The notes under the pieces are model-generated. The model ran no database searches. It had not been told where the DNA came from and saw only the letters and a program-made list of their open reading frames with translations. 64,000 bases of DNA, from NCBI GenBank assembly GCA_965198225.1, contig CBDAOY010000008.1:1-64000 (forward strand), written 5' to 3'. Source of the stretch: Terriglobia bacterium. Its GTDB lineage: Bacteria > Acidobacteriota > Terriglobia > 20CM-2-55-15. How positions within the stretch are numbered: the first letter of the stretch is position 1; every line of letters starts with the position of its first letter. Both the position numbers and the translations under genes were made by a program. This document shows, piece after piece, positions 1-64,000 of the stretch.

Positions 1-58
1 GGATCGGAAGAGCAGTCCGGACCTGAGATGGCTGAAGAGATTGGTAGAAAGAGGCATT

Positions 59-1486
59 ATGAAATGCTTTCTGATCGACGATCTGGACCAGGGCTTGTTG
101 ATGCGGCCGTCGTTACACGACTGGCTACCGGAGAATCACCTGGCGCGATTCGTGGTGGATTTGGTGGACACGTTGGATCTTTCGGCATTCTACCGGTCCT
201 ACGAGGAGAAGGACGGGAGGGGGCAGGCGGCGTACCATCCAGTGATGATGGTGCGGTTGTTGATTTATGGCTATTGCACCGGAGTGGTCAGCTCGCGGCA
301 GATCGAGAAGCGGACGTACGAGGATGTGGCGTTTCGGTACCTGAGTGCGGATTCCCATCCGGATCACAGCACGGTGAGCGAGTTTCGGAAGCGGCATTTG
401 GGAGCACTGGCGGGACTGTTCCTGCAAGCGCTGCAATTGTGCCAGAAGGCGGGGCTGGTGAAACTGGGGCATGTGGCGGTGGACGGGAGCAAGGTGCAGG
501 GGAACGCAAGCAAACACAAGGCGATGAGTTACGGTCGGATGTGTGAATCCGAGGAGAAGTTGAAGGCCGAAGTGGAAGAGTTGCTCCGGCAGGCCGAAGC
601 GGCGGATGCGGCCGAGGATGAGAAGGAACGGCGAGGACAGGCCGACAAGTTACCCGACGAGTTGGCCCGGCGTGAAAGTCGGCTGAAGAAGATCCGGGAG
701 GCGAAGGCGGCACTGGAAGCCGAAGCCCAGCAGAAGGCCGAGGAGACGAAGGCGGCCGCGGAAGCCCGAACCGCCGAACGGCTCCAGAAGGAGGCTGAGA
801 CAGGTCGGAAGACTCCGGGACGCCCACCGCAGGTTCCCGATCCCGAGCAGGCGGTGCCGGAACCAAAGGCGCAACGGAACTTCACGGACCCGGACAGCCG
901 GATCATGCCCGACGGGGCGCACAAAGGCAGCTTCGTACAGGCCTACAATGCACAGATTGCCGTGGATAGCGAAGCACAGATCATCGTGGCCGCCAACATC
1001 ACGCAGCAGAGCAACGACAAACAACAACTGGCACCGATGTTGGAACAGGTGAAGCAGAATACGGGAGCCTCCCCGGTGGCGTGCAGTGCCGATACCGGCT
1101 ATTGGAGCCCGGAGCAAGTCGCCGACAAGCGGGTTGAAGGCATCGACCTGCACGTGGCGACAGGCAGGGATAAACATGGCGCATCGGCCGCACCCATCCA
1201 GGTATCGGATGAAGGTGACCTTCTGCAGCAAATGAGACAGAAACTCCAAAGCGAGGCCGGCCGGGCGGTTTACAAGATGCGCAAGGCGATTGTGGAACCG
1301 GTATTCGGACAGATCAAGGAATGCCGGCACTTCCGCCGGTTCAGTCTCCGCGGACTGGAGAACGTGCAGGCAGAGTGGACGCTGGTGTGCCTGACACACA
1401 ATCTATTGAAACTGTATCGCGCGGGACGGGGTGATACAGATGTCGGCAGCATGAATCAAGGTCCAGGGTTCTTGGAAAGCAGCTGA
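59..1486 (+). mobile_element. IS1182-family DDE transposase
   Basis: N-terminal 'LPENHLARFVVDLVD..YHPVMMVRLLIYGY..SSRQIE..PDHSTVSEFR' (DUF772-like), 'VAVDGSKV', 'NFTDPDSRIM', 'ADTGY', 'RKAIVEPVFGQIK'. ATG at 59 preferred over TTG at 41. No left end recognised in the window. Confidence 0.93.
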
Positions 1487-1526
1487 CGAGTTACGGGTAG
1501 GAGCTAAAGAGCCAACAGCCAACTGA

Positions 1527-1850
1527 CTACTGACCACTGACCACTGGTATTTCCACGTAGAGGTCCTCACCTCGCACCTCACACGGATACGTCTTCGCGC
1601 CCTCTCGCTCCTTCCGGCAGCTCCCGTCGGCGAGGCGGACGTGCCAACCGTGCCAGCCACAGATCACTTCGCCGTTCTGGACGACGCCTTCGGTCAGGGG
1701 AAAGCCAAGGTGCGGGCAGAAGTTCTCCAGGGCGTAGAAGGACTGGTCCCACTGGAAGAGTGCGATGTCGAGGCCGTCGATCTGGACGGCGTGGCCTATC
1801 CCGTCCTCGGGGACTTGGTCGAGGGAAGCGGCCCGAACCCATCTATTCAT
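1527..1850 (-). CDS. Rieske [2Fe-2S] ferredoxin (NirD-like)
   Basis: CPH...CGWH Rieske motif; ATG at 1850 overlaps the end of the upstream thioesterase. Confidence 0.88.
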   Translation of the reverse strand: MNRWVRAASLDQVPEDGIGHAVQIDGLDIALFQWDQSFYALENFCPHLGFPLTEGVVQNGEVICGWHGWHVRLADGSCRKEREGAKTYPCEVRGEDLYVEIPVVSGQ

Positions 1851-2283
1851 CCGGTCTCCCGAAACTGACGCTTCCGGGCCCTTCAAACTCCAGAATCGAG
1901 CTCCGAACCGACTCCGACATCGGCACGCTCCGGTTCGAGCGGTAGTCGAACATTACCTGCACCGAGCGACCTTCCCCGATCAGTCGGTCGGTTTCATCCT
2001 GAATGATCTGGTACTGGAAATCGAAACTGGAGTTGCCGATCCGGGATGTCCGAATGCCGACCCGCAGATCGTGATCGTTGCCCGCCTGGGCGCGGTAGCT
2101 GAGTTCCGCCCGGGCCAGGATAATGCCGTCCCGGGCCTGTCGTCCGGAACCGAACACAACCGACCAGTAGAAGGAACGCGCCATCTCCAGATAGCTGAAA
2201 TACACCGCGTTGTTGATGTGGCCGAGGCTGTCCAGGTCGGCGGGACGGACGGTTACCGGGCAATAAAGCCTGAAGGAGTCCAT
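1843..2283 (-). CDS. Acyl-CoA thioesterase, hotdog fold (4HBT/YbgC family)
   Basis: 'VRPADLDSLGHINNAVYFSYLE' motif. Confidence 0.9.
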   Translation of the reverse strand: MDSFRLYCPVTVRPADLDSLGHINNAVYFSYLEMARSFYWSVVFGSGRQARDGIILARAELSYRAQAGNDHDLRVGIRTSRIGNSSFDFQYQIIQDETDRLIGEGRSVQVMFDYRSNRSVPMSESVRSSILEFEGPGSVSFGRPDE

Positions 2284-2408
2284 AAGTGCATAATAACACG
2301 GAGTTTGTCGGGATCCCGACTCTGCCCGCCGCCCGCTCGGGCACGGCGGCGGACAGCGCGTAAACTCATGCTATACTTTGCCAAACTCAGTGTCTCTGGG
2401 GGTTTTCG

Positions 2409-3368
2409 GTGGGAGCGATTCCGAAAGTTGAGAGTATCTGGCTCGATGGCAAATTCGTCGCGTGGGACGACGCGCAGATCCATATCACCGCCCATTGCCT
2501 GCATTACGGTACGGGCGTTTTCGAAGGAGTGCGTTCCTACGAGACGTCCAATGGATCGGCCGTGTTCAGGCTCGACGCCCACATGAAGCGGTTCAAGAAT
2601 TCCGCCGAAATCTACCAGATCGACATCCCGTACAGCGTCGATGATCTCCAGCAGGCAACGCTCGAGCTCGTCGCTCGCAACAAGCTCGGCGATGCCTACA
2701 TTCGCCCCATCGCTTTCAACGGCGTCTATTCGTTGGATGTCTGGCCCAGGGACTGTCCGGTAGTCGTCGCGGTAGCTGCCTGGCCCAGAGGCGAGTATCT
2801 CGGCCGCAAGGGGATCGACGAGGGAGTCCGCGTGATGTTTTCGTCGGTGCGGCGATTCCATTCGTCGATGATACCGACGTCGGGAAAGGCGTGTGGCCAG
2901 TACATCAATTCCGTCCTCGCCGTTCAGGAGGCCCAGAAAAACGGTTTCGACGAAGCGATCCTACTCAACATGGAAGGCAATGTGGCCGAGGGATCCGGCG
3001 AGAACCTCTTCCTCGTGAAGGATGGAAACCTCATAACGAACGATGCCGATGCCTCGATTCTGATGGGGATCACACGGGAAGCAATCCTGCGGATTGCCAA
3101 CGACAAGGGGATACCCGTCGAGATCCGAAGTATCAGCCAGGAAGAAGTACTCTCGGCAGACGAGCTTTTCTTTTCAGGCACCGCTGTGGAGGTGACCCCC
3201 ATCCGAGCGGTGGGAGACACGACGATCGGTGACGGACGGCGCGGCCCCCTCACCGAGACGATTCAGACGACGTTCTTCGACACGGTCCGTGGCCGAACCT
3301 CGGAGTACTCTCACTGGCTTTCCTATGTTTCGGAACGGAAGAAGGAAGAAGTGACGAGTGACAAGTGA
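2409..3368 (+). CDS. ilvE: Branched-chain amino acid aminotransferase
   Basis: 'LHYGTGVFEG', 'YIRP', PLP lysine in 'GKACGQY', 'EGSGENLF', 'ILMGITR', 'GTAVEVTPI'. Confidence 0.95.
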   Translation: MGAIPKVESIWLDGKFVAWDDAQIHITAHCLHYGTGVFEGVRSYETSNGSAVFRLDAHMKRFKNSAEIYQIDIPYSVDDLQQATLELVARNKLGDAYIRPIAFNGVYSLDVWPRDCPVVVAVAAWPRGEYLGRKGIDEGVRVMFSSVRRFHSSMIPTSGKACGQYINSVLAVQEAQKNGFDEAILLNMEGNVAEGSGENLFLVKDGNLITNDADASILMGITREAILRIANDKGIPVEIRSISQEEVLSADELFFSGTAVEVTPIRAVGDTTIGDGRRGPLTETIQTTFFDTVRGRTSEYSHWLSYVSERKKEEVTSDK

Positions 3369-3529
3369 AGAGTTTCGGTTTCTCTCATCCCCTCTGGTCG
3401 CTAACCGTCCACGTCCGTCCACAATGATCGCCCTCGACCGAATCTCGAGGCCAGACCTGCCGTGACAACCGATCAGTCACGTGTTACACGCCATGTAGCT
3501 CGTCACTTGTCGCTTGTCACTCGTCACTT
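3351..3529. repeat. Inverted heptamer arrays (GTGACGA/GTGACAA ... TCGTCAC/TTGTCAC)
   Basis: gtgacgagtgacaagtgaaga at ~3351-3371 and ctcgtcacttgtcgcttgtcactcgtcac at ~3499-3527 are complementary. Confidence 0.6.
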
Positions 3530-3553
3530 CTGGACAGTGGGCCGGATGCTCCC

Positions 3554-4723
3554 ATGATCAAACCGGCAGAACGGATGGGCAACGTTCACGGCGAGGCCGC
3601 GTTTGCCATGCTGGCAAGAGCCAACGAACTCGAGCGTGCGGGGCGGAGTATCGTCCATCTCGAGATCGGAGAGCCGGACTTCGACACGCCGCAGACGATC
3701 GTCGATTCAGCCGTCGACTGGCTCAAACGTGGAGCCACCCACTACACGGGGTCGGCCGGCATTCCGGAATTGCGGGAGGCCATCGCGGCCGACCTTCAGA
3801 GAGTTTTCCGCGCCGAGGTGGGGGCCGATCATATCGTGGTCGGTCCGGGCGCAAAGATGATGCTCTTCTCCACCATCATGAGCGTCGTCGATCCCGGCGA
3901 GGAAGTGATCGTGCCGAATCCTGCTTTTCCAGCTTACGAGGCGGCGATCGAAATCGCCCGGGGAAAGCTCATAGCCGTGCCACTGAGGGAGTCGAATGAG
4001 TTTCGGCTCCGGGTCGAGGACCTGGAAGCCAGTATCACCGAGCAGACCCGGTTGGTCGTCTTGAACTCCCCTCAGAATCCCACCGGCGGTGTCTTGACGG
4101 CTTCCGACCTGGAGGCGGTTGCGGACTTAGCCGCAAAGCACGACTTCTTGATCCTGTCCGACGAGATCTATTCCGAAATCTCCTACGGACAGCGCCCGGA
4201 GAGCATGTTGCATTTTCCCGCCATCCGAGACCGGCTGCTCCTGGTTCATGGATTTTCGAAGACTTTCGCGATGACGGGATGGCGACTCGGATTTGCCGTG
4301 CTGCCCCCGGAGCTGGTGCAGACGGTGGTGTTGTTCATCAACAGCAGCGTCTCCTGTACGGCGGCTTTCACACAGCGGGCGGCCGTGAGTGCCTTCTCGG
4401 AACATACGCGCCCCGCCGTGGAGGCGATGGTCAGCGAATTCGAGCGCCGTCGTGACAAGATCGTAGACGGGTTGAACGCGATCGATGGAATTCGCTGTCT
4501 TCGGCCCCGCGGAGCGTTTTACGTTTTCCCAAACGTCGAGGATTTGGGCATCCCGAGTAGTGTTCTGGCAGATCGATTACTCGACGAGGCCGGAGTGTCT
4601 GCACTGCCCGGGACCGCTTTCGGTCGTTACGGTGAAGGCTATCTGAGATTCTCGTTCGCAAACTCACTGGACAACATCGAAGCCGCTCTCGAGCGCATCG
4701 ACCGTTTTGTCGGTGGACTTTGA
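3554..4723 (+). CDS. PLP-dependent class I/II (aspartate-type) aminotransferase
   Basis: 'IGEPDFDTP', 'NSPQNPTG', 'SDEIY', 'GFSKTFAMTGWRLG'. Confidence 0.93.
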   Translation: MIKPAERMGNVHGEAAFAMLARANELERAGRSIVHLEIGEPDFDTPQTIVDSAVDWLKRGATHYTGSAGIPELREAIAADLQRVFRAEVGADHIVVGPGAKMMLFSTIMSVVDPGEEVIVPNPAFPAYEAAIEIARGKLIAVPLRESNEFRLRVEDLEASITEQTRLVVLNSPQNPTGGVLTASDLEAVADLAAKHDFLILSDEIYSEISYGQRPESMLHFPAIRDRLLLVHGFSKTFAMTGWRLGFAVLPPELVQTVVLFINSSVSCTAAFTQRAAVSAFSEHTRPAVEAMVSEFERRRDKIVDGLNAIDGIRCLRPRGAFYVFPNVEDLGIPSSVLADRLLDEAGVSALPGTAFGRYGEGYLRFSFANSLDNIEAALERIDRFVGGL

Positions 4724-4728
4724 GCGGG

Positions 4729-5000
4729 CTAGTGGCCTGTAACAGGGAGAGTGATAGTGGCGTTGGGAGCGCAACGGTACCGGATTCTAGGAGCGCCGCC
4801 CGAGGTAATGCTGCTTCATTGCGAGAAGGCGCGACGACGAAGACGGTGCTGTTCCGCCCCAACCCGAAGGGCCGATGGGTCTTGCCAGCGCCACGCGGAG
4901 GAGCTTGGAACAGGCGATGTGGTTCGACCTGCAACGACTCGTGAAAGGATCCGCAAGGCCCATCGGCGACGCTGTCACTATCTCTGTTACAGGTCCCTAG
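4729..5000. mobile_element. ~270 bp CTAG-flanked MITE, family A (diverged copy)
   Basis: Ends ctagtggcctgtaacag / ctgttacaggtccctag; interior alignable to 11222-11496. Confidence 0.8.
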
Positions 5001-5041
5001 GGTTCGTCTCGAGCGTAGTTTTCCATACATACTGGTAGAGC

Positions 5042-6631
5042 ATGTCTTACTTCAAAGTCTTGTTGGCAGATGGAATCGATCCGGCCGGGATCGAGCTGAT
5101 TCAGAAGACCAACGCGATCGAGCCGATCGTCCACAGCAAGCTCGAACGCGAGAAGCTACTTGAGATCATACCGGAAGTCGACGGGATCATCGTTCGCAGC
5201 GCCACGAGTGTCGACAGGGAAGCGATCGACCGGTCCAGCAAGTTGAAGGTGGTCGGGCGAGCCGGCGTCGGGGTCGACAACGTCGATATCGATGCCGCGA
5301 CCGAGCACGGCATCATCGTGATGAATTCTCCCGGCGGTTCGACGACGACGACCGCCGAACACACGATCGCCATGATGTTTGCGCTGTCTCGAAACATTCC
5401 CCAGGCTTACCGCCTACTCAAGGAACACAAGTGGGAAAAGAGCCGGTTCAAGGGCGTCGAGATGACCGGAAAGACCCTGGGCGTGATCGGACTGGGACGC
5501 ATCGGGAGCGAGGTCGCGCACAAGTGCCAGGCCATGGGAATGAGCGTGATGGCCTACGATCCGTTCCTGAACCCGGATGCCGACCTGAGCAGCGGACTCC
5601 TGCTTGTTGAACTCGGCAGAATCTTCGCAGAAGCCGATTTCATCACCGTGCATTGCCCTCTGACCGACGAGACGCGCAATCTCATCAACAGGGATGCCAT
5701 CGCGAGTATGAAGGATGGGGTGCGCTTGCTCAACTGTGCCCGCGGGGGGATCATCAGCGAGGCTGACCTGTATGACGCCCTCAAGGACGGCAAGGTCGCC
5801 GGAGCCGCCTTCGACGTCTTCGAAGAGGAGCCCAACACCGAATCGCCCCTGCTCGATCTGGACAATTTCGTCGCGACGCCTCATCTGGGCGCATCGACGT
5901 TCGAGGCCCAGAGAAAAGTGTCTGAAGACATCTGCCGTCAGATCGTGGATTTTCTGACGAAAAGCACGATCCGCGGCGCGCTGAACTTTCCGCAGCTCGA
6001 AGCGGGACAGCTCGAGCGGTACCAGCACTTCGTAGATCTTGCGACCCGCCTGTCGACCTTTGTCGGACAGATATCGGAAGGTCGAATGCAGAGCATTTCG
6101 ATCCGGTACTCCGGAGAGATCACGGACATGAACCTGGACTATCTGACGTCGACTATCGTTCGGCGCCTGCTTATCCCCATACTCGGTGAAGGCGTCAATC
6201 TCATCAACGCTACCCGTGTCGCTCACCAACGTGGGATCAAGGTGGAAGAAACCCGGGTTCCTGTTCCCGAAAACTTCACGAATCTCGTGGCCATCGAGGT
6301 TCAAACCGACAACGAAACCCGTCACGTCTCGGGAACCGTCTTCACCGATAAGCTTCCGCGGATCGTCAGCGTGGACGGCTACGCCCTGGAAGTCGTTCCT
6401 CGAGGGCACATGATTTTCTTGACCAACTCGGACAGGCCGGGTGTGATTGGAGATATAGGGACGGTGCTCGGGCAGTACAAAGTGAACGTCGCCGGAATGC
6501 ACCTGGGACGAGAGCGCGAAGGCGGCCAGGCTCTGGCGCTGCTTCTGATCGATAACCCGATCCGCGATGAAGTTGTCGAGAAGGTCCGTAGCATCGAGAA
6601 TGTTTTAAGTGCCAAGGCGATTCGCATCTGA
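5042..6631 (+). CDS. serA: D-3-phosphoglycerate dehydrogenase (long type, ASB and ACT domains)
   Basis: 'RAGVGVDNVD', 'GLGRIG', 'NCARGG', 'TPHLGAST', C-terminal 'DRPGVIG' ACT domain. Confidence 0.96.
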   Translation: MSYFKVLLADGIDPAGIELIQKTNAIEPIVHSKLEREKLLEIIPEVDGIIVRSATSVDREAIDRSSKLKVVGRAGVGVDNVDIDAATEHGIIVMNSPGGSTTTTAEHTIAMMFALSRNIPQAYRLLKEHKWEKSRFKGVEMTGKTLGVIGLGRIGSEVAHKCQAMGMSVMAYDPFLNPDADLSSGLLLVELGRIFAEADFITVHCPLTDETRNLINRDAIASMKDGVRLLNCARGGIISEADLYDALKDGKVAGAAFDVFEEEPNTESPLLDLDNFVATPHLGASTFEAQRKVSEDICRQIVDFLTKSTIRGALNFPQLEAGQLERYQHFVDLATRLSTFVGQISEGRMQSISIRYSGEITDMNLDYLTSTIVRRLLIPILGEGVNLINATRVAHQRGIKVEETRVPVPENFTNLVAIEVQTDNETRHVSGTVFTDKLPRIVSVDGYALEVVPRGHMIFLTNSDRPGVIGDIGTVLGQYKVNVAGMHLGREREGGQALALLLIDNPIRDEVVEKVRSIENVLSAKAIRI

Positions 6632-9539
6632 CGGTGCTGCTGTAGTAGCTCTTGCGTTCCTGTTCCTTGCCTCACCTGTTTTCGCTCAGGGAACGGCGAC
6701 CTTTGCGGGGACTGTCATCGATGAATCCGGAGGCCCGGTTGCCCAGGCTGAGGTCCGCCTGACGTTCGAGGGCGGTCGTACCATGACCGCGACGACCGGG
6801 GATAACGGAGCTTTTTCTCTCGAGACCTCGGGCCGATTCGAACTGGAAGTTTCCCGAGCTGGGTTTCGAACCGTGCGGACGACTAGGGTAGCGCTCGCGT
6901 CGGGGGCTGCCTACAGGATCGACGTCGTTCTCGTGGCTGGAGATCCGGCGGATGTCGAACTGGTGGAACTGCTGCTCGAGGACCCCGTTCAGCTTGGCGG
7001 CGGGGCGGGTCCCTCGGCGCGCGAGGACCTTCCCCGATCCGATCGTCTGTTCGGTTTGCGGGGAGGCCTCAACGTTTCTGGGATTGCGGAAGGTTCCAGC
7101 CAGCAGTGGATTGCCGCTTCGGGGAGTGTGTTTGCCAGCTCCGCGAGCGCGAGCGCCCTGATCGATACCTCCGATTTTTCTGCCCAATTTCCCGCGAACG
7201 TCGGCGTCGACGATACGCTTCCGACAGGGGGGCCAGGCTTCAGCGGCAACGTCTACTATTTCCACCGCAACGACGCCTTGAATGCAAGGAACTTCTTTGA
7301 TCCTCCGGACGGGGCAATTCCCCCGTTCAAGTACCATTTTTTCGGGGCTCAGGCCGGCGGACAGCTCCGGGACGGAACCTTCGCGTTTGCCAGGTACTGG
7401 GGGCTCCGGGTCCGGCAATCGATCACTCGTGTCGCCACGGTTCCGAATCCGGACTGGATTCGAGGCGATTTCTCCTCCTTGAGCGAACCGATCCTGGATC
7501 CCGAAACGGGGTTTCCGTTTCCCGGCAACGTCATTCCTAGGGACCGGCTGAGCCCCAGGGGTGGCGACCTGGCAGCTCTATTCCCGGAACCCAACAGCGC
7601 GGGCCGAGACATCCAGAATTTCCGTTCGATCGCTAAGTTGAACACGGTCGCCGATGCGTTCGGAGTCCGGATTGACCACCGGACGTCGGTTGCAGACAAA
7701 ACATCCATCGAGTACCAGTACAGCCGTGACACGACGGATGACCCGTTCAACCTGGTCACCGGCATCACCAACCTGCCCGGCTTTGGCGTGCGTGACGCTC
7801 TCGCAACACAGACCCTCCGTGTGAACAATACGCACGTTTTCTCCACACGACTCCTGCATCAGATCGGGTTCTCGTTCGGCCACCTGCGCCAGCCGCGCAC
7901 CATCCCTGCAGACGCGGGAACGCCGGCGGTGATCATCACGGAGTTTTCGAACGTCGGTCACGGGTCGAATATCCCCCAGGAGAGGACAAACAGGACCTAC
8001 GCGCTGTCGAATGACGTGTCCTGGTTGCACGGTCCACGCACTACCAAGGTGGGGGGATCGATCCGGTATTTCAGCTTCGACGCATTCATGGACCTTTTGA
8101 GTCGTGGCCAGTTTCAGTTCACCGGCGGGTCCTTTTCCAACAACGCACTGGCTAACCTACTTCTGGGTCTGCCGGCAAACGCCCTCCGAATCCAGGGCGA
8201 CACCGGACGTAAGTTTGGAACCTGGACGTCCGGCCTCTACGTCCAGCATGACTGGCGAGTCAGCCCCCTGCTGAACCTGAGCGCCGGACTCCGCTGGGAC
8301 TACCAGACTCCGTTCGCCGAATCCGGGGGCCGAGTGGCCAACTTCACCGCGTCCGGAGAGCTCCAGACATCGCCGGAACAGCTGTACCCGTCCGACCTGA
8401 ACAACTGGGGACCTCGGCTTGGTGTCGCGTGGAGTCCTCTTCCAGACACCGTCGTCCGCGCCGGGTACGGTATCTTTTACGACAGCCTCGCCGTCGGAGA
8501 CAGTCTGTTCCTCCTGGGCCTCAACCCGCCTTTCGTCCGGTTCGACGTCGAGAACAACGATCCCGTGGTGCCTCGTTTCGACCTGGAGACCGTGTTTGGG
8601 GATCCTTCCATCGCGGTGCCGCCGAGTATCTTCTCGACCGCGTCCACGCTGGCGAACCCATATGTCCAGCATTGGAACCTCACCCTCGAACAGACCCTAT
8701 CGGCCGACTACGAGGCACGTCTGGCCTATACGGGACAGAAGGGGACACGTCTCCGCCGCCAGATCAACCTGAACCAGCCGCTGGCCGGTCCCGCCGGCAC
8801 CCTGGACGACCGGCGCCCGTTTCCGGATTTCAGAAACGTGTTTCAGTTTGAGACCAGCGCCGCTTCTTCGACCCATGCCATGGATCTCGGGTTGATCCGC
8901 CGGTTCTCGCAGGGGCTCGGTGTGCGGGCAGACTACCGTCTGGCCAGGTCGCTCGACGACGCGACACTGATCAGCATCCTTCCCCAGAACAGCCACGACC
9001 TGGCTTCGGAGAAAGGACTCAGCGATTTCCACGTGAAGCATCGCCTGCTGGTCTCGGGAACCTACAACCTTCCGCTCTCCGGCGGCTGGTTGAACGGCTG
9101 GCAGCTGCAGGCCCTCGGGATGGTTCAATCCGGCACGCCGCTGTCCGCCATTCTGGGCACCGATGTCGCCGGCACGGGGAGTCCAATCGTCAACCGCCCA
9201 AACCTGGTGGGCGATCCGCGGGTGTCGGACCCGACTCCACTCCGCTTCTTTAACACCGATGCTTTCGAAGCACCCGAATTCGGCCGCTTCGGCAACAGCG
9301 GGCGGAACGTGATCATCGGTCCCGGTCTGGCGAATGTCGACCTGGCGCTGATGCGGGCCTTTCGAGTTTCGGATCTCTTGCGAGCGCAGTTTCGCGCCGA
9401 TTTCTACAACGCGTTCAACAGCGCCAATTTTGTCGCGCCGCCGACGATGCAGAATTTTGCAGACTCGCCAGACTTTGGCGCTCTTTTTGTCGCGCGCTCG
9501 CCGCGAATCATCCAAATGGGGTTGAGACTCTTCTGGTGA
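6609..9539 (+). CDS. TonB-dependent receptor, carboxypeptidase-regulatory N-domain plus Oar-like beta-barrel
   Basis: Signal peptide, 'GTVIDESGGPVAQAEV', 'RNDALNARNFF', 'NNWGPRLGVAW', C-terminal 'PRIIQMGLRLFW'. Confidence 0.88.
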   Translation: MPRRFASDGAAVVALAFLFLASPVFAQGTATFAGTVIDESGGPVAQAEVRLTFEGGRTMTATTGDNGAFSLETSGRFELEVSRAGFRTVRTTRVALASGAAYRIDVVLVAGDPADVELVELLLEDPVQLGGGAGPSAREDLPRSDRLFGLRGGLNVSGIAEGSSQQWIAASGSVFASSASASALIDTSDFSAQFPANVGVDDTLPTGGPGFSGNVYYFHRNDALNARNFFDPPDGAIPPFKYHFFGAQAGGQLRDGTFAFARYWGLRVRQSITRVATVPNPDWIRGDFSSLSEPILDPETGFPFPGNVIPRDRLSPRGGDLAALFPEPNSAGRDIQNFRSIAKLNTVADAFGVRIDHRTSVADKTSIEYQYSRDTTDDPFNLVTGITNLPGFGVRDALATQTLRVNNTHVFSTRLLHQIGFSFGHLRQPRTIPADAGTPAVIITEFSNVGHGSNIPQERTNRTYALSNDVSWLHGPRTTKVGGSIRYFSFDAFMDLLSRGQFQFTGGSFSNNALANLLLGLPANALRIQGDTGRKFGTWTSGLYVQHDWRVSPLLNLSAGLRWDYQTPFAESGGRVANFTASGELQTSPEQLYPSDLNNWGPRLGVAWSPLPDTVVRAGYGIFYDSLAVGDSLFLLGLNPPFVRFDVENNDPVVPRFDLETVFGDPSIAVPPSIFSTASTLANPYVQHWNLTLEQTLSADYEARLAYTGQKGTRLRRQINLNQPLAGPAGTLDDRRPFPDFRNVFQFETSAASSTHAMDLGLIRRFSQGLGVRADYRLARSLDDATLISILPQNSHDLASEKGLSDFHVKHRLLVSGTYNLPLSGGWLNGWQLQALGMVQSGTPLSAILGTDVAGTGSPIVNRPNLVGDPRVSDPTPLRFFNTDAFEAPEFGRFGNSGRNVIIGPGLANVDLALMRAFRVSDLLRAQFRADFYNAFNSANFVAPPTMQNFADSPDFGALFVARSPRIIQMGLRLFW

Positions 9540-9621
9540 AGCTTTTGGGGGCCGAAAGGGTAGACATTACCGCGGAAATACCGTCTAATCTGCCTGAATC
9601 GTAAATTAGGGGTAAGAAGCC

Positions 9622-10662
9622 TTGAAACTGGCTCAAATCTCGATGTTTCATCGTTCCGGTTGCGTGTGGTTCGTCACGCTGGTCACACTCCTGGCCCTCG
9701 CCGTGCCTGCCGGATTGGCACAGAAGGAGGAAGAGCGGCCGAAAGTCCACACCGACTTCAAATTCGGATCGTTTCCTTACTCCTCGGACGCCCAGGAACG
9801 GTTTGCGGACGAAGAAACCGTCCGGCTCATCATCGGTTTCCACGAGGGTTGGTCGGTCGACAAGTACATCAAAGAGACCGCCTCGGAGCGCGTCGATGTT
9901 CTCACACTGGCCGACGATCTTGAGGAAGGCCGCCTCATCCGAGGACGATCTGACTACGACATGCGACCCGGGTTTCCCGTACTGCGTGAGCTGGAGCTTG
10001 CGATTCTGCTTCCGGAAGTCAGCCGTCACGCAGGAGAGTTGGCCGGTCTCATCCAGAGCCATTGGGCCGAAGTTGAGGAGTTCGTGTCGTCTCTGGAGGC
10101 TGCCCGGGAGATGCCCCGCAAGCAGGTGCTCTACCAGGCTCTGGTCGGGGGGGTTCTGCTGGGGGGGATGCTCGATGCCTTCTACGACGACAAGACTCTC
10201 CTGGCAGGTGGTGAGCCGAGGCGGGCCCGTCGGCGCGGCGACGGATACTACGCCTGGATGACGGAGGGAGATGCGGCCCCCGCTCACCTCGTTCGTCAGG
10301 CCAGGAGCGCAGGCCGGTACCAGGTGGTGTCGGTCGGTACCGTTCCCGAGGAAAATCTCCGGATCCGTATCGACGACCTCCGATCGGAAGCGGCCGTGTA
10401 TGAAAGCGAAGACGCCCGCAAGTGGCGCATTTTCGCCAGCGTGTTCTCCAGAGACTACCTGCTTCCTTACTTCAAGTCGCAGCGAAGCACATTCATCAGC
10501 CTTCACGAACAGATTCGCGCCTCCCGCTACACCGCCCTGGCCGAGTTCATTGCCTGGTATTACCAGTCTGTTGTCGCGGACGCGACCGCCCGTCTGGTGT
10601 CGACCGGGCACATCGAGGCTCCGGAGACCTCCTTCAAGTACGCGATTCAATCCCGACGGTAA
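9622..10662 (+). CDS. Hypothetical exported protein
   Basis: 346-aa ORF with a signal-peptide-like hydrophobic N-terminus; start uncertain (TTG 9622 or ATG 9643). Confidence 0.7.
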   Translation: MKLAQISMFHRSGCVWFVTLVTLLALAVPAGLAQKEEERPKVHTDFKFGSFPYSSDAQERFADEETVRLIIGFHEGWSVDKYIKETASERVDVLTLADDLEEGRLIRGRSDYDMRPGFPVLRELELAILLPEVSRHAGELAGLIQSHWAEVEEFVSSLEAAREMPRKQVLYQALVGGVLLGGMLDAFYDDKTLLAGGEPRRARRRGDGYYAWMTEGDAAPAHLVRQARSAGRYQVVSVGTVPEENLRIRIDDLRSEAAVYESEDARKWRIFASVFSRDYLLPYFKSQRSTFISLHEQIRASRYTALAEFIAWYYQSVVADATARLVSTGHIEAPETSFKYAIQSRR

Positions 10663-10751
10663 GGGAGATCTGGTCTGACTCATTCCCCGCCTCTTCTGCC
10701 TGGCGGACAGCGGAGCTTTCGTCGTTCCCGGCCAGTTCTGCTTAGCGGAGA

Positions 10752-10782
10752 CCCGGGGACAGGGCAAGCCCCTGTCCCCCTC
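10752..10782. repeat. Small palindromic repeat GGGGACAGGGCAAGCCCCTGTCCCC (second copy at ~52573-52602)
   Basis: Hairpin, near-identical in two intergenic positions. Confidence 0.65.
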
Positions 10783-10847
10783 ACAGTGGCTCTCTCACTT
10801 ATCACGCGCAAACCGGGTCCCGTTCTCCTTGCTGTTACAATCTCTCG

Positions 10848-11225
10848 GTGGAACCGAAAGATTCACCCTCCGAGTCTCTGGACAAGATTGCCGGTAACCT
10901 CGGGATCGGCCGGATCGAGCGGCACATCTTTCTGTGCGCGGACCAGACGAAGCCCAAGTGCGCCCCGCGCGATGAGACGAACGTTTCCTGGGACTACCTG
11001 AAGCGGCGCCTGGGCGAACTCGGCCTGGTTCACGCAGAAAAATGCGTCTACCGCACGAAAGCCAATTGCCTGCGAATCTGCGAGCAGGGGCCGATTGCCG
11101 TGGTGTATCCAGAGGGGATCTGGTATCACTCGGCGCGGCCGGAGGTTCTGGAACGGATCATACAGGAACACCTCATCGGTGGGGAGCCCGTAGAGGAGTT
11201 CGCCTTCGCCACCAATCCACTCTAG
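10848..11225 (+). CDS. Thioredoxin-like [2Fe-2S] ferredoxin
   Basis: 'HIFLC..PKC..ANCLRICEQGPIAVVYPEGIWY' pattern. Confidence 0.9.
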   Translation: MEPKDSPSESLDKIAGNLGIGRIERHIFLCADQTKPKCAPRDETNVSWDYLKRRLGELGLVHAEKCVYRTKANCLRICEQGPIAVVYPEGIWYHSARPEVLERIIQEHLIGGEPVEEFAFATNPL

Positions 11226-11496
11226 TGACCTGTAACAGTGCTATCGGTACCAGCGTTCGGCGGAACGGCGTCGGATTCTAGGAGTGACGCTCGAGCCAAT
11301 GCTGTTTCATTGCGAGGGTGTCACGACACCGAAGACGGCGCCGTTCCGCCGAACCCTTCGGGCCGATGGGGGTTGCGGGCGATCTCTTTGTCGGAAGCCG
11401 TCACCGATGAAAGAGCATCGCTTTCCGTCTCCCTCCGCGACCTCGCCCGCAAGACCCATCGGCGATGGTACCGATAGCACTGTTACAGGCCACTAG
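11222..11496. mobile_element. ~270 bp CTAG-flanked MITE, family A
   Basis: 31-bp terminal IR with 1 mismatch (ctagtgacctgtaacagtgctatcggtacca / tggtaccgatagcactgttacaggccactag); left CTAG contains the ferredoxin stop codon. Confidence 0.88.
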
Positions 11497-11501
11497 ACGC
11501 T

Positions 11502-11595
11502 ATCAGCAGTCAGCCTTCAGCTTTCAGCTAGTCCGGAAACGGGACGATCGTCCCATCCAATGGAGCTGATCGCTGAAAGCTGAAGGCTGATCGCT
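11502..11595. repeat. Inverted heptamer arrays (TCAGC.. / ..GCTGA)
   Basis: atcagcagtcagccttcagctttcagc ... gctgatcgctgaaagctgaaggctgatcgct. Confidence 0.65.
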
Positions 11596-11606
11596 ACTCG
11601 AGGGTC

Positions 11607-13019
11607 ATGAGTTCGAACCGACAACCAGAGGGCGATGGCTCGGGCTTCGGCCCGCTGAGGCAGGAAGCTGCCGCGCTGCTGCGGCTCGGTCTGCCGGTCA
11701 TCGGGGCACAGCTTGCCCAGATCGCGATGAACTTCGTCGACACCGTGATGGCGGGAAACCTGAGTGCCCGAGCCCTGGCCGCGGTGGCTCTGGGCGGAAG
11801 CCTCTGGATGACGGTCGCCATCTTCATCATGGGATCGATGATGGCGGTCACCGCATCGGTGGCCCATCTGTTCGGCGCTCAGAAGACGAGGGAAGTCGGT
11901 CACTTCGTACGGCAGGCGCTGTGGATGAGCCAGGGATTTGCGCTGTTTTCGTTTCTGATCGTGAGGAACGCCGATCCAATTCTCTTCTGGCTCGAGATCG
12001 AGGCGGAAATCATCCCGATCACTCTTGGCTACGTCGACGCCATCACATGGGGGCTCCCCGCACTCTGTGCTTTCGTCGTCCTGCGTTACTTCAGCGAGGG
12101 TGTGTCGATGACGCGACCGATCATGCTTATCGGGCTTGTAGGCCTTGTGACAAACATCTTCGGCAACTACGTGTTCATGTATGGCCGCCTGGGCGTACCG
12201 GCGATGGGCGCGGTCGGCTGCGGATGGGCAAGCGCGCTTGTGATGTGGATGATGTTCCTGTGCATCACGGCATACGTGGGACTCCAGCGCTACTACCGAC
12301 CGTTCGGTGTGTTCGAACGATGGGAGGGACCGCGGCTTGACGAGATCGGGGAGATCCTCAAGCTGGGTCTGCCCATCGGGGTCAGCGTCTTCCTGGAAGC
12401 CAGCCTGTTCGCGACCGTGGCGCTGTTGATGGGCTCGATGGGGACGAACGTGGTTGCGGGTCACCAGATCGCTATCAACATCGCTTCGATCACGTTCATG
12501 ATTCCGCTCGGCCTTTCGATGGCGATCACGGTGCGGGTCGGGCAGGCGATGGGGAGGGGCTCCCAGATCGGGGCACGCCGGGCCGGATTCGTCGGTGTAG
12601 CCCTGTCCCTGGTGATCATGGGGATCGCGGCGGCCATCATGCTGTTGCTGCCCGAGCTGATCGTCGGAATCTACACGAACGATCCAACAGTTACCGCGAT
12701 CGCGGTCGAGCTGTTGTTCATGGCTGCAATCTTTCAGTTGTCCGATGGTTCGCAGGTTGCGGGTGCCGGCGCTCTCCGGGGACTGAAGGACACGGCCGTG
12801 CCAATGGTGATCACCTTCGTTGCGTACTGGGGTATCGGTCTGCCCCTCGGTTATACGCTGGGAGTAGTGCGGTCGATGGGGCCACAGGCAATGTGGATCG
12901 GACTGATCGCCGGCCTCACGGTCGCAGCGGTGTGTCTGAACGGGCGTTTCTACTTCGTGACCCGGCGGATGTTGACCGAAAAAGCACAGCCTCCCGGATA
13001 CCCTCCTGCGATCGAGTAG
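11607..13019 (+). CDS. MATE family efflux transporter (NorM-like)
   Basis: ~12 TM segments; 'FVDTVMAG', 'LGLPIG', 'AGHQIA', 'GALRGLKDT'. Confidence 0.93.
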   Translation: MSSNRQPEGDGSGFGPLRQEAAALLRLGLPVIGAQLAQIAMNFVDTVMAGNLSARALAAVALGGSLWMTVAIFIMGSMMAVTASVAHLFGAQKTREVGHFVRQALWMSQGFALFSFLIVRNADPILFWLEIEAEIIPITLGYVDAITWGLPALCAFVVLRYFSEGVSMTRPIMLIGLVGLVTNIFGNYVFMYGRLGVPAMGAVGCGWASALVMWMMFLCITAYVGLQRYYRPFGVFERWEGPRLDEIGEILKLGLPIGVSVFLEASLFATVALLMGSMGTNVVAGHQIAINIASITFMIPLGLSMAITVRVGQAMGRGSQIGARRAGFVGVALSLVIMGIAAAIMLLLPELIVGIYTNDPTVTAIAVELLFMAAIFQLSDGSQVAGAGALRGLKDTAVPMVITFVAYWGIGLPLGYTLGVVRSMGPQAMWIGLIAGLTVAAVCLNGRFYFVTRRMLTEKAQPPGYPPAIE

Positions 13020-13050
13020 ATTCCCAGCCCGGATTATCCGGGCTAGGGCT

Positions 13051-13572
13051 TCAGGCGTCCCGCACTTTGACAACGCGATAAAGCAGGTGCGGTCGATCGG
13101 CGTGAACAATGTCGCGTTCAAACTCGAATCCGGCCTTCTGCATGACACGCTGAGACGCCCGGTTGGTCGTTAGCGTAAAGCAGACGATGTTTTCCATGCC
13201 CAACCGGTTGAACCCGACCTCCAAAATTGCTCTTGCCATTTCCGTGGCCAGACCTCTGCCCCACCACTCCTCGAGGAGCGCGTAGCCGACTTCGATCTCG
13301 TTGCATCCACCGAGGGCGACCTTTCGGAGTCCCGCGCGGCCGACGAAGCCGTCTCCAGCCTTGTCGTGAAACATCCAAGGCCCGTATCCATGAGTGTCCC
13401 AGTGATCCAGATTCCGACTGAAATACTGCCGCGTCTCCTCCTCGTCGCGAACACCGCCCAGCGTCGCCATGACCCGCGGATCACGATGCATGCGGCAGAT
13501 CTCGTCAAAATCATCGATTCGGAGGCGCCGGGCGATCAGGCGGTCGGTGCTGAATGTTTCGACTGACTCCAT
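13051..13572 (-). CDS. GNAT acetyltransferase (RimJ/RimL type)
   Basis: 'TDRLIARR', 'WWGRGLATEMA', 'NRASQRVMQKAGF'; ATG at 13572. Confidence 0.88.
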   Translation of the reverse strand: MESVETFSTDRLIARRLRIDDFDEICRMHRDPRVMATLGGVRDEEETRQYFSRNLDHWDTHGYGPWMFHDKAGDGFVGRAGLRKVALGGCNEIEVGYALLEEWWGRGLATEMARAILEVGFNRLGMENIVCFTLTTNRASQRVMQKAGFEFERDIVHADRPHLLYRVVKVRDA

Positions 13573-13630
13573 TCGATTGGCTCTCTTCCGCTTGTTTCGG
13601 ACGATTGTTTTGGCATAATCTTGACGCACT

Positions 13631-14062
13631 ATGAGAATCCGTTTTTTCACTTTAATAATTGCACTAATAGCGATCGTCGCAGTCTTCCATTCCGCGGTTA
13701 CTGCTCAATGGCAACGCTCCGTCCTCGACGGTGTCTTCACCGAAGAGCAGGCGATCCGGGGCGAGCAGCTCGTCAACAGCTACGACTGTGGCTACTGTCA
13801 TGGCGGTGGTCTGGTTGGTGGAAACGAGGATGTGCCTCCTCTCGTCGGAAGCGATTTTACGGGCTTGTGGGATGGGCGGCCGCTCAGCGACCTCCACAAG
13901 ATGGTCGGCGACATGCCGCCAGACACCTCCGACAAGCTGAGCTCCCAGGGCCGGGTCGATGTTATTGCTTTTCTGCTGTGGTTGAACTGGTATCCGGCGG
14001 GCGAATACGAGCTTCCTCCGGATCGGGCAGTGCTCGATCAGATCCAGATCGTTCTTCCCTGA
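13631..14062 (+). CDS. Periplasmic monoheme cytochrome c
   Basis: Signal peptide, CGYCH heme motif, distal Met in 'MPP', 'SVLDGVFTEEQAIRG'. Confidence 0.88.
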   Translation: MRIRFFTLIIALIAIVAVFHSAVTAQWQRSVLDGVFTEEQAIRGEQLVNSYDCGYCHGGGLVGGNEDVPPLVGSDFTGLWDGRPLSDLHKMVGDMPPDTSDKLSSQGRVDVIAFLLWLNWYPAGEYELPPDRAVLDQIQIVLP

Positions 14063-14131
14063 CCGATCCTCTTCTTCAACAAAACGGCTTTTCGAGGGGT
14101 GGACGTTTTGGAGACGCCTGTCCTAAGGGAG

Positions 14132-14315
14132 GTGTAGGTGCGGTCTATGACCGCACTCTGTTCTGGCCAAGGATGGCGTGGGGGAACCGGACCAACCCTC
14201 TTTCTCCACGAACCCGCGCACAGCAATTCGGTCCGTGAACGCTCAGTCTTTCGTCGGAAGGGGGACGGTGGGCCCGACGCCAATAGATGGTTCCGCTCAT
14301 AGAGCGCACCTACAC
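14132..14315. repeat. GTAG-type REP pair (inverted, widely spaced)
   Basis: gtgtaggtgcggtctatgaccgcac at 14132-14156 and cgctcatagagcgcacctacac at 14294-14315. Confidence 0.8.
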
Positions 14316-14379
14316 CCGGTGGACTCTCCCGAGTCCGATTTGCGTCGACCGCCCTTGCCTGAATCCAATCGACCTTTCT

Positions 14380-14780
14380 CTATTGCGGCACTGAATACGC
14401 GCTTTCGAATCCCCGCGGAGGCGCCGACGCGTTGCACATGCGGATTATCGAAAACTCGAGAGTCGAGTTGGCCACGTCTTCGCGCAACTGCCATAGACAG
14501 GGCAAGGTTCGAAGCTCGACGTTTCGTTCCTGCACGGCGCGGAAGATGTCGCTTATCGGACGCTCCGCGACCGGATCGACGTTCTCATTGGACCCGTAGT
14601 GACCGGCCGTCGGATCAACCACAGAGAACGAACCGGGGTCGAAAGCTCGAGGCGATAGCTTCCGGTCAGACATGTCCTGCCGTATCGCGCGAGAATCGAG
14701 CGGATGCCGAGGCCTTCCAGGATTCCGTCGGCTTCTCGGCGGATCGTTTGATCGAGCTGCAACAACGAGTCAGTCATCAG
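14380..14780 (-). pseudogene. Disrupted hypothetical gene fragment(s)
   Basis: Protein-like N-terminus 'MTDSLLQLDQTIRREADGILE..LTGSYRLEL' continues only in another frame. Confidence 0.4.
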
Positions 14781-14814
14781 GGGCAAGTAAGGACCAAAGC
14801 GCGCTACGAGCGGG

Positions 14815-15345
14815 TCAGGTTTTCCTGGACGGCGGCACCCAGCCCGGGGGCGCTTCCGGCCAGTCCTCGTCCGGGCTGACGGGTTCGGGCTGTTCGAGCC
14901 CGAGGTTGCCCGGGTCGATGTCGGCCTCGATAAAACTCTCCGGAGGAACAGGAGATTCTGCCAGACGCCTGAGGAGCGCCAACTGACCCACGTGAGTCAT
15001 CGCATCGGATAGTGGGCCCTGGAGCAGCCGCTCAGGTGAAGTGTCGCTGGCGCCTTCCGCCAGGTGATTGGAGAGGACGTCGAGCATCTCGTGAAAGCGT
15101 CGGACCTCTTCGTCGAAAGAAGGCAGGAGAGCTGGTCGGTACTCCCCGCCGACGAAACGGGTACGCGCGTAGCTCACGACACCCGTCATGTGACGCACAA
15201 CCTCCGCAGGTGTGCGGACGCCATCCGCGGCTCGGAAGGAGCCGAAATCCGGCGGTGACCCTTTCAATGCCTTCTGTGTGCGGTATGCCAGCGCGCCCAG
15301 AAAATGCTGCAACAGGGCTCGCTTGTCATCGATAGATGGACCCAT
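14815..15345 (-). CDS. DinB-like four-helix bundle protein
   Basis: 'RTPAEVVRHM' ... 'DAMTHVGQLALLRR' His pattern. Confidence 0.75.
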   Translation of the reverse strand: MGPSIDDKRALLQHFLGALAYRTQKALKGSPPDFGSFRAADGVRTPAEVVRHMTGVVSYARTRFVGGEYRPALLPSFDEEVRRFHEMLDVLSNHLAEGASDTSPERLLQGPLSDAMTHVGQLALLRRLAESPVPPESFIEADIDPGNLGLEQPEPVSPDEDWPEAPPGWVPPSRKT

Positions 15346-15380
15346 ATCTGTTCTTGCCTTCCACTGACCTTCTCACCGGC

Positions 15381-15908
15381 TCAAGTCGGGGTGAGCTCGA
15401 GCCTGTAGCGTACTTCATGGAGGCTGAAGCCTCCGGAGTGACGCTCGGTCTTTTGGCCGCCGTCGGCGTCGAAACCGAACGATTCGTAAAAGGCGCGCGC
15501 GCGTCGGTTGGTTTCCAGTACCCACAGCGTAACCTGGCCGTAGTTACGCTCTCGCGCCCTATCTATGGCAGAAGACAACAAAACCGCACCGAAGCCCTTC
15601 TTCCATTTCCCGGGATGAACGTAGATCGCCGTAATCTCGCCGGTGCTGGAATCAGCATCCGAGTCGCCAGAGGCGGCCAGGTCGCAGAAACCGGCGATGT
15701 GTCCCTCCTCATCTTCGGCGACGAAAACATCCCGCTCGGGTCTCTGGGTCGCCTGGATCCACGTCTGGGTTCGATTTTCTACGTCGAGGTTATCCAGGAA
15801 ATCATCCGGCATCTGACCGCGATAGGCGGACTGCCACGAGAGGACATGCACCAGACCGATGGCGGGCGCATCGTCGCGGGTTGCTCTCCTTACCTTCGGC
15901 ACGGGCAT
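15381..15908 (-). CDS. GNAT acetyltransferase
   Basis: 'IYVHPGKWKKGFG', 'LWVLETNRRARAFYESFGF'. Confidence 0.9.
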   Translation of the reverse strand: MPVPKVRRATRDDAPAIGLVHVLSWQSAYRGQMPDDFLDNLDVENRTQTWIQATQRPERDVFVAEDEEGHIAGFCDLAASGDSDADSSTGEITAIYVHPGKWKKGFGAVLLSSAIDRARERNYGQVTLWVLETNRRARAFYESFGFDADGGQKTERHSGGFSLHEVRYRLELTPT

Positions 15909-16070
15909 ATCTGGAAAGAACGTAGGCCGTTATCCGTTATCCGTTGTCCGTTGTGCGGTTCGTTTCAGCTTTTTATCGATCTACTCGTCACCCGTCAGTA
16001 CATGTCGACTGAACAGCAGAGTTCGGGGCACACTGGGATACCGGATTGCGGACTCTCCGGCCGCTGTCCT

Positions 16071-16685
16071 TTAGGCACCGGTCACGCCCGACTCTCGCAA
16101 TGTCTGCCGAAACGCCCCGGGACCAGCCTCGAGAGTGAACCTCACCGCATGGAGACCGACCTCCCGCGCTCCATCCAAGTTTTCAAGACGATCGTCGATA
16201 AACAAGACGTTCTCCGTTTGTGCCTCGATCTCTTCCAGAATGCCGTGGAAGTAGTCGGCATCCGGCTTTCTCAGGCCCATCCGGCAGGAGTAGAACTCTT
16301 TGTCGAACAGATCCCTGTAGCCGAGCGTCTCAGACATGTAACGCGCCCGGTGCGATTCCTGGTTCGTCGCGAGGTGACACGTCACGCCCATCTCCCTGAC
16401 GACTTTGATCGTGTCGAAGATCTCCTCGTTGGGTTCGATCATTGTCCATGCTTCGAGAGCATCGTCCACAGTGCCACGCCACTTCCAACGGGAGAGAATC
16501 TCCTGGAACGCTTCGACGAAGTTCGATTGCCCGTCGATCGCCGGCTCTTCCGCGGCGAAAACGTCGCCCAGGAAACCGTCCAGATCGCTGGGAGAGCCCA
16601 GGAAGCTGGACCACCTGAGGGGGCGCGTTTCAGCGGGCTTCTGAATCACGCCGTCGGCGTCGAACAGGACTGCTTCAATACCCAC
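16071..16685 (-). CDS. HAD-superfamily hydrolase
   Basis: 'LFDADGV', 'ATN', 'RKPD', 'FIDDRLEN'. Confidence 0.9.
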   Translation of the reverse strand: MGIEAVLFDADGVIQKPAETRPLRWSSFLGSPSDLDGFLGDVFAAEEPAIDGQSNFVEAFQEILSRWKWRGTVDDALEAWTMIEPNEEIFDTIKVVREMGVTCHLATNQESHRARYMSETLGYRDLFDKEFYSCRMGLRKPDADYFHGILEEIEAQTENVLFIDDRLENLDGAREVGLHAVRFTLEAGPGAFRQTLRESGVTGA

Positions 16686-16688
16686 GGC

Positions 16689-16915
16689 TCACACGCGGTC
16701 CCACCAAGCGCCCAGCCTGCGAAAGGCCTCATTTTCGGACAAGCGCGAGGCTTCGGCAGAAATCTCGTCCGGAACCCACTGCGGGAACGGCAGTTCCTGG
16801 GTGACGTGACGGCCCGAAGCGGTGTGAACCTCCTGGATTCGGGCGAGCCGCCGCGGCGGGAACTGTTTGGCCACCCTGACGAGCGGAGCCCAGACCCGGT
16901 TTGCTGTCGAAAGCT
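16689..16915 (-). pseudogene. C-terminal remnant of a hypothetical gene
   Basis: Protein-like stretch 'RVWAPLVR..HTASGRH..FPQWVP' with no credible start; upstream part occupied by REP-containing sequence. Confidence 0.4.
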
Positions 16916-16982
16916 GGAGCGAACCCCTCGGAGACGGGTTAAGGCTGTTGGAGGGTGTGAGATGGCGAAACTTCAGGATCGG

Positions 16983-17052
16983 GTGTAGGTGCGCTCTATG
17001 AGCGCACATCGTTTCGGCTTGAAGAATGTGCGGTCATAGACCGCACCTACAC
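16983..17052. repeat. GTAG-type REP doublet (REPIN/BIME-like)
   Basis: gtgtaggtgcgctctatgagcgcac-N20-gtgcggtcatagaccgcacctacac. Confidence 0.88.
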
Positions 17053-17246
17053 CTCCTCAGGAGATCTGCCCCCCCCCCCCCCAATCTTTCCCATCGAAAG
17101 GTTGTCTTGGACAAGGATGATTCCGAACCGAATCGCACGCATGTCCGTCAAGATCCTCAACCTGCATCTCGAATACCCAGCAGTAGTGGGTCGGCTTCTA
17201 AACCTCGCTCCCCGGGCGCCGACGTTTCGAACAGGGTTTCGACATC

Positions 17247-17585
17247 CTATGTAGTATAGCTTCCATTCTCGGCGACCCCGAGCAGGTTCCCGGCGGGGTC
17301 CTTGAACAGCGCAAACGTCACCACGTCCGGCACAACTGTCCGGGGTAGGACCACGCTTCCGCCGTGCGCCTCGACCTTCGCGAGAACGGCATCGATATCG
17401 TCCACGCCCATATACAGAACTTTGTCCGGCGGGTCTTCGCGGATGCCTCCTCGAAGCCCGCCCGTGGACGCAGACGAGATCGTTGAAGTCTGGTCTACGA
17501 CCCACCCGAATACGTTCTCGAAGAAGGATCGAAGGCGGGCTCCATCCGGGCCCGCTATCTCGAAGTAAACGATCGGGTTGCCCAT
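17247..17585 (-). CDS. VOC/glyoxalase family protein
   Basis: 'NPIVYFEI', 'YMGVDDID', 'FKDPAGNLLG'. Confidence 0.9.
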   Translation of the reverse strand: MGNPIVYFEIAGPDGARLRSFFENVFGWVVDQTSTISSASTGGLRGGIREDPPDKVLYMGVDDIDAVLAKVEAHGGSVVLPRTVVPDVVTFALFKDPAGNLLGVAENGSYTT

Positions 17586-17592
17586 TTCGATC

Positions 17593-18723
17593 TTACTGTT
17601 TGACGTACTTCGTCAGCCCACCCCCGGCGACCGGACGGGAATTTGGTCCTTCCGCGGCATACACGTTGCCCTCGGAATCGACCGCCACACCTTCGCCGGC
17701 GGCGCCGTGAGGCCCCGCATCCGTCTCATGCGGTGGGATGAAGGCCGTAACGCGGTCTTCGGTCGTGTTCCCGATCCGGACGCCCGTCTTCCAGTCGGGA
17801 TGCCGTGTGGGGTTCGACTCTGAATCGATCGCGTAAAGCGTGTCGTCCGCGTCGATGAACAACCCGCTCACGCGGCCGAACTGCTCGAACGAGTCGAGAA
17901 GATTCCCCTCCTGGTCGAATATCTGGATTCGATGGTTCCCGCGGTCGGCAACGAAGAGGCGTTCCTGGGAGTCGAACGCAAGCGCATGGGGGGTCCGGAA
18001 CTCTCCCGGCGCCGTGCCGATCTGCCCCCACTCTTTGATGTACTCCCCGTCCTTCGTGAACTTGACGATGCGTCCCGTTGCGCCTTCGGGTGGATTGTCG
18101 TTCTGGCCGCTGTGTCCGTCCGAGACGAAAATGTCGCCGTTCGACGCAGTGATCACGTCACATGGCTGGTTGAGGGTGTCGGGCCCGCTACCGGCAACCC
18201 CGGCCGTTCCCAACCTCATCAGCACCTCACCATCGGGACTGAACTTGATGACCTGGTGCCCCTTCGTTCCAGCCTCGTTGCCCTGGGAATCGGTTACCCA
18301 GACGTTTCCGTCGCTGTCCACGTGGAGCCCGTGGGGCAGCACGAATAGCCCGGCCCCAAAGCTCGTCAGAACTTCCCCGGTCGAACGATCGAACTTGAGG
18401 ATCGGATCAACGTCCGAGGTGTCGCAGCCGCCGGCCAGCGCGTTGGCGCCGCATCGATCGTAGGCCCAGACGTGCCCGTCGGGGTCGATATCGACGCCTG
18501 CCGTCGACCCCCAGGTCCTGTCGTCGGGCAGGGGGCCCCACCCCTGGATTACCGTTGGATTGGGATTGGGCAGGTCATTGATAGCCGGATCGGTGATGGC
18601 AGTCTCGACGTCGGCCGGCTCCGGCTCGACGACTTCGGGCAACGGTTCCACCCCGCATCCCGACAGCGCGATCATGGTGATGCCCGTAATAAGCGTGAGT
18701 TTGAAGCGACCGAACACTGGCAT
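17593..18723 (-). CDS. NHL-repeat lipoprotein (peptidyl-alpha-hydroxyglycine lyase-like)
   Basis: Lipobox LSGC; repeated 'PHGLHVDSDGNVWVTD', 'FRTPHALAFD', 'VADRGNHRIQIFD'. Confidence 0.85.
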   Translation of the reverse strand: MPVFGRFKLTLITGITMIALSGCGVEPLPEVVEPEPADVETAITDPAINDLPNPNPTVIQGWGPLPDDRTWGSTAGVDIDPDGHVWAYDRCGANALAGGCDTSDVDPILKFDRSTGEVLTSFGAGLFVLPHGLHVDSDGNVWVTDSQGNEAGTKGHQVIKFSPDGEVLMRLGTAGVAGSGPDTLNQPCDVITASNGDIFVSDGHSGQNDNPPEGATGRIVKFTKDGEYIKEWGQIGTAPGEFRTPHALAFDSQERLFVADRGNHRIQIFDQEGNLLDSFEQFGRVSGLFIDADDTLYAIDSESNPTRHPDWKTGVRIGNTTEDRVTAFIPPHETDAGPHGAAGEGVAVDSEGNVYAAEGPNSRPVAGGGLTKYVKQ

Positions 18724-18814
18724 GGTAGCGCCTCCCTTGAAAAGTCCAGTTTTGGTTGCGAATGGCTCCGGTTGATCCCCAGATGCGAGAAGCTTGCGCT
18801 ATCTGCTACTGATT

Positions 18815-18916
18815 GATCAACCACGCAAGTCGAGCGGGCCCCATCGTATACGCGTTCACTGGATCGTGGCGAGCAATAGTGGGATGTGCCAGCTGATCGT
18901 GAGGTTGCGGTTATGC
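18815..18916 (-). other. Possible degenerate attC site
   Basis: Minus strand GCATAAC just after the methyltransferase stop ... GTTGATC, with partial arm pairing. Confidence 0.35.
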
Positions 18917-18927
18917 CATGGATCGAC

Positions 18928-19698
18928 TCATACCCTGTGAAATTCAACCACCAGTTCGGGCCCTTCGCCGTAGCTCTCCCCGGCATATCCACCCCAACGA
19001 TTGGTCACAGTGAAGCCGTGGTTCTGGATCAAGGAGACGAACTCATCGGGGTAGTAGCAGCGCATCGCGATTGGCAGAATCGTTTCCTCGACCAGCGCGT
19101 TCGCTTCGTACGTGCGATAGATCAGTTCCACGTACAGGATCACCCTTTCGGGCTCGAGCCGCGGCCGCCTGTCGTGACAAGTCATCCGCCGCCCATCGAC
19201 TGTCACCTCCCACTCCTGAGTCTCGTTCAAATCGCACCATTCCCGCTTCATTGCCTCGCGCGATCGATTCGGATTGAAGACGTTGAGAATACATGTGCCT
19301 CCGGGGGCCAGGTGCGCGCCGACGGAACTGAACAGCCCGTCAACCTGAGTGTCGGTCTCGAGGTTCTGAAGGACGCGAAACGGGGCAATCACCAGATTGA
19401 ACTGACGCCCCAGGTCGAAGTCTGCGATGTCTCCTGCTTGAATCCGGGCTTGCTGGGCTGGGACGCCGCCTTTGCGAAGTTTTTCGCGGCAGATATCGAG
19501 CATAGCAGCGGAGGCGTCGATGCCATGGATATACCGGCAGAATCCAGTCAGCGGGATGAGAACCCGGCCGGTGCCGCACCCAAGCTCGAGGACTTCGGCG
19601 TCGGGTGAGGGAATGCGGGCCCGATAGAAGTCGACGTCCGCCGGACGGTCGGGGTTCACGTCGTAGTACTTTGCCGCTGACGCCCTGGTGTCGTTCAC
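18928..19698 (-). CDS. Class I SAM-dependent methyltransferase
   Basis: 'VLELGCGTGR', 'GIDASAAML'. Confidence 0.9.
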   Translation of the reverse strand: MNDTRASAAKYYDVNPDRPADVDFYRARIPSPDAEVLELGCGTGRVLIPLTGFCRYIHGIDASAAMLDICREKLRKGGVPAQQARIQAGDIADFDLGRQFNLVIAPFRVLQNLETDTQVDGLFSSVGAHLAPGGTCILNVFNPNRSREAMKREWCDLNETQEWEVTVDGRRMTCHDRRPRLEPERVILYVELIYRTYEANALVEETILPIAMRCYYPDEFVSLIQNHGFTVTNRWGGYAGESYGEGPELVVEFHRV

Positions 19699-20474
19699 CC
19701 CGATAATCCACCCGCCGTTGTCCTCGACCGTTTGGTCCGAGGTTTCTGGAGGTCGAAGATGACGAATGAGGGCGCGCGAAGCTCGTTCGCGAGATCCGGA
19801 TAACGGTCACCTTCCTCCTCGTCGGGTTTCGATTCCCGAATTCCCCGGAGTGCGTATCCAGCGTCGAGAAAGCCGTTGACATAGGTCGCGAGCGTCCGAT
19901 GAAAGTTGGTGAGCGGGTGTCCCCGGAACTGCATGATGCGGGCCGACTCGTCAAAGTAGTGGTCGACCCGGAACGCCATCCGAGAGCCGTCGGGATCCGT
20001 GATGCGAGAATTCGTAGAGGTCGCCATCGCTGCGAGATTGCAGACCACGAAGCGCCCCCCGGGCTTGATGATGCGGTAAGAAGACATGATTGCAGCTTCG
20101 AGATTCTCGACATCCACCAGGCTGATGTAGCTGATGGCAATGTCGAAAGCCGCGCTCTGTACCGGCTCGAGGCTCTCCATGTTTGAGATCAAATAGTCGT
20201 CGACATCCGAAACACTTCGCTTGCGCGCCTCAGCGACGAGGGGCTCGCACAGATCCACACCCAGGACATACGAGGCTCCCTGTTGCGCGAGAATCCGGCA
20301 AAACCTTCCCTCACCGCAGCCCAGGTCGGCGATCTTCAGACCCTTCACGGGACCGAGCACCTCCAGCATCCAGCGGTCCAGCATGCCGTCACGGTTCGGA
20401 GCTCCCTGGTCACACCTTTTGATCCACGTGGGCGCGAAGGATTCCCACTCGGTTTGTTTCTGCTCGTATGTCAT
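19695..20474 (-). CDS. Class I SAM-dependent methyltransferase
   Basis: 'IADLGCGEGRF', 'IKPGGRF', 'FHRTLATYVN'; start uncertain. Confidence 0.88.
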   Translation of the reverse strand: MTYEQKQTEWESFAPTWIKRCDQGAPNRDGMLDRWMLEVLGPVKGLKIADLGCGEGRFCRILAQQGASYVLGVDLCEPLVAEARKRSVSDVDDYLISNMESLEPVQSAAFDIAISYISLVDVENLEAAIMSSYRIIKPGGRFVVCNLAAMATSTNSRITDPDGSRMAFRVDHYFDESARIMQFRGHPLTNFHRTLATYVNGFLDAGYALRGIRESKPDEEEGDRYPDLANELRAPSFVIFDLQKPRTKRSRTTAGGLSG

Positions 20475-20509
20475 AGTCGTCTTTTCCGCCCTCAGGCCGA
20501 CCGCATTTC

Positions 20510-21313
20510 TCATCCGCGTCGAGCGACAAAGAACAGTCGGCGAAACGGGAAAATCACGCCTGAAGGGCCGGTCTTGTAGGTCTGCGAGAGCTCAGGGCCA
20601 AGGCATGCGAGGAACTCTGCCGACTCATCTGTGGACAAGGCAGAAAGAATCGGTCGCAATGCCGTGCCCTTCAGCCATTCGACGATGGCGTCGGAGCTGT
20701 CGAGCTGGTGGTAGTAGATCGTTTCCCAAACTTCTGCCGAAAGCCCCAGGCGACGCAGATGCCGGGCGTACCATTCCGCGGTTTCGACCGAAGGGAGCAG
20801 CTGTCTCGCCGGCAAACGTTCCTTCCAACGGGGGCTCTCAACCAGGTCGGACAGAATCCGATATGCCTTCTCGGAGCGGTTGTTCGGTACCTGGACGGCT
20901 AGAAGACCTCCGGCAGCGAGTTGAGACGCGAGTCCGGACAGCAGATCTGCATGGTCGGGTACCCACTGGAACACGGCATTCGAAAAGATCAGATCGAGCG
21001 GCTCCGGCGCTTGCCAACGACGGAGGTCGGCCTCGATGAAGACCAACCCGGGGCGCGGATCCGGGTGGCGCGTTCGCTCGAGCATCTTGTTGGAACGATC
21101 GATCGCCCAGAGTTGGGCGTCCGGCCACCGGTCGGCCAGCAAACGTGTAAGCTCTCCGGTCCCGCAGCCGAGGTCGGCACCGAATCGAACATCCATGTCC
21201 GGAACCCGCGCGAGAAGATCCACGAAGGGCTGCCGGCGCTCCTGTTTGAACCGCTCGTACTGGACAGGATCCCAGGTCGGTTCCGGTGTGTTTTTCGCTT
21301 CGGTTTCGGCCAT
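20510..21313 (-). CDS. tam: Trans-aconitate 2-methyltransferase
   Basis: 'WDPVQY.RF..ER.QPF.DLL', 'DLGCGTG', 'NAVFQWVPDH', 'EWLKGTALRP', 'FPFRRLF'. Confidence 0.85.
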   Translation of the reverse strand: MAETEAKNTPEPTWDPVQYERFKQERRQPFVDLLARVPDMDVRFGADLGCGTGELTRLLADRWPDAQLWAIDRSNKMLERTRHPDPRPGLVFIEADLRRWQAPEPLDLIFSNAVFQWVPDHADLLSGLASQLAAGGLLAVQVPNNRSEKAYRILSDLVESPRWKERLPARQLLPSVETAEWYARHLRRLGLSAEVWETIYYHQLDSSDAIVEWLKGTALRPILSALSTDESAEFLACLGPELSQTYKTGPSGVIFPFRRLFFVARRG

Positions 21314-21370
21314 CGAAGTCGTTCTCGAGAGTACCCTAGCGCGGCACCGGCACAACCCTGCGGCTGTCAA

Positions 21371-21937
21371 TTATCCCGCGGGAGGCTCCGGGTTGCGGTC
21401 TCCCACCCAGCTGATGCCGATGTCGGCTGCTGCCCGCAGGCGGTCGGCAAGCTGCGCCGTGTGGTGCTGAATGTGGCGGATGTTGATGAACTGATGTTCC
21501 AGCTTGGAGACCTTGTACCAATAGAACCCACTTTCGGGGTTGGCGAAGTCCAGCGCGTCGACAGCATCATCAACCAGCCGATCGCAGACCTTCCAATATT
21601 CCAGTACCTGCGCGCGCGTGTAGGGCTCGGGAACCAGCGGCAGCGTGCTGTCCGGGTCCGCCGGCCCGGCTATGCCGTCCTGGTGCTGGACTTCCGCCTG
21701 GTGATGTTCCCAGGGTCGAAAAGCGGCCTGGTTTGGCTGAAGGTAAAGGTGCGATATGAACACGGTGTGGTAAGCGATTTGCCAGAATGAGTTCTTGTAT
21801 TCGTCGCCCGACCAGACGTCATCGGGACATCGCTCGAGTGTCTCCAGCAGCATCGCAAGGGACGCATGATACTGGCTCTTGAGAATCGACCGAAGCGTTT
21901 CGTTTGGGGTGTCCGGCGTGGATTGACTCTGGTTCAT
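21371..21937 (-). CDS. DinB family protein
   Basis: 'LKSQYHASLAML..CPD..W', 'FWQIAYH', 'NIRHIQHHTAQL'. Confidence 0.82.
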   Translation of the reverse strand: MNQSQSTPDTPNETLRSILKSQYHASLAMLLETLERCPDDVWSGDEYKNSFWQIAYHTVFISHLYLQPNQAAFRPWEHHQAEVQHQDGIAGPADPDSTLPLVPEPYTRAQVLEYWKVCDRLVDDAVDALDFANPESGFYWYKVSKLEHQFINIRHIQHHTAQLADRLRAAADIGISWVGDRNPEPPAG

Positions 21938-22180
21938 GCATAACTCCAGATGGAGAGAGACTCAAGCGCTTCGCGCGTAGGCCGTTGGGCGTAGGCCGTT
22001 GAGGTGTCGCTCACCGACAATTCGAGGGTGACTGGCGAGGCGTCTCAGATTCTTGCCGGGCACTGGAGATGCGTCGCCAGTTACCGGCCAATGCGCGCCA
22101 GGCGACACCACAACGGATAACGGCCTACAGGTCTCGCAGCGGCCCAACGCGTCGCCATTTACCGACCAATGTTGTCAACA

Positions 22181-22924
22181 GAGCTGACGGCAATAAGGTT
22201 ATTGACGTCAAATGGAGCGGAGACAGCCTGTATGTTGTCGCTTTCCAAGAACCCTGGACCTTGATTCATGCTCATCTGTATCACCCCGCCCGCGCGATAC
22301 AGTTTCAATAGATTGTGTCAGGCACACCAGCGTCCACTCTGCCTGCACGCAGTCGCAACCGGCGGACGCATGATACTGGCTCTTGAGAATCGACCGAAGC
22401 GTTTGCGCCGTTGTGGGGTGTCCGGCGTGGATTGACGCCTCTGGTTCATGCATGTTAACTCCAGATCTGGAGAGGCCTGACGAAGCTGCTTGTGCGCCCC
22501 GTCGGGCAGCGCTTCCGCGTAGGCCGTTGGTCCGTAGGCCGTTGCGGGTCGCTCACCGACTCGGGATTCGAGCGGTGACTGGAGCCGTTCGGCGGTTCGG
22601 GCTTCCGCGGCCGCCTTCGCCTCCCGGATCTTCTTCAGCCGACTTTCGAGGCGTCCTGATTCTGCCGGGCACTGGAGATGCGTCGCCACATGTCACCAGC
22701 CCCGCCTTCCGGCCAATGCGCGCTTGCAGGAACAGTCCCGCCAGTGCTCCCAAATGCCGCTTCCGAACCAGGCACTCAGGTACCGAAACACCACAACGGA
22801 TATACGGCCTACGCCGCCTGCCCCCTCCCGTCCAGGTCCACCTCGCACGCGATTCTCCGGTAGCCAGTCCAAGCCCTGGTCCGCGTCGCCATTTCCGACC
22901 AATGTTGTCAACAGAGCTGTCTAG
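22181..22924 (-). other. Mosaic of IS1182 fragments and a duplicate of 21861-22186 (probable consensus artefact of a polymorphic insertion)
   Basis: Reverse-complement pieces of the IS1182 at the window start (roughly 85-1480) occur in collinear order, interleaved with a second copy of the left flank. Confidence 0.8.
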
Positions 22925-22931
22925 GCGGCAA

Positions 22932-24065
22932 TTATTGAACCGCAAACTTCTGGACGCGCCGTCCGGTGGATGCTTCTCCCACATACAGATTGCCCTGGGA
23001 GTCGATGCCCATCCCGTGTGGCCGAAGGAACTGACCCACAAAGCGCCCCCCTCGACCGAAATCACCTACCACGCCCAGATCCTCGCGCCGAAGCGTCCAG
23101 ACCTTGTGGTTTGTGCCGTCCGCCAGGTGCAGCCACGTCTGATCCGGGTCGGGTGACAGCGCGATGACGAACGCAGATCCTGAGGCCCGCGTGAGGGGCG
23201 CGATGATCTTCTCCGCTACGAATTCGCCACTCTGACGAAACACTTGAATCCGGTTCCCCCGGCGATCCGCCGCGTAAATCATTCCGTCACTGGACCCGGT
23301 GAGGCCATGCACGTTGGAGAATTGGCGAGGAGGCGGCCCAGCCGGATCCCGGTCGCCATAGTCGTAGTCATCGTCCGGCGTTTCGCCGTAAGCCCCCCAG
23401 TGCCGGAGGTAGTCTCCCGTCTCGCCCTCATAGACGACCACGCGGCGATTCCGGTAGCCGTCGGCGATGTATACCTCGTTGGTGTCGGGGTCCACCCAGA
23501 TTCCGGCCGGCCCGCCCAGGAAGTTGGTGTCGTTGCTGCCCTCGTTCTGGTCGTATTCGCCGATGGTCATCACATGTTCGCCGCTGCGCGTGAACTTCAT
23601 GACGCGGTGGTGCCTGTAGGTGCCAATCCAGACGAAGTCGTTGTGATCCACGAAGAGCCCGTGAGGGTTTCTCGGGAACACGGAGATGTCCTGCGATGGA
23701 TCCCCCCACGCCTGCACGACCTCGCCCTGAGGGTCGAATTCGATCACCGTGGGCGCCGGGACGCAGCACATGCCGATGGGTGGATCCTGCACGGCGGCCG
23801 TCTCCTCGGGGGTCAACGTTTCCTGCAGGTGCGTCACCCAGACATGGTCCTGGGCATCCACGAACACAGACGTGACGGCGCCTATGATCCAGTCGTTCGG
23901 CATCTCCCGGGGCCAGGAGGGATCCACCTGGAACGTCGGCATGTCGCCGGTGGAGGCGGCCGCCACATCACCGGCATCTGCAGCGTCCGGGACCGCGTGG
24001 CAGGCCGCCAAGAGGAACGGAAGCACGATGAATAAGGTGAGCGACAAGCTCTTTCGATTCTGCAT
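22932..24065 (-). CDS. NHL-repeat lipoprotein (PAL-like)
   Basis: Lipobox LAAC; 'FQVDPSWP', 'PHGLFVD', 'IADGYRNRRV', 'ADRRGNRIQVF'. Confidence 0.85.
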   Translation of the reverse strand: MQNRKSLSLTLFIVLPFLLAACHAVPDAADAGDVAAASTGDMPTFQVDPSWPREMPNDWIIGAVTSVFVDAQDHVWVTHLQETLTPEETAAVQDPPIGMCCVPAPTVIEFDPQGEVVQAWGDPSQDISVFPRNPHGLFVDHNDFVWIGTYRHHRVMKFTRSGEHVMTIGEYDQNEGSNDTNFLGGPAGIWVDPDTNEVYIADGYRNRRVVVYEGETGDYLRHWGAYGETPDDDYDYGDRDPAGPPPRQFSNVHGLTGSSDGMIYAADRRGNRIQVFRQSGEFVAEKIIAPLTRASGSAFVIALSPDPDQTWLHLADGTNHKVWTLRREDLGVVGDFGRGGRFVGQFLRPHGMGIDSQGNLYVGEASTGRRVQKFAVQ

Positions 24066-24269
24066 TCTTCCGATCCTCCTTCAACTGTTTCGCGGATCGA
24101 TGGACCCCACGTCCACCAACAGGCCTGCCAAAGCACCATAGGTTCTGACCGGTCGGCGTTCAAGGCCTGGGTCGTGACCGACAGCCCGACCAGTACCGGC
24201 ATCTTCTTAGGCGGCTCCCTTGATCACCCGTTGTCCGGGCCCGCTTCGGCGCGCGCCGCGCGATCGCGG

Positions 24270-24598
24270 TTACTGGGCAGCCGCCGCAGCCTTGACCGGT
24301 CCTCGCGTGATGGTAGTCATCTCCTCCATCACATCGAACTGCTTGACGCTGAAGTCGCTGAGCGCGGGGTGATCTGTTACTTGCGCCGCCAGCGGTCCTT
24401 CCAGAAAGTTCTGAACGGACCCTTCGTCTTCGAAGAGGTAGATGCCACCGGCTTCGCTCTGGCTTCCATTGAGCATCCAGATCTTCCACCGAAGGCCAGG
24501 GAGCGCGGCGAACTCTTCGCCAGGGGGCCCACGGCTTTTTGGTATTCCGCGCCGGTAACGCTGAACTTGAAGTTAAGCTGCACTATTCTTTCCGCGAT
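24270..24598 (-). pseudogene. YdhR-family monooxygenase, frameshifted
   Basis: 'VQLNFKF..' and 'LPGLRWKIWMLN..EAGGIYLFED' are in different frames (shift at ~24519); RBS AGGAG is followed by ATC instead of ATG. Confidence 0.72.
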
Positions 24599-24661
24599 GG
24601 TTGACTCCTCTTGGGTGGGTTGTGTCGAGTCAAGATATCTCAGACCTTCCCGCTTGGGTAG

Positions 24662-25291
24662 CTAAACTGTATGTCGCGTCAGATAGCGTCCCACCTGCGC
24701 GCAATAGTCACGGTAGGCGTCCCCGTAGGCCCGGTGGAGAAAGCGCTCCTCGTGGAGGATCTGGGCGTGAAGCGTTCCGATGAGGAAGGCGGCGAGTGCC
24801 AGAAAGATCAGGCGTCCCTGGATCAGGAACACACCGATGGCCAGGCAGTCCAGGCCGACGTAGATCGGGTTCCGGGTCCACGCGAAAATGCCGCCGGTTA
24901 CGAGCCGACCATGGGCATGGCGATCGATACCGAGACGCCAAGAGTCTCCGAAAGCGACCAGCGCTAGCAAGTAGATCAACGATCCGGCGACCAGCAACAC
25001 GGCGCCGAGGGCCTTGACTGCGACGACATCGACCAGTACGACATCCATCGGTTGTGGAGCGACATGGGTCCCCAGCGGCCAGGCATGCGCGACGATTTCA
25101 TACACCCACAGGACGAAGAACATGACACATAGCAGATCGGCCAGCGCTCGCGCACGCGACCGCTCCCGGTCGATGACGACGACCCGGATGCCTCTGGCGA
25201 AAAACAGGGCGAAAGCGCGCCCGAAGGCGAGGCACGCCATGAAGATGAGAACGGCGAGCTGTAACCAGTCGAAGAATCGGGAGATCGTCAT
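24662..25291 (-). CDS. Isoprenylcysteine carboxylmethyltransferase / PEMT family membrane protein
   Basis: 'SWRLGID..LVTGGIFAWTRNPIY', 'EERFL...YG..Y..Y...VGRY'. Confidence 0.85.
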   Translation of the reverse strand: MTISRFFDWLQLAVLIFMACLAFGRAFALFFARGIRVVVIDRERSRARALADLLCVMFFVLWVYEIVAHAWPLGTHVAPQPMDVVLVDVVAVKALGAVLLVAGSLIYLLALVAFGDSWRLGIDRHAHGRLVTGGIFAWTRNPIYVGLDCLAIGVFLIQGRLIFLALAAFLIGTLHAQILHEERFLHRAYGDAYRDYCAQVGRYLTRHTV

Positions 25292-25794
25292 CAAGAGTCC
25301 ATCTGCTTCAGCTGGAATAAGAAGGTGTTCCCAAGGTTACCCCTTAGCGTCGAAATCTGTTCGAAGCCCAACTTGTGGAGTACATGCACAGAGGCTCCGT
25401 TGACTTCGTCGACTGCGGCGTAGAACTCCCTGAAGCCGGGCTGTTTACTCGCGTGCAGAATCGAGGCGCGGGCCATTTCTGTGGCGTATCCTTTACCCGC
25501 AAAGCGGCCGAACATCGCGTATACGAGCTGCGGCTCGGGGTGAATCGACGAAATCTCCAGGAAGCCGCAGAACCCAACGAGTTCGTCCCTCGCCAGGGTG
25601 TGCGCCAGCCAGATCCCGACACCGCGTCTCTCGAACAGCTCCTGGCTGTCCCGAACGCGTTCCTCGCTCCACTCTCTGGGGAATACGACGCCGTCCATGA
25701 GATAGCGGCGGACGTGGGGGTCCTGCACCAGGCTATGGAAGCTCTCCAGGTGGGCGGCCTCCACGGGGCAATATCTCAGTCTCGCCGACGTCAT
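25291..25794 (-). CDS. GNAT acetyltransferase (RimJ/RimL type)
   Basis: 'GKGYATEMA', 'NGASVHVLHKLGF'. Confidence 0.85.
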   Translation of the reverse strand: MTSARLRYCPVEAAHLESFHSLVQDPHVRRYLMDGVVFPREWSEERVRDSQELFERRGVGIWLAHTLARDELVGFCGFLEISSIHPEPQLVYAMFGRFAGKGYATEMARASILHASKQPGFREFYAAVDEVNGASVHVLHKLGFEQISTLRGNLGNTFLFQLKQMDS

Positions 25795-25940
25795 GTGTCC
25801 GACCCTTGCATACGGCGCGGATCCACCTGGACCGGCCCTCGTTCAGGAGCCCAGTCCGTCCGCCGAGGTCATCCCTGGGTGATCTGGATGAGGTTCCCGC
25901 ATGTATCATCGACCTGACTACAACAGCGAAACCGGTGCCT

Positions 25941-26686
25941 CTATCGATATAACGGGTTGGGGTGGTCAAAACGGCATCCCGCTTCCCATTTTGAACGTTG
26001 GTTTCCATGCGCTGGGATCCCGCCGGCATCTTGAATCATTCGAGCAAGGTGCATCAGATTCCACGTCATGAACGTCGTGTTTCGATTGGTGAACTCGTTT
26101 TCCGGACCGCCGGAACCGGGATCGAGATACGAGGGTCCCGGCCCCGCCGGGCCCAGCCATCCGGCGTCTGCTTGAGGTGGAATGACGTAACCGAGGTGTT
26201 GCAGGGAGTAGAGTATGTTCATCGCGCAGTGTTTCGCACCGTCTTCATTGCCGGTGATCAAGCATCCCCCCACGCGACCGTAATATGCATACTGACCTTG
26301 CTCGTTAAGGTCCCCCGACGACGAATACAATCGTTCATGACCTTCGTACAGACGGATGACTTTTCACCCAGCCATATCGGAGAGGTGATCACCAGTATGT
26401 TTGCGACCTTCACCTTGTCATAGATCGTCGGCCAGTCGTCCTGCGCCCAGCCCTGCGAGGTCATGTCCGGATAAACCCCATAAGCGACGTTGTGGTCCAC
26501 CGGTCGCAGCACGTCGACACCAAGGCCGTTTTTCTCCATGATGGCCTTCGAAATCTCGATCAGGCCCTCGGTGTGAGACAACTCCGGTGTCCGCTTCAGC
26601 GTGCAGTTTAGAAACACTGCTCGCAGAGCGGAGAAATCCCACCGGCTTGATTCACACATTTCGAGTTGTTTCTCATTCAATTCCAT
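25941..26686 (-). pseudogene. Flavodoxin family / NADPH-dependent FMN reductase, frameshifted
   Basis: 'NCTLKRTPELSHT..SPIWLGEKSSVC' and 'YSSSGDLNEQGQYAYYGRVGGCLITGNEDG' are split by a 1-nt loss near 26337. Confidence 0.8.
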
Positions 26687-26751
26687 GACTTATGTCGCTC
26701 CTCTCGTTGGATGGCCAAAGTTGTCGAGGTACGGGTTTCGCGTCCGGAGGA

Positions 26752-28293
26752 TCACACCGGCGGATGTCTCGTGTGCCACTCGGTCGCCTCTTCGTAGGCG
26801 TGCGCGATCCGGCACAGCATGGTTTCGGTCAGGTGGCGCCCCTGCAATTGCATCGTGTAGGGCACTCCATCCTCGTTTGCGCCGCACGGCAGCGAGATCG
26901 CCGGCGTCCCTGCGAAGTTCGCAGGCGCCGTGAACTGGAACTGGATTTTCGGGCCCACGGGGTCGAAGCCCGCCATGTCGCCGTAGAGGGTGTCCGCGGA
27001 TATGGGGAACGGGACCCCGCCCGCCGGACAGACGGCGGCATCGACATTCGACAGCGCGGCTCGAAACCGGTCGTTGAACCCGGCGCGCAGTGCGCCCGCC
27101 TCCGAGTATGCTTCATCCGTTACTGCCGCTGCCAGGAAGTCTCGATAGTATGGCCCGTATTCGTCTGCACGTGCCGGGTAATGGGCCGCGTGGACCGCAC
27201 GCGCTTCGTAGAAACAGATCGTGAACCACGCGTCCACGAGGTCTTCCGAGAAGTCCGGCATGTCCAGTTCCACGATCTGTGCGCCCAGGCGCTCAAGTTC
27301 CCCGAGGGCGACTTCGATGGACCGCACGAGGCCCGGATCGACGTCCCTCGTCGCGTAGCCCCGGTCGAAACCGATGCGCACACCGTCCAGGCCCCGGCCG
27401 AGCTCCGCGAGCATATTCGGGACCGGTTCTGCCAGCGACGTCGGGTCATTTGAATCGAGCCCCGCTATCGCCTCCAGGACGATGGCGGCATCAGCCACAC
27501 GACGGGTCATTGGTCCAACGTGATCGAGCGACTCGGCGAGTGGAAGGACTCCGTATCGACTGACCCGGCCGTAGGTCGGCTTGAGGCCGACGATGCCGTT
27601 CGACATCGCCGGAAAGGTGATCGATCCCCCGGTGTCGGAACCGAGCGAGGCAAAGCACAGGCCGGCCGCGGTAGCAACTCCCGAGCCGCTTGAGGACGAC
27701 CCTGGCCACAGCGCCTCGTCCCACGGGTTCACCGGAATCTCGAAGTCCGCGTGGTAGCCCGGCATCGCACCCTCGCTCATATTCAGCTTACCGAGGAGTA
27801 TGGCGCCAGAGTCGTTGAACTTTGTCACCACCGTGGCGTCGTAGTCCGGTACGAAGTCGGCCAGGACGCTCAGACCGCCCATCGTGGGCACACCCTTCGT
27901 GTAGTAGAGGTCCTTGACGGCGATCGGGATCCCATCGAGCGGTCCCCGGTAGCCTCCCGACTCGATCTCCTGCTCGGCGATGCGGGCAGCCGCCAGGGCG
28001 CTCTCGCCGATCACGGTGGCGTAGCTCCTGAGGCGGGAGTCGACGGCCTCGATACGGTCCAGCATCATCTGCGTCAAATCGACCGGCGAGAGCTCCCTCG
28101 CTTCAATGAGGCGGGCAACTTCGGTAAGACTGGAGTAGTGCAGCGATCCGCCCTCGGCGTCGCCGGCCGGCGGAGGTGTTGGCTCAGGTGAACAGGCGCC
28201 GTGAACAGACGCCACGATGCCGCCACCGACCAGCGCCAGCAAATCCCGGCGTGACAATCGTCCTCGACACTCGCGTTGTTTAAGAGTACTCAT
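26752..28293 (-). CDS. Amidase-signature family enzyme with Tat-type leader
   Basis: 'SRRDLL' Tat motif; 'GIPIAVKDL', 'GSSSSGSG', 'GSDTGGSI', 'GLKPTYGRVS'. Confidence 0.9.
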   Translation of the reverse strand: MSTLKQRECRGRLSRRDLLALVGGGIVASVHGACSPEPTPPPAGDAEGGSLHYSSLTEVARLIEARELSPVDLTQMMLDRIEAVDSRLRSYATVIGESALAAARIAEQEIESGGYRGPLDGIPIAVKDLYYTKGVPTMGGLSVLADFVPDYDATVVTKFNDSGAILLGKLNMSEGAMPGYHADFEIPVNPWDEALWPGSSSSGSGVATAAGLCFASLGSDTGGSITFPAMSNGIVGLKPTYGRVSRYGVLPLAESLDHVGPMTRRVADAAIVLEAIAGLDSNDPTSLAEPVPNMLAELGRGLDGVRIGFDRGYATRDVDPGLVRSIEVALGELERLGAQIVELDMPDFSEDLVDAWFTICFYEARAVHAAHYPARADEYGPYYRDFLAAAVTDEAYSEAGALRAGFNDRFRAALSNVDAAVCPAGGVPFPISADTLYGDMAGFDPVGPKIQFQFTAPANFAGTPAISLPCGANEDGVPYTMQLQGRHLTETMLCRIAHAYEEATEWHTRHPPV

Positions 28294-28416
28294 AGGATCT
28301 CCCCGGCTGCCTTCCGGTTCACCGTGCTCCTCATCAACAATTCGATCTTCGGCAGGATAACCCCACCGCCTCACGGTGTCGGCTCAAGTGGCCGGAAGCC
28401 AGCTCCCCATTGTGAG

Positions 28417-29837
28417 TCACGGCGCTTTGATCGCCCGCCCGGGCCGGGCATCGGGCACGAGTTCGCCGCCCTGGACGACCAGCACGCCGTTGACCAGTAC
28501 GTATGGAATACCTTCCGATGGAAGGGTTGGGTTGGTGTAGGTGGACCGGTCAATCACTGTCGCTTCTTCAAAGATCGTGATGTCGGCATCCGCGCCGACT
28601 CTCAGGCGGCCCTTCCTCTCCATTGCCGACACGTATCCTTCCAGGCGCCGTGCGGGTCCGATCGTCATTCTTCGCAGAGCATCCATGAGCGTGAGCACGC
28701 TTTCCTCGCGCACATACTTTCCAAGCACCTTCGAATAGGTTCCGGAAGTACGGGGGTGGCCTTGTCCATCTTCTATGAGACCGTCACTGGCAATCATGGT
28801 GATGGGATTCTCGATGGCCGCGCGTGTCATCTCCTCCGTACGACTGTGGATGATCACTCCGCCACCCTGCGCCCTGTATCGGGCGAAGCTGTCGCGTGTG
28901 AGGCGTTCACCGTTTCCGCCCACTGGTGGATCGGGAAACGGTCGTCATCCCAGGACTCCCAGTCGTCGAAGAGCGCAGACTCGATCATCGTCATGCCGGC
29001 CTCATAGGGGTAGGCCTCGGTGGTCACGTCCTGACCGCCGCTCCGGGCTTGCTCGATCGTCCCGAGAAACTCCGCGGTCGAGGCACCGCCGCTGGAATTC
29101 GCATGAACAACGTGTAGGGAAGCGCTCGTAGCTGCTGCGCCCTCGATTGCTTCCTTCAGGCCCTCCGGCCCTCCTCTTACATGGATGTGCGCCGACACGC
29201 CGTGGGCGGAAGCAATCCGTAGCATCGATTCGAACTCGGCCGTTGTCGCGGCGGGCGTGTAGGCGAGACCGAAGCCGACTGCAACCGCCCCCTGCCCCAG
29301 GCCTTCCTCGATCAAGCGCTCCATCTCGGCTATCTGTTCTTCTGTGGCTCCCTCACTGCCCCCCGGTCCGCTCGGCAGGAGTCCTCCCGAATCGCCCATG
29401 ACTCTCATCCGCACAGGGATGTGCCCTATGCTGACGCCGTAGTTGAGGATTTGTCCGCCGTCGCGCTCGCCGTACCAGGCGGAGACGTCGCCTGTCCCCA
29501 CCTCGAGCTCGAACGCAGTAGTGACACCATCGCGAACCATTAGACGGAACGCTTCCTCGGACTGACCGTGTGCGTGCAAATCGATGAAACCCGGCGCAAC
29601 GACCAGACCGGTTGCTTCGACTATCCGTTCCCCATCGAGTGCGTTGGCACTGATCTCTTCGATCAGGCCGTCCCGGATACCCACGTTGCGGACCGCGTCC
29701 AATCCGGATTCCGGATCCATCACGCGACCACCCTGCACAACCACGTCGTAGCGCTCTACGGTAGTTTCGAGTGGGGCGCAGCCGAATAGGGCAATTACCA
29801 CGAACCCCACCACTGAGCAGGAGATTGTCTTCGTCAT
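28417..29837 (-). pseudogene. N-acyl-D-amino acid deacylase (amidohydrolase), frameshifted
   Basis: 'VVAPGFIDLHAH', 'TTEAYPY', then 'MIASDG..GHPR..GTY', 'KGRLRVGADADI' in another frame (shift at ~28910). Confidence 0.82.
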
Positions 29838-29918
29838 GACTTGCCTCTTCAAGGAGAATTGCGTTTGACGTTGCGATTAGCCAGCGTTCGCGAAGCTTCG
29901 TCAGTTCTCAGTCGCGCG

Positions 29919-30926
29919 TCACCCGGCATTCTCGCACTTCAGGACGTAACAGCGATGTGCGAGTTCAACAAGCTCGGAATACCCCCAGGTGCCCTGATCC
30001 GTAATGCGACTTGCCAGGTCCGTCGGCAACCCCCCAAGACCAAGGTATGTTCCGCTGATCGCTCCAGCCATCGCCGCAGTCGTGTCGACGTCGCCACCGA
30101 CAGCTATGGCAGTACGAACCGTTTCCATGTAATCGTCAGGACTCCTGAAAAAAGAATACAGGCTCCAAAGAACACTTCCGACCACAAACGGTGAAATCCC
30201 CTCCCAGGAATCCTGGTAGCCGGGCCCCACCCCGCTCCTGGAGATTGGCACAACGGCATCTTCAGGGCGAAGGTTCGTCCACTCGCGCAGTTGACGGATG
30301 TACTGGCTGAAGGGTTCGTCGATTACCGCCACCCATTCCGCCACCTGGTTCAGCCAATCCGCCGGACGTTCAGGCCCTTCGAGCGCCAACGCAACACAGC
30401 CGGCGACGGCGAGGGCCCCTGCGGAGCAACGACGATCGGAATGGGTGATCCGGCCTTGTTCGTCGGCTGCTCGAATAAGGTCCACCGGCTGATCATAGTA
30501 GAACATTCCTATCGGGGCGGCCCGCATCGCGCTGCCGTTGCCGGCCGCCGGCGACGGAGTTCCTGCTTCCCGCCAAGGAACACCCGCGGCCAACCGGCGG
30601 GCGGCTTCCTCTGTAGCGTGGCCGCGGCCCACTATGCGATTCTCTTCGAATATTGCCGCAATCCGCTTCGCGTAGTTGCCGGGATCGAAATGTCCGCATT
30701 CGACGTAACTCTGGAGCAGTTCCCTAGCAAGTTGGGAGTCGTCCGTGTACTGACCGAAGCTGAACCTGTCGCCTCCTTTAGCGGTTGGCGCGTCCCCTGT
30801 CAACGACTTCGTCACGTATCGCTCGCAGATGTGCGGTGGAAGCCCTTCAACCGGGAATCCCAAGGCGTCTCCGAGGCACTGCCCGATGATGCACCCACTG
30901 AACCGGTCCCTGATCAACCTCGCCAT
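29919..30926 (-). CDS. ADP-ribosylglycohydrolase (DraG/ARH family)
   Basis: 'GDALGFPVE', 'GQYTDDSQ', 'GNGSAMRAAP', 'GGDVDTTAAMAG'. Confidence 0.92.
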   Translation of the reverse strand: MARLIRDRFSGCIIGQCLGDALGFPVEGLPPHICERYVTKSLTGDAPTAKGGDRFSFGQYTDDSQLARELLQSYVECGHFDPGNYAKRIAAIFEENRIVGRGHATEEAARRLAAGVPWREAGTPSPAAGNGSAMRAAPIGMFYYDQPVDLIRAADEQGRITHSDRRCSAGALAVAGCVALALEGPERPADWLNQVAEWVAVIDEPFSQYIRQLREWTNLRPEDAVVPISRSGVGPGYQDSWEGISPFVVGSVLWSLYSFFRSPDDYMETVRTAIAVGGDVDTTAAMAGAISGTYLGLGGLPTDLASRITDQGTWGYSELVELAHRCYVLKCENAG

Positions 30927-30989
30927 CTTCTTGTCCAGCTAACGGATAGAGTTCTCCGGCGCCACCGCTGAGGAGTCCCACGACCATCT

Positions 30990-32231
30990 TTAACGATTTG
31001 CAACACGAAACGGCTGCCACTCTCCGTAGGTCAGACTACGCCAGAGCCACTCCAGCGGACCGAAGCGAAATCGACGCAGCCACAGCGTCGAGCCCACCAG
31101 TTGGACCGACCACACGCCCATGACGATCAAGATCTGACCCAGACGATCGATGGAGCCGAAGAGTCCCAACCCATGCCCGTAAAAAATCGTCGTACAAATC
31201 AGTGTTTGAAGGATGTAATTGCTGAAAGCGGTCTTCCCGACCGCAGCCAGTGGGCGAGTGACGCTCCCCCAGGAGGTTGCCTCGCCCAACCAGTAGACGA
31301 CACCCAGCCAGCCGAAGCTGACGAGCAGACTCCCCCAGTAATTGAACTGCCCGCCCAGGAAAAACGTGTAGGAAGGGTCCCAACCGGAGGCAAACTGACG
31401 ATGGATGCCGTAGCCGACAAGGGGGAGGCCCGCCAGCAGGGCGAGGGTTATCGCCCAGAACGAAAACCGCAGCCCTCGATGGAGCCGGAAGAACCCCAGC
31501 TTGTAGAGGGCCATGCCGATGAGCATCAGGCCGCCGCTTCGCCAGAGGCCCCAGAAGAGAAAAACACCGGTGTGGAACTCCAGGGACTTGGCTGCACGAT
31601 CGCCCATCTGCCCCCGCCAACCACCCCGATAGGTCGCCAGTTCGGCCTCGATGCTCTCGGGGGTTGGCTGCCACGTCTCGATGAACTGCTGGCGGGCCGA
31701 TTCCGGCCAGGCAGGCAGAGTCAGTCCAGCCGCCACGGAAAGGCCCGATCCGATCGCCAGCATCACGACCCCTAAAATCAGGAGGGTCCGCGATGAGCGC
31801 CTGCGAAACAGGTACACGACCAGCCCACTCATGCCGTAGATCACCAGGATATCGCCATACCAGAGCAGGTACGCGTGAGCGGCCCCAAAAGCGATCAACA
31901 GCAGCATGCGGCGGACATGAAGAGGCGCCGCGCTGCGGCCGATCGTTTCCGCACGCTCGGCCATCAGGACGATGCCCGCGCCGAAGAGCACCGAGAAGAT
32001 GGTCATGAACTTCTGATCGGCGAATAGATGACCCAGTATCCAGACCCAGCGATGGATCCCGCTCAAATCGCCATAGGCGGTCGGATTGAAATAAGCGGCA
32101 TAGATCATCGAGAAGGACTGAATGTTCATGATCAGGATCCCGAGCAGGGCAAAGCCCCTCATGGCATCCAGGGAAGGGATCCTTTTCGATTCCGGTACGG
32201 GCCCTCGAGGCCCTTGTCTTCGTGACATCAT
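30990..32231 (-). CDS. DUF418 (YeiB-like) membrane protein
   Basis: 'RIPSLDAMRGFALLGILIMN', 'KFMTIFSVLFG', 'FGPLEWLWRSLTY'. Confidence 0.88.
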   Translation of the reverse strand: MMSRRQGPRGPVPESKRIPSLDAMRGFALLGILIMNIQSFSMIYAAYFNPTAYGDLSGIHRWVWILGHLFADQKFMTIFSVLFGAGIVLMAERAETIGRSAAPLHVRRMLLLIAFGAAHAYLLWYGDILVIYGMSGLVVYLFRRRSSRTLLILGVVMLAIGSGLSVAAGLTLPAWPESARQQFIETWQPTPESIEAELATYRGGWRGQMGDRAAKSLEFHTGVFLFWGLWRSGGLMLIGMALYKLGFFRLHRGLRFSFWAITLALLAGLPLVGYGIHRQFASGWDPSYTFFLGGQFNYWGSLLVSFGWLGVVYWLGEATSWGSVTRPLAAVGKTAFSNYILQTLICTTIFYGHGLGLFGSIDRLGQILIVMGVWSVQLVGSTLWLRRFRFGPLEWLWRSLTYGEWQPFRVANR

Positions 32232-32288
32232 CGACAGCCCTCGATTCGGGCGCAACGGTGAGATTGCTGGAGAGCACTGATTCTGACT

Positions 32289-32840
32289 TTACTCACTCAC
32301 CCTCTTGATTAATCTGCTGGATGGTTCCTGTGCCGGGTTGGCGACTTTGCGAGAGGCCTCGATCCCGGTCGCAGGGAGTTGCTCCGTGTCGATCAAGCCG
32401 ACCTGCGCGAGTACGGAGGCCTGGTCCCAGTAGATGCGCTCACCGGCGATCTTTCCGTCTTTGAACTGCACAACCACGACGACGGCGAATTCGACCCGTT
32501 TGCCCGTAGGCGGTACGCCGGGGAGTATCCACGGCATCTCGATCGTGTGGGTAAATTTGTGAATCAATTCATCCACTACGCGGTCATCTCCAACCGTGCG
32601 GGCGACCGGTACGGCTTCGGTGTCTGGTGGATGACCGGGGAGGAAATAAGTGTTGTAGAAGTGACGGACTTCGTTGAAGCCGACGCCGCCTGTCATCACA
32701 GGGACGTGATTGACGAACGGATCCGACGTCATTGTGGCCATCGTCGCATCGATACTCTTCTCCTCGAACTCGGCCCTCATGTGCCGCTCCCACATCTCGA
32801 CCATCGTCTGCTGTTCCGGAGTAAGGTTACGATCATTCAT
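32289..32840 (-). CDS. SnoaL/NTF2-like ester cyclase family protein
   Basis: 'PFVNHVPVMTGGVG', 'LPGVPPTGKRV', 'ERIYWDQASVL'. Confidence 0.85.
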   Translation of the reverse strand: MNDRNLTPEQQTMVEMWERHMRAEFEEKSIDATMATMTSDPFVNHVPVMTGGVGFNEVRHFYNTYFLPGHPPDTEAVPVARTVGDDRVVDELIHKFTHTIEMPWILPGVPPTGKRVEFAVVVVVQFKDGKIAGERIYWDQASVLAQVGLIDTEQLPATGIEASRKVANPAQEPSSRLIKRVSE

Positions 32841-32960
32841 GGTTTCTCGACCCTCCTTCTCTATATGCCGGCGTCCGACTGCGGCCCATGCAAGCCAGCC
32901 TCTCGGATCTGTATGATTTCGCCTCCTAGTCCGGGGCATGTTGGACAACCGATCACGTTC

Positions 32961-33021
32961 GTCAGACGGGTTGGCGTCAAGCCCACCCGGGGGCGGCGGA
33001 CCTCCAAACGGCTTGTTACTG
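32961..33021 (-). other. Degenerate attC site
   Basis: Minus strand CAGTAAC-AAGCCGTTT immediately after the stop codon, resembling the start of the attC at 36625-38310; R' reads GTCTGAC instead of GTT. Confidence 0.5.
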
Positions 33022-33609
33022 TCAGTTGGTGGCTTCCAGAGCGTCGAGCACGCGCCGCCCTCGCGGTGAGAGACGGTACCCCGTCTCCAGGCTTTCGGTC
33101 AGACCAAGGTTTTTCAGCTTCCGGACGTTAAGCTTGAGCCTCTCCTTTTCCTGCCCAACACGCGTCGCGAGATCGCCTGCCCGGACTCCGGGTTCGGCAC
33201 CGACCAGTCGAAGTGTGGTGAGGGTCCAGGGACCGTGCCGGCTTGCGCGGTCGAGTCGCTCGAGCCGCCCCTTGATTTCGGCCAAATCGACGGTCGTCAG
33301 CCTATTCTGATTACGCAGGGCTATTCGGGGATCGTCCCCCACATAGCTCACCTCGATTCTGTAAATACTCCCCGCGACCCTGCGGTTCAATTCCGCGCGC
33401 AATTCGCTGGTTGACTCGTAGCCGGCGGCGCGAGCCTCCCGGGTTGTGATCGACGATTGCGGCACCTGTCGAACAGCACCGATTCGGACAACACCAATGG
33501 CGGTCTTCAGCGTGCCCCCGGACCGTACGGATGGCCTTCGCCACCGACGGAAGGCGAGCGTCACTTCGCCCTGCCGGATCCCCCGCAGAAAATGGTTGCG
33601 GAAGAGCAC
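33022..33609 (-). CDS. ASCH-like domain plus winged-helix protein
   Basis: 'GEVTLAFRRWRRP', 'EARAAGY', 'KLNVRKLKNLGLTESLETGYRLSPRG'. Confidence 0.8.
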   Translation of the reverse strand: MLFRNHFLRGIRQGEVTLAFRRWRRPSVRSGGTLKTAIGVVRIGAVRQVPQSSITTREARAAGYESTSELRAELNRRVAGSIYRIEVSYVGDDPRIALRNQNRLTTVDLAEIKGRLERLDRASRHGPWTLTTLRLVGAEPGVRAGDLATRVGQEKERLKLNVRKLKNLGLTESLETGYRLSPRGRRVLDALEATN

Positions 33610-33671
33610 ACTGTCGTTCCTCGGTCAGGTCCGTCCCACGGAATTCGGCAGTTGGCTGCGAGCCGGACGTA

Positions 33672-34049
33672 TCACCCAGGTAGCAGCTCAAGCGTCGGGA
33701 TCATGCGGCGCTCCGCCGTGAACCCACGCACCCACTTTTGTGATGCCTTCGTGTTGTACTTCTCGGCATAGGCCCGGCTGCCGGCTTCCCGCAATCGCTC
33801 GCTTCGCGTGTGCCTCGCACGGACCGCGACCTCTCGCTCAGCGAGATGGACAGTTCCGCGTGGTTCGGCGCGAAAGGCGCGGTACCACCCGGTTGGGTTA
33901 TCACTCCATGACCGAACGAAAACCCTGCGGCCGACAACAACGACCCACACTCCGGTATAGCGATGTTCGCTGCCGGCGCGAATACCAAGAATCTTGGCTT
34001 GCTGGAGCGCCTGGAGCACGGGGCCTGAGAAACGGCGCTCGGTAGTCAT
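33672..34049 (-). CDS. DUF2255 family protein
   Basis: 'VWVVVVGRRVFVRSW....GWYRA', 'AYAEKY'. Confidence 0.72.
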   Translation of the reverse strand: MTTERRFSGPVLQALQQAKILGIRAGSEHRYTGVWVVVVGRRVFVRSWSDNPTGWYRAFRAEPRGTVHLAEREVAVRARHTRSERLREAGSRAYAEKYNTKASQKWVRGFTAERRMIPTLELLPG

Positions 34050-34133
34050 GTCGTTGACATCAGTCAGTTCGTCGGGGTTGGTTTGTGCCGCCTAGTGGCC
34101 CCGGGACCAGGCCGTGCGACCGGCACCGCCAAC

Positions 34134-34203
34134 CGACAACACTCGAGAAATGCTGCGGAGCCGATCGCGTTTACGGAGAGCCAGCTTCATTGTTTTGTTG
34201 GAT
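34134..34203 (-). other. attC site (imperfect)
   Basis: Minus strand ATCCAAC-aaaacAATGAAGCTG ... CAGCATTtctcgagt-GTTGTCG. Confidence 0.6.
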
Positions 34204-35181
34204 AGTCCCTTGAGCCCGGAGTGCTGACAACTCTTCGGCGATAGGAATCAGGTTGTGATTGTTGAGATCGTCGACAACATCGTACCACTCGTCGTTAACA
34301 CTGTCGGGATGCCTGGCACCAAGGATCCCCCCGGCAATGGACGCGATGGAATCGGCGTCGCCTCCCACGTTGGTTGCGAGGAGAATGACCGATCCCACAG
34401 ATCGCATCAGGGTTCCGAGTGCCAGCGCCAGTGGCACCTTGGTCAACGGTGTTTCGGGAAAGTATCGCTCCGCGAGTTCATCTGCCCCGACGTTGGTCCT
34501 CTGTTTCAAGTCGTTGCGAATCGAGCGAACTGCCAGAGAAAAGACAGCTCCCCGCGAACTTGGCCAGAGTGTCTCCGCTATGGCGGCCGCCCGCGCGGCG
34601 AATTCGCCGATCTCCTCGCCGGAGGCGCCGTCGATCGCCGCTGACACGGCGGCGGCCGTTGCCGCGGCACCGGCGATTGCCAGCGAGTCGCCGTGGGTGG
34701 GAATGGAGGCCTCTCGGGCGGCGGAGAAAATGCCGTTCAAGTTTCCCGAGGAATAAACTATGCCCACCGGTGCCACGCGGATTGCCGCGCCGCAGCCGTC
34801 ATGCTCGAGATCAACTCGCTCCGGGTCGTTCGCTTCGTGGAACCTCCACAGGGATTGAACTCCCGGGTGCACGCTCTTCCGGCATCCAAGCATTTCCCGT
34901 CCGACGCCCGCGTGTGAGACCGTGCGATCCTTGATAATCGCTCGTGCAACCGCGATCGTCCGCTCGGTATCGTCCGTGGTCTCCCCGATCCGCCACTCAC
35001 GCTTCCGATGGCCGACATAACGCGGGATCACCGAACCTGGAGTTCCCTCGAAGCCGCGAACTCCATCGGGATACCACTCGGTGACCTGTTGCCGGGAAAG
35101 CGTCTCCGTTTGCTTTCCGATGGCATCCCCGGTCGCGACGCCCTTGAGGCAGCCAATGATCCGTTCGTGTGATGTCATCAT
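34171..35181 (-). CDS. ADP-ribosylglycohydrolase (second copy)
   Basis: 'GDAIGKQTE', 'GETTDDTE', 'GCGAAIRVAP', 'GGDADSIASIAG'. Confidence 0.88.
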   Translation of the reverse strand: MMTSHERIIGCLKGVATGDAIGKQTETLSRQQVTEWYPDGVRGFEGTPGSVIPRYVGHRKREWRIGETTDDTERTIAVARAIIKDRTVSHAGVGREMLGCRKSVHPGVQSLWRFHEANDPERVDLEHDGCGAAIRVAPVGIVYSSGNLNGIFSAAREASIPTHGDSLAIAGAAATAAAVSAAIDGASGEEIGEFAARAAAIAETLWPSSRGAVFSLAVRSIRNDLKQRTNVGADELAERYFPETPLTKVPLALALGTLMRSVGSVILLATNVGGDADSIASIAGGILGARHPDSVNDEWYDVVDDLNNHNLIPIAEELSALRAQGTIQQNNEAGSP

Positions 35182-35322
35182 GATTCAGGGCGCGCTCACG
35201 CCCTGCTTCGTCGCCCGCTGACACGTTGGACGAATGCAGTAACGGATAACAAGATAGCCGCCAACAACATCACGATAAGCGTTGCAAACTTCGTTCCGGT
35301 GACCCAGGGCAGCCCTGCACTG

Positions 35323-35583
35323 GGCCTGTAACAGTGCTATCGGCACCATCGCCGATGGGTCTTGCGGGCGAGGTCGAGGAGGGAGACGGAAAGCGATGCT
35401 CTTTCATCGGTGACGGCTTCCGACAAAGAGATCGCCCGCAACCCCCATCGGCCCGAAGGGTTCGGCCCAACGGCGCCGTCTTCGGTGTCGTAACGCCCTC
35501 GCAATGAAACAGCATTGGCTCGAGCGTCACTCCTAGAATCCGACGCCGTTCCGCCGAACGCTGGTACCGATAGCACTGTTACA
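35323..35583. mobile_element. ~270 bp MITE, family A (inverted copy, ends eroded)
   Basis: Near-identical reverse complement of 11222-11496, lacking the CTAG flanks. Confidence 0.88.
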
Positions 35584-35598
35584 AGAGGCCCGCTTTGC

Positions 35599-36029
35599 CT
35601 AAACGCTCGTTTGCCGGAGAGCCGGCTTTGTGTGGGACCAATGGCTGTGAATGATCCTCCACTGCCCATCGACACGACGATAGACCTCCGTGGAATTCCA
35701 GCGGGCCAACAGGGATTCTTGCTGATCAGCTAGTTTTCCATAGTTGACGACGTTCGAACTCAACACCGCCACGTCACCGTGGTGCTGAACCCTAGGAGCC
35801 ATCATCTCGTACCGTGGATCCGTGAACGGGAGTTCGAGGTCCTTTATCGGACCCAACAGTGCTCTCATGGCTTCCAATCCATCCCTGCGTTCTTCCTGGT
35901 TTGGATCGAAGTAGGTCACCTCAAGTGCGTACAGGTCCAGGTAGCAGGTAGCCCTGGGGATCACCGGTGACCCAACGGTCGAGCGCGGATCGCTCCGAGG
36001 CTATGATCTCTTCGGATACACTAGCCCAT
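35599..36029 (-). pseudogene. DUF4440/SnoaL-like (YybH-type) protein, frameshifted
   Basis: 'IIASERSALDRW..GDPQGY' and 'LDLYALEVTYFDP..WNSTEVY..WRIIHSHWS' are in different frames. Confidence 0.75.
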
Positions 36030-36149
36030 CGAGTCTCCCCCTCTCCTGAACTGCATTGGTACAAGACGCTGCGAAGCCCGGGAAGAGGACAAAGGGATCC
36101 GAAAAATCGCTTCTGGATAGTATGGGTGCGGGCCCGGTACAACGTTCAG

Positions 36150-36593
36150 TCATGAGTCTTGTCGCTCCAGAAAGGTTTTCAGGCTTTCGCGGAGAAAATA
36201 GTCCCACCCCGCCTGGCCGCTTTCGCGGCTGAAATCTGGATTGTCCTGCGGAAAGGTCTCAATTCCCTTGTGAGAAAACTTCAATTTCGTACCGCTGGGC
36301 GTTTCCGACAGTTCCCATGTGACAGACGAGTTTCCGGCGTAACCTCCGTATCGCCAGTTGTAAGCAATTCTCCTTCCCGGAACCACGTCGGTCACTTTCC
36401 ACTGGTGTGGGTAGTCCCGGTCTTCGACCCGTACATTGAACTGCGTTTCGAAACCTACTTCAGGTTCGAAGTCAGTGATCGTCTCGAAGAACCACTGACG
36501 CATTTGATCCTTGTCGGTAATGGCCTTCCAAACCACAGCGATGGGAGCGTTGAATGTGTGTTCCACGACGATCGGGTCTGCATTTATGTCCAT
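36150..36593 (-). CDS. SRPBCC/AHSA1 domain protein
   Basis: 'FNAPIAVVWKAITD..M.QWFF', 'GWDYFL..LK.FLE'. Confidence 0.9.
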   Translation of the reverse strand: MDINADPIVVEHTFNAPIAVVWKAITDKDQMRQWFFETITDFEPEVGFETQFNVRVEDRDYPHQWKVTDVVPGRRIAYNWRYGGYAGNSSVTWELSETPSGTKLKFSHKGIETFPQDNPDFSRESGQAGWDYFLRESLKTFLERQDS

Positions 36594-36624
36594 GTGGTTC
36601 GTCCTGAAAGAATTGTCAACTGCA

Positions 36625-36723
36625 ATCTAACGTCGTTGCCGTTAAGCTGCGGGCGCGAAACAAGGCGGCGCAAGCGAAGCTTGCGACCGCTAAGACCAGC
36701 TATCCGCCAGCTTCAACGGCTTG
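36625..36723 (-). other. attC site (main part; R'' displaced to 38304-38310 by the IS110 insertion)
   Basis: Reconstructed 105 bp: GTCTAAC-AAGCCGTTgAAGCTGgCGG...CCGCAGCTTAACGGCaacgac-GTTAGAT, with extrahelical bases. Confidence 0.88.
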
Positions 36724-36808
36724 ATACTCATGAAGGCCCCCAAAGCTGCCCGCCAGGCGGGCAGGCTGGAAAGGTAACCAAACCGATTCCAAGAAGGGGG
36801 CTTTCTGA

Positions 36809-37855
36809 ATGCGATTCTATACCAACCAACATGAGTACTACTGCGGGATCGACCTGCATGCACGGACGATGTGGATTTGCATCCTCGACTCGACCGGAGA
36901 AGTCTTGGTCGACAAGAACGTCAGTGCCGGACCCGAGGAGTTTCTGAGAGTGATCGAACCCTATCGATCCGATGTGGCCGTTGGCGTGGAATGCATTTTC
37001 ACTTGGTATTGGCTGGCGGACCTGTGCGAGCGGGAAGAGATCCGGTTCGTGCTGGGTCACGCCCTGTACATGAAAGCGATTCACGGTGGGAAAGCCAAGA
37101 ACGACCGGATCGATGCCTACAAGATCGCTGTGCTACTGCGCGGCGGCATGTTGCCCCAGGCCTACGTGTATCCGGAACCGATGCGCGCCACGCGGGATCT
37201 GCTCCGTCGCCGGCTGTATCTGGTCCGTATCCGCGGTGAGCTGCTGACTCACATCCAGAACACGAATCACCAGTACAATCTCGGCCCGATTCCATCGAAA
37301 CTCCAATACCCATCCAATCGCGACGGATTCGTCGAACGATTCACCGATCCGAGCGTCCGGAAGAGCATGGACGCGGATCTGGAACTGATCGGTCACCTGG
37401 AACGCGTGATCCATGCGATTGAGGTCTATGTCCTCAAGCAAGCCCGCCAGCACGATCCCGGAGCCGTTCATCTGTTGCGGTCCATCCCGGGTATCGGCAA
37501 GATCCTGGCGCTGACGATTCTCTATGAGATTCAGAACATCGACCGATTCGAACGCGTTCAGGATTTCGTCTCCTACTCCCGGCTAGTGAAGTGTGCCAAG
37601 GAGTCGGCCGGCAAGAGAATCAGCTCCAGTTCCGGCAAGAAGATCGGTAACGTCCATTTGAAGTGGGCGTTCTCTGAAGCTGCCGTTCTGTTCCTGCGGC
37701 AGAATCCCGATGGCCAGAAATTCTTGGCTCGGCTCAGCCGCAAGCACGGCAAACCGAAAGCATTGAGCATTCTCGCTCACAAGATCGGCCGCATCACCTA
37801 TCACCTGATGCGGAGGAGGACGAACTTCGACATGCGAAAGTTTCTTGCGGCTTGA
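36809..37855 (+). CDS. IS110-family DEDD recombinase/transposase
   Basis: 'GIDLH', 'VGVEC', 'KNDRIDA', 'SIPGIGK', 'KESAGK', 'GNVHLKWAFSEAA'. Confidence 0.95.
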   Translation: MRFYTNQHEYYCGIDLHARTMWICILDSTGEVLVDKNVSAGPEEFLRVIEPYRSDVAVGVECIFTWYWLADLCEREEIRFVLGHALYMKAIHGGKAKNDRIDAYKIAVLLRGGMLPQAYVYPEPMRATRDLLRRRLYLVRIRGELLTHIQNTNHQYNLGPIPSKLQYPSNRDGFVERFTDPSVRKSMDADLELIGHLERVIHAIEVYVLKQARQHDPGAVHLLRSIPGIGKILALTILYEIQNIDRFERVQDFVSYSRLVKCAKESAGKRISSSSGKKIGNVHLKWAFSEAAVLFLRQNPDGQKFLARLSRKHGKPKALSILAHKIGRITYHLMRRRTNFDMRKFLAA

Positions 37856-38280
37856 CGGAAGGGAGCGGGAGAACCCTTTGCCTAACTGGCGTCGCTACGG
37901 TCTCATCCTCCATCGAGAATCATCATGCGTGCGGCACCGACCGCGATCACCGATTCTCATGGACCTTAGACCAGACAGCCATCTCGCTTGATTGGTTCCC
38001 GCTCCCGTTCCGACCCGACTGGTGCTCTGCCCCTCACCCGAGCCTGGAGCTAACTGGCGGCACACGCCGACACTTGAGTAGGACGGTACGAGGGTACTGA
38101 TGAATTTCTAGGTCGCGGTTCGATCCTGAACCGCAGTGCTGAGTCTTGACAGCGCTTGAACCTCAATAGGTGTTTGGTGCAGCGCATCTCGGCTGCACCG
38201 GCAATCGAATCCAAGTCGGAGCACGTCTCTCAACTTCGAATTGGCTCACTGTCGTGAGCCATGAGGATTGGTGTCGCTCT
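37856..38280 (+). ncRNA. Putative bridge/seek RNA region of the IS110 element
   Basis: No convincing ORF; hairpins at 38115-38134, 38176-38199, 38242-38261; short matches to target and donor junctions. RNA boundaries not determinable here. Confidence 0.6.
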
Positions 38281-38316
38281 TGACTCTACGGGGCCTTATA
38301 GGTGTTAGACAGCTCA

Positions 38317-38688
38317 TTAAGTGACGTGCGGCAGCGGTTCCAACTCTTCTAGGGCCGCCTTGGCTGATCGCATGGCATGCCAGAGATCCCAGTCTTGCTG
38401 TAATCCGAGCCAAAAGTCGGCACTCATCCCTGTGACGCGAGCCAACCGCAGCGCTGTGTCCGGGGTGACTGATCTCTTGCCTCGAATGATCTCATTCAGA
38501 CGGGGAAACGATACGCCCAGACGAATGGCAAAGGCCGACTGCGACACACCGAGCGGCTTTAGAAACTCCTCAAGGAGCATTTCGCCCGGATGCGTCGGAG
38601 GTTCATGGGTGGGCAGCGGGCGTGCCACCAGCGGCTTTTTCTTTGATCGGCGTTTAATGGTAGTCGGTGACTTCGACTTTGTCGGCAT
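38317..38688 (-). CDS. higA: HigA-family antitoxin (HTH)
   Basis: 'PTHPGEMLLEEFLKPLG', 'TPDTALRLA', 'FWLGLQ..WDL'. Confidence 0.92.
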   Translation of the reverse strand: MPTKSKSPTTIKRRSKKKPLVARPLPTHEPPTHPGEMLLEEFLKPLGVSQSAFAIRLGVSFPRLNEIIRGKRSVTPDTALRLARVTGMSADFWLGLQQDWDLWHAMRSAKAALEELEPLPHVT

Positions 38689-38947
38689 AGCCGTTCTCCC
38701 AAGAAAAACACACCCGGTACTGTTCATTGATCCGAATGCTATATTGGCCTGCTCTGTCGCCCACCAGTCGTTCCAAACGGTTGCCCGGCGGCACCGCCAA
38801 CTCGTGAAGATCTCGTACGCGGTTGAGTTGGGTCAGCTTTCGACGGGCTACGGGCCACAGCTCAATCAGACAGGTTCGCCGAGCTCGCCGGCTTTTGACA
38901 CCGTTGAAGATGTCCGTGGTGGCCTGATCGGCGAACGTCCGTATCAC
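38654..38947 (-). CDS. higB: HigB-family (RelE/ParE) toxin
   Basis: 'PPGNRLERLVGDRAGQYSIRINEQYRVCF', C-terminal DYH. Confidence 0.92.
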   Translation of the reverse strand: MIRTFADQATTDIFNGVKSRRARRTCLIELWPVARRKLTQLNRVRDLHELAVPPGNRLERLVGDRAGQYSIRINEQYRVCFSWENGYADKVEVTDYH

Positions 38948-38998
38948 GGACTCTATTATAACGGACTACGTAATAGTGTCCAGGGGCCGTCGTTGGCT

Positions 38999-39051
38999 GT
39001 CTAACGGTTTGTGGCTCTGTGGCCGCCGTCTGGTGCAGCCACTTGTTATAA
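38999..39051 (-). other. attC site (short, central part eroded)
   Basis: Minus strand TTATAAC-AAGTGGCTgCACCAG...GAGCCACaaacc-GTTAGAC. Confidence 0.75.
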
Positions 39052-39063
39052 CCGCTGTTCAGG

Positions 39064-39369
39064 TTAGCTGGCCTGCACGCACTTGATACGTCCGAGTTCT
39101 GCCGCCTCCGCTGCCTGCGCGTGATAGAGATCCCAACGGAGTTGGAGGTTCATCCACAAATCGGCGGTAGTCCCAAAGAACTTCGCCAGTCGAAGGGCCG
39201 TGCTTGGGGTGATCCCACGTCGACCGTTCACCAGTTCATTAATGCGTTGATACGGAACACGGATGCCATCAGCCAACTGGCGCTGGCTGAGGCCCATCGG
39301 ATTCAGGAATTCTTCTAAGAGCATCTCGCCAGGGTGAGTAGGCTGACGATGCGTTGGGATTCGGACCAT
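39064..39369 (-). CDS. higA: HigA-family antitoxin
   Basis: 'PTHPGEMLLEEFL', 'GITPSTALRLAKFFG'. Confidence 0.92.
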   Translation of the reverse strand: MVRIPTHRQPTHPGEMLLEEFLNPMGLSQRQLADGIRVPYQRINELVNGRRGITPSTALRLAKFFGTTADLWMNLQLRWDLYHAQAAEAAELGRIKCVQAS

Positions 39370-39399
39370 TGAAGCCTCCGATTCAGTTGCGACCCTTGC

Positions 39400-39693
39400 T
39401 CAGTGGTAGTCGACAATCTCCACATTCTCCGGACCAAGCTCCGTCCACACGAAGCAGACGCGATACTGATCGTTCACGCGCATGCTGGGCTGCCCAGCCC
39501 GATCCTTCTTCAGGGCTTCCAGTTGGTTGCCAGGCGGTGCCCGCAGGTCTCGTAGCGTGCTGGCCGAATCGAGCAGCTCCAGCTTACGCCTCGCGGCCTT
39601 CCGAACGGTTGCCGGGCAGACCTGACGGGCCCGCTTAGTTTCCGATCCATTGAAAATATCTTCCGTGCCACCGTCGCGAAACGAATGAATCAC
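39400..39693 (-). CDS. higB: HigB-family toxin
   Basis: 'PPGNQLEALKKDRAGQ.S.RVNDQYRVCF', C-terminal DYH. Confidence 0.9.
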   Translation of the reverse strand: MIHSFRDGGTEDIFNGSETKRARQVCPATVRKAARRKLELLDSASTLRDLRAPPGNQLEALKKDRAGQPSMRVNDQYRVCFVWTELGPENVEIVDYH

Positions 39694-39878
39694 ATTACCA
39701 CGATAGCACGGATGCCATGCTACTCGAAGGGCGTGTTACCGTTGTTCGATGTTCGTCGGTATAACGAATAGGGTTTTATCCGCGGTGCGGGCACGCGAAG
39801 TTTCGAAAAACGGCGAACGGACACACGGATCCAACAGCGGGACGGAGAGGATCTCTGGTTTGAAACCGGCAAACGGAA

Positions 39879-40292
39879 TCATGACGAATCCCAGGTTTGT
39901 GGCGGGAGGATTCGGACAGAAACGAGCGTTCCGATGCCGCAGGACGGGCACGGGCGGGGTTCGGCAATCCACTGGAGGAGCGGTTCTGGACGCGGTTTGC
40001 GTGGTGCCTGTGCTCGAGGCAGAAGCTGGCGGCAGCGGGCGAGGTTGCGAGCTTTGTGGCGGTTGGCCATGAAGCCGAAGTGGCGGATGCGCATCAGACC
40101 ACGTGGGAGCACGTGCAGGAGAAAGCGTCGGATGAACTCGTCGGCGTCCAGGGTCATCGTTTTGAGTCAATCGCCACTTTTGCGGTCGCGATAGAGGAAC
40201 GAGACTCCATCGGGTTCGACGGTTCGGATGCGGTGGTTGGAGATCGCGACTCTGTGGGTGTAGCGAGCCAGGTAGTCCAGGACCGTGTCGCT
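39879..40292 (-). pseudogene. IS91-family transposase, C-terminal remnant
   Basis: 'YLARYTHRVAISNHRI', internal stop at ~40167, 'EFIRRFLLHVLPRG.MRIRHFGF', terminal CPSC. Confidence 0.88.
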
Positions 40293-40425
40293 TCGTAGTG
40301 ACCCAAAACACGCAATTCCGCCACTAGCGATACTTCGGAAAACATCCCGGCACAAGCGGGGGGCTACGTCATCACCCCCAGACTCCCGATGCTTCGGGAC
40401 GGGTTGGTCAGTGAGGAAGCCGCCG

Positions 40426-42111
40426 CTACCCGCTCGAGCGGTTGAGGGCGGGTAGGCTCAGAAGGGTTCCAACCGCCACCACCGCTACGGCTCCGACCAC
40501 ATTGTAGTAGAGGAAGGAAATGTCCGTCGTCTCGCTGACGGCGAACACTGACAGCATTCCCGCCAGCAGTCCAAGGAAGGCGCCGTTCCCGTCGGCCCTC
40601 TTTACCAGGAAGGCCAGAAGGAACACGCCCAAAAGGGACCCGTAAAAGTAAGATCCGACCAGATTGACGGCCTCGATCAGCGAGCCTAACTGACCGGCAA
40701 AGAGCGCAAATCCACTGGCAAGCATCCCCCAGAACAGGGTCGCTATCCGGGAAGCCTTCAGATAGTGTTCAGGAGGAGCCTCCCGTTTGAAGTAACGCCG
40801 ATAAAAATCCACGATCGTGGCACTGGAGAGGGCGGTCAGCTCGGAGTCGAGTGAAGACATGGCGGCCGCGAAGATGACCGCGATCATCAGACCCAGCACG
40901 CCAGCCGGCACGTACTTTATCAGGTAAGAAGGAAAGACGTAATTGACGTCGTTGGAGGATGCCCCACGCACCTCCTCGACCAGCTGCTTGGACTCGCTGC
41001 GCAGATCCGAAAGCTGCTGGTCGTACCCACTGATCTGTTGCCGCAAACCGAGCAGATCTTCCCCGTTGCGACGCGCCGCGAGCAGACTGAGGGTGGCTTC
41101 CTTTCTGAGATCGTGAGTGGCTTCATGTTCCGTATCCAGACGGGCGAACTCCTGGGCACGGGAACTGTCTTCAACCGCGGCCGTCTCGGCTGGATTGAAG
41201 ATCAAAGGAGGCCGTTCAAAGTGATAGAAGACAAACAGCAGGACGCCGATGGCCAGGATGGCGAACTGCATGGGGACCTTCACGAAGGCATTGAAGATCA
41301 GAGCGAGCCGACTCTGCTTCAGAGAGCTTGCTGTGAGATAACGCTGGACCTGGCTCTGATCGCAACCAAAATAAGCCAGCGCGAGAAAGAACCCTCCGAT
41401 CAAACCGGACCACAGCGTGTAGGTGTTGGTCGGATCCCAGGACAGATCGATACTCGACCACATCTGCTGGATTCCTCCGATGTAGACCACGTCCCCCATG
41501 GCCACCTCCGAGGGCAGAGCCCCGAACAGCACCACCAGAGCGACCGCGATCCCTGCAAACATCATCAGCATCTGCAGAACATCGGTCCAGATGACAGCCG
41601 TGATTCCACCCATCACCGTGTAAAGAATGGTCACCGCCCCCATGATCACGATGGTGACGGTCTCGTCCCAACCCATGATCACCGACAGCACCACCGCAGG
41701 GGCGTACAGCACAATTCCGGCCGCCATGCCGCGAGATAACAAGAACAGGAAACTGGTCAGGGACCGCGTCTTGGCATCAAAGCGATTCTCCAGGTATTCA
41801 TAGGCGGTATACACCCTGGCCCGGTAGAAGAAGGGAACAAACAACACACAGAGCAGCACCATCACCAGGGGCTGCGGCAGGTAGACCTGGATGAATTCCA
41901 TTCCACTCTCATAGGCCTGCCCGGTGGTGCCGATGAAGGTGATGGCGCTGGCCTGGGTGGCCATCACGGAAAGACCGATCGCCCCCCAGGGAAGGCGCCG
42001 ATTGGCCAGAAAGAAGCCCTCAACGCCGACGTTTTTCCGGCTCTGAGAGTAGGCAAAGGCCAGCACAGCGCCGAAGTAGATAGCAAAAACGAACCAGTCC
42101 AGGGTACTCAT
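40426..42111 (-). CDS. Sodium:solute symporter
   Basis: 'SVMATQASAITF', 'YEYLENRFD', 'GCDQSQVQRYL', 'AAMSSLDS'; ATG at 42111. Confidence 0.93.
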   Translation of the reverse strand: MSTLDWFVFAIYFGAVLAFAYSQSRKNVGVEGFFLANRRLPWGAIGLSVMATQASAITFIGTTGQAYESGMEFIQVYLPQPLVMVLLCVLFVPFFYRARVYTAYEYLENRFDAKTRSLTSFLFLLSRGMAAGIVLYAPAVVLSVIMGWDETVTIVIMGAVTILYTVMGGITAVIWTDVLQMLMMFAGIAVALVVLFGALPSEVAMGDVVYIGGIQQMWSSIDLSWDPTNTYTLWSGLIGGFFLALAYFGCDQSQVQRYLTASSLKQSRLALIFNAFVKVPMQFAILAIGVLLFVFYHFERPPLIFNPAETAAVEDSSRAQEFARLDTEHEATHDLRKEATLSLLAARRNGEDLLGLRQQISGYDQQLSDLRSESKQLVEEVRGASSNDVNYVFPSYLIKYVPAGVLGLMIAVIFAAAMSSLDSELTALSSATIVDFYRRYFKREAPPEHYLKASRIATLFWGMLASGFALFAGQLGSLIEAVNLVGSYFYGSLLGVFLLAFLVKRADGNGAFLGLLAGMLSVFAVSETTDISFLYYNVVGAVAVVAVGTLLSLPALNRSSG

Positions 42112-42275
42112 GGGGCGCTGTAGTCCAGAAACACCGTAAAGAGATAAAGGAGTCCTATCAGGAGACTGGTGTAGATGACGATGGACCCGTAGAGCCAATT
42201 CCAGCTGGGGAAAAAGCTGATTCGTTCCTCTTCGTCTTCCAGAGTATCGGTCTGGCCGTGCTGATCGTCATTCAC
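42108..42275 (-). CDS. Small single-TM protein upstream of the SSS transporter (55 aa, below the ORF-track cutoff)
   Basis: GTG start; MNDDQHGQTDTLEDEEERISFFPSWNWLYGSIVIYTSLLIGLLYLFTVFLDYSAP; ATGA overlap with the SSS start. Confidence 0.72.
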   Translation of the reverse strand: MNDDQHGQTDTLEDEEERISFFPSWNWLYGSIVIYTSLLIGLLYLFTVFLDYSAP

Positions 42276-42345
42276 GATGGGTGTCCACCGAGCAAGTCAA
42301 TAACAGCGCAAATACCAGTCGTTTCATAGACATGAAGTCTATCAT

Positions 42346-42722
42346 GTGTAGGTGCGGTCTATGACCGCACATTCCGCGGATCGATAAGACTGTGCGGTCA
42401 TAGACAGTCACAGACACACATACACCCACCGTGCAACATCTCTCGCCCCCGGTGTAGGGGCGCTCTATCAAGCTGTGAACGAATACCATTTGTTTGAGAA
42501 TCGGGTGGCGGGGCTTTTCATGAAGAACCTGCGATTCTCAAGTGTAGGTGCGCTCTATGAGCGCACAAATGCCCGCGGGACCACAAGTTGTGCGGTCATA
42601 GACCGCACCTACACGTGAAAAGCCCCGCCACCCGATTTTCCGTTCCCATAATTCGTTCACAGCTTCTATGAGCGCACAGCGTTTCGGCTCGAAGAATGTG
42701 CGGTCACAGACCGCACCTACAC
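42346..42722. repeat. REP cluster with a nested miniature element
   Basis: Several GTAG REP units; 15-bp IR aagctgtgaacgaat / attcgttcacagctt (42470-42665) splits one REP; an intact doublet lies inside at 42542-42614. Confidence 0.82.
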
Positions 42723-43132
42723 CCGTTTGCGGAGTTTGCCAATGCCGGTTATCAAAGCGTAGACCAGCAACGGTTCCCAGGTGAGGCCCCCGATGATGTG
42801 GCCCCAGAAGTGGACATGGACAGGGGCGCCGAGGTTGTAGGGCCATACCTGGAAGATAGTTTCGTTGCCCGACCACCAGGTGTAGCCGAGGCCGACGGAT
42901 TCGACGAGCATGTAGGGAGCGATCAGGGCGTAGGAGACGATGAGGCGCGCGCGGCGCGTGGTTTCTTTCGATGAGAAGAAGACGATAGCAATCAGGACGA
43001 CGGCCGTCATGGAGGCGTAACGCGCCCAATCGGCGAGGTCCGCCCAATCGGCGAGGTGACCGTGAGCGCGAACCGGATCGTGCCGACGGCCAGGATCAGA
43101 GGGATGAAGAGTTTTAGAGGGCTGTAGGGCAT
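42717..43132 (-). pseudogene. Hypothetical membrane protein, frameshifted
   Basis: Hydrophobic N- and C-parts in different frames around tandem cgcccaatcggcgaggt x2 (~43023-43057). Confidence 0.55.
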
Positions 43133-43156
43133 CGGGAAATGGGGTAGAGTACCGGC

Positions 43157-43501
43157 ATGTCGGATTGCCTGTTCTGCAAGATCATCGCCGGGGACATTCC
43201 TGCGAAGAAAGTATACGAAGACCAGGACGTGTTGGCGTTCGAAGATATCAGCCCGAAGGCCCCGACACACGTGCTCGTGATTCCCAAGAAACACATCCCG
43301 ACTTTGAACGACCTGGAGGAAGAGGACAACCCGGTTATGGGTAAGATCTTCCAGGTCGCGAAGCAGATCGCGCGGGAGCAGGGAATCGACCAATCCGGTT
43401 ACCGTACCGTTTTCAACGTGAACGAGTCAGCGGGACAGGCCGTCTTTCACATCCACCTGCACGTATTGGGTGGTCGGGCGTTGACGTGGCCGCCGGGCTA
43501 G
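43157..43501 (+). CDS. hinT: Histidine triad nucleotide-binding protein
   Basis: 'DCLFCKI', 'GQAVFHIHLHVLGGR..WPPG'. Confidence 0.93.
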   Translation: MSDCLFCKIIAGDIPAKKVYEDQDVLAFEDISPKAPTHVLVIPKKHIPTLNDLEEEDNPVMGKIFQVAKQIAREQGIDQSGYRTVFNVNESAGQAVFHIHLHVLGGRALTWPPG

Positions 43502-43613
43502 GAGTCTGCGCGGCAGAACGATTTTGGGTCATTGCGACCACAACATAGTGTCTGTGCGCAGCACTTAGCATCGACATGGAGTACCGAGTTTCTTCTGCCG
43601 CGCAGACTCCTAG
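43498..43613. mobile_element. 116 bp CTAG-flanked MITE, family B
   Basis: Perfect 21-bp IR ctaggagtctgcgcggcagaa / ttctgccgcgcagactcctag. Confidence 0.85.
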
Positions 43614-43749
43614 CAGGACAATCCTGCCGAGGGGGTCGTTCCCGGACGCAGCCCCTTATTGGCTAAATCGCTAGTACACATAAGGATAAGGCCCAGCGAA
43701 CCAGCAGATAACCCTAAAGCCCGGATCGCATCCGGTCGATGCGAACCTT

Positions 43750-44124
43750 ATGGGCACCGATACCCTTGCGGCTATGGACGAGAAGAGACGTTCCGCTCGA
43801 ATCGTGCCGATCGGCCCGAACGAGGATGTCGTCGTGTTGCACGTGGCAGGAGAGCAGCACTTGGCGAAGATTCTCGACCTGAGCGACGGTGGGACTTGCG
43901 TCTACACGGTAGAGCCGGGCTTCCCGCTCGACGTCGGCGAGACCTGCGGCATGTCTCTGTACCACAACAGGAGCGTCCTGGATCTGGACGTCCGGGTCTG
44001 CCGAAAGAACGGACAGGTCGTCGGCCTGGAATTCCATACCCTGTCGGCCGAGGCTAGGGAGCACCTGAGTGCCAAGATCATCCGGCTCGAAGTCGAGTGG
44101 ATGCGTGTAAAGCCCAACGTCTAA
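43750..44124 (+). CDS. PilZ domain protein
   Basis: 'EKRRSAR' and 'DLSDGG' c-di-GMP-binding motifs, 'GLEF'. Confidence 0.82.
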   Translation: MGTDTLAAMDEKRRSARIVPIGPNEDVVVLHVAGEQHLAKILDLSDGGTCVYTVEPGFPLDVGETCGMSLYHNRSVLDLDVRVCRKNGQVVGLEFHTLSAEAREHLSAKIIRLEVEWMRVKPNV

Positions 44125-45251
44125 TATGCCTCCATGAAAAGTTTCTCGAAATCGTCTTCCGTCACCGGCTGCCGGGGATTAGTCGCGTGCGACGGGTCAT
44201 CAAACGCCTTTGCGGCCAGTTGCCCCACGTCGTTGCTGTCCACTCCGTGATTGCGTAGTCCCAGCGTCATCCCGACGTCTTTCAGCAAAGCCCCGACTTC
44301 TGCAACACCATCCACACCACCGAGCGCTTTCCCTACTTCACCATAAAGGCCCGAGTTCTCCGACGCGTTGAAGCGCATCGTGAAAGGCAGGACCAGCCCG
44401 TTGGCCAACCCGTGAGCCGTCCCATAGACGGCCGACAGGGAGTGGGCCATCGAGTGGTTCATCCCCAGGAACTTCTGGTTGTAAACCAGAGCGCCGGTCA
44501 TCGCCGCCAGCATCACGTCGGACCGTGCGTTCAGATTGTCGGGTTTCTCGACGACCGCTCGAAGGCCGTCGCGGAGCAACTCGAGTCCAAACAGCGCCAT
44601 GCGGTCGATCATCGGGTTCAGGACGGTGGATACATATCCTTCCACCAGGTGTGTCAGGGCGTCCACGCCGGTGTTGACCGTGACGGCTGCCGGCAGCTCG
44701 AGAGTCAGTTTGGGATCGACCAACGCGAGATTCGGGATCAGGTACGGACTGCCCAGTGCGAGCTTCATCTTCTGATCGGTGTCGGTAATGACGGAGAAGG
44801 ACGACACCTCCGACCCTGTACCGGCGGTGGTCGGTATAGCAATGAGCGGTGGCAGCCGATCGCCGATCTTGGCCATCCCGCCCTTCCCGCTGTCGTATTG
44901 CGCCATCGGCGGCGGATGCGTTTTCATCAGGCCGATCGCCTTCGCGGTGTCCATCGCGCTGCCGCCGCCAAGCGCCACAATGCCGTCGGCCCCGCAGTCA
45001 TCGCAGACACCCAACCCCGTTTCGACGCCGTTGTCGGTGGGGTTCGCGACGACATCACTGAACACCCGGACGCGGAGCCCGGCCGCGCTGATGTTCGACT
45101 CCAACGACTCCGCGATACCGCAGGCGACCAGTCCCGGATCGGTGACGAGCAGGACCGAACTCATCCCCATCTTCCGGGCTTCCTTCCCGGCCCTTTGCGA
45201 AGCGTCCGGCCCGAAGATCACCCGGTTGGGCAATGTAAAATACGTCAGCAT
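44121..45251 (-). CDS. Iron-containing alcohol dehydrogenase
   Basis: 'GGGSAMDTAK', 'PTTAGTGSE', 'DALTHLVE', 'HSMAH', 'HGLAN'. Confidence 0.92.
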   Translation of the reverse strand: MLTYFTLPNRVIFGPDASQRAGKEARKMGMSSVLLVTDPGLVACGIAESLESNISAAGLRVRVFSDVVANPTDNGVETGLGVCDDCGADGIVALGGGSAMDTAKAIGLMKTHPPPMAQYDSGKGGMAKIGDRLPPLIAIPTTAGTGSEVSSFSVITDTDQKMKLALGSPYLIPNLALVDPKLTLELPAAVTVNTGVDALTHLVEGYVSTVLNPMIDRMALFGLELLRDGLRAVVEKPDNLNARSDVMLAAMTGALVYNQKFLGMNHSMAHSLSAVYGTAHGLANGLVLPFTMRFNASENSGLYGEVGKALGGVDGVAEVGALLKDVGMTLGLRNHGVDSNDVGQLAAKAFDDPSHATNPRQPVTEDDFEKLFMEAY

Positions 45252-45300
45252 CGTTTGACGATTGTATTGGCGGCCGGGGTGAACATCCAGCAGGGACTTT

Positions 45301-45381
45301 TTAACCACGGAGGCGCGGAGGCACGGAGGTTTTTGAAATAAAGATCCGGGAGTCTCCGCGCCTCCGTGTCTCCGTGGTTAA
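45301..45381. repeat. Inverted nonamer-repeat hairpin (CACGGAGGC-type)
   Basis: ttaaccacggaggcgcggaggcacggag ... ctccgcgcctccgtgtctccgtggttaa. Confidence 0.7.
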
Positions 45382-45390
45382 TTCTTCTTC

Positions 45391-46281
45391 TTATTCTTTT
45401 GGCTTTCGGGCTGTAACGTAGAAGTGGTTGGCCAGGACGTGGGCGTCGGGGAGGCGATTGAGCCAGCGGTCCAGGTAGCGGAACGGTGCCGCGATCCAGC
45501 CGAAGCCGCCCATGATCCCTCGATTGACCCAGCGGCGTACGGGATTGGCGCAGTGGACCGGGAACAGCAGCTTCCCGTAGTAGGTCATGAAGGTCAGCAT
45601 CGTAGTCGTCGGTCCGGTACGGATTCCGACCTGGACTTCGGCGAAGTCTCCGAACAGGGAGGCCAGACCCTCGCGCGAGAACCGGGAAAAGTCGGAAGGG
45701 TAGGCGTGGTAGGGATGGCAGAACGGCACAACGGCTTCGACCAGTCCTTCCGGCTTGAGGACGCGGTAGGTTTCCCGGACGACTCCTCCGGGGTCCGCGA
45801 CGTGTTCGAGCAAGGCCAGGCAGGCAACTCGGTCGCACGAGCCTTCAGCAAACGGAAGCCGGCCGGCATTGGCGACGAGGTCCACTCCATAGAAAGGGGA
45901 CAGGTCAATGTTGACGAACCCTCCGGTGTCCAATCCGCCTCCACCCAGCCAGAGATTCATGCCGTGGTCGGCCTCCGGCAGCGGTGGTGCGCCGCTATCG
46001 ACGTAGACCGGCTCTGGAGGGGCCAGAGTTCGAAAGAGACGCGAGCCGAACTCGCGGCCGTGTCGTCGGACGTACTGGTCTTCCATCCGCGCCGTCGAGC
46101 CGCCGTCCAGGGCGCCGCCGAAGAGCTGCCGATCCTCCGGGGTCATCATGATCGGTACGCCGTCGGCGGTTACCTTGTAATCGATGCTGCACGCTGCGCA
46201 TTCCAGTTGCGTATCGTGCAGGTTGAGCGGCCCATGGCATCGAACGCAGCGCAGCTGTTCCTGCCAGTCCGAATCTCTCAT
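45391..46281 (-). CDS. SAM-dependent methyltransferase with N-terminal Trm112-like zinc ribbon
   Basis: 'LRCVRCHGPL...CAAC..Y....GVPIM', 'LLEHVADP', 'LKPEG', 'HAYPSDFSRF'. Confidence 0.82.
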   Translation of the reverse strand: MRDSDWQEQLRCVRCHGPLNLHDTQLECAACSIDYKVTADGVPIMMTPEDRQLFGGALDGGSTARMEDQYVRRHGREFGSRLFRTLAPPEPVYVDSGAPPLPEADHGMNLWLGGGGLDTGGFVNIDLSPFYGVDLVANAGRLPFAEGSCDRVACLALLEHVADPGGVVRETYRVLKPEGLVEAVVPFCHPYHAYPSDFSRFSREGLASLFGDFAEVQVGIRTGPTTTMLTFMTYYGKLLFPVHCANPVRRWVNRGIMGGFGWIAAPFRYLDRWLNRLPDAHVLANHFYVTARKPKE

Positions 46282-47609
46282 CGGAAGGGCCAGAACGCTC
46301 TCGCCGGGCAATCCTCGATTATGCTCGACGCCTTGACGATATGATCCTGTTGTTCGAGGCTCAGAAGGTCGGTCGTTAGTGTTCGAAACTTTAGCTCGAG
46401 TTCGTCCTGGCTGAGCGGATTGCGCGAGTCGCCGCGCGGGTATTCCACCAGCGCCGAGCGTTCGGTCCCGTCGCGGCCTCGGAGAGTCACCCGGGCTGGC
46501 CATTTTCCCGGGTAGTTCTCACCCAGCGATTCATCCTTCACGACTTCGATGTTCGGCATCAGGGCCCGGATGTCGTTCGCGTTCACGTCCTCGAAGTCCG
46601 TCAGGCCGGCGTGTCCTCGCGACAATGCGGTCGCCACGGTGAACGGGAGAGAAAACTTCGCAGAGTAGGCCGTCGTGGGCTCCACGCCGTCGAGCAGGTC
46701 GCAGGCAGCCGGGTATAGAGCGACCGTGACGCGTTCGATTTCCTCCGGTCCGACACCGTCTCCGCGAACTTCGAGCACGGCATCTATGGCGGAGTGGGTG
46801 TGCCGGCAGGCCGCGTGTTTCTTGAATGAGTTGCCCGTCATGCGGAACTCCGACCCCAACCCGCGGGTCAGCAATTCAGGTTGCGGCTCAGCAGACATCG
46901 CATCCAGGAAGCCTTTCGGTCCCTCGAAGATCCGTCGCGCCGCCGTGAACCCCCGCTTTGCCAGCTCCGCGGCCACGACGCCGTCAGCGGCCGCATGGGC
47001 CGGGTGAAGCTGCTTGCTCATCGCACCGTCTTCGAGGAATACCCAGAGGCCGGCCGCCTGCGTACCCGCCGATCCCAGGGCGTGGATGATCTGCTCGGGT
47101 TCCAGCTTCAGCAGCTTCGCCGCTGCCACGGCGGCGCCAAACGTGCCGCACGTTGCAGTCGTGTGCCAGTAATCGTAGTGGGTTCGGCCGGCGGCTTCAC
47201 CGGCGCGGATCGCGATTTCGTAACCGACGACGATGGCCTCGATCAGCTCGACACCCGAGCTGTCGAGCGCTTCTCCCATCGCAAGGGCGGCCGGGATCAC
47301 CGCCGCCGCGGGGTGAAGGACCGATGCGGGATGGAGGTCGTCCATCTCCATCGTGTGGGATGCGGCGGCGTTGATGCGGGCTGCCCAGGTTACCGATGTC
47401 TTCCAGCCGTCGGGCAGAGCCGTCGCGCGCGCCCGTCCTCCCTCTTCGCGTGCAAGACCCGTAAGCATGCGGGCTGGAGGTTCGACGGAACCGCGGATGG
47501 CGGAGCCGGCCCAGTCCAGCAGACTCTGACTCACCATCGTCAACACTTCGGGCCGGAGGTGGGCAATCCGGGTAGACTTGACGAACGCCGCCAGCTCTTC
47601 TGAGATCAC
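46278..47609 (-). CDS. MmgE/PrpD family protein
   Basis: 'SHTMEMDDLH..VLHP', 'WHTTATCG', 'FKKHAACRHTH', 'AKFSLPF', 'PRGD..NPLS'. Confidence 0.92.
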   Translation of the reverse strand: MISEELAAFVKSTRIAHLRPEVLTMVSQSLLDWAGSAIRGSVEPPARMLTGLAREEGGRARATALPDGWKTSVTWAARINAAASHTMEMDDLHPASVLHPAAAVIPAALAMGEALDSSGVELIEAIVVGYEIAIRAGEAAGRTHYDYWHTTATCGTFGAAVAAAKLLKLEPEQIIHALGSAGTQAAGLWVFLEDGAMSKQLHPAHAAADGVVAAELAKRGFTAARRIFEGPKGFLDAMSAEPQPELLTRGLGSEFRMTGNSFKKHAACRHTHSAIDAVLEVRGDGVGPEEIERVTVALYPAACDLLDGVEPTTAYSAKFSLPFTVATALSRGHAGLTDFEDVNANDIRALMPNIEVVKDESLGENYPGKWPARVTLRGRDGTERSALVEYPRGDSRNPLSQDELELKFRTLTTDLLSLEQQDHIVKASSIIEDCPARAFWPFR

Positions 47610-48367
47610 GATGAGTGCCCCCGCTTGAATGAGTCCGGTACGTCCCGCTCGGCCGGTCCATCGTAAGTCGCGTCATCGAGGTTGATTGCCCGGAAGGGAC
47701 GCTCTCGGGTTGTTTCCTCGACGTGGTGGGCGGCGAGCCCGACCGACCGCGAGATGACAAAGAACGCCTTCCCGTACTGCCACCCGATGCCCAGGTCCGA
47801 GATGATGCCCGATATCGCGCCGTCTACGTTCAAGGGCTTTCCCAGCTCGTCGGCAATCTCTTCGGCCAGCTTGACGTGCGCACCGTCCAGGCTCCACTCC
47901 CGCGCTTTCTCCACCAACTTCACGGTGCGGGGGTCGCGGTCGTGAAGGGGATGGCCATAACCGGGTACGCGCAGCTTCCGGCTCTTGTGGTCGGCGACGA
48001 TCGATCGGGCCGTGTGACCGTTCTCGGAAGCTTCCTGCAGCAGTCGGGCGCACTGTTCGACGGCGCCTCCGTGATGTTCGCCCAGCGAAATGAGGCCCGC
48101 CGCAACCGAGGCCTGCAGCGGCACGCCACCCGAGGCGACGAACCGTGTGGCGTCCACCGATGGCGCCAGGAAGAAATGGTCGGTGCTGGAGACGACGATG
48201 GTTTCCAGCATCCGGCCTTCGTTTCCGGCCGGAAGCTCTCCCGTGAATGTGAGGTAGATGACATCGCCGAACGAACAGTGCTCCATCAGGTCGTCGACCC
48301 GGTATCCTCGGACAAGGATCTTGTTTTGAGTAACCTTCGAAAGTGAAGTTTTCCAGAACGTGGACAT
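47606..48367 (-). CDS. Citryl-CoA lyase / citrate-synthase-like protein
   Basis: 'WKTSLS', 'VRGY', 'TDH', 'HHGGA', 'VPGYGHPLH..DPR', 'LNVDG'. Confidence 0.85.
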   Translation of the reverse strand: MSTFWKTSLSKVTQNKILVRGYRVDDLMEHCSFGDVIYLTFTGELPAGNEGRMLETIVVSSTDHFFLAPSVDATRFVASGGVPLQASVAAGLISLGEHHGGAVEQCARLLQEASENGHTARSIVADHKSRKLRVPGYGHPLHDRDPRTVKLVEKAREWSLDGAHVKLAEEIADELGKPLNVDGAISGIISDLGIGWQYGKAFFVISRSVGLAAHHVEETTRERPFRAINLDDATYDGPAERDVPDSFKRGHSS

Positions 48368-48387
48368 GCTTCTTCTATCCTCTTCTT

Positions 48388-48936
48388 TCATTCGTCAGAG
48401 GCCTGATTCCTGGTCTGTGACCGGTAGATCTGCCGCATGCGCAGGAAGAACCGCTGGTAGTCGGTGCTCTTGTAATCCGGATACGTCCAGGGGAAGAAAT
48501 GGTAGTTGTTGTTCTTGAAGTGCATGGTCACTTCGGCAAAGATCCCATTTCCCATATAGACCCTGTGATAGAAATTCTTCGTCGAAGCCAGGACGACCTT
48601 GCTGAGTTCGATGTAACCGGGGTCGATGTTGATGGGGCGCGCGATGTCGCCTGCGGCTCCGCGGGCGTCTTCCTCCATGCGGTTTGTCATTCGCTTCAGG
48701 GCCGGGAGGTCGTCGGCCTCGATCAGCCTCTCGAACGACAGGAAGACGCGGTCGATGATGTCGCCCATTTCGGCGGCGTAGTAGTCTGTGAACTCGAAGG
48801 GCAGGATGCCGCTCCGGTGATCGATCGGTCCGAATTCGGCGACGAGCCGCGGTTCCAACTCGTCGAGAAGCCCGGGATCTGCCAGTAGCAATCCCGCAAA
48901 CGGCTTGACGGGGTTGAACGACCGGATTGCGCCCAT
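48388..48936 (-). CDS. DUF4416 family protein
   Basis: 'FTDYYAAEMG', 'RPINIDPGY', 'LASTKNFYHRVY', 'PWTYPDY'. Confidence 0.85.
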   Translation of the reverse strand: MGAIRSFNPVKPFAGLLLADPGLLDELEPRLVAEFGPIDHRSGILPFEFTDYYAAEMGDIIDRVFLSFERLIEADDLPALKRMTNRMEEDARGAAGDIARPINIDPGYIELSKVVLASTKNFYHRVYMGNGIFAEVTMHFKNNNYHFFPWTYPDYKSTDYQRFFLRMRQIYRSQTRNQASDE

Positions 48937-48998
48937 TGTCGAAGTTCCTCGCACCCGCCCCTTGGATGGACCGGCGAGCGACTAATATAACGGTAGTC

Positions 48999-49952
48999 AT
49001 GGCCCGGAGACCATTGTCACTGAAAGAAATGGAGCAGAGGTACCTGGCTCCGGGCGGTGTCCCGGTGTCTGCGCAGTTGCTCCGCCGCCTGCAACGAGAC
49101 CCGCGGGCGGGCGTTCAGAAGCTCCGTGAAAAGCTCCAGAAACGCCTGGACCGGGAGCGCAGGGAACGCGAAAGACTCGAGGCGATGCTTCATTTCGAAC
49201 GAGTGCTCTGGCGGGCAGGTGTCGAAAAGATCGCCGGTGTGGATGAGGTCGGTATCGGACCCATGGCGGGACCAGTCGTGGCCGCCGCTGTGGTCTTTCC
49301 TCCCGACACCAGGATCGATGCGGTCGATGATTCCAAGCGTCTGGACGCCGAAACACGGGAAGCCCTGGATCTCGAGATACGCGGAGCCGCCGCCGACATA
49401 GGCATCGGTGTCGTCTCCCCGGACGAGATCGATCGACTCAATATCTACCACGCGGGAATCCGCGCGATGCGCATCGCCGTCTTGAGTCTTGCAGCGCCTC
49501 CACAGCATATCCTGGTCGACGGCCGCGTCATTCCCGATCTGCCCCAACCGCAGAACAGCTTCAACAAGGGAGACGGTTTGAATTTCTCGATCGCGAGCGC
49601 TTCGATCGTGGCAAAGGTGTATCGCGACCGACTCATGCTGGAGTTGGACCATGTCTATCCCGGCTACGGTTTCGCCAGCCACAAGGGGTACTGTACCCCC
49701 GCACACCAGCAGGCGGTTCGGGAGCGTGGCCCGTGTCCGATCCACCGGCGATCGTTCGACTACATTCGCGAACTACAGGGGCAGTACGGTGAAGTTTTTT
49801 ACGCCCTGAAGACGAGAGCCCAGAAGGCGAGTTCCCCCGCCCAGCTTCAGGCGTGGGAAGAAGAGCTACGCAAGGTCCGTGATCAACTGTCGGACCACGA
49901 GAATCGCAAGCTCCGGATCCTCGCCGGTCGTCGCTGGAAGCGGATTCGTTGA
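48999..49952 (+). CDS. rnhB: Ribonuclease HII with N- and C-terminal extensions
   Basis: 'AGVDEVG.GP.AGPVVAAAV', 'DDSKRL', 'LVDG', 'KGD', 'ASIVAKVYRD', 'HKGY', 'IHRRSF'. Confidence 0.92.
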   Translation: MARRPLSLKEMEQRYLAPGGVPVSAQLLRRLQRDPRAGVQKLREKLQKRLDRERRERERLEAMLHFERVLWRAGVEKIAGVDEVGIGPMAGPVVAAAVVFPPDTRIDAVDDSKRLDAETREALDLEIRGAAADIGIGVVSPDEIDRLNIYHAGIRAMRIAVLSLAAPPQHILVDGRVIPDLPQPQNSFNKGDGLNFSIASASIVAKVYRDRLMLELDHVYPGYGFASHKGYCTPAHQQAVRERGPCPIHRRSFDYIRELQGQYGEVFYALKTRAQKASSPAQLQAWEEELRKVRDQLSDHENRKLRILAGRRWKRIR

Positions 49953-50125
49953 ACCCCGTCTCCCCACGTAAAAGCTAGTCAAATGGGCGTTCCAGGTCGG
50001 CGGAATCGCGTTCGTGGGTTGTGCCTGCCCGAATAGTTATTGTATATTGCGCGCAACTCTAGTTGCACAATCTGAGCGATGGGCTTTTGGCCCGCAAGCT
50101 ATTTCTCGCTAGCGAGTTGCGCGCG

Positions 50126-52171
50126 ATGAAAATGCATTCTCCAAGGTTCAAGGACCCCCTGATCAGTCAGGCCCGACCGATCACTCTGCTCAGCCCCGTA
50201 ATCGAGGAAACCCTAAGGCACTCCGGAGTCCGCCCGGACCGGGAGCTTGTGCTTGAGCATTTCATGAGTGGCGCCCCTCGGATCGCCGTCGTTCACGGGT
50301 CCGAAGATCACCCGCCGAGCATCGGCTCGAGGGAAACCGCACGAAGACTGATCCGCCAGCTCTGGTTCGACGGGGCGTTGCCGTTCGAGGTCTCCCAATC
50401 GATGCCATGTGAAGAGCTGTCGCGGGGGTTGCCGGGATCTCACTACGCGTTCCTGGCCCGGAATGTCTGTGCCGCCAACCTGGCCACGGTGATGGAGGCC
50501 CACGGATACGACGCAGCGATCGTTTTGGGGGTCTGCGACAAGATGCTGGTGGGGTCGCTCCGCGCCCTCATCGAAGCCGATCTGGCCCGCCAGCGGCGGA
50601 AGATCCGGCCGGTGTATGCCGCGTTCGTGCCGACGCCCGTCGGTCGAGAGGTCCATCTGGGCGGGGCGGAGCGGGGAAAGTTCGAGTCCTTCCGTGGGCG
50701 ACTGACCGAGGCCGAGGCGGCCGAACTGTTCTCCCTGCTGGTACTCCCGATCAAACCGCAGGTCTACGAGGCTGTGAAGGCGTGCCTGGATCACCTCTTT
50801 CAGAAGCGGACGATCCTGGAATCAGAGAAGGACGAGTTGGAGCGGCTCGTGGCTCGAGCGGCGGCGGCGTCCGGAGCGAACTGCGTGTCGTCTGACGCTT
50901 CCATTGTCAACCGCCTGATGATTGCGACCTTCGGCCTGGTCCCGCGCCACATGGATCTGTCCTTGAAGCCGCCCAGCGATGATCAGCTGGCGCACGTCGT
51001 TCAGCGGATCCTCCAGGGTATCCAGAAGCGGGAACGGCGGATCAGCGCGTCCCATCTGACCCGAACGAATCTGCAGAACGGCATCACGGTTTGGGGAGCG
51101 ACCGGCGGCCACCCGACGTGGTTGCTCCATCTCCATTACCTGGCTGAAGCGCTCGGCGTGCGCCTCAGCCCGACCGCGCTCAGCCGGAAAATGGCCAAGG
51201 TTCCGAAGCTCCTTTCCTTCGACGACAATGCCGGACTCTCGGCCCACGCCCTGGCTGCCGAAGCGGACTCGGGCGGGAACGACGGCATCGACACCGTCAT
51301 GCGGACGCTTTCAGAGAAGCGTTTCGTCGATGACCGGTCCGCAACGCTCGATGGTTCCTGGATGCAGCGCATCATGGATGCGCGTTCGGCGAACGGGAAT
51401 TTCTTTCACTCGACGATGACTCCGATATCGCCGTCATCAGGTCTGGCTCGGGTTCACGGAAACCTGTGTACGATGGGGTTGGCGCGGCTGGGTTCGCTCA
51501 ACGGGAATCTGGACCGCTATGACAGGAAGATCTACCTGTCGGACTACTATCTGGGCCAGGAAGAGCTACTCGCCGAGCTCACCAGCGAAGGCGGTGTTCT
51601 GGAGCGTCTGCGAAAAAAGGTTACGCGCGATGATCTCTACTGGACCTGGCGTATCAATTGGGCCGCGAGCGATTCAGGAGAACTCGCGCAATGGAGCAAG
51701 CGCCGGCTCTGGGAATACCTGCTCGCCGAAGACCTGCTGCGCGTCATCCTGTTCGTTGCCGGCGAAGGCCCCCGGGCGTCGGGAATGCCGGAGATCCGAG
51801 TCTCCGGCCCAGCTGCGGAATCGATCGGCGGAGGCGTCGTCCTGGCCACGGATGGCCGGGTTTCTTTCGGACATACCGGTATGTCGATCGCTCATATCGT
51901 TCCCGAAGCCATCCACGGCGGCGGACTGTCGGCCATACGCGCCGGTGACTGGATCTATCTGAACCTGCTCAAGGGCCAGTTCCAGATCGTTACCCGGCTG
52001 AAGAAAGCCGGCGGCTACCGCGTTCTGTCCGAGCGGGAACTCGCCAAACGCGTTGATTCCAAGAAGAGAATCCACGAGCTGGAGCGTCGCCGCGCCCAGT
52101 TCCTTCCCTCCGTTCGATCCGTCCTGGACACGGTCGGTTCCGCCGACGAAGGCGTCTCGCCGCTAGGGTAG
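50126..52171 (+). CDS. Divergent IlvD/Edd-family dehydratase-like protein
   Basis: 'GVCDKM', 'VHGNL', 'GEGPRASGMPEI', 'LATDGRVS', 'HIVPEA..GG.L..IR.GD.I'; start uncertain. Confidence 0.78.
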   Translation: MKMHSPRFKDPLISQARPITLLSPVIEETLRHSGVRPDRELVLEHFMSGAPRIAVVHGSEDHPPSIGSRETARRLIRQLWFDGALPFEVSQSMPCEELSRGLPGSHYAFLARNVCAANLATVMEAHGYDAAIVLGVCDKMLVGSLRALIEADLARQRRKIRPVYAAFVPTPVGREVHLGGAERGKFESFRGRLTEAEAAELFSLLVLPIKPQVYEAVKACLDHLFQKRTILESEKDELERLVARAAAASGANCVSSDASIVNRLMIATFGLVPRHMDLSLKPPSDDQLAHVVQRILQGIQKRERRISASHLTRTNLQNGITVWGATGGHPTWLLHLHYLAEALGVRLSPTALSRKMAKVPKLLSFDDNAGLSAHALAAEADSGGNDGIDTVMRTLSEKRFVDDRSATLDGSWMQRIMDARSANGNFFHSTMTPISPSSGLARVHGNLCTMGLARLGSLNGNLDRYDRKIYLSDYYLGQEELLAELTSEGGVLERLRKKVTRDDLYWTWRINWAASDSGELAQWSKRRLWEYLLAEDLLRVILFVAGEGPRASGMPEIRVSGPAAESIGGGVVLATDGRVSFGHTGMSIAHIVPEAIHGGGLSAIRAGDWIYLNLLKGQFQIVTRLKKAGGYRVLSERELAKRVDSKKRIHELERRRAQFLPSVRSVLDTVGSADEGVSPLG

Positions 52172-52192
52172 GGGCGCGCATCTTCCCGTCTC

Positions 52193-52263
52193 GTGTAGGT
52201 GCGGTCTATGACCGCACAGCGCAGCGATTGGCAAGAATGTGCGCTCATAGAGCGCACCTACAC
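52193..52263. repeat. GTAG-type REP doublet
   Basis: gtgtaggtgcggtctatgaccgcac ... gtgcgctcatagagcgcacctacac. Confidence 0.88.
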
Positions 52264-52604
52264 CCGCCCGGTAGTGCCGCCTCACTATGTTTTCGGAGTT
52301 CTTCCAAAACTGAACCGGTCTCTTCAACTCGTGCCGAAAACCCCTCGTCGCAGGACCATGTGGATTGGACATTGGACGAATCCGCATTGGAAGTTGGAGA
52401 TTGCAGATTGCTCGATTTCTTATTGGTCCGAAATCTGAAATGAAGCAATCTCCAATGACCAACCTACGATGTGGATTGTTCAGATATCGCGATTTGCAAT
52501 ATTGACCCGCTCTCCGACATTTCTGCGTGTCGGACACACGCGGTCTAGGACCTTTTGGCGTAAGCAAACACCCCGGGGACAGGGCAAGTCCCTGCCCCCC
52601 TCCC

Positions 52605-53915
52605 ATGTACGAAAAGGTCCTATTCAAGAACATCGACGATCCCGAGGCGGTCAAGATCGACCGGTATGAGGGGGCGAAAGAAAGAAAAAGAAGTCTGGAG
52701 AGTTGGGAGGGTACCAGGCGATCCGGAAGGTCCTGGCCGAGAGCACTCCCGATGAGGTCATCGAGGTAACGAAGGAGTCGGGGCTTCGCGGTCGGGGAGG
52801 GGCCGGCTTTCCGGCTGGGCTGAAGTGGAGCTTCGTGCCCAAGAACACGGGCAGGCCCACCTATCTGTGCTGCAACGCCGACGAGAGCGAGCCCGGAACC
52901 TGTAAGGATCGCGTCATCATCGAGCGCGACCCCCACCAGCTGCTCGAAGGCATCATGATCGCCGCCTACGCGGTCGAGTGCCACACGGCGTTTATCTACA
53001 TTCGGGGTGAGTTCTTGGAGGGCTTTCACGTTCTCGAGCGCGCCGTCGCCGAAGCTCGCGCGAAGGGTTTCCTGGGCGCCGGCGTCTTCGGGTCCAAGTT
53101 TGACCTCGAAATCGTCGTCCATTCCGGCGCCGGAGCTTACATCTGCGGCGAGGAGACCGGTCTGCTCGAGTCGCTGGAAGGCAAGCGGGGGCACCCGCGC
53201 CAGAAGCCGCCGTTTCCCGCCGTCGAGGGGCTGTACCGCTGTCCCACCGTCGTCAACAATGTCGAAACGCTGGCCAACCTGCCTCACCTGTTCAACCGAG
53301 GTGTCGACTGGTTCCAGAGCATCGGAAGACCTCCGAACAACACTGGGCCAAAACTCTACTGCGTCAGCGGTCACGTTCGGAAGCCGGCCGTCATCGAGCG
53401 GGAACTCGGTTTTCCCTTGAGAGAGTTGATTTTCGACCTGTGTGGCGGCATTCGTCACGGTAACGAACTGAAAGGCGTGATCCCGGGTGGGTCCTCGGTT
53501 CCGATCCTCAAGGCTGACGAGATCGACGTCCTGATGGACTTCGACTCACTGGCCGAGAGGGGCACTCTGCTCGGATCTGCGGGCGTCATCGTCGTCGACG
53601 AAACGACCTGCATGGTCCGGCTTGCCATGAGGACGGCGCGGTTCTACGCTGAGGAGTCCTGCGGGCAATGCAGCCAGTGCCGGGAGGGAACCTGGTGGAT
53701 GGAACAGGTACTCCACCGCATCGAACACGGTCAGGGCTCCATGGCGGATCTGAACACGATCGAAGACATGTGCGGTCACATGAAGGGGGCTACGATCTGC
53801 GTTCTCAGTGACGCCTGCGCGATGCCGGTCGAGGCGATGATCCAGAAATACCGCGACGAGTTCCAGTACCACATTACCGAAAAGCGGTGCCTCGTGGGCG
53901 CCCGCCCACGCCTGA
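52605..53915 (+). pseudogene. nuoF: NADH-quinone oxidoreductase subunit F, disrupted at both ends
   Basis: 'SGLRGRGGAGFPAGLKW', 'NADESEPGT', 'GAGAYICGEETGL', 'CGQCSQCREG..C'. N-terminus (ATG 52605) is out of frame across an A-rich stretch at ~52671-52700; no in-frame stop at the expected end. Confidence 0.8.
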
Positions 53916-53923
53916 CGTTTAAA

Positions 53924-54154
53924 CTACTGCTTGGGCGGTGGCAGCTTTCTGGCCTCCACCTTGGAGTCGAAGCCGGCTTCCTTGTGACTGCCGTCGCAGA
54001 ATGGCTTGTTGCCGGAATGTCCGCAGCGGCAGAGGCTGACTGCGGTACGTCCGGACAAGTCAAATTCCTGACTGTCCCCGTCCTTGATCGCGAAGTCGCC
54101 TCTCAGAAAAAGGGGGCCATTGGTTCTTACTATGATTTCGGTATCGTCAGCCAT
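53924..54154 (-). CDS. CDGSH iron-sulfur domain protein
   Basis: 'NGPL', 'LCRCGHSGNKPFCDGSH'. Confidence 0.93.
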   Translation of the reverse strand: MADDTEIIVRTNGPLFLRGDFAIKDGDSQEFDLSGRTAVSLCRCGHSGNKPFCDGSHKEAGFDSKVEARKLPPPKQ

Positions 54155-54481
54155 CATGTTCTCCTCGTCCCGAAAAAACTGGATTTCCTGCTAAACCGTT
54201 GAACAACAGTCTAATAGCGTACGTGTGCGGGGTTGATAGCGGCCGTCGGCGGCATTTTTCCTACTTGGGGAGGACCTGAACCGGCCGGTCGTTGACAATA
54301 CTCTCATGAATTGCTCGAAACGGATGGTATAATCCCGCGCTTTTGATAGGCGTCTACGGGAATTCGGGTTCCGGATCGACAGGATGTCGCCGGTTGGCGG
54401 TAAACGACTCGACCTTCCAGCCGTCTATATGTAGTGGGCACAGTGGAGGATGTGCAATTTCTCCCGGCCAGGGGATTGCAT

Positions 54482-54497
54482 TGGCTTCGAAATTGCA
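54482..54497 (+). promoter_or_regulatory. Putative sigma54 -24/-12 promoter
   Basis: TGGCttcgaaaTTGCA, GG-N10-GC spacing, ~70 nt upstream of the dksA-like ATG. Confidence 0.6.
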
Positions 54498-54565
54498 TAC
54501 ATTTGAGCGGGAACGCACCTCCAGTGCGATGGAGTTGTCGCCAGCCAGTCGGGAGGAGGAGAAAA

Positions 54566-54958
54566 ATGGATAAGCGAAAGTTGCAACGGCGGCAGACACT
54601 GACGGAGGAATATGACAATCTGGTCCGGTCACTGAACCGCAATCGTGCCGCGGAAGAGGAAATACGTCTGGAAAAGACCGAAGACGAAGGCGACCTCGCC
54701 TTGATCAGCCACAATAAGGAACTTCTCTACAATCTACACGAGACGGATTTTCGTCGGCTGAAGGCGATCGAAGACGCCTTGCAGCGCATGGACCGCGAAG
54801 AGTACGGAACCTGTTCGAGTTGCGAAGAGGAGATCAACGAGAAGAGGCTGGTTGCCGTGCCGTGGGCGACCCTGTGTCTCGTATGCCAGGAAGAGGCCGA
54901 GCGCGAACATGCGTCCGAGAGCGCAATGGCGGGCGTGACGCGCGGTCGGGATAAATAA
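54566..54958 (+). CDS. DksA/TraR family C4 zinc-finger regulator
   Basis: RBS GGAGG; 'DEGDLA' tip motif; 'YGTCSSC..I...RL.AVPW..LCLVC'. Confidence 0.9.
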   Translation: MDKRKLQRRQTLTEEYDNLVRSLNRNRAAEEEIRLEKTEDEGDLALISHNKELLYNLHETDFRRLKAIEDALQRMDREEYGTCSSCEEEINEKRLVAVPWATLCLVCQEEAEREHASESAMAGVTRGRDK

Positions 54959-54970
54959 GCCGTTCCGACC

Positions 54971-55693
54971 TCAACCCGCCACCAGTTTAGCGATAAGGAA
55001 CAGTCCCACCCCCGCGAACACCACGAATGCGAGCCCTACACCCGGCTCACGGTTCACCTCGGGCATCAGGTCCGATGCCGCGACGTAGAGCGTGGCCCCG
55101 GTGGAGATCGGCAGCGCGTAGGTCGGCGAGCTTCCGGTCAGGAACACAGCCAGCACCCCAGCGACCGTCGCCAACCCGAGCAGAACAGCGGCGCCAAAGG
55201 CCTGGCGGTTCGAGAACCCCGAGCTCAGCGCGATCGACGAGACTGTGAATCCGTCAGGAATCTTGTGGATCAGGACCGCGAGGAAGATGAGCAGCCCGGT
55301 TTCCGGCGAGACCTGGAACCCGGCGCCAATTGCCACCCCGTCGAAGAGAGTGTGAACGAGCAGTCCGATCAACGCAGAAACGCCGACCGCTGGGTTCACC
55401 ATTTCCTCATGGTGCGTTTCTTCTCCGAAGTGCAGGTGGGATGCGAAGGTATGCTCGAAAGTATGAACGAGAAGATATCCAACGAGAATCCAGACCGGAG
55501 CGGTCTCTAGGAGGTTGAGGCTTTCGGGCACCATTTCCAGGAAGACGGTACCCAGCATGAAGCCCGATCCCAGAGCGATGAAGTAACGGAGCGTCGTCCG
55601 CGCCCAGCGGTGTGAAGTAACGATCGCCCCGCCCACGACGTTGGCGCCCGCCGCGACGAGGGCCAGCCCGAATGATAGTAGGAAAGCAGACAT
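54971..55693 (-). CDS. ZIP family metal transporter
   Basis: 'HLHFGEETH', 'HTLFDGVAI', 'HKIPDG', 'LYVAASDLMPE'. Confidence 0.9.
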   Translation of the reverse strand: MSAFLLSFGLALVAAGANVVGGAIVTSHRWARTTLRYFIALGSGFMLGTVFLEMVPESLNLLETAPVWILVGYLLVHTFEHTFASHLHFGEETHHEEMVNPAVGVSALIGLLVHTLFDGVAIGAGFQVSPETGLLIFLAVLIHKIPDGFTVSSIALSSGFSNRQAFGAAVLLGLATVAGVLAVFLTGSSPTYALPISTGATLYVAASDLMPEVNREPGVGLAFVVFAGVGLFLIAKLVAG

Positions 55694-55699
55694 ATGAGG

Positions 55700-55732
55700 G
55701 ACCCAAAATCGTTCTACCGCGCAGACTCCTAG
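55700..55732 (-). repeat. Solo left end of MITE family B
   Basis: Reverse complement matches 43498-43530 at 32/33 nt. Confidence 0.78.
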
Positions 55733-55738
55733 GATCAA

Positions 55739-56800
55739 TCAGCCGCTATGCCGGACGGTTAAGATATCACCGTCGCAGACTTCGTATTCCTTTCCCTCCA
55801 CGCGCAGCAAGCCGTTCTCGCGCAGCTCGGCGAAACTGGGATGTTTCCGGAAGTCGTCAAAACGGGAGACTTCCGCGCGGATGAAGTGCTTCTCGAGGTC
55901 CGTGTGAATAGCCCCTGCGGCCTGCTGGGCCTTCGTGCCGCGCCGAATCGTCCAGGCCCGACACTCTTCCTCTCCTGCCGTCAGGAACGAGATCAGTCCC
56001 AGGAGGTGGTAGGTCGAACGGATCAGGCGCTCCATCCCGGGCTCGTGTAGCCCGTAATCAGCCAGGAACGCCGAGAGTTCCTCGGCGGGAAGCTCCGCCA
56101 TCTCCGCCTCCAGTTTTCCACAGACGAACACGCGCTCGGTGTTCGCAACCGATTCCTCGGGAGTGTCCGGAATCTGCTCGACCTGATCATCGCCGAGGTT
56201 GATGGCGTAGATCATGGGCTTTTCTGACAGGAAAGCGAACCCTCGCAGCTGTCTGCGGTCCGCGTCACTGATTTCCATTTCCCGTAACGGCCGTTCTGTT
56301 TCAAGCCACTCGTGAACGCCCCGCAGCAGATCGCGTTCCCGCGCCAGCGAATCGTCTTTGATCTTCTTCAGGTCCTTGTCCAGTCGTTCGAGGCGCTTTT
56401 CAACCGACGCCAGATCGGCCAGTATCAATTCGGCGTCGAAGTTTCGGACATCCCGCTCGGGGTCAACAGAACTCTCCGGGTGCGGAACCGCATCATCCTC
56501 GAAAGCCCGGACTACGTGGACCATCGCGTCGACGTCACGGACCGGATCCAGGGCCAGGCTCTGGCCCCGGCCCCGGATCAGACCCTGGACATCGACGAAC
56601 TCGATCGTAGCGTGGGTGGTTTTCCTGGGGTTGAAGACCGAGGCGAGGAATTCCACTCGATTGTCTGGAACTCGAACGATACCGATATTCGGTTCGGCTT
56701 TCCGCCCGCGATGAGTATCGGTCTCGACCCGGGCTCGGGTCAGCATTCTGAAGATCGTCGTCTTGCCGGTCAACGCCAGCCCGACAATGCCGGCTCTCAT
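55739..56800 (-). CDS. ychF: Redox-regulated ATPase YchF
   Basis: 'GIVGL..TGKTT', 'VPDNR', 'EFVDV.GL', 'AAGAIHTDL..FIRAE', 'EGKEY.V.DGD'. Confidence 0.92.
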   Translation of the reverse strand: MRAGIVGLALTGKTTIFRMLTRARVETDTHRGRKAEPNIGIVRVPDNRVEFLASVFNPRKTTHATIEFVDVQGLIRGRGQSLALDPVRDVDAMVHVVRAFEDDAVPHPESSVDPERDVRNFDAELILADLASVEKRLERLDKDLKKIKDDSLARERDLLRGVHEWLETERPLREMEISDADRRQLRGFAFLSEKPMIYAINLGDDQVEQIPDTPEESVANTERVFVCGKLEAEMAELPAEELSAFLADYGLHEPGMERLIRSTYHLLGLISFLTAGEEECRAWTIRRGTKAQQAAGAIHTDLEKHFIRAEVSRFDDFRKHPSFAELRENGLLRVEGKEYEVCDGDILTVRHSG

Positions 56801-56975
56801 CGCTGTGGGTCCGCTCTCTGTGCCGCGTGTCCGGCCAATTCGCTCCGCATCTGTATGTCGTCGATCCTCAAATCCGGGCCCGTTGCGCCCGGGTGCACGT
56901 CGACACTATCTATGCGCCCCCGCCAGGACCGTATTAAGTGAAACCCTAACATACATTTCCGCGCGTTTTTTTTGG

Positions 56976-57035
56976 TTGACACGCTTATGGCTTGTCAGTA
57001 GTCTGCGGGGGACAGAAGTAGTCCACAGTGGGAAA
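56976..57035 (+). promoter_or_regulatory. sigma70 promoter of the dcw cluster with degenerate MraZ-box-like repeats
   Basis: TTGACA-17-TAGTCT (56976-57004), followed by GCGGGG/GTAGTC/GTGGGA at roughly 10-11 nt spacing. Confidence 0.62.
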
Positions 57036-57061
57036 AATTGTACTAACAGGGATTATTTTTC

Positions 57062-57502
57062 ATGTTGCGCGGTAATTCACCAGCCAGAATCGATGAGAAA
57101 GGTAGACTCAAGATTCCAGCGGTGTTCCGCGCCGACATCGAGGATTCCTGGGGCAGCGACTTCTACATCACCAGCATGACCGGCGAATCCGCCTGGATTT
57201 ATCCCCTCAATGTCTGGCAAGAAATCGAAGAACGCCTCGCCAAGCTCCCTTCCTTGCACCCTACCAAGAAAAAGTTTCTGGACCGAACGAATTACTACGG
57301 CCAGTTAACTTCCATGGATAAGCAGGGTCGGGTTCTGATATCGCCTCTCCTTCGAGAGGCCGCGGGTGTGGTGGGCGAAGTCGCTGTCCTGGGATGTTTG
57401 AACTACCTCGACGTCTGGAACGACGAGACGTTCAAGAAGGGTATGGAAGACCAGCCTCTTACCGACGAGGACCTGCAGGTCTTGAGCGAGTTGGGGGTCT
57501 GA
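57062..57502 (+). CDS. mraZ: Division/cell wall cluster regulator MraZ
   Basis: 'IDEKGRLKIP' and 'MDKQGRVLI' repeats. Confidence 0.95.
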   Translation: MLRGNSPARIDEKGRLKIPAVFRADIEDSWGSDFYITSMTGESAWIYPLNVWQEIEERLAKLPSLHPTKKKFLDRTNYYGQLTSMDKQGRVLISPLLREAAGVVGEVAVLGCLNYLDVWNDETFKKGMEDQPLTDEDLQVLSELGV

Positions 57503-57509
57503 GTGCTTG

Positions 57510-58370
57510 ATGTACGACCACACACCTGTCCTGCTCGAAGAAGCGATGCATTTTCTGGATCCCCGGGAAGGGGGGGCATTCATCGATGCGACAGTCGGGG
57601 CCGGGGGGCACGCCGCCGCGATCCAGCAGCGAACCGCGCCTACCGGTCGATTGCTGGCCATGGATCAGGACTCCGAGGCTCTGGAACTGGCACGCCGGCG
57701 GCTGGAGCCCTACACGTCGAGGACAGTGTTCGTTCATGCGAACTTCGGTGACATTGCCGAGGTGGCGCGGCAGGAGGGTTTCCTGGGCGTGGATGGTGTG
57801 ATTGCAGATCTGGGGGTGTCCTCGATGATGCTCGACGATGCGAATCGGGGTTTTTCATTCCGTCTCGAAGGTCCGCTCGACATGCGAATGGATAGACGAC
57901 AGAAGCTGACGGCCGCCGATATCGTCAATTACTGCGACGAGCGCGAGCTGGCCGACATCATCTATAACCTCGGCGAAGAACGTCGCTCGCGGCCGCTGGC
58001 CCGATCGATCGTCCGGTTTCGCCCGCACGCGACGACCGGGGATCTTGTCCGGGCGATTGAGGCTGTGATGGGCAGGCCGCGATACGGCCGAATACACCCG
58101 GCAACCCGCACCTTCATGGCTTTACGCCTCGCCGTTAACAAAGAGCTCGAAAACCTCGAGACATTGATCACCGCTTGTACCGATATCGTGAGGACCGGCG
58201 GGAGACTCGTCGTCATCAGCTTTCATTCGCTCGAGGATCGAATCGTCAAACACCGGCTGCGCGAGCTGGGGCAGGTTCTGACTAAGAAGGTCGTCCGGGC
58301 CACAAACCGAGAACGCGACCTCAACCCGCGCGCCCGGAGCGCCAAGCTTCGCGCGATGGAGATTACTTGA
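57510..58370 (+). CDS. rsmH: 16S rRNA m4C1402 methyltransferase
   Basis: 'HTPVLLEE', 'DATVGAGGH', 'DLGVSSM', 'GPLDMRMD', 'SFHSLEDRIVK', 'NPRARSAKLR'. Confidence 0.96.
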   Translation: MYDHTPVLLEEAMHFLDPREGGAFIDATVGAGGHAAAIQQRTAPTGRLLAMDQDSEALELARRRLEPYTSRTVFVHANFGDIAEVARQEGFLGVDGVIADLGVSSMMLDDANRGFSFRLEGPLDMRMDRRQKLTAADIVNYCDERELADIIYNLGEERRSRPLARSIVRFRPHATTGDLVRAIEAVMGRPRYGRIHPATRTFMALRLAVNKELENLETLITACTDIVRTGGRLVVISFHSLEDRIVKHRLRELGQVLTKKVVRATNRERDLNPRARSAKLRAMEIT

Positions 58371-58768
58371 TGTCCACGATCGACATTCACTTCGAGAAGA
58401 AGATCGACAACTCCAGGATCATACGCCCGATCGACGCCCGGTGCCGGCTGGAGTACATCTGCCTGACACTACTGGGCGCGATATTCGTACTCGGTGTGCT
58501 TTTCTACGCCTGGCAGCAGTACCAGTGGATCCAGTACGGATACCGGATCGAGGAGGCGCAGAAGAAGGTCGAGCAGCTTCATGAAACTGGCCGCCAGCTT
58601 CGAATCGAGCGGGCCACGCTCAGCAACCCTCAGAGAATCGATGCCCTTGCCCGGGGAGAACTGGGGATGGTGGGGCCGGGCGCAGGACAGGTCGTGACGC
58701 TGGGCGTCGGATTCCGTTTGCCGTCCGAAAAGGACAGCGAAGTTCTCGTAGCCAACACGACCCGATAA
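58370..58768 (+). CDS. ftsL: Cell division protein FtsL
   Basis: Single TM, coiled coil, 'LSNPQRI..LA..LGM'; position between rsmH and ftsI. Confidence 0.85.
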   Translation: MSTIDIHFEKKIDNSRIIRPIDARCRLEYICLTLLGAIFVLGVLFYAWQQYQWIQYGYRIEEAQKKVEQLHETGRQLRIERATLSNPQRIDALARGELGMVGPGAGQVVTLGVGFRLPSEKDSEVLVANTTR

Positions 58769-58780
58769 ACCGCAAGGCCC

Positions 58781-60817
58781 ATGAGACGACGCAGTGTAAA
58801 AATCAACCGGCGCCTGGTTGCGATCGCTCTTTTCATGAGCGTCTGGGGAATGGCAATAGGCGCGCGCCTGTACTTCCTGCAGGTCGTCGAGTCGGCGGAT
58901 TTCAGGGCGCGTGCCCAACGTCAGCAGCAGCGGGTTCTCGAGATCAGCCCGCAGCGTGGGCCCATCTACGATCGCAATGGAAAGGAGCTCGCCGTCAGTA
59001 TCGACGTTGAATCGTTGTACGCGGTGCCCGCAGAGATCGAGGACCCGCATCGAACTGCCGCATTTCTTTCCGAGATTCTCGACATTCCAACTCCGTCCCT
59101 GGAGTCCCGTCTTGATACCGAGCGGTCCTTTATCTGGATCGAGAGGAAGATTACGGCCCGGGAGGCCGCTCGGGTCAAGGCGCTCGAAGTAAAAGGACTT
59201 TACTTTCAGAAGGAATCGAAGAGGTTTTACCCCAAACGCGAGTTAGCGGCGCATGTTCTGGGCTTCGTCCGGCTCGACGACGAAGGCGGCGGGGGTATCG
59301 AGTACCGCTTTGACGATGTGGTCGGCGGCACCCCGGGCAAGGTCGTGGTGATGACCGACGCGAGAGGCCGCAGCTTTCATCGCCTGGAACAGCCGCCCAC
59401 AAGCGGCGGCGGCCTGAGAACCACGATCGACCAGAACATCCAGTACATCGTCGAGAGGGAACTCGTCAGCACCGCCCGGAAAACCAACGCCGCCGGCATT
59501 TCGATCATCGTAATGGACCCTTCCAACGGTGAAGTGCTCGCGATGGCCAACTACCCGCAGTTCAACCCGAACGAGTACGGCGCCTATCCGCCCCGTAGCT
59601 GGTCGAACCGCGCGATCAGCCACGTCTACGAACCCGGCTCCACGTTCAAGGTCGTTACAGCGGCCGCGGTCCTGGAGGAGAATCTTTCCAGCCTCGACGA
59701 GATCATCGATTGCCAAATGGGCTCGATTGTTCTCTTTGGCCACCGCATCCGCGATCACAAGCCCTTCGGTGAACTCAGTGTTCGCGAGATCCTGCAGTAT
59801 TCCTCCGACGTCGGGATCATCAAGCTGGGTCTGCGGCTGGGCGATGCTCGGTTCGCGGACTACATCGACCGGATCGGTTTCGGGAGAGCCACCGAAATCG
59901 ACCTGCCCGGTGAGGAGCACGGCCTGACGAAGCCAGCGTCGGAATGGTCCCGCGTTTCTGTCGGTGCGATATCGATGGGGCAGGAAATCGGCACGACTGC
60001 CTTGCAAATCGTCAACTTGATGTCGGCTGTCGCCAATGGCGGAATACTCTACCGGCCCTTCGTCGTGAAGAGCGTGGAGGATGGCGATGGCAAGATCCTT
60101 CGGGAAACCCGCCCCAGCGGCAGGCGCGTCATGTTCCCTGAAACCGCCCGGTCCCTCCAGGACGCCCTCGAAGCGGTCGTGGCGGCCGGAACTGCCCGAT
60201 CCGCACAGATCCCGGGCTTTACCGTGGCGGGAAAGACGGGGACGGCACAGAAATACCACCGCGAGATCGGGACCTACTCGCCGACCAAGCACGTCGCGTC
60301 GTTCGCCGGATATGCTCCGGCGAGCAACCCGGTGGTTTCCGCCATCGTCGTCATCGATGAGCCGGAGGGGGCCGACGGTGGAGGTGAGGTAGCCGCGCCG
60401 GTCTTCAAAGCGGTCGTCGAGCAGATTCTTCGCTACCGCTCGATCGTTCCCGACGCTCCCTCATCCGTACCGCGATTCACTGAAGAGGGCGACGATCTGC
60501 TGGCGCCGCCCAGCCCGCGGCGTCGGATTGAAGATGTTATAGTGAATGGTTGGGAAGTCGTGGATACCTCCCTGCCGGAGAATTTGGGTTTCCCGAGTAC
60601 TTCTTCCCGTGAGGAACACGCGCTCGTTCAACTCCCAGTCCCGAATTTTTACGGAAAGTCCCTTCGACAGGTGACCGGCGACTGCCTGAGGCTTGGCTTG
60701 AGGTTGCAATCGGGCGGCTCCGGGGTTGCCGTGGAGCAGGCTCCCTCGCCCGGATCGCTGGTTCGACCTGGCACTCGCATCCAGGTTCGGTTTTCGACCA
60801 TCACGGGAGGGTCGTAG
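58781..60817 (+). CDS. ftsI: Class B penicillin-binding protein with PASTA domain
   Basis: 'RGPIYDRNG', 'EPGSTFK', 'SSD', 'GKTGTAQK'; dcw position. Confidence 0.92.
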   Translation: MRRRSVKINRRLVAIALFMSVWGMAIGARLYFLQVVESADFRARAQRQQQRVLEISPQRGPIYDRNGKELAVSIDVESLYAVPAEIEDPHRTAAFLSEILDIPTPSLESRLDTERSFIWIERKITAREAARVKALEVKGLYFQKESKRFYPKRELAAHVLGFVRLDDEGGGGIEYRFDDVVGGTPGKVVVMTDARGRSFHRLEQPPTSGGGLRTTIDQNIQYIVERELVSTARKTNAAGISIIVMDPSNGEVLAMANYPQFNPNEYGAYPPRSWSNRAISHVYEPGSTFKVVTAAAVLEENLSSLDEIIDCQMGSIVLFGHRIRDHKPFGELSVREILQYSSDVGIIKLGLRLGDARFADYIDRIGFGRATEIDLPGEEHGLTKPASEWSRVSVGAISMGQEIGTTALQIVNLMSAVANGGILYRPFVVKSVEDGDGKILRETRPSGRRVMFPETARSLQDALEAVVAAGTARSAQIPGFTVAGKTGTAQKYHREIGTYSPTKHVASFAGYAPASNPVVSAIVVIDEPEGADGGGEVAAPVFKAVVEQILRYRSIVPDAPSSVPRFTEEGDDLLAPPSPRRRIEDVIVNGWEVVDTSLPENLGFPSTSSREEHALVQLPVPNFYGKSLRQVTGDCLRLGLRLQSGGSGVAVEQAPSPGSLVRPGTRIQVRFSTITGGS

Positions 60818-60872
60818 CAGCTACGGGCTGCTATGCCGGACGATGTCCGCACATTGTTCTAGGTTGAGGGAT

Positions 60873-60897
60873 GTGCGCTCATAGAGCGCACCTACAC
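60873..60897. repeat. Single GTAG-type REP
   Basis: gtgcgctcatagagcgcacctacac between ftsI and murE. Confidence 0.8.
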
Positions 60898-60977
60898 CGG
60901 AGGTGACGGAGCCGCATTCCGTCGTCGCGGTGTCGACGGACCGTTTACTGGAGGCGAACAGAAAGCAAGATTGGACG

Positions 60978-62438
60978 ATGAAATTGGGCGATCTGTTGGA
61001 AGGCATGGATGTCCGAAAAGTGACCGGCGATATGGGTGTTCCGGTGTCCGGTGTTGCCTACGACTCCCGGCAAGTCGAGTCTGATGCCGTTTTCGTTGCG
61101 ATCAAGGGAGCCGAGGCTGACGGGAACGACTACATCGATGAGGCGATCGGCCGAGGCGCCATAGCGGTCGTTTCACAGCAACCCCGCCGAGAGGAGATTC
61201 CGTGGATCCAGGTGGAATCGACGCGTTCCGCCCTGGCTGCGCTGGCTTCGAATTATTTCGGGCGGCCGACTTCCCACTTGCGTCTGGTCGGGATCACGGG
61301 CACCAACGGCAAGACGACCACGACTTACCTCGTCGAGTCGATCCTGAAGGCGGCCGACCGACAGGTCGCTGTGATGGGGACCATTGACTACCGCGGCCCC
61401 GGATTCGCGCGCTCCGCCGAGCGAACGACCCCGGAAGCCCCGGATCTGGAGCGTCTCTTTCGATCCGCCGTGGATGCCGGTTGCGGCTACGGGGTCCTGG
61501 AGGTGTCGTCGCACGCGATCGTACTCGGGCGTGTCGAGCGGCTCGATTTCGAAGTCGCGGCTTTCACGAACCTGACCGGAGATCATCTCGACTTCCACGG
61601 CGGGATGCGGGCTTATTTCGAGGCCAAGAAGAAGCTGTTCTCCGGCCTGGCCGGTCGCGCACCCCGATGGGGCGTCATCAACCGGGACGACGACACTTTC
61701 GAGGAACTCCGCGACAGCGGCCCGGCCGCCATCCTGTCATACGGACTGCATTCCAACGCGGATATCCATCCGCATAGCTGTCGTTTCGACGAGCGGGGCA
61801 CCGACGTCGGATTCGAGACCCCGCGGGGACGACTCCGGATCCGATCGTCCCTGATGGGACGACCGAACTTGTACAACCTGGCCTTGGCGTTAGGGATCGG
61901 TATAGCCCTGGAGGTGCCGACGGAGTCGATCATCACCGGCATTGAAGCCCTCCGATGTGTGCCGGGACGCTTTGAACTCATCGATTGCGGCCAACGCTTC
62001 CGGGTCATCGTCGATTATGCGCATACCGACGATGCTCTCGAGAACTTGCTGGAAGCGGCCCGCGAGATAACTCGCGGCAGGCTCATCGTGGTGTTCGGCT
62101 GTGGCGGGGATCGAGATCGGACGAAACGCTCGCGCATGGGCGCCGTGGCCGGTCGCCTGAGCGATTTTGTCGTCGTCACTTCCGACAACCCGCGGAGCGA
62201 GGATCCAGCCGAAGTGATACGGATGGTAGAGGACGGCCTGCGTGATGGCGGCAGCAGCTGGGTTTCTCACGTCGATCGGCGCGTCGCGATACGTGCCGCG
62301 ATCGAGATGGCCAGGGATGAGGACACCGTGGCCATCGCCGGGAAGGGGCACGAGGACTACCAGTTGATCGGAGACGTCCGAATCCCGTTCGACGACCGAG
62401 TCATTGCCCGAGAGTTTCTCGATGAACTTAACGCTTGA
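60978..62438 (+). CDS. murE: UDP-MurNAc-tripeptide synthetase (meso-DAP type)
   Basis: 'GITGTNGKTT', 'EVSSH', 'DYAHT', 'DNPR', 'AGKGHE'. Confidence 0.96.
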   Translation: MKLGDLLEGMDVRKVTGDMGVPVSGVAYDSRQVESDAVFVAIKGAEADGNDYIDEAIGRGAIAVVSQQPRREEIPWIQVESTRSALAALASNYFGRPTSHLRLVGITGTNGKTTTTYLVESILKAADRQVAVMGTIDYRGPGFARSAERTTPEAPDLERLFRSAVDAGCGYGVLEVSSHAIVLGRVERLDFEVAAFTNLTGDHLDFHGGMRAYFEAKKKLFSGLAGRAPRWGVINRDDDTFEELRDSGPAAILSYGLHSNADIHPHSCRFDERGTDVGFETPRGRLRIRSSLMGRPNLYNLALALGIGIALEVPTESIITGIEALRCVPGRFELIDCGQRFRVIVDYAHTDDALENLLEAAREITRGRLIVVFGCGGDRDRTKRSRMGAVAGRLSDFVVVTSDNPRSEDPAEVIRMVEDGLRDGGSSWVSHVDRRVAIRAAIEMARDEDTVAIAGKGHEDYQLIGDVRIPFDDRVIAREFLDELNA

Positions 62439-63813
62439 AGAAATCGCTGGGCATGTCGAGGGGAGACTGTATGGACCCGCCACGGCGGGCGTCCGCGGGT
62501 ATTCGATCGACAGCCGGACGCTCAAGCGTGGGGAATTGTTCTTCGCCATCAAGGGGCCGCGATTCGACGGCCACGAATTCGTCGCGCAAGCGGCTCAGCG
62601 TGGAGCGGCTGGCGTCGTGGTATCCGACGCCGTGCCCAGTATCGACGGTCTGGCTCGGATAGAGGTCGCTTCGACGCTGGTGGCGATTCAGAAGCTGGCT
62701 CGCGCGGTGCGGCGGCTCTGGGGTCGGCCGATCATCGCGGTCACCGGCAGCGTCGGAAAGACTACAACAAAGGAAATGATCGCCGCCGTCCTCGGAAGAC
62801 GGTTCACCGTTTTCCGCTCGGTCGGCAACTTGAACAACGAGTACGGGCTGCCGCTCTGTCTTCTCCGGATCGAGAAATACCACGAGTTGGCGGTGCTGGA
62901 GATGGGAATGTCGGCCGCGGGTGAGATTGCGACTCTCGCTTCGATCGCCGAACCGAACGAAGGTATCGTCACCAACGTCAATCCCGTCCACATGGAATTC
63001 TTTGAATCCATCGACGACATCGCCCGGGCAAAGGCTGAATTGCTGGACGGCCTGGTAGGGGACCGCCGGGCATACCTGAACTACGACGATTCCCGAGTGC
63101 GCTCCATGGCGCGACGATTCGACGGCGACATCGTGACCTATGGAATCCGATCGGCCGCCGCCTTTCGCGTGATCCAGATCGAGAATCTCGGTCTCGAGGG
63201 TACCGGTTTTACGGTCCGTCACGGTCGCCGGAGGGTGAACTTCGTGCTGCCGTTGCTGGGCGATCACAATGTTTCGAATGCCACCGCCGCCATCTCCGTC
63301 GCTCTGACTCACGGGCTCAGCTGGGACGACGCGCGTTTGGCCGTCGAGGGAATGGCCCCGGAAAGAATGAGGGGCGAAGTCATCCCGTTCCGTGACGGCT
63401 TTGCGGTGATTGACGACTCCTACAACTCGAATCCGAGGGCCCTGACCGAGATGATCCGTCTACTGGGGAAAATGGTCGGCTTCGGCAGGAAGATTCTGGT
63501 TGCGGGCGAGATGCTCGAACTGGGTGAGACCAGCGGCGAGTCGCACGCCGCCTGCGGCAGGGAAGCCGTCAAAGCAGGAATTGACCTGATCGTCGGCGTC
63601 TCCGGCGATGCGAAGGAACTGATAGCGGGCGCGGCCGCGGCCGGTGCGGATCAGTCTCGACTCCGTTTCGTTCGCGACGCAGTCGATGCCGGGGACTACC
63701 TGGTTCAGACAGTGAAGAAAGACGACCTTGTATTGTTGAAGGGTTCGCGCCGCGTTCGTCTGGAGCAGGTGCTGGACACACTACGACTGAGCTTTTCAAG
63801 CCTGGAACCGTAA
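62422..63813 (+). CDS. murF: UDP-MurNAc-tripeptide--D-Ala-D-Ala ligase
   Basis: '[13 protein letters not shown]', '[10 protein letters not shown]', 'DDSYNSNP', 'GEMLELG', 'KGSR'. Confidence 0.96.
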
Positions 63814-64000
63814 TGCTGTATCACTTGCTGTGGGAATACCTCTATCCGATCGCGGCCGACTGGCCGGTCCTGAGTGTTCTGAACGTCTTTCAGTACATTA
63901 CCTTCCGGACGGCGATGGCGAGTATCACGGCGCTGTTGATCAGCCTGCTGCTCGGAGGGTGGCTGATCGGGCGACTCCGGGACTTTCAGATCGGCCAGAA
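63813..64000 (+). CDS. mraY: Phospho-MurNAc-pentapeptide transferase (5' partial)
   Basis: ATG overlaps the murF stop; 'MLYHLL...[12 protein letters not shown]...QIGQ'. Confidence 0.9.

Follow-up and report, generated by a model that had tools for sequence, protein, structure and literature searches.

An IS1111-type insertion sequence within an attC-type site of a Terriglobia bacterium, with relatives in environmental genomes

What has separated one box of an attC-type recombination site from the rest of the site in the genome of a Terriglobia bacterium, and how was that target chosen? The locus lies in a stretch of 64,000 nucleotides that was analysed as a whole (the window, C8:1-64000). Within it, a 1581-bp element (36724-38304) is inserted into an attC-type hairpin site of 105 nt, just inside the R'' box; the gene that the element carries runs antisense to the cassettes (open reading frame on the + strand, cassette genes on the - strand). 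A sequence-only reading of this DNA had described an IS110/IS1111-type element with these boundaries, core and orientation, and every item of that description is present where it was placed.

Here we argue, with high confidence, that an intact insertion sequence of the IS110 superfamily, of IS1111 type, has recombined into a double-stranded attC-type site at a TG dinucleotide. The anatomy of the element, the family-wide target, the covariation of guides with flanks and the covariation of the stem that encloses them are established here. The features are collected in Table 1.

Table 1. Features of the element, the interrupted site and the neighbouring cassettes
Feature	Position	Strand	Remark
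AHSA1/SRPBCC-family gene	36150-36593	-	PF08327; cassette-like; next gene downstream of the interrupted attC
Larger part of the interrupted attC	36625-36721	-	R' box, L'/L'' stem with two bulges, central loop
R' box GTTAGAT (minus strand)	36625-36631	-	sequence
TG core, left copy	36722-36723		sequence
GATACT, would-be -10 of the junction promoter	36723-36728	+	joined ends
Left end, 85 nt	36724-36808	+	carries the left subterminal inverted repeat
Left subterminal inverted repeat AAGGCCCC	36733-36740	+	8 bp
Recombinase gene, 348 aa	36809-37855	+	PF01548 and PF02371; NF033542
3' non-coding region, 447 nt	37856-38302	+	predicted seek/bridge RNA source; blocks conserved in 61 elements
Predicted target-binding module	37862-38005	+	encloses guides A and B
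Closing stem	37862-37871 with 37996-38005	+	covariation
Guide A TGCCTAAC	37879-37886	+	complements the right flank, the R'' box on the + strand
Guide B GCTTGAT	37986-37992	+	identical to left flank, core and first 2 nt of the element
ATAGGTGTT, candidate donor-end guide	38166-38174	+	9-nt copy of the right junction 38298-38306
TTGACT, would-be -35 of the junction promoter	38280-38285	+	joined ends
Right subterminal inverted repeat GGGGCCTT	38290-38297	+	8 bp
TG core, right copy	38303-38304		its G is the first R'' base read on the + strand
R'' box GTCTAAC (minus strand)	38304-38310	-	54/57 relatives have GTT at the junction
HTH antitoxin gene	38317-38727	-	PF01381; same higBA cassette as the higB-like toxin gene
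higB-like toxin gene	38654-38947	-	PF05015; cassette owning the interrupted attC
Short attC-like site between two higBA pairs, ending GTTAGAC	38999-39052	-	read by eye

The element and the site that it interrupts

Removal of 36724-38304, or equivalently of 36722-38302, leaves a 105-nt site that on the minus strand starts with GTCTAAC, an R'' box of the form RYYYAAC, and ends with GTTAGAT, an R' box of the form GTTRRRY. The TG at the insertion point lies across the inner boundary of the R'' box. There is no target duplication; a short core stands at both junctions, and the site is restored when one TG is deleted with the element. As single-stranded DNA the restored site folds at -28.6 kcal/mol with its R boxes paired, compared with -18.8 +/- 2.6 kcal/mol for 500 dinucleotide shuffles, none of which folds as low (z -3.7). 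One arm carries two bulges of a single base each, 7 nt apart: C36707 and C36714 in + strand letters, both of them G on the minus strand. At the corresponding + strand positions the flanks of relatives have T and mostly G. A covariance model, R1, trained with the window left out, gives a full-length match exactly at 36625-36721, its sole match in the window, at a modest score (22.7 bits, E 0.026 for 468 kb). The earlier claim that the deletion restores a canonical 105-bp attC thus holds by boxes, paired fold and model match.

The architecture is of IS1111 type: the left end is short, the non-coding region 3' of the gene is long, the inverted repeats are subterminal, and the core measures 2 bp. 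The 85 nt upstream of the gene compare with 447 nt downstream, a region that had been put at about 450 nt. The imperfect subterminal repeats and the TG at both junctions were likewise found as described, and the 8 bp of the repeats fall within the 7-17 bp that define such repeats for the IS1111 type. The reading frame is full length (348 aa, against 347-348 aa in relatives) and scores above the cut-offs of PF01548 (59.3 bits, cut-off 29), PF02371 (66.8 bits, cut-off 21.3) and NF033542 (194.4 bits, cut-off 140). Residues D15, E61, D99, D102 and S266 align with the catalytic motifs GID, IEA, D..D and YES of IS621. By its domains and motif residues the protein is a recombinase of the IS110-superfamily DEDD/Ser type, with a predicted catalytic activity; it is intact and opposed to the cassettes, as had been read.

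Joining the two ends in silico creates TTGACT, an 18-nt spacer and GATACT. By the criteria of our scan, the integrated stretch 36500-38450 holds 0 sigma-70-like sites; as had been proposed, the promoter would exist only in the circular form. Both promoter halves are conserved in 35/35 relatives whose right end was located independently of the motif, with TTGAC 23-24 nt before the right core in all 35.

The site at 38999-39052 forms the upstream boundary of the affected higBA cassette; R1 has no match there. The 5' half of this short site is found again in related genomes, with four copies within 6 kb on G012:C5. These two attC-like sites are the only ones recognised in the window, and further sites of the R1 class lie elsewhere in the genome. 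A profile search (PF00589, TIGR02249) found no tyrosine recombinase or integron integrase in the window; the sole complete integron integrase of the assembly is encoded on another contig (C6:488798-489706; 446.5 bits, cut-off 265). The cassette cluster resembles a group of attC sites without an integrase. In the phrase "integron attC", the attC-type site with its boxes and hairpin therefore stands, whereas the integron label is generous for 64 kb without a tyrosine recombinase.

Strict-box scans (RYYYAAC/GTTRRRY with R-box pairing in the minimum-energy fold) returned nothing useful in the window, and relaxed hairpin scans of the window, the C6 integrase region and the fragment regions mostly matched a 261-bp repeat. 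Related genomes hold no empty orthologous site; three of them (G012, G015, G003) carry 79-84% identical relatives of the AHSA1 gene and the higBA pair in other contexts, without this attC.

Relatives and the family-wide target

Among contigs from one genome per species, 445 of 476 candidate stretches encode relatives of the recombinase, and 79 loci were kept. These loci, all in other genomes, encode proteins of 60-70% amino acid identity and share the ends of the element. Their hosts are environmental metagenome-assembled genomes with many different phylum labels. Both ends could be located in 60 of the 79, which together with the window gives 61 elements, whose left/right cores are TG/TG (42), TG/GG (13), TG/AG (2), GG/GG (2) and GG/TG (2). 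The subterminal inverted repeats of 35 relatives are complementary at 10 or more of 12 bases.

The target is shared across the family. GTT stands at the right junction of 54 of the 57 elements with enough right flank, in 26 of the 57 as a strict GTTRRRY. A hairpin anchored at the junction and the preceding AAC occurs in 22/54 left flanks, compared with 6/1014 control positions in the same loci. The R1 model, which is home-made from the left flanks of 12 relatives, finds 96 matches in 468 kb, and 94 of the 96 share the strand of the element. Thirty-two abut an element (one assigned by eye), namely the 12 training flanks and 20 others including 36625-36721 of the window. The other 64 are uninterrupted; 54 of these are followed by GTT within 0-3 nt, just as the restored site in the window is, 28 with strict GTTRRRY. 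As judged from these matches, the 64 uninterrupted sites are family-level empty sites. Sites of this class recur every few hundred bases in the relatives' loci. The expectation that homologues, once collected with their flanks, would be found in attC-type sites interrupted at the same position is thus borne out.

Pairing between R'' and R' was tried as a criterion for the restored sites of relatives and proved too strict (5/53 pass); a second version gave 16/53 against 41/489 control joins, and the anchored hairpin and R1 were used instead.

The predicted guide RNA, the path of insertion and its alternatives

The 3' non-coding region matches no Rfam family. Its closing stem shows compensatory changes at 10 of 10 pairs among 43 sequences. 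Across the family, guide A complements the right flank at 155/275 positions, compared with 136.2 +/- 4.4 in shuffled pairings (1/10000 as high), while guide B matches five flank bases at 160/275 positions, compared with 103.2 +/- 7.2 (0/10000). In the window itself, one base of guide A fails to pair with the right flank, and the agreement of guide B is limited to three flank bases, the core and two element bases. Guide A is nearly invariant, and its rare variants pair with matching right flanks (L049, L066, L031, L061). Guide B tracks the variable left flank with matches of 6-8 nt, unusual flanks included (L041, L042, L049, L066, L086, L092).

A candidate donor-end guide, less well supported than guides A and B, may lie at 38166-38174, which copies the right end, the core and the first 2 nt of the flank (38298-38306); column 38169 follows the A/G at the right end's second-last base (A/A 24, G/G 22, A/G 12). 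A left counterpart was sought in the conserved block 38064-38122, where partial agreement with left-end variants was unconvincing. A mutual-information scan of flanks against non-coding columns was swamped by trivial self-matches and the inverted repeat.

The covariation of guides with flanks and of the stem, together with published work on seekRNA and bridge RNA (PMC11187229, PMC11208160), suggests that insertion is probably guided by a seek/bridge RNA from 37856-38302. In the path that we propose, the DEDD/Ser recombinase would join both ends at the TG core and release a circle, whose junction promoter would drive transcription of the gene together with the non-coding region 3' of it. The RNA would fold so that the stem 37862-37871/37996-38005 encloses two guide segments. 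At the right half-target, which is the conserved R'' box, the segment 37879-37886 would pair with the + strand. The segment 37986-37992 reads like the left half-target and core themselves and so would pair with the opposite strand. The recombinase would then exchange strands at TG. With R'' 1.58 kb away from its partner arm, the folded attC used by integron integrases could not form, so that the higBA cassette is probably fixed in place and its excision blocked. Any effect on an integron is hypothetical, since no integrase lies nearby.

Could the element be correctly identified and yet be a dead relic, an immobile scar in a decaying cassette cluster? The assembly holds one full copy and, beyond that, a fragment of the right end (479 bp, C6:276853-277331) and, on C9, what remains of a diverged left end, 75-76% identical. 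None of three same-genus genomes carries the element, two exact-pattern scans of metagenome contigs gave no match, and neither a circle junction nor an empty site was seen in the contigs of runs X1, X10, X16 and X17, in which rare forms are dropped. Against this, the reading frame retains its full length and all five catalytic residues, and there is no damage to either end, to the inverted repeats or to either half of the promoter. Moreover, in the contigs of run X1 the word depth of 36722-38067 is 37.1, compared with 4.05 in the left and 5.23 in the right flank; this interior depth, about 8-fold that of the flanks with 0 differing letters, is a summed contig depth and not a copy number. The pieces break at 36722 and 38308, and on other contigs the left end adjoins different flanks, so that the element occurs in more than one context in this public sample. 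We therefore regard a relic as unlikely.

It is more unlikely still that the target is some other repeated palindrome, REP-like, that merely resembles an integron attC, although the window has no integrase and just two attC-like sites, simple scans found no array, the bulges are C/C rather than T/G, and R1 is a model of our own making. The restored site has RYYYAAC/GTTRRRY end boxes, an imperfect stem and two bulges 7 nt apart in 105 nt, and it follows a toxin-antitoxin pair, a kind of gene pair that integron cassettes often carry. Sites of relatives are closely spaced and nearly all on one strand (94/96), 54 of the 64 uninterrupted ones run into GTT, and the genome encodes an integron integrase and further sites of the same class. 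We give even less credence to a choice of target by the protein or by the folded hairpin, with the non-coding blocks serving end recognition or regulation only. The right half-target is a conserved box, and the match of a nearly invariant guide A to it could be a frozen coincidence. Against this, guide B follows the variable left flank element by element with no shuffle as high, and the rare guide A variants accompany matching right flanks. Both guides also lie inside a region closed by a covarying stem, and in experiments on ISKpn4, ISPst6 and ISEc11 (PMC11187229) the RNA is required and reprogrammable. An insertion by an intact, probably RNA-guided element is the reading that we retain.

Known systems and the meaning of the locus

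An IS1111-attC group (ISPa21, ISPst6, ISKpn4) has reportedly been described by Tetu and Holmes in 2008 and by Post and Hall in 2009. Like its members, the element occupies the attC end next to R'', its right end adjoins that box and its gene runs antisense to the cassettes; it also has subterminal inverted repeats, a long downstream non-coding region, a short repeat at the junctions and no target duplication. ISPa21 in plasmid pME-1a lies between the smr cassette and qacEdelta1, on the same side and in the same orientation as our element, with GAA at both junctions and TT, GTTAGCG following on the right; its GAA is 2 nt from R'', whereas the TG of our element overlaps the first R'' base. According to PMC3001079, ISPa21 and ISPst6 insert near the attC 5' end, antisense to cassettes. 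PMC11187229 reports that ISKpn4, ISPst6 and ISPa25 target one attC end with a seekRNA from the downstream non-coding region and that circles create a promoter, and PMC11208160 places IS1111 bridge RNAs at the right end. The published seekRNAs of ISKpn4 and ISPst6 measure 82-151 nt (PMC11187229), compared with a 447-nt non-coding region here.

The recombinase is only 21% identical to that of ISPa21 over 215 aa (pairwise E 3e-4), and thus represents a separate lineage from the IS1111-attC group; ISPa21 and IS4321 are 30% identical over their full length. Judged by pairwise identities, the element is not in the published monophyletic IS1111-attC subgroup. The earlier allusion to a known attC-targeting IS1111 group is apt for the target end and orientation and does not extend to membership. 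A plasmid tblastn search listed no clinical integron plasmid among 25 of 164 and 60 of 258 records. ISPa25, which is 46% identical to the ISKpn4 transposase (PMC11187229), sets a precedent in that its diverged recombinase uses the same attC target through similar guide matches; it is still much closer to ISKpn4 than our element is to ISPa21.

Other systems share some traits. IS621 (PDB 8wt6; PMC11208160) likewise has DEDD and Ser residues, a 2-nt core and stem-enclosed guides. The predicted guides of our element extend into the product junction, on one side over left flank, core and 2 nt of the element, on the other over right end, core and 2 nt of the flank. In this they resemble handshake guides. 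Unlike our element, IS621 is of IS110 type, with its RNA from the left end and very short inverted repeats, and the match between the two recombinase sequences is weak (41.8 bits, mostly in the C-terminal domain). IS4321/IS5075 are also of IS1111 type and also target a specific conserved sequence of another mobile element, which unlike attC is the 38-bp inverted repeat of Tn21-family transposons; the recombinases are 26% identical over 122 aa. Group IIC-attC introns occupy the same attC end, antisense to cassette transcription (PMC3001079), but as retroelements they carry a ribozyme and a reverse transcriptase, neither of which the element has. Our literature search found no description of the lineage, and the IS lists of PMC11208160 and PMC11187229 may already include members.

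The behaviour, the orientation, the junction promoter and the RNA guidance are already published for other IS1111 elements, and current understanding stands. The habit is known from clinical integrons; this copy, to judge from its recombinase and its relatives, is of a distant and widespread environmental lineage. Tentative, and in our estimate somewhat short of an even chance, is a joint reading in which a deep, undescribed IS110-superfamily lineage, at least as distant from the clinical IS1111-attC group as from other members of IS1111, fixed its guide on the attC R'' box independently or very anciently and spread through the cassette arrays of many environmental phyla, with one guide half held on the conserved box and the other re-tuned at each site. 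If this is true, attC parasitism by RNA-guided recombinases would be a general, repeatedly evolved part of integron ecology and not a Pseudomonas or clinical oddity, and in this family nature would have provided a series of reprogrammed guides on a larger RNA of about 450 nt. For integron biology, the finding means that insertion sequences which invade attC sites are common beyond clinical settings, with relatives in 445 of 476 candidate stretches, and that in clusters without an integrase they can lock cassettes in place, as is probably the case for the toxin-antitoxin pair here. For RNA-guided recombinases, it offers dozens of natural guide-target pairs at one defined target, with re-tuned left guides and a covarying scaffold.

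The element and the site it interrupts

The 1581-bp element lies between positions 36722 and 38304, with the core dinucleotide TG at either side. Its protein contains the DEDD_Tnp_IS110 and Transposase_20 domains and scores 194.4 bits (cut-off 140) against NCBIfam NF033542, 'IS110 family RNA-guided transposase'. Alignment to the solved IS621 recombinase places D15, E61, D99, D102 and S266 on the conserved GID, IEA, D..D and YES motifs, whose positions we take to be catalytic. With non-coding ends of 85 nt on the left and 447 nt on the 3′ side and 8-bp repeats near both ends, the layout (short left end, long 3′ non-coding region, subterminal repeats) is that of IS1111 elements as described in excerpts of PMC11187229 and PMC11208160.

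Removing the element together with one TG leaves a 105-nt site that reads GTCTAAC...GTTAGAT on the minus strand, which also encodes the neighboring genes. Folded as single-stranded DNA, this site reaches -28.6 kcal/mol compared to -18.8 +/- 2.6 for 500 dinucleotide shuffles, none of which was as low; both boxes pair within a long imperfect stem carrying two single-base bulges 7 nt apart. The sequence-only reading had described an IS110/IS1111-type element with a DEDD plus Ser recombinase, a TG core at both junctions, subterminal inverted repeats and a right non-coding end of about 450 nt, whose deletion restores a 105-bp attC, the recombination site of integron cassettes. Its observation holds, as does nearly all of its interpretation. 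Of its term 'integron attC', the attC-type site stands and the integron part is generous. The context is weaker than 'an integron': the 64-kb window holds no tyrosine recombinase, the complete integrase lies on contig C6, and only two attC-like sites, the interrupted one and a short one, were recognized in the window. Around the complete integrase gene on C6, an obvious attC array was likewise not picked up by simple scans.

In cassette orientation, a HigB-like toxin and HTH antitoxin pair lies directly upstream of the interrupted site and is itself preceded by a second such pair, while an AHSA1-family gene comes after the site. The insertion would putatively block excision of the higBA cassette; with no integrase encoded nearby, this effect would need one supplied in trans. 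At the position expected of an integrase, immediately before the first higBA pair, two short minus-strand frames (39736-40355) represent a broken rolling-circle transposase gene: they match Y2_Tnp (IS91-family) transposase in its C-terminal part alone (42.8 and 39.6 bits; profile positions 103-141 and 147-181). The 5′ half of the short attC-like site (39017-39059) recurs in several related genomes at 90-100 % identity over ~30 nt; one of them, G012, has four copies within 6 kb (C5:1166914-1172537) beside an AHSA1 gene copy of 83 % identity. This suggests cassettes shared among related genomes and a family-typical short attC missed by R1, our home-made covariance model of attC-type left flanks.

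Locations of the element's features, its site and related sequences. Positions without a prefix are in the window; C4, C6, C7 and C9 are other contigs of the same assembly (G000).
Feature	Location	Strand	Remarks
Recombinase gene	36809-37855	+	only long frame in the element; 348 aa
8-bp inverted repeat, left copy	36733-36740		9 nt inside left core
8-bp inverted repeat, right copy	38290-38297		5 nt inside right core
Predicted guide A	37879-37886		TGCCTAAC; complementary to + strand of right flank
Predicted guide B	37986-37992		GCTTGAT; repeats last flank bases, core and element's first two bases
Third block	38166-38174		repeats right junction: right end, core, 2 flank bases
Bulged bases of 105-nt site	C36707, C36714	+	from the fold
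Short attC-like site	38999-39052		54 nt; between the two toxin-antitoxin pairs
Right-end-only fragment (L002)	C6:276853-277331		99.8 % identity to window element
Left-end remnant of related element (L003)	C9:216306-216403		75-76 % identical; beside weak attC-like hairpin
Complete integron integrase	C6:488798-489706		sole one of assembly; TIGR02249 446.5 bits; match reads through one TGA
Integron integrase C-terminal fragments (two)	C9:206391-206549; C7:902096-902272		
152-bit tyrosine recombinase places	C4:27259, C4:64429, C6:346713, C6:618044, C7:944350		
152-bit tyrosine recombinase places, continued	C9:765924, C9:777637, C9:792600, C9:816709		four within 51 kb

Target sites across the family

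Scanning one genome per species revealed relatives in 445 of 476 candidate stretches. For comparison we kept 79 loci (60-70 % amino acid identity, record titles from many phyla) and placed both ends in 60 of them, plus the window; 5 loci have no recognizable left end and 14 no right end, mostly due to short contigs. In 54 of the 57 elements whose right flank is 10 nt or longer, that flank begins with GTT, core G counted (strict GTTRRRY in 26 of 57); the left-flank consensus is CGCCGTCGGCTGCAGCGGCT. A left-flank hairpin preceded by AAC and closing within a few bases of the junction is found in 22/54 elements versus 6/1014 control positions from the same loci (30/54 elements at a looser energy threshold). 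The hairpin is missing from about a third of left flanks, and a few flanks appear unrelated (e.g. L019, L021, L030, L043, L050); thus, off-target or decayed sites exist.

R1 was trained on 12 of the 16 short left flanks passing the hairpin test, leaving out three ~90-nt flanks and one with a doubtful box; its alignment excluded the window and the R'' end box. In the consensus, a 12-pair stem has compensatory changes in 9 pairs, and its junction-proximal arm carries two bulged bases, T and mostly G. Searching 83 sources (468 kb, E up to 1) returned 96 matches, 94 of them on the element's strand. Elements adjoin 32 matches (12 training flanks and 20 others, one of the 32 assigned by eye and not by script); the other 64 are sites with no insertion, at intervals of a few hundred bases. 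GTT follows within 0-3 nt in 54 of these 64 sites (strict GTTRRRY in 28), the usual continuation being TG then TTRGRC. Deleting an element yields this same continuation. Insertion at TG, on the inner edge of R'', is therefore a trait of the whole family, which appears to target arrayed attC-type sites. On the first check proposed earlier, homologues share the junction position. R1, home-made in place of a curated attC model, matches the larger part of the interrupted site at full model length (36625-36721; 22.7 bits, E 0.026), its sole match in the window. At least four further sites lie on contigs C3 and C7 of the same genome (150 of 6845 candidates scored).

A relative at 62 % amino acid identity (L057) lies on a 2.8-kb contig titled Heimdallarchaeota MAG and binned as archaeal; its left flank, an R1 training sequence, is attC-type (51.7 bits with R1). 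The archaeal placement could be mis-binning or transfer. Another relative (L094, 52.6 % identical), at 2900-4520 of Vibrio campbellii plasmid NC_022271, keeps the family end sequences (TG ATACTCAT...; TTGACA ... TG) and has GTTATGT next to them; no attC character is obvious in its left flank, and its immediate upstream neighbor is another IS110-family gene.

A predicted guide RNA

The non-coding regions of 61 elements have several conserved blocks in common, two of which, guides A and B, relate to the target. Guide A is nearly invariant, and its rare variants (L049, L066, L031, L061) are paired with matching flanks; guide B closely follows unusual left flanks (L041, L042, L049, L066, L086, L092). 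Across 55 elements, guide B is identical to the five left-flank bases at 160 of 275 positions (103.2 +/- 7.2 in shuffled pairings; 0/10000 as high) and guide A complements the five variable right-flank bases at 155 of 275 (136.2 +/- 4.4; 1/10000 as high), counts that overstate significance somewhat because related elements are not independent. L025 and L026 are the same element at two sites and the guide matches only one of the two flanks, so the flank is not part of the element.

A closing stem (37862-37871 with 37996-38005) surrounds both guides (43 of 60 length-filtered sequences), with compensatory changes in 10/10 pairs and in 4 more pairs of an inner hairpin. Together with guide-flank matching above shuffles, this covarying stem supports, at family level and for a predicted RNA, the RNA-guided type assigned from sequence. 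In the window, a single mismatch separates guide A from its own flank over 8-9 positions; the match of guide B covers 3 flank bases together with the core and 2 element bases. The third block varies with A/G near the right end and is a less supported candidate for a donor-end guide; the element's non-coding region offers no convincing candidate for the left donor end. The order of the guides, A then B from 5′ to 3′, is also that given for ISEc11, ISPa11 and ISKpn4 in an excerpt of PMC11187229.

Mobility and relation to published elements

Joining the ends by script creates TTGACT, 18 nt and GATACT, which would qualify under the promoter tool's criteria, and the integrated stretch has zero such sites; the predicted promoter would be confined to the joined form, as the sequence-only reading held. 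Among 35 relatives with the right end located by inverted repeat alone, TTGAC precedes the core in all 35 (by 23 nt in 34, 24 nt in one) and GATACT is present at the left end in 26.

Evidence that the element may currently be mobile is indirect. In contigs of public run X1, a piece over 36722-38067 has a word depth of 37.1 with zero differing letters, compared to 4.05 (left) and 5.23 (right) for the flanks; these depths are summed over contigs and do not give a copy number. Breaks between pieces fall at 36722 and 38308. Among sample contigs, one of 6.6 kb has the left end next to a flank that resembles the window's without being the same, and two carry unrelated sequence ahead of 36719; neither circle joint nor empty-site joint occurs in those searched. 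Within the assembly, the element is complete only once; the other two traces are the C6 right-end fragment and the diverged C9 left-end remnant. The C6 fragment spans from the last recombinase codons to TG, its adjoining flank is not attC-like, and its junction is also present in run X17. The element was found in 0/3 same-genus genomes.

Other repeats populate this genome. A 261-bp repeat, present at 35323-35583 and 11231-11491 and as a diverged piece at 4769-4885, has inverted repeats of ~21 bp (TGTAACAGTGCTATCGG...) at its ends and no long open frame noted. With >50 near-full-length copies at 95-99.6 % identity on eight of nine contigs, along with older diverged families, it resembles a miniature inverted-repeat element that has spread very successfully; some copies are near the C6 right-end fragment and the C9 integrase fragment. 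A tyrosine recombinase scoring 152 bits at nine places, with a 313-aa frame in seven, would be a multi-copy mobile element of another kind.

Targeting of attC by IS1111 elements is already established, as the sequence-only reading stated. Excerpts of PMC3001079 describe ISPa21 and ISPst6 as inserting antisense to the cassettes, close to the attC 5′ end; those of PMC11187229 report that ISKpn4, ISPst6 and ISPa25 target one attC end, with a seekRNA encoded downstream of the gene, and that circles of such elements create a promoter. For IS1111 elements, an excerpt of PMC11208160 places predicted bridge RNAs in the right end, and impairment of attC function by ISPa21 is suspected and little tested according to part of PMC11616780. 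We checked ISPa21 directly in plasmid pME-1a, where it lies antisense between the smr cassette and qacEdelta1 with GAA at both junctions and its right end 2 nt from GTTAGCG. It shares the attC end and orientation of the window element, with insertion points a few bases apart.

The proteins can barely be aligned: the window protein is 21 % identical to ISPa21 over 215 aa and 26 % to IS4321 over 122 aa, compared to 30 % over full length between ISPa21 and IS4321. No clinical integron plasmid is among the plasmid tblastn matches listed (best 25 of 164 at E 1e-5; best 60 of 258 at E 1e-3). The element works like the IS1111-attC group but by phylogeny would fall outside it, as a probable separate lineage with known attC-targeting behavior. 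We found no description of this lineage in the literature; ISfinder and supplements lay outside the search, and it may already be named. The case is consistent with the textbook picture of attC-targeting IS1111 elements, and adds a demonstration, across the family, of the target and of covariation between guide and target in a lineage distant from the one already published.

Follow-up and report, generated by a model that had tools for sequence, protein, structure and literature searches.

Recombinases directed by bridge or seek RNAs are under intense study for genome editing. Solved structures came from a single structure-bank sequence search with the transposase described below, and these are of IS621 and ISCro4. 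In IS621, as described in PMC11208160 and PMC11208158, one RNA of 177 nt is encoded in the left end, upstream of the gene. Its two simple internal loops form a target and a donor module, each of which reads both strands around a 2-nt core, with the left guide 5' of the right guide and with extra 2-nt 'handshake' positions that match partner DNA. For the IS1111 branch, the accounts in PMC11187229, PMC11208160 and PMC13604230 report only short seekRNAs and predicted structures. IS1111 elements carry sub-terminal inverted repeats of 7-17 bp according to Durrant et al. (PMC11208160), or usually 11-13 bp according to Siddiquee et al. (PMC11187229), and have short asymmetric terminal extensions. The IS1111-attC elements ISKpn4, ISPst6 and ISPa25 are described as having a DEDD transposase, a long non-coding region downstream of tnp and sub-terminal inverted repeats, with one end of an integron attC site as their target (PMC11187229).

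The window, a stretch of 64,000 nucleotides, holds an element that shares all of these features. An IS1111-type insertion sequence (IS) lies inside an integron attC site, and positions 37856-38304 form its conserved 3' non-coding end. The element is made up of the following parts:

36724-38304, + strand: the IS1111-type IS, with ends from the G020 copy and flank divergence
36724-36808, + strand: left end of the IS, 85 nt, from the G020 copy, flank divergence, the left-end logo (59 loci) and the junction consensus
36809-37855, + strand: DEDD transposase of the IS110/IS1111 family (bridge recombinase), 348 aa, from Pfam, NCBIfam and the IS621 alignment
37856-38304, + strand: 3' non-coding end of the IS, 449 nt
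38225-38304, + strand: variable spacer and IS right end, from the alignment and the right-end logo of 65 loci

By its sequence, the element is of the RNA-guided DEDD transposase type of the IS110/IS1111 family. The transposase matches the Pfam models DEDD_Tnp_IS110 (PF01548, 5e-16) and Transposase_20 (PF02371, 2e-18) and scores 194 bits against NCBIfam NF033542, for which the cut-off is 140. When aligned to the IS621 transposase (8wt6), it keeps the GID motif, the E in V(E)C, DxxD and the ES serine motif. The boundaries were set with the help of genome G020, which carries a 100% identical copy at a different attC site, and a truncated copy on contig C6 agrees with the same ends. Because of these two copies, the GTTAG target, the left flank ..CGGCTTG and the right end ATAGGTG are confirmed. 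The left end begins with ATACTCAT and has its sub-terminal inverted repeat, AAGGCCCC, at 36733-40. The right end contains TTGACT (38280-85), a conserved -35-like hexamer, then GGGGCCTT (38290-97) as its sub-terminal repeat and ATAGGTG (38298-304) at the terminus. The sub-terminal repeats that mark the IS1111 group are therefore present, although with the ends as set here AAGGCCCC and GGGGCCTT match over 8 bp, below the usual 11-13 bp, with terminal extensions of 9 and 7 nt. The GGCCT.ATA and.AGGCC blocks of the IS ends are conserved. The layout of the non-coding ends, 449 nt on the right against 85 nt on the left, is that of the IS1111 group as well, and across 64 homologues the right non-coding end measures 385-627 nt.

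The interrupted site can be read on both sides of the element:

36625-36723, + strand: left part of the interrupted attC, with partner R box ATCTAAC (36627-33), inverted L arms and left target ..CGGCTTG (36717-23)
38305-38311, + strand: right target TTAGAC(A), which completes the attC R box, from the sequence and the G020 copy

On the cassette strand the right target reads GTCTAAC and lies 6 nt past the stop of a HigA-like gene, and the TG at 36722-23, which recurs at the right junction, is core-like. The original prediction, made from the sequence of the window, had pictured a hairpin-forming target, and the site is indeed attC-like: the rebuilt empty attC forms an R''/R'-paired hairpin of 105 nt (-49.9 kcal/mol), and the empty sites of the window and of G020 both fold as attC hairpins. 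For the family, the left-flank logo is GCTGCAnnnnnTTG (57 loci) and the right-flank logo TTRRRY, the whole target logo being GCTGCAnnnnnTTG|TTAGGC. At 31 of 43 loci a convergent open frame stops at most 45 nt from the IS end (2-10 per control bin), and an integron integrase is encoded in the same genome on another contig. The pattern GCTGCANNNNNTTGTTRRRY has one match in the window where 0.72 are expected, which is uninformative. Insertion into an integron attC in one orientation is what characterizes the IS1111-attC group, and the family amounts to a second lineage of RNA-guided elements that disrupt gene-cassette recombination sites, here inside the R box itself. Such an insertion would be expected to prevent cassettes from being excised there.

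One scan of species-representative genomes confirmed 445 relatives from many phyla. Among 79 homologous loci, with protein identity of only 60-70%, nhmmer detected the 3' end in 77, again from many phyla, and 38 of these 3' ends align nearly full length; Vibrio and Alteromonas plasmid relatives also carry it. A search of plasmid DNA with the 3' end as query gave three partial matches, all from Candidatus Manganitrophus. At one locus with a transposase (L043), the 3' end was missed by both the nhmmer and the covariance-model searches. An unrelated IS110 element, the P. aeruginosa plasmid match H19 (33% identity), was used as negative control; its 3' end is unrelated and its site lies outside an integron context. 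The homologous ends were collected in a 64-row alignment that left out 14 loci with no detectable right end (mostly cut contigs), which served as held-out tests instead. Also excluded were L034, in which the right-end pattern matched only 211 nt past the stop codon (too short), L050, whose end is identical to that of L048, and, from A1, L016, which is the same IS as L015.

It is most likely that the 3' non-coding end encodes an unusually long guide (bridge or seek) RNA with two domains:

37857-38011, + strand: domain 1 (D1), seekRNA-like and putatively target-binding, from covariation, RNAalifold and model R1
38022-38224, + strand: domain 2 (D2), putatively donor-binding, from helix covariation

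A multi-domain guide RNA of the recombinase had been proposed in the original prediction, and it finds its counterpart in a conserved, covarying structure of about 370 nt (37857-38224). The minimum free energy (MFE) fold of the flagged region has -184.6 kcal/mol (z -2.62), and 1 of 100 shuffles folds as well. D1 is closed by helix P1, 15 bp between 37857-71 and 37996-38011, which encloses an internal loop and the hairpin P1b (37931-34 with 37941-44). In P1, 86% of cells are paired and double changes occur in 15 of 15 pairs, against 0.47-0.53 for slid controls, and in P1b all 4 pairs show double changes. RNAalifold finds compensatory changes in 13 of 14 pairs of D1. A covariance model, which the original prediction had named as a check, was built for this domain (R1) and matched 14 of 15 held-out homologues, at 1e-10 to 1e-25. 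In D2, the closing helix P2 (38022-28 with 38218-24) is 81% paired with double changes in 6 of 7 pairs. Arm P3 (38031-45 with 38080-94) is made of P3a, P3b and P3c, which are 98-100% paired and have double changes in 2/5, 1/3 and 3/3 pairs. P4 joins 38105-08 to 38207-10 and 38110-12 to 38161-63; double changes are seen in 2 of 3 pairs of P4b and 4 of 8 pairs of P5, and in none of P4a. Slid controls are lower for 7 of 9 helices. P3a does not drop when slid (0.83-0.95 at +1 to +3 vs 1.00), and P4a drops moderately (0.83 at -1 vs 0.98).

Three hairpins that had been pointed out in this region are present both in the sequence and in the MFE fold. Their arms are GCGGTTC/GAACCGC (38115-38134), GGTGCAGC/GCTGCACC (38176-38199) and GGCTCAC/GTGAGCC (38242-38261). 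The first two belong to D2, and the third is specific to the window, within a non-conserved stretch. An Rfam search by E-value of 36000-39500 gave no match.

Conservation of this kind could also be explained at the level of DNA, by recombinase-binding sites together with an internal pseudo-end and with no functional RNA. CTTGAAC..ATAGGTGTT does mimic the right end CTTGAC..ATAGGTG|TT, so much that the right-end pattern first matched the internal block. However, five helices spread over 370 nt carry compensatory base-pair changes, the hallmark of a folded single strand, no copy has a second IS boundary at 38172, and the family is annotated, and described from experiments, as RNA-guided (NF033542; PMC11187229). 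A purely DNA-level explanation is thus very improbable. The probability that the open frame 37852-38100 (82 codons), which is present in the window, encodes a small protein is negligible: indels ignore the frame (distances from the start of the non-coding region to TTGATT, taken modulo 3, are spread 23/20/14), the longest stretch free of stops varies from 27 to 86 codons, and variation tracks base pairing, not codons. We consider it probable that the DEDD recombinase is guided by a single long bridge (seek) RNA, about 370 nt in length (37857-38224) and with two helically closed domains.

Two segments that face each other in the loop of D1 relate to the target:

37880-37891, + strand: motif 1, GCCUAAC-UGGCG, candidate right-target guide on the 5' strand of the D1 loop
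37984-37990, + strand: left-target guide UCGCUUG, in the same sense as the left flank and opposite motif 1

A first scan for segments that track the left flank picked out 37984-37990 (18 vs 4.8). The identity of this segment to its own left flank at positions -4 to -7 is 0.45-0.55, against 0.28-0.35 with other loci, and the mean run beyond TTG is 1.27 for the own flank vs 0.48. Neither own-flank value is reached in any of 10000 permutations (n=55), so the guide covaries with the left flank, even though mismatches begin at position -4 in 28 of the 55 loci. After UCGCUUG comes AU (37991-92), which equals the first two bases of the IS left end and resembles a handshake guide. Motif 1, for its part, complements the target R box G|TTAGRC on the top strand, as had been noticed for its CTAAC and the conserved GTTAG. 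CTAAC is exact in 53 of 64 loci, and the reverse complement of the motif agrees with G plus the right flank at 0.91, 0.98, 0.98, 0.65, 0.67, 0.46 and 0.58 per position. Beyond this consensus, motif 1 shows no locus-specific covariation with the individual right flank (1409/5000 permutations). Since the motif recurs in D2, it could have a structural or protein-binding function and not be a guide. With GCCUAAC antisense to GTTAGRC, UCGCUUG sense to the left flank and an overlap at the G, the arrangement is that of IS1111 seekRNAs.

The original prediction had placed the left-target guide elsewhere:

38151-38158, + strand: AGCGCTTG, not a guide; forms the 3' arm of a local hairpin (38135-40 with 38152-57) where the multiloop is variable

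Its sequence is there, but the role assigned to it fails. Identity to the own flank is 3.43 of 9 against 3.41 for others, 2446 of 5000 permutations doing equally well, and conservation is poor (0.12-0.59 per column, except the last G at 0.91). The covariation between guide and target that had been suggested thus exists for the left flank, through the segment 37984-37990 that had gone unlisted, and is absent for AGCGCTTG and for both CTAAC motifs.

D2 contains the segments that relate to the ends of the IS itself, and a second loop:

38166-38174, + strand: putative left-donor guide AUAGGUG, then UU, single-stranded between P4b and the hairpin 38176-99
38050-38059, + strand: motif 2, CUAACUGGCG, on the 5' strand of the loop that tips arm P3
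38075-38080, + strand: UGAGUA, a weak right-donor guide candidate, on the 3' strand of the motif 2 loop

ATAGGTG occurs at 38166-38172 and again at 38298-38304, as originally noted: AUAGGUG equals the last 7 nt of the IS, and the UU after it the first two bases of the right flank. In the 64 ends the block is 0.97-1.00 conserved except for one variable base, and this base agrees with the right end in 55 of 59 loci (30 G/G, 25 A/A, 4 discordant). Rare states agree too, with C/C in L021 and T/T in L095 and L096. Counted over independent pairs, in an underpowered test, there are 3 changes in the same direction, 0 opposite and 2 unchanged (p 0.25). The proposal that ATAGGTG at 38166-72 acts as a donor (right-end) guide is in this way favoured by suggestive evidence. 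On the other side, UGAGUA is the exact reverse complement of bases 2-7 of the IS left end (TACTCA, 36725-30). It is perfect (6/6) in 8 of 29 loci with ATACTCAT, and a G at the partner position occurs in 6 of 10 elements with ATCCTCAT vs 2 of 29. There is no covariation at left-end position 6, and a search for a long complement of the IS left end found nothing consistent.

This bears on the question of whether D2 is part of the guide at all. It might be that only D1 (about 150 nt, 37857-38011) guides, that D2 is a separate conserved 3'-UTR element, for example a scaffold for processing, stability or recombinase loading, and that the protein reads the ends through the sub-terminal inverted repeats. 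Protein reading of these repeats has already been proposed for IS1111 elements, whose characterised seekRNAs are described with 82-172 nt and target matches only (PMC11187229, PMC13604230). Both target matches sit in D1, the right-donor guide of D2 is weak, and the donor-guide test is underpowered. Against this, the 9-nt AUAGGUGUU is the best-conserved single-stranded block of D2, its sole variable base tracks the right end through G, A, C and T, the D2 loop is paralogous to the target loop, and Durrant et al. (PMC11208160) describe donor-binding bases in multiloops of IS1111 bridge RNAs. We consider a guide confined to D1 unlikely.

The second loop goes back to a repeat which had drawn attention to the region, with the caution that such short matches could be chance. 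The CTAACTGGCG repeat is at 37882-37891 and 38050-38059. Taken alone it is mildly unusual, in that a repeated 10-mer of some kind turns up in 1446 of 20000 mononucleotide shuffles of 37856-38290, and to this extent the caution was in place. In the 64 homologous ends, both CTAACTGG copies are nevertheless real features, conserved in the family and each on the 5' side of a loop, and the motif 2 loop is a paralogue of the D1 loop. Of 64 loci, 62 have AAC at motif 2 and 33 the exact CTAAC, and the motif shows no covariation with individual right flanks (4087/5000 permutations). Motif 2 also appeared to track the IS left end (17/5000), but both partners lie inside the IS and relatedness explains the signal. 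Between the 3' strand of loop 2 and the left flank, a relation (299/10000, with 4 loci missed) was set aside as too weak after several tests.

The original prediction had these two CTAAC modules read both R boxes of a folded attC, with AGCGCTTG as left-target guide. Two conserved, paralogous CTAAC loops do exist, the target is a hairpin-forming attC whose R boxes are mutually complementary, and the weak relation just mentioned would fit. Yet AGCGCTTG is neither related to the flank nor conserved, motif 2 lacks covariation with the right flank, and the sequence adjoining the partner box in the window has no TTG, which loop 2 would need. A strict partner R box lies within 150 nt in only 18 of 51 loci, by a search too strict to judge attC status family-wide. 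In this form the two-module idea is quite improbable. A doubtful though conceivable reading gives the RNA three DNA-reading sites, in which the second CUAACUGG loop would reread the R box and AU and UU would be mirrored handshake guides. Loop 2 might then read the right junction (IS end plus TTAG) together with AUAGGUG-UU, or the partner R box of the folded attC. If this were true, the strand exchanged first would be opposite to that in IS621, the bridge recombinase would be adapted to a structured, palindromic recombination site, and control of insertion vs excision would be built in at the very box used by the integron integrase.

With the single two-domain RNA that we prefer, recombination can be pictured as follows. 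The D1 loop would bind the target: GCCUAAC (37880-86), its 5' strand, is able to pair with the attC R box G|TTAGRC on the top strand, and UCGCUUG (37984-90), its 3' strand, would pair with the left flank ..CGGCTTG on the bottom strand. The two matches overlap at the G of the TG 'core', the presumed site of DNA exchange. D2 would handle the excised circle, whose joined ends are the donor. There AUAGGUG (38166-72), single-stranded in the multiloop, would pair with the bottom strand of the right end and UGAGUA (38075-80) may do so with the left end's top strand, and the AU and UU after the sense guides would match partner DNA in the manner of mirrored handshake guides. The transposase transcript would supply the RNA as its 3' portion, and a promoter created by joining the right end (TTGACT) to the left end would drive it. 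The distance from the end of TTGACn to the IS end is 19 nt in 52 of 58 loci and 18 nt in the other 6, and in the circle junction consensus G+ATACT spans the joined ends. It is possible, judging from these motifs, that the left end holds the -10 of a junction promoter once the element is circular. No circle junction was present among the metatranscriptome contig joints. Two low-depth metatranscriptome contigs cover 38066-38222 and 38133-38308, for which DNA carry-over is possible, and in X19 and X20 the transposase gene is without cover, although missing cover proves nothing.

The guide RNA of this family is twice the usual length and strongly constrained, and its left-target and left-donor guides can be read from natural variation, which offers concrete testable positions for how IS1111-type RNAs hold donor DNA. 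No characterised seekRNA or bridge RNA reaches half the conserved length, so some of the conserved stretch may serve a different function.

How far, then, does the locus conform to the known systems? With IS621 it shares a recombinase of the same fold and catalytic motifs and, in the proposed mechanism, one RNA with target and donor modules that would each read both strands around a 2-nt core and would have additional 2-nt handshake positions. It differs in that the RNA lies in the right end, the guide order is reversed and the donor guide would sit in a multiloop, and so this is not a bridge RNA of the IS621 type. The core is TG here and CT in IS621, and the handshake-like bases here trail the sense (bottom-strand) guides, whereas those of IS621 are described as trailing the antisense ones (PMC11208160, PMC11208158). 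The predicted bridge RNAs of ISPa11, ISAzs32 and ISCARN28 are likewise placed in the right end, with donor nucleotides in a multiloop and not in a simple internal loop (PMC11208160); compared by description, a duplicated loop complementary to the R box goes unmentioned for them in that account. In the literature searched on IS1111 seekRNAs and IS110 bridge RNAs, we found no description of a long two-domain attC-targeting bridge RNA; the type of system is known and its long RNA version is not described. Two plasmid searches had no Klebsiella records, where ISKpn4-like copies might be expected, among the matches listed or in the organism tallies. As in the IS1111 seekRNAs, the match to the top strand lies 5' of the one to the bottom strand and the two overlap at the insertion point (PMC11187229), and the left target given for ISKpn4, CGGCTTG..., is the same heptamer as in the window (PMC13604230). 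The point of insertion is a different one, since ISKpn4 and ISPst6 insert at TTGAA*CG, 11 nt before GTTAG (PMC13604230), and the present element at TTG*TTAG, inside the R box. Compared by description, the RNAs of the ISKpn4 group have 82-86 nt, with long forms of 148-151 (PMC11187229), against about 370 nt and a second domain here.

Of the 449-nt right non-coding end of an IS1111-type insertion sequence, the stretch at 37856-38290 makes up 435 nt; the left non-coding end is only 85 nt long. No Rfam family was found for it. It is preceded by the transposase gene:

36809-37855, + strand: transposase ORF, 348 aa, directly 5' of the stretch

This protein has the Pfam domains DEDD_Tnp_IS110 and Transposase_20, both typical of IS110-family transposases, and scores 194 bits against a cut-off of 140 with the NCBI model 'IS110 family RNA-guided transposase'. 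Its alignment to the solved IS621 transposase preserves the ES serine motif as well as the acidic catalytic residues. In G020, a genome from a different genus in the same family, there is a 100 % identical copy whose identity covers 36719-38308 and nothing outside; in the window's own genome (G000), contig C6 carries a truncated copy that shares 37826-38304 and diverges after it. From these two copies and the homologue alignments, the element runs from 36724 (ATACTCAT...) to 38304 (...CCTTATAGGTG). Both junctions carry TG, as expected for a 2-nt core. The G020 copy (1590 bp, C3:12518-15969, L083) lies at an attC other than the window's and suggests either that the element spread horizontally very recently or that the DNA is mis-binned or shared. 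The C6 copy (L002 1-1985, C6:275353-277337) comprises the last 479 nt with one base different and abuts an IS256-like gene (Transposase_mut-like by reading, L002 13-1185); its missing 5' part occurs nowhere else in G000, and its right flank starts ATAGGTGGCTC, a repeat of the IS terminal heptamer. On a further contig, 98 nt (C9:216306-216403, L003) are 76 % identical to the IS left end (36710-36808), with no transposase match reported there, and could be either a relic or a left end related to this one.

When the empty sites of the window and G020 were rebuilt, both folded into attC hairpins of the classical type, their R boxes paired (105 nt, -49.9 kcal/mol and 91 nt, -54.2 kcal/mol, respectively). 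Across homologues the flank logo reads GCTGCAnnnnnTTG | TTAGGC (57 left and 60 right loci), and the element therefore sits within a GTTRRRY-type box. A strict complementary partner box at most 150 nt away was present in only 18 of 51 loci; on the logo and the two fully analysed sites, the site family can be termed 'attC-like'. A convergent ORF of at least 60 codons stops no more than 45 nt from the right end in 31 of 43 loci, against 2-10 loci per control bin (nine bins), and the left ends of the same loci show no such enrichment. Insertion is therefore placed in the gene-proximal R box (RYYYAAC) in cassette orientation, where the transposase gene runs antisense to the cassettes. The neighbouring features are:

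flanking the element in the window, - strand: AHSA1-like gene and HigB/HigA pair
38654-38947 with 38317-38727, - strand: HigB-like toxin and HTH antitoxin pair
39064-39369 with frame 39400-39693, - strand: HigB-like toxin and HTH antitoxin pair

An attC-like site at about 38990-39060 (GTCTAAC ... GTTATAA) separates the two toxin/antitoxin pairs, and the content of 38317-39693 is typical of a cassette array. G000 does have an integron integrase above the curated cut-off (C6:488798-489706, L090, 446 bits), though it contains one in-frame TGA and lies on a different contig; none lies within the 64-kb window. The same search placed a tyrosine-recombinase gene at seven or more sites on contigs C6, C7 and C9, each scoring 115.7 bits; this is presumably a further repeated mobile element.

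A single scan across species-representative genomes yielded 445 confirmed transposase relatives, and the best 79 of these (60-70 % identity), from MAGs labelled Acidobacteriota, Gemmatimonadota, Nitrospirota, Planctomycetota, Deltaproteobacteria, Chloroflexi and others, were compared. With the window's 452-nt end as query, nhmmer placed the right end directly 3' of the gene in 77 of the 79, near full length in 38, and missed it in L043 and in the cut contig L059; the left end was recovered in just 2 loci. A profile built from 65 ends could be aligned from end to end with elements carried by plasmids of Vibrio campbellii and Alteromonas macleodii (~53 % protein identity) and not with an unrelated IS110-family element on a P. 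aeruginosa plasmid. The Vibrio relative (L095, NC_022271.1 19389-23423) sits immediately downstream of another, distinct IS110-family transposase gene (L095 68-1084). Second full or partial 3'-end copies within a few kb (L015 1232-1754 and 3551-4073; L008 5361-5532 and 5573-5744; L041 1109-1187; L009 26-202) could represent either tandem insertions into adjacent sites or orphaned right-end fragments. An 82-codon frame at 37852-38100 was ruled out as a gene because indels among homologues ignore reading frame (23/20/14).

Averaged pair probabilities and pair counts from a 64-row alignment give two closed domains, D1 (37857-38011) and D2 (38022-38224):

37857-37871 with 37996-38011, + strand: P1 of D1; 15 bp, 86 % of cells paired, double changes at 15/15 pairs, slid controls 0.47-0.53
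37931-37934 with 37941-37944, + strand: inner hairpin of D1; double changes at 4/4 pairs
38022-38028 with 38218-38224, + strand: P2 of D2; double changes at 6/7 pairs
38031-38045 with 38080-38094, + strand: arm P3 of D2; 98-100 % paired, double changes 2/5, 1/3 and 3/3
38105-38108 with 38207-38210 and 38110-38112 with 38161-38163, + strand: P4 of D2, from pair counts
38115-38134 and 38176-38199, + strand: hairpins of D2, from the 64-row alignment

The first P3 segment, P3a, rests on its double changes because its slid controls come close (0.83-0.95 at +1 to +3), and the first part of P4 is invariant and scores 0.83 under a slide of -1. For D1 a separate alignment, made with MAFFT, was given to RNAalifold, which predicted 14 pairs, 13 with compensatory changes. 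The original prediction proposed a covariance model and conserved structure as checks, and both came out in its favour: besides the double changes in the helices, the D1 model found the correct place in 14 of 15 homologous loci outside its alignment (E 8e-10 to 7e-25), missing L043. It also matched both other copies of the window's element and the two plasmid relatives (E 1e-5 and 4e-3) and gave no match to the P. aeruginosa plasmid element, the negative control; searched across G000, it returned the two known copies only.

Both copies of CTAACTGG (37882-37891 in D1, 38050-38059 in D2) are family features, so that the duplication noticed at the outset holds, as does the complementarity of CTAAC to the target R box. 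Each copy occupies the 5' strand of a loop opposite a strand nnnnUUG-A.U.GG (37984-37995 in D1, 38069-38082 in D2), and for this reason the two loops look like paralogues. The reverse complement of motif 1 matches G plus right flank at 0.91, 0.98, 0.98, 0.65, 0.67, 0.46 and 0.58 per position, a match to the conserved R box that carries nothing specific to the locus (1409 of 5000 permutations do equally well). For motif 2 the agreement extends to GTT and around half of the two positions that follow, and this motif does not covary with the right flank; a second target-binding module in the D2 loop is a possibility rather than a result.

The left-target guide first placed at 38151-38158 is not conserved and matches no better than chance (3.43 vs 3.41 identities of 9; 2446 of 5000 permutations). 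An unbiased scan for 6-mers common to each end and its own flanks led to 37985-37989 (18 loci vs 4.8 with permuted flanks). Over 55 loci, the four bases just 5' of the conserved UUG are identical to the left flank of their own element at 0.45-0.55 per position; with the flanks of other elements the figure is 0.28-0.35. Three or more additional matches in a row are seen in 13 of 55 loci and in ~5 % of non-self pairs; the observed mean was reached by 0 of 10,000 permutations. The left-target guide lies 160 nt upstream of the segment originally chosen, and the expected guide/target covariation appears at 37984-37990 and in neither CTAAC motif beyond the R-box consensus. The match is imperfect, with position -4 mismatched in 28 of 55 loci, which fits an element hopping among the varied attC sites of an array. 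The window's guide, UCGCUUG, has five bases matching its own flank and six matching that of G020.

For the donor side, CCUC.AUA[R]GUGUUUGG is the best-conserved single-stranded block of D2. Its variable base and the one in the terminal ATA[R]GTG agree in 55 of 59 loci (30 G/G, 25 A/A, 4 discordant), which upholds the proposed ATAGGTG match, and rare states are C/C in L021 but C/A in L011, and T/T in the two plasmid relatives. Mapped on a transposase tree, the internal base has undergone 12 or more changes and the terminal base 10 or more, but supported branches yield only five independent pairs (three the same way, none opposite, two unchanged; median p 0.25), leaving the covariation consistent but statistically unsettled. 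At terminal position -2, T (48), G (15) and A (2) all occur, while the internal counterpart stays U. A weaker reading is that UGAGUA (38075-38080), which is perfectly reverse-complementary to left-end bases 2-7, may be a right-donor guide; among elements with ATCCTCAT the partner position is G in 6/10 cases vs 2/29, largely in one clade, and left-end position 6 shows no covariation. Each sense guide is followed by two bases equal to the first two of the partner DNA across the junction (UUG-AU, left end AT; GUG-UU, right flank TT), family-wide constants that count as a single observation. They recall the handshake guides of IS621 (PMC11208158; PMC13626964), here on the opposite guide type. A conserved TTGACn ends 19 nt before the right terminus in 52 of 58 loci and in a circle would face G+ATACT at 18-nt spacing, resembling the junction promoter described for ISEc11 (PMC11187229).

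Among the matches listed, the element occurs at near-identity in 15 sequencing runs from five studies. Two DNA-type runs show it at several times the depth of its flanks and with several different flanks, which indicates multiple copies there. Two sponge-metagenome RNA libraries, in which DNA is possible, each gave one low-depth contig (38066-38222 and 38133-38308, the latter running on into a different flank beginning GCCGCTGCACC) and no cover of the transposase gene, only a hint of expression of the right end. Runs X1 and X6 each hold one contig with a variant 3' end, in which 143 nt (38121-38265), the hairpins and donor-guide region, are replaced by 141 other letters, a sign of a related element whose middle part differs.

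The observation is confirmed and its interpretation was partly right: with target-complementary CTAAC and donor-matching ATAGGTG, the stretch probably encodes a multi-domain guide RNA, and its left-target guide had been misplaced. IS1111-group elements are known to carry a guide RNA in the right end, and their seekRNAs, 82-96 nt with long forms of 148-172 nt, co-purify with the transposase and have a top-strand match 5' of the bottom-strand match, the two overlapping in the target (PMC11187229; PMC13604230). Bridge RNAs were predicted in 93 % of IS1111 elements, with donor-binding bases in multiloops (Durrant et al., PMC11208160); the present RNA has both traits. Our search of the seekRNA, IS1111, attC and bridge RNA literature found no description of such a long two-domain RNA. 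ISKpn4, ISPst6 and ISPa25 are IS1111 elements able to target attC (PMC11187229; PMC13604230), and their listed target, CGGCTTGAA*CGAATTGTTAG, has its left heptamer in common with the window; their insertion point lies 11 nt before GTTAG, whereas the present family inserts at TTG*TTAG (PMC13604230). What appears to be new is a conserved RNA of ~370 nt, a second domain with a paralogous CUAACUGG loop and an insertion point inside the R box.
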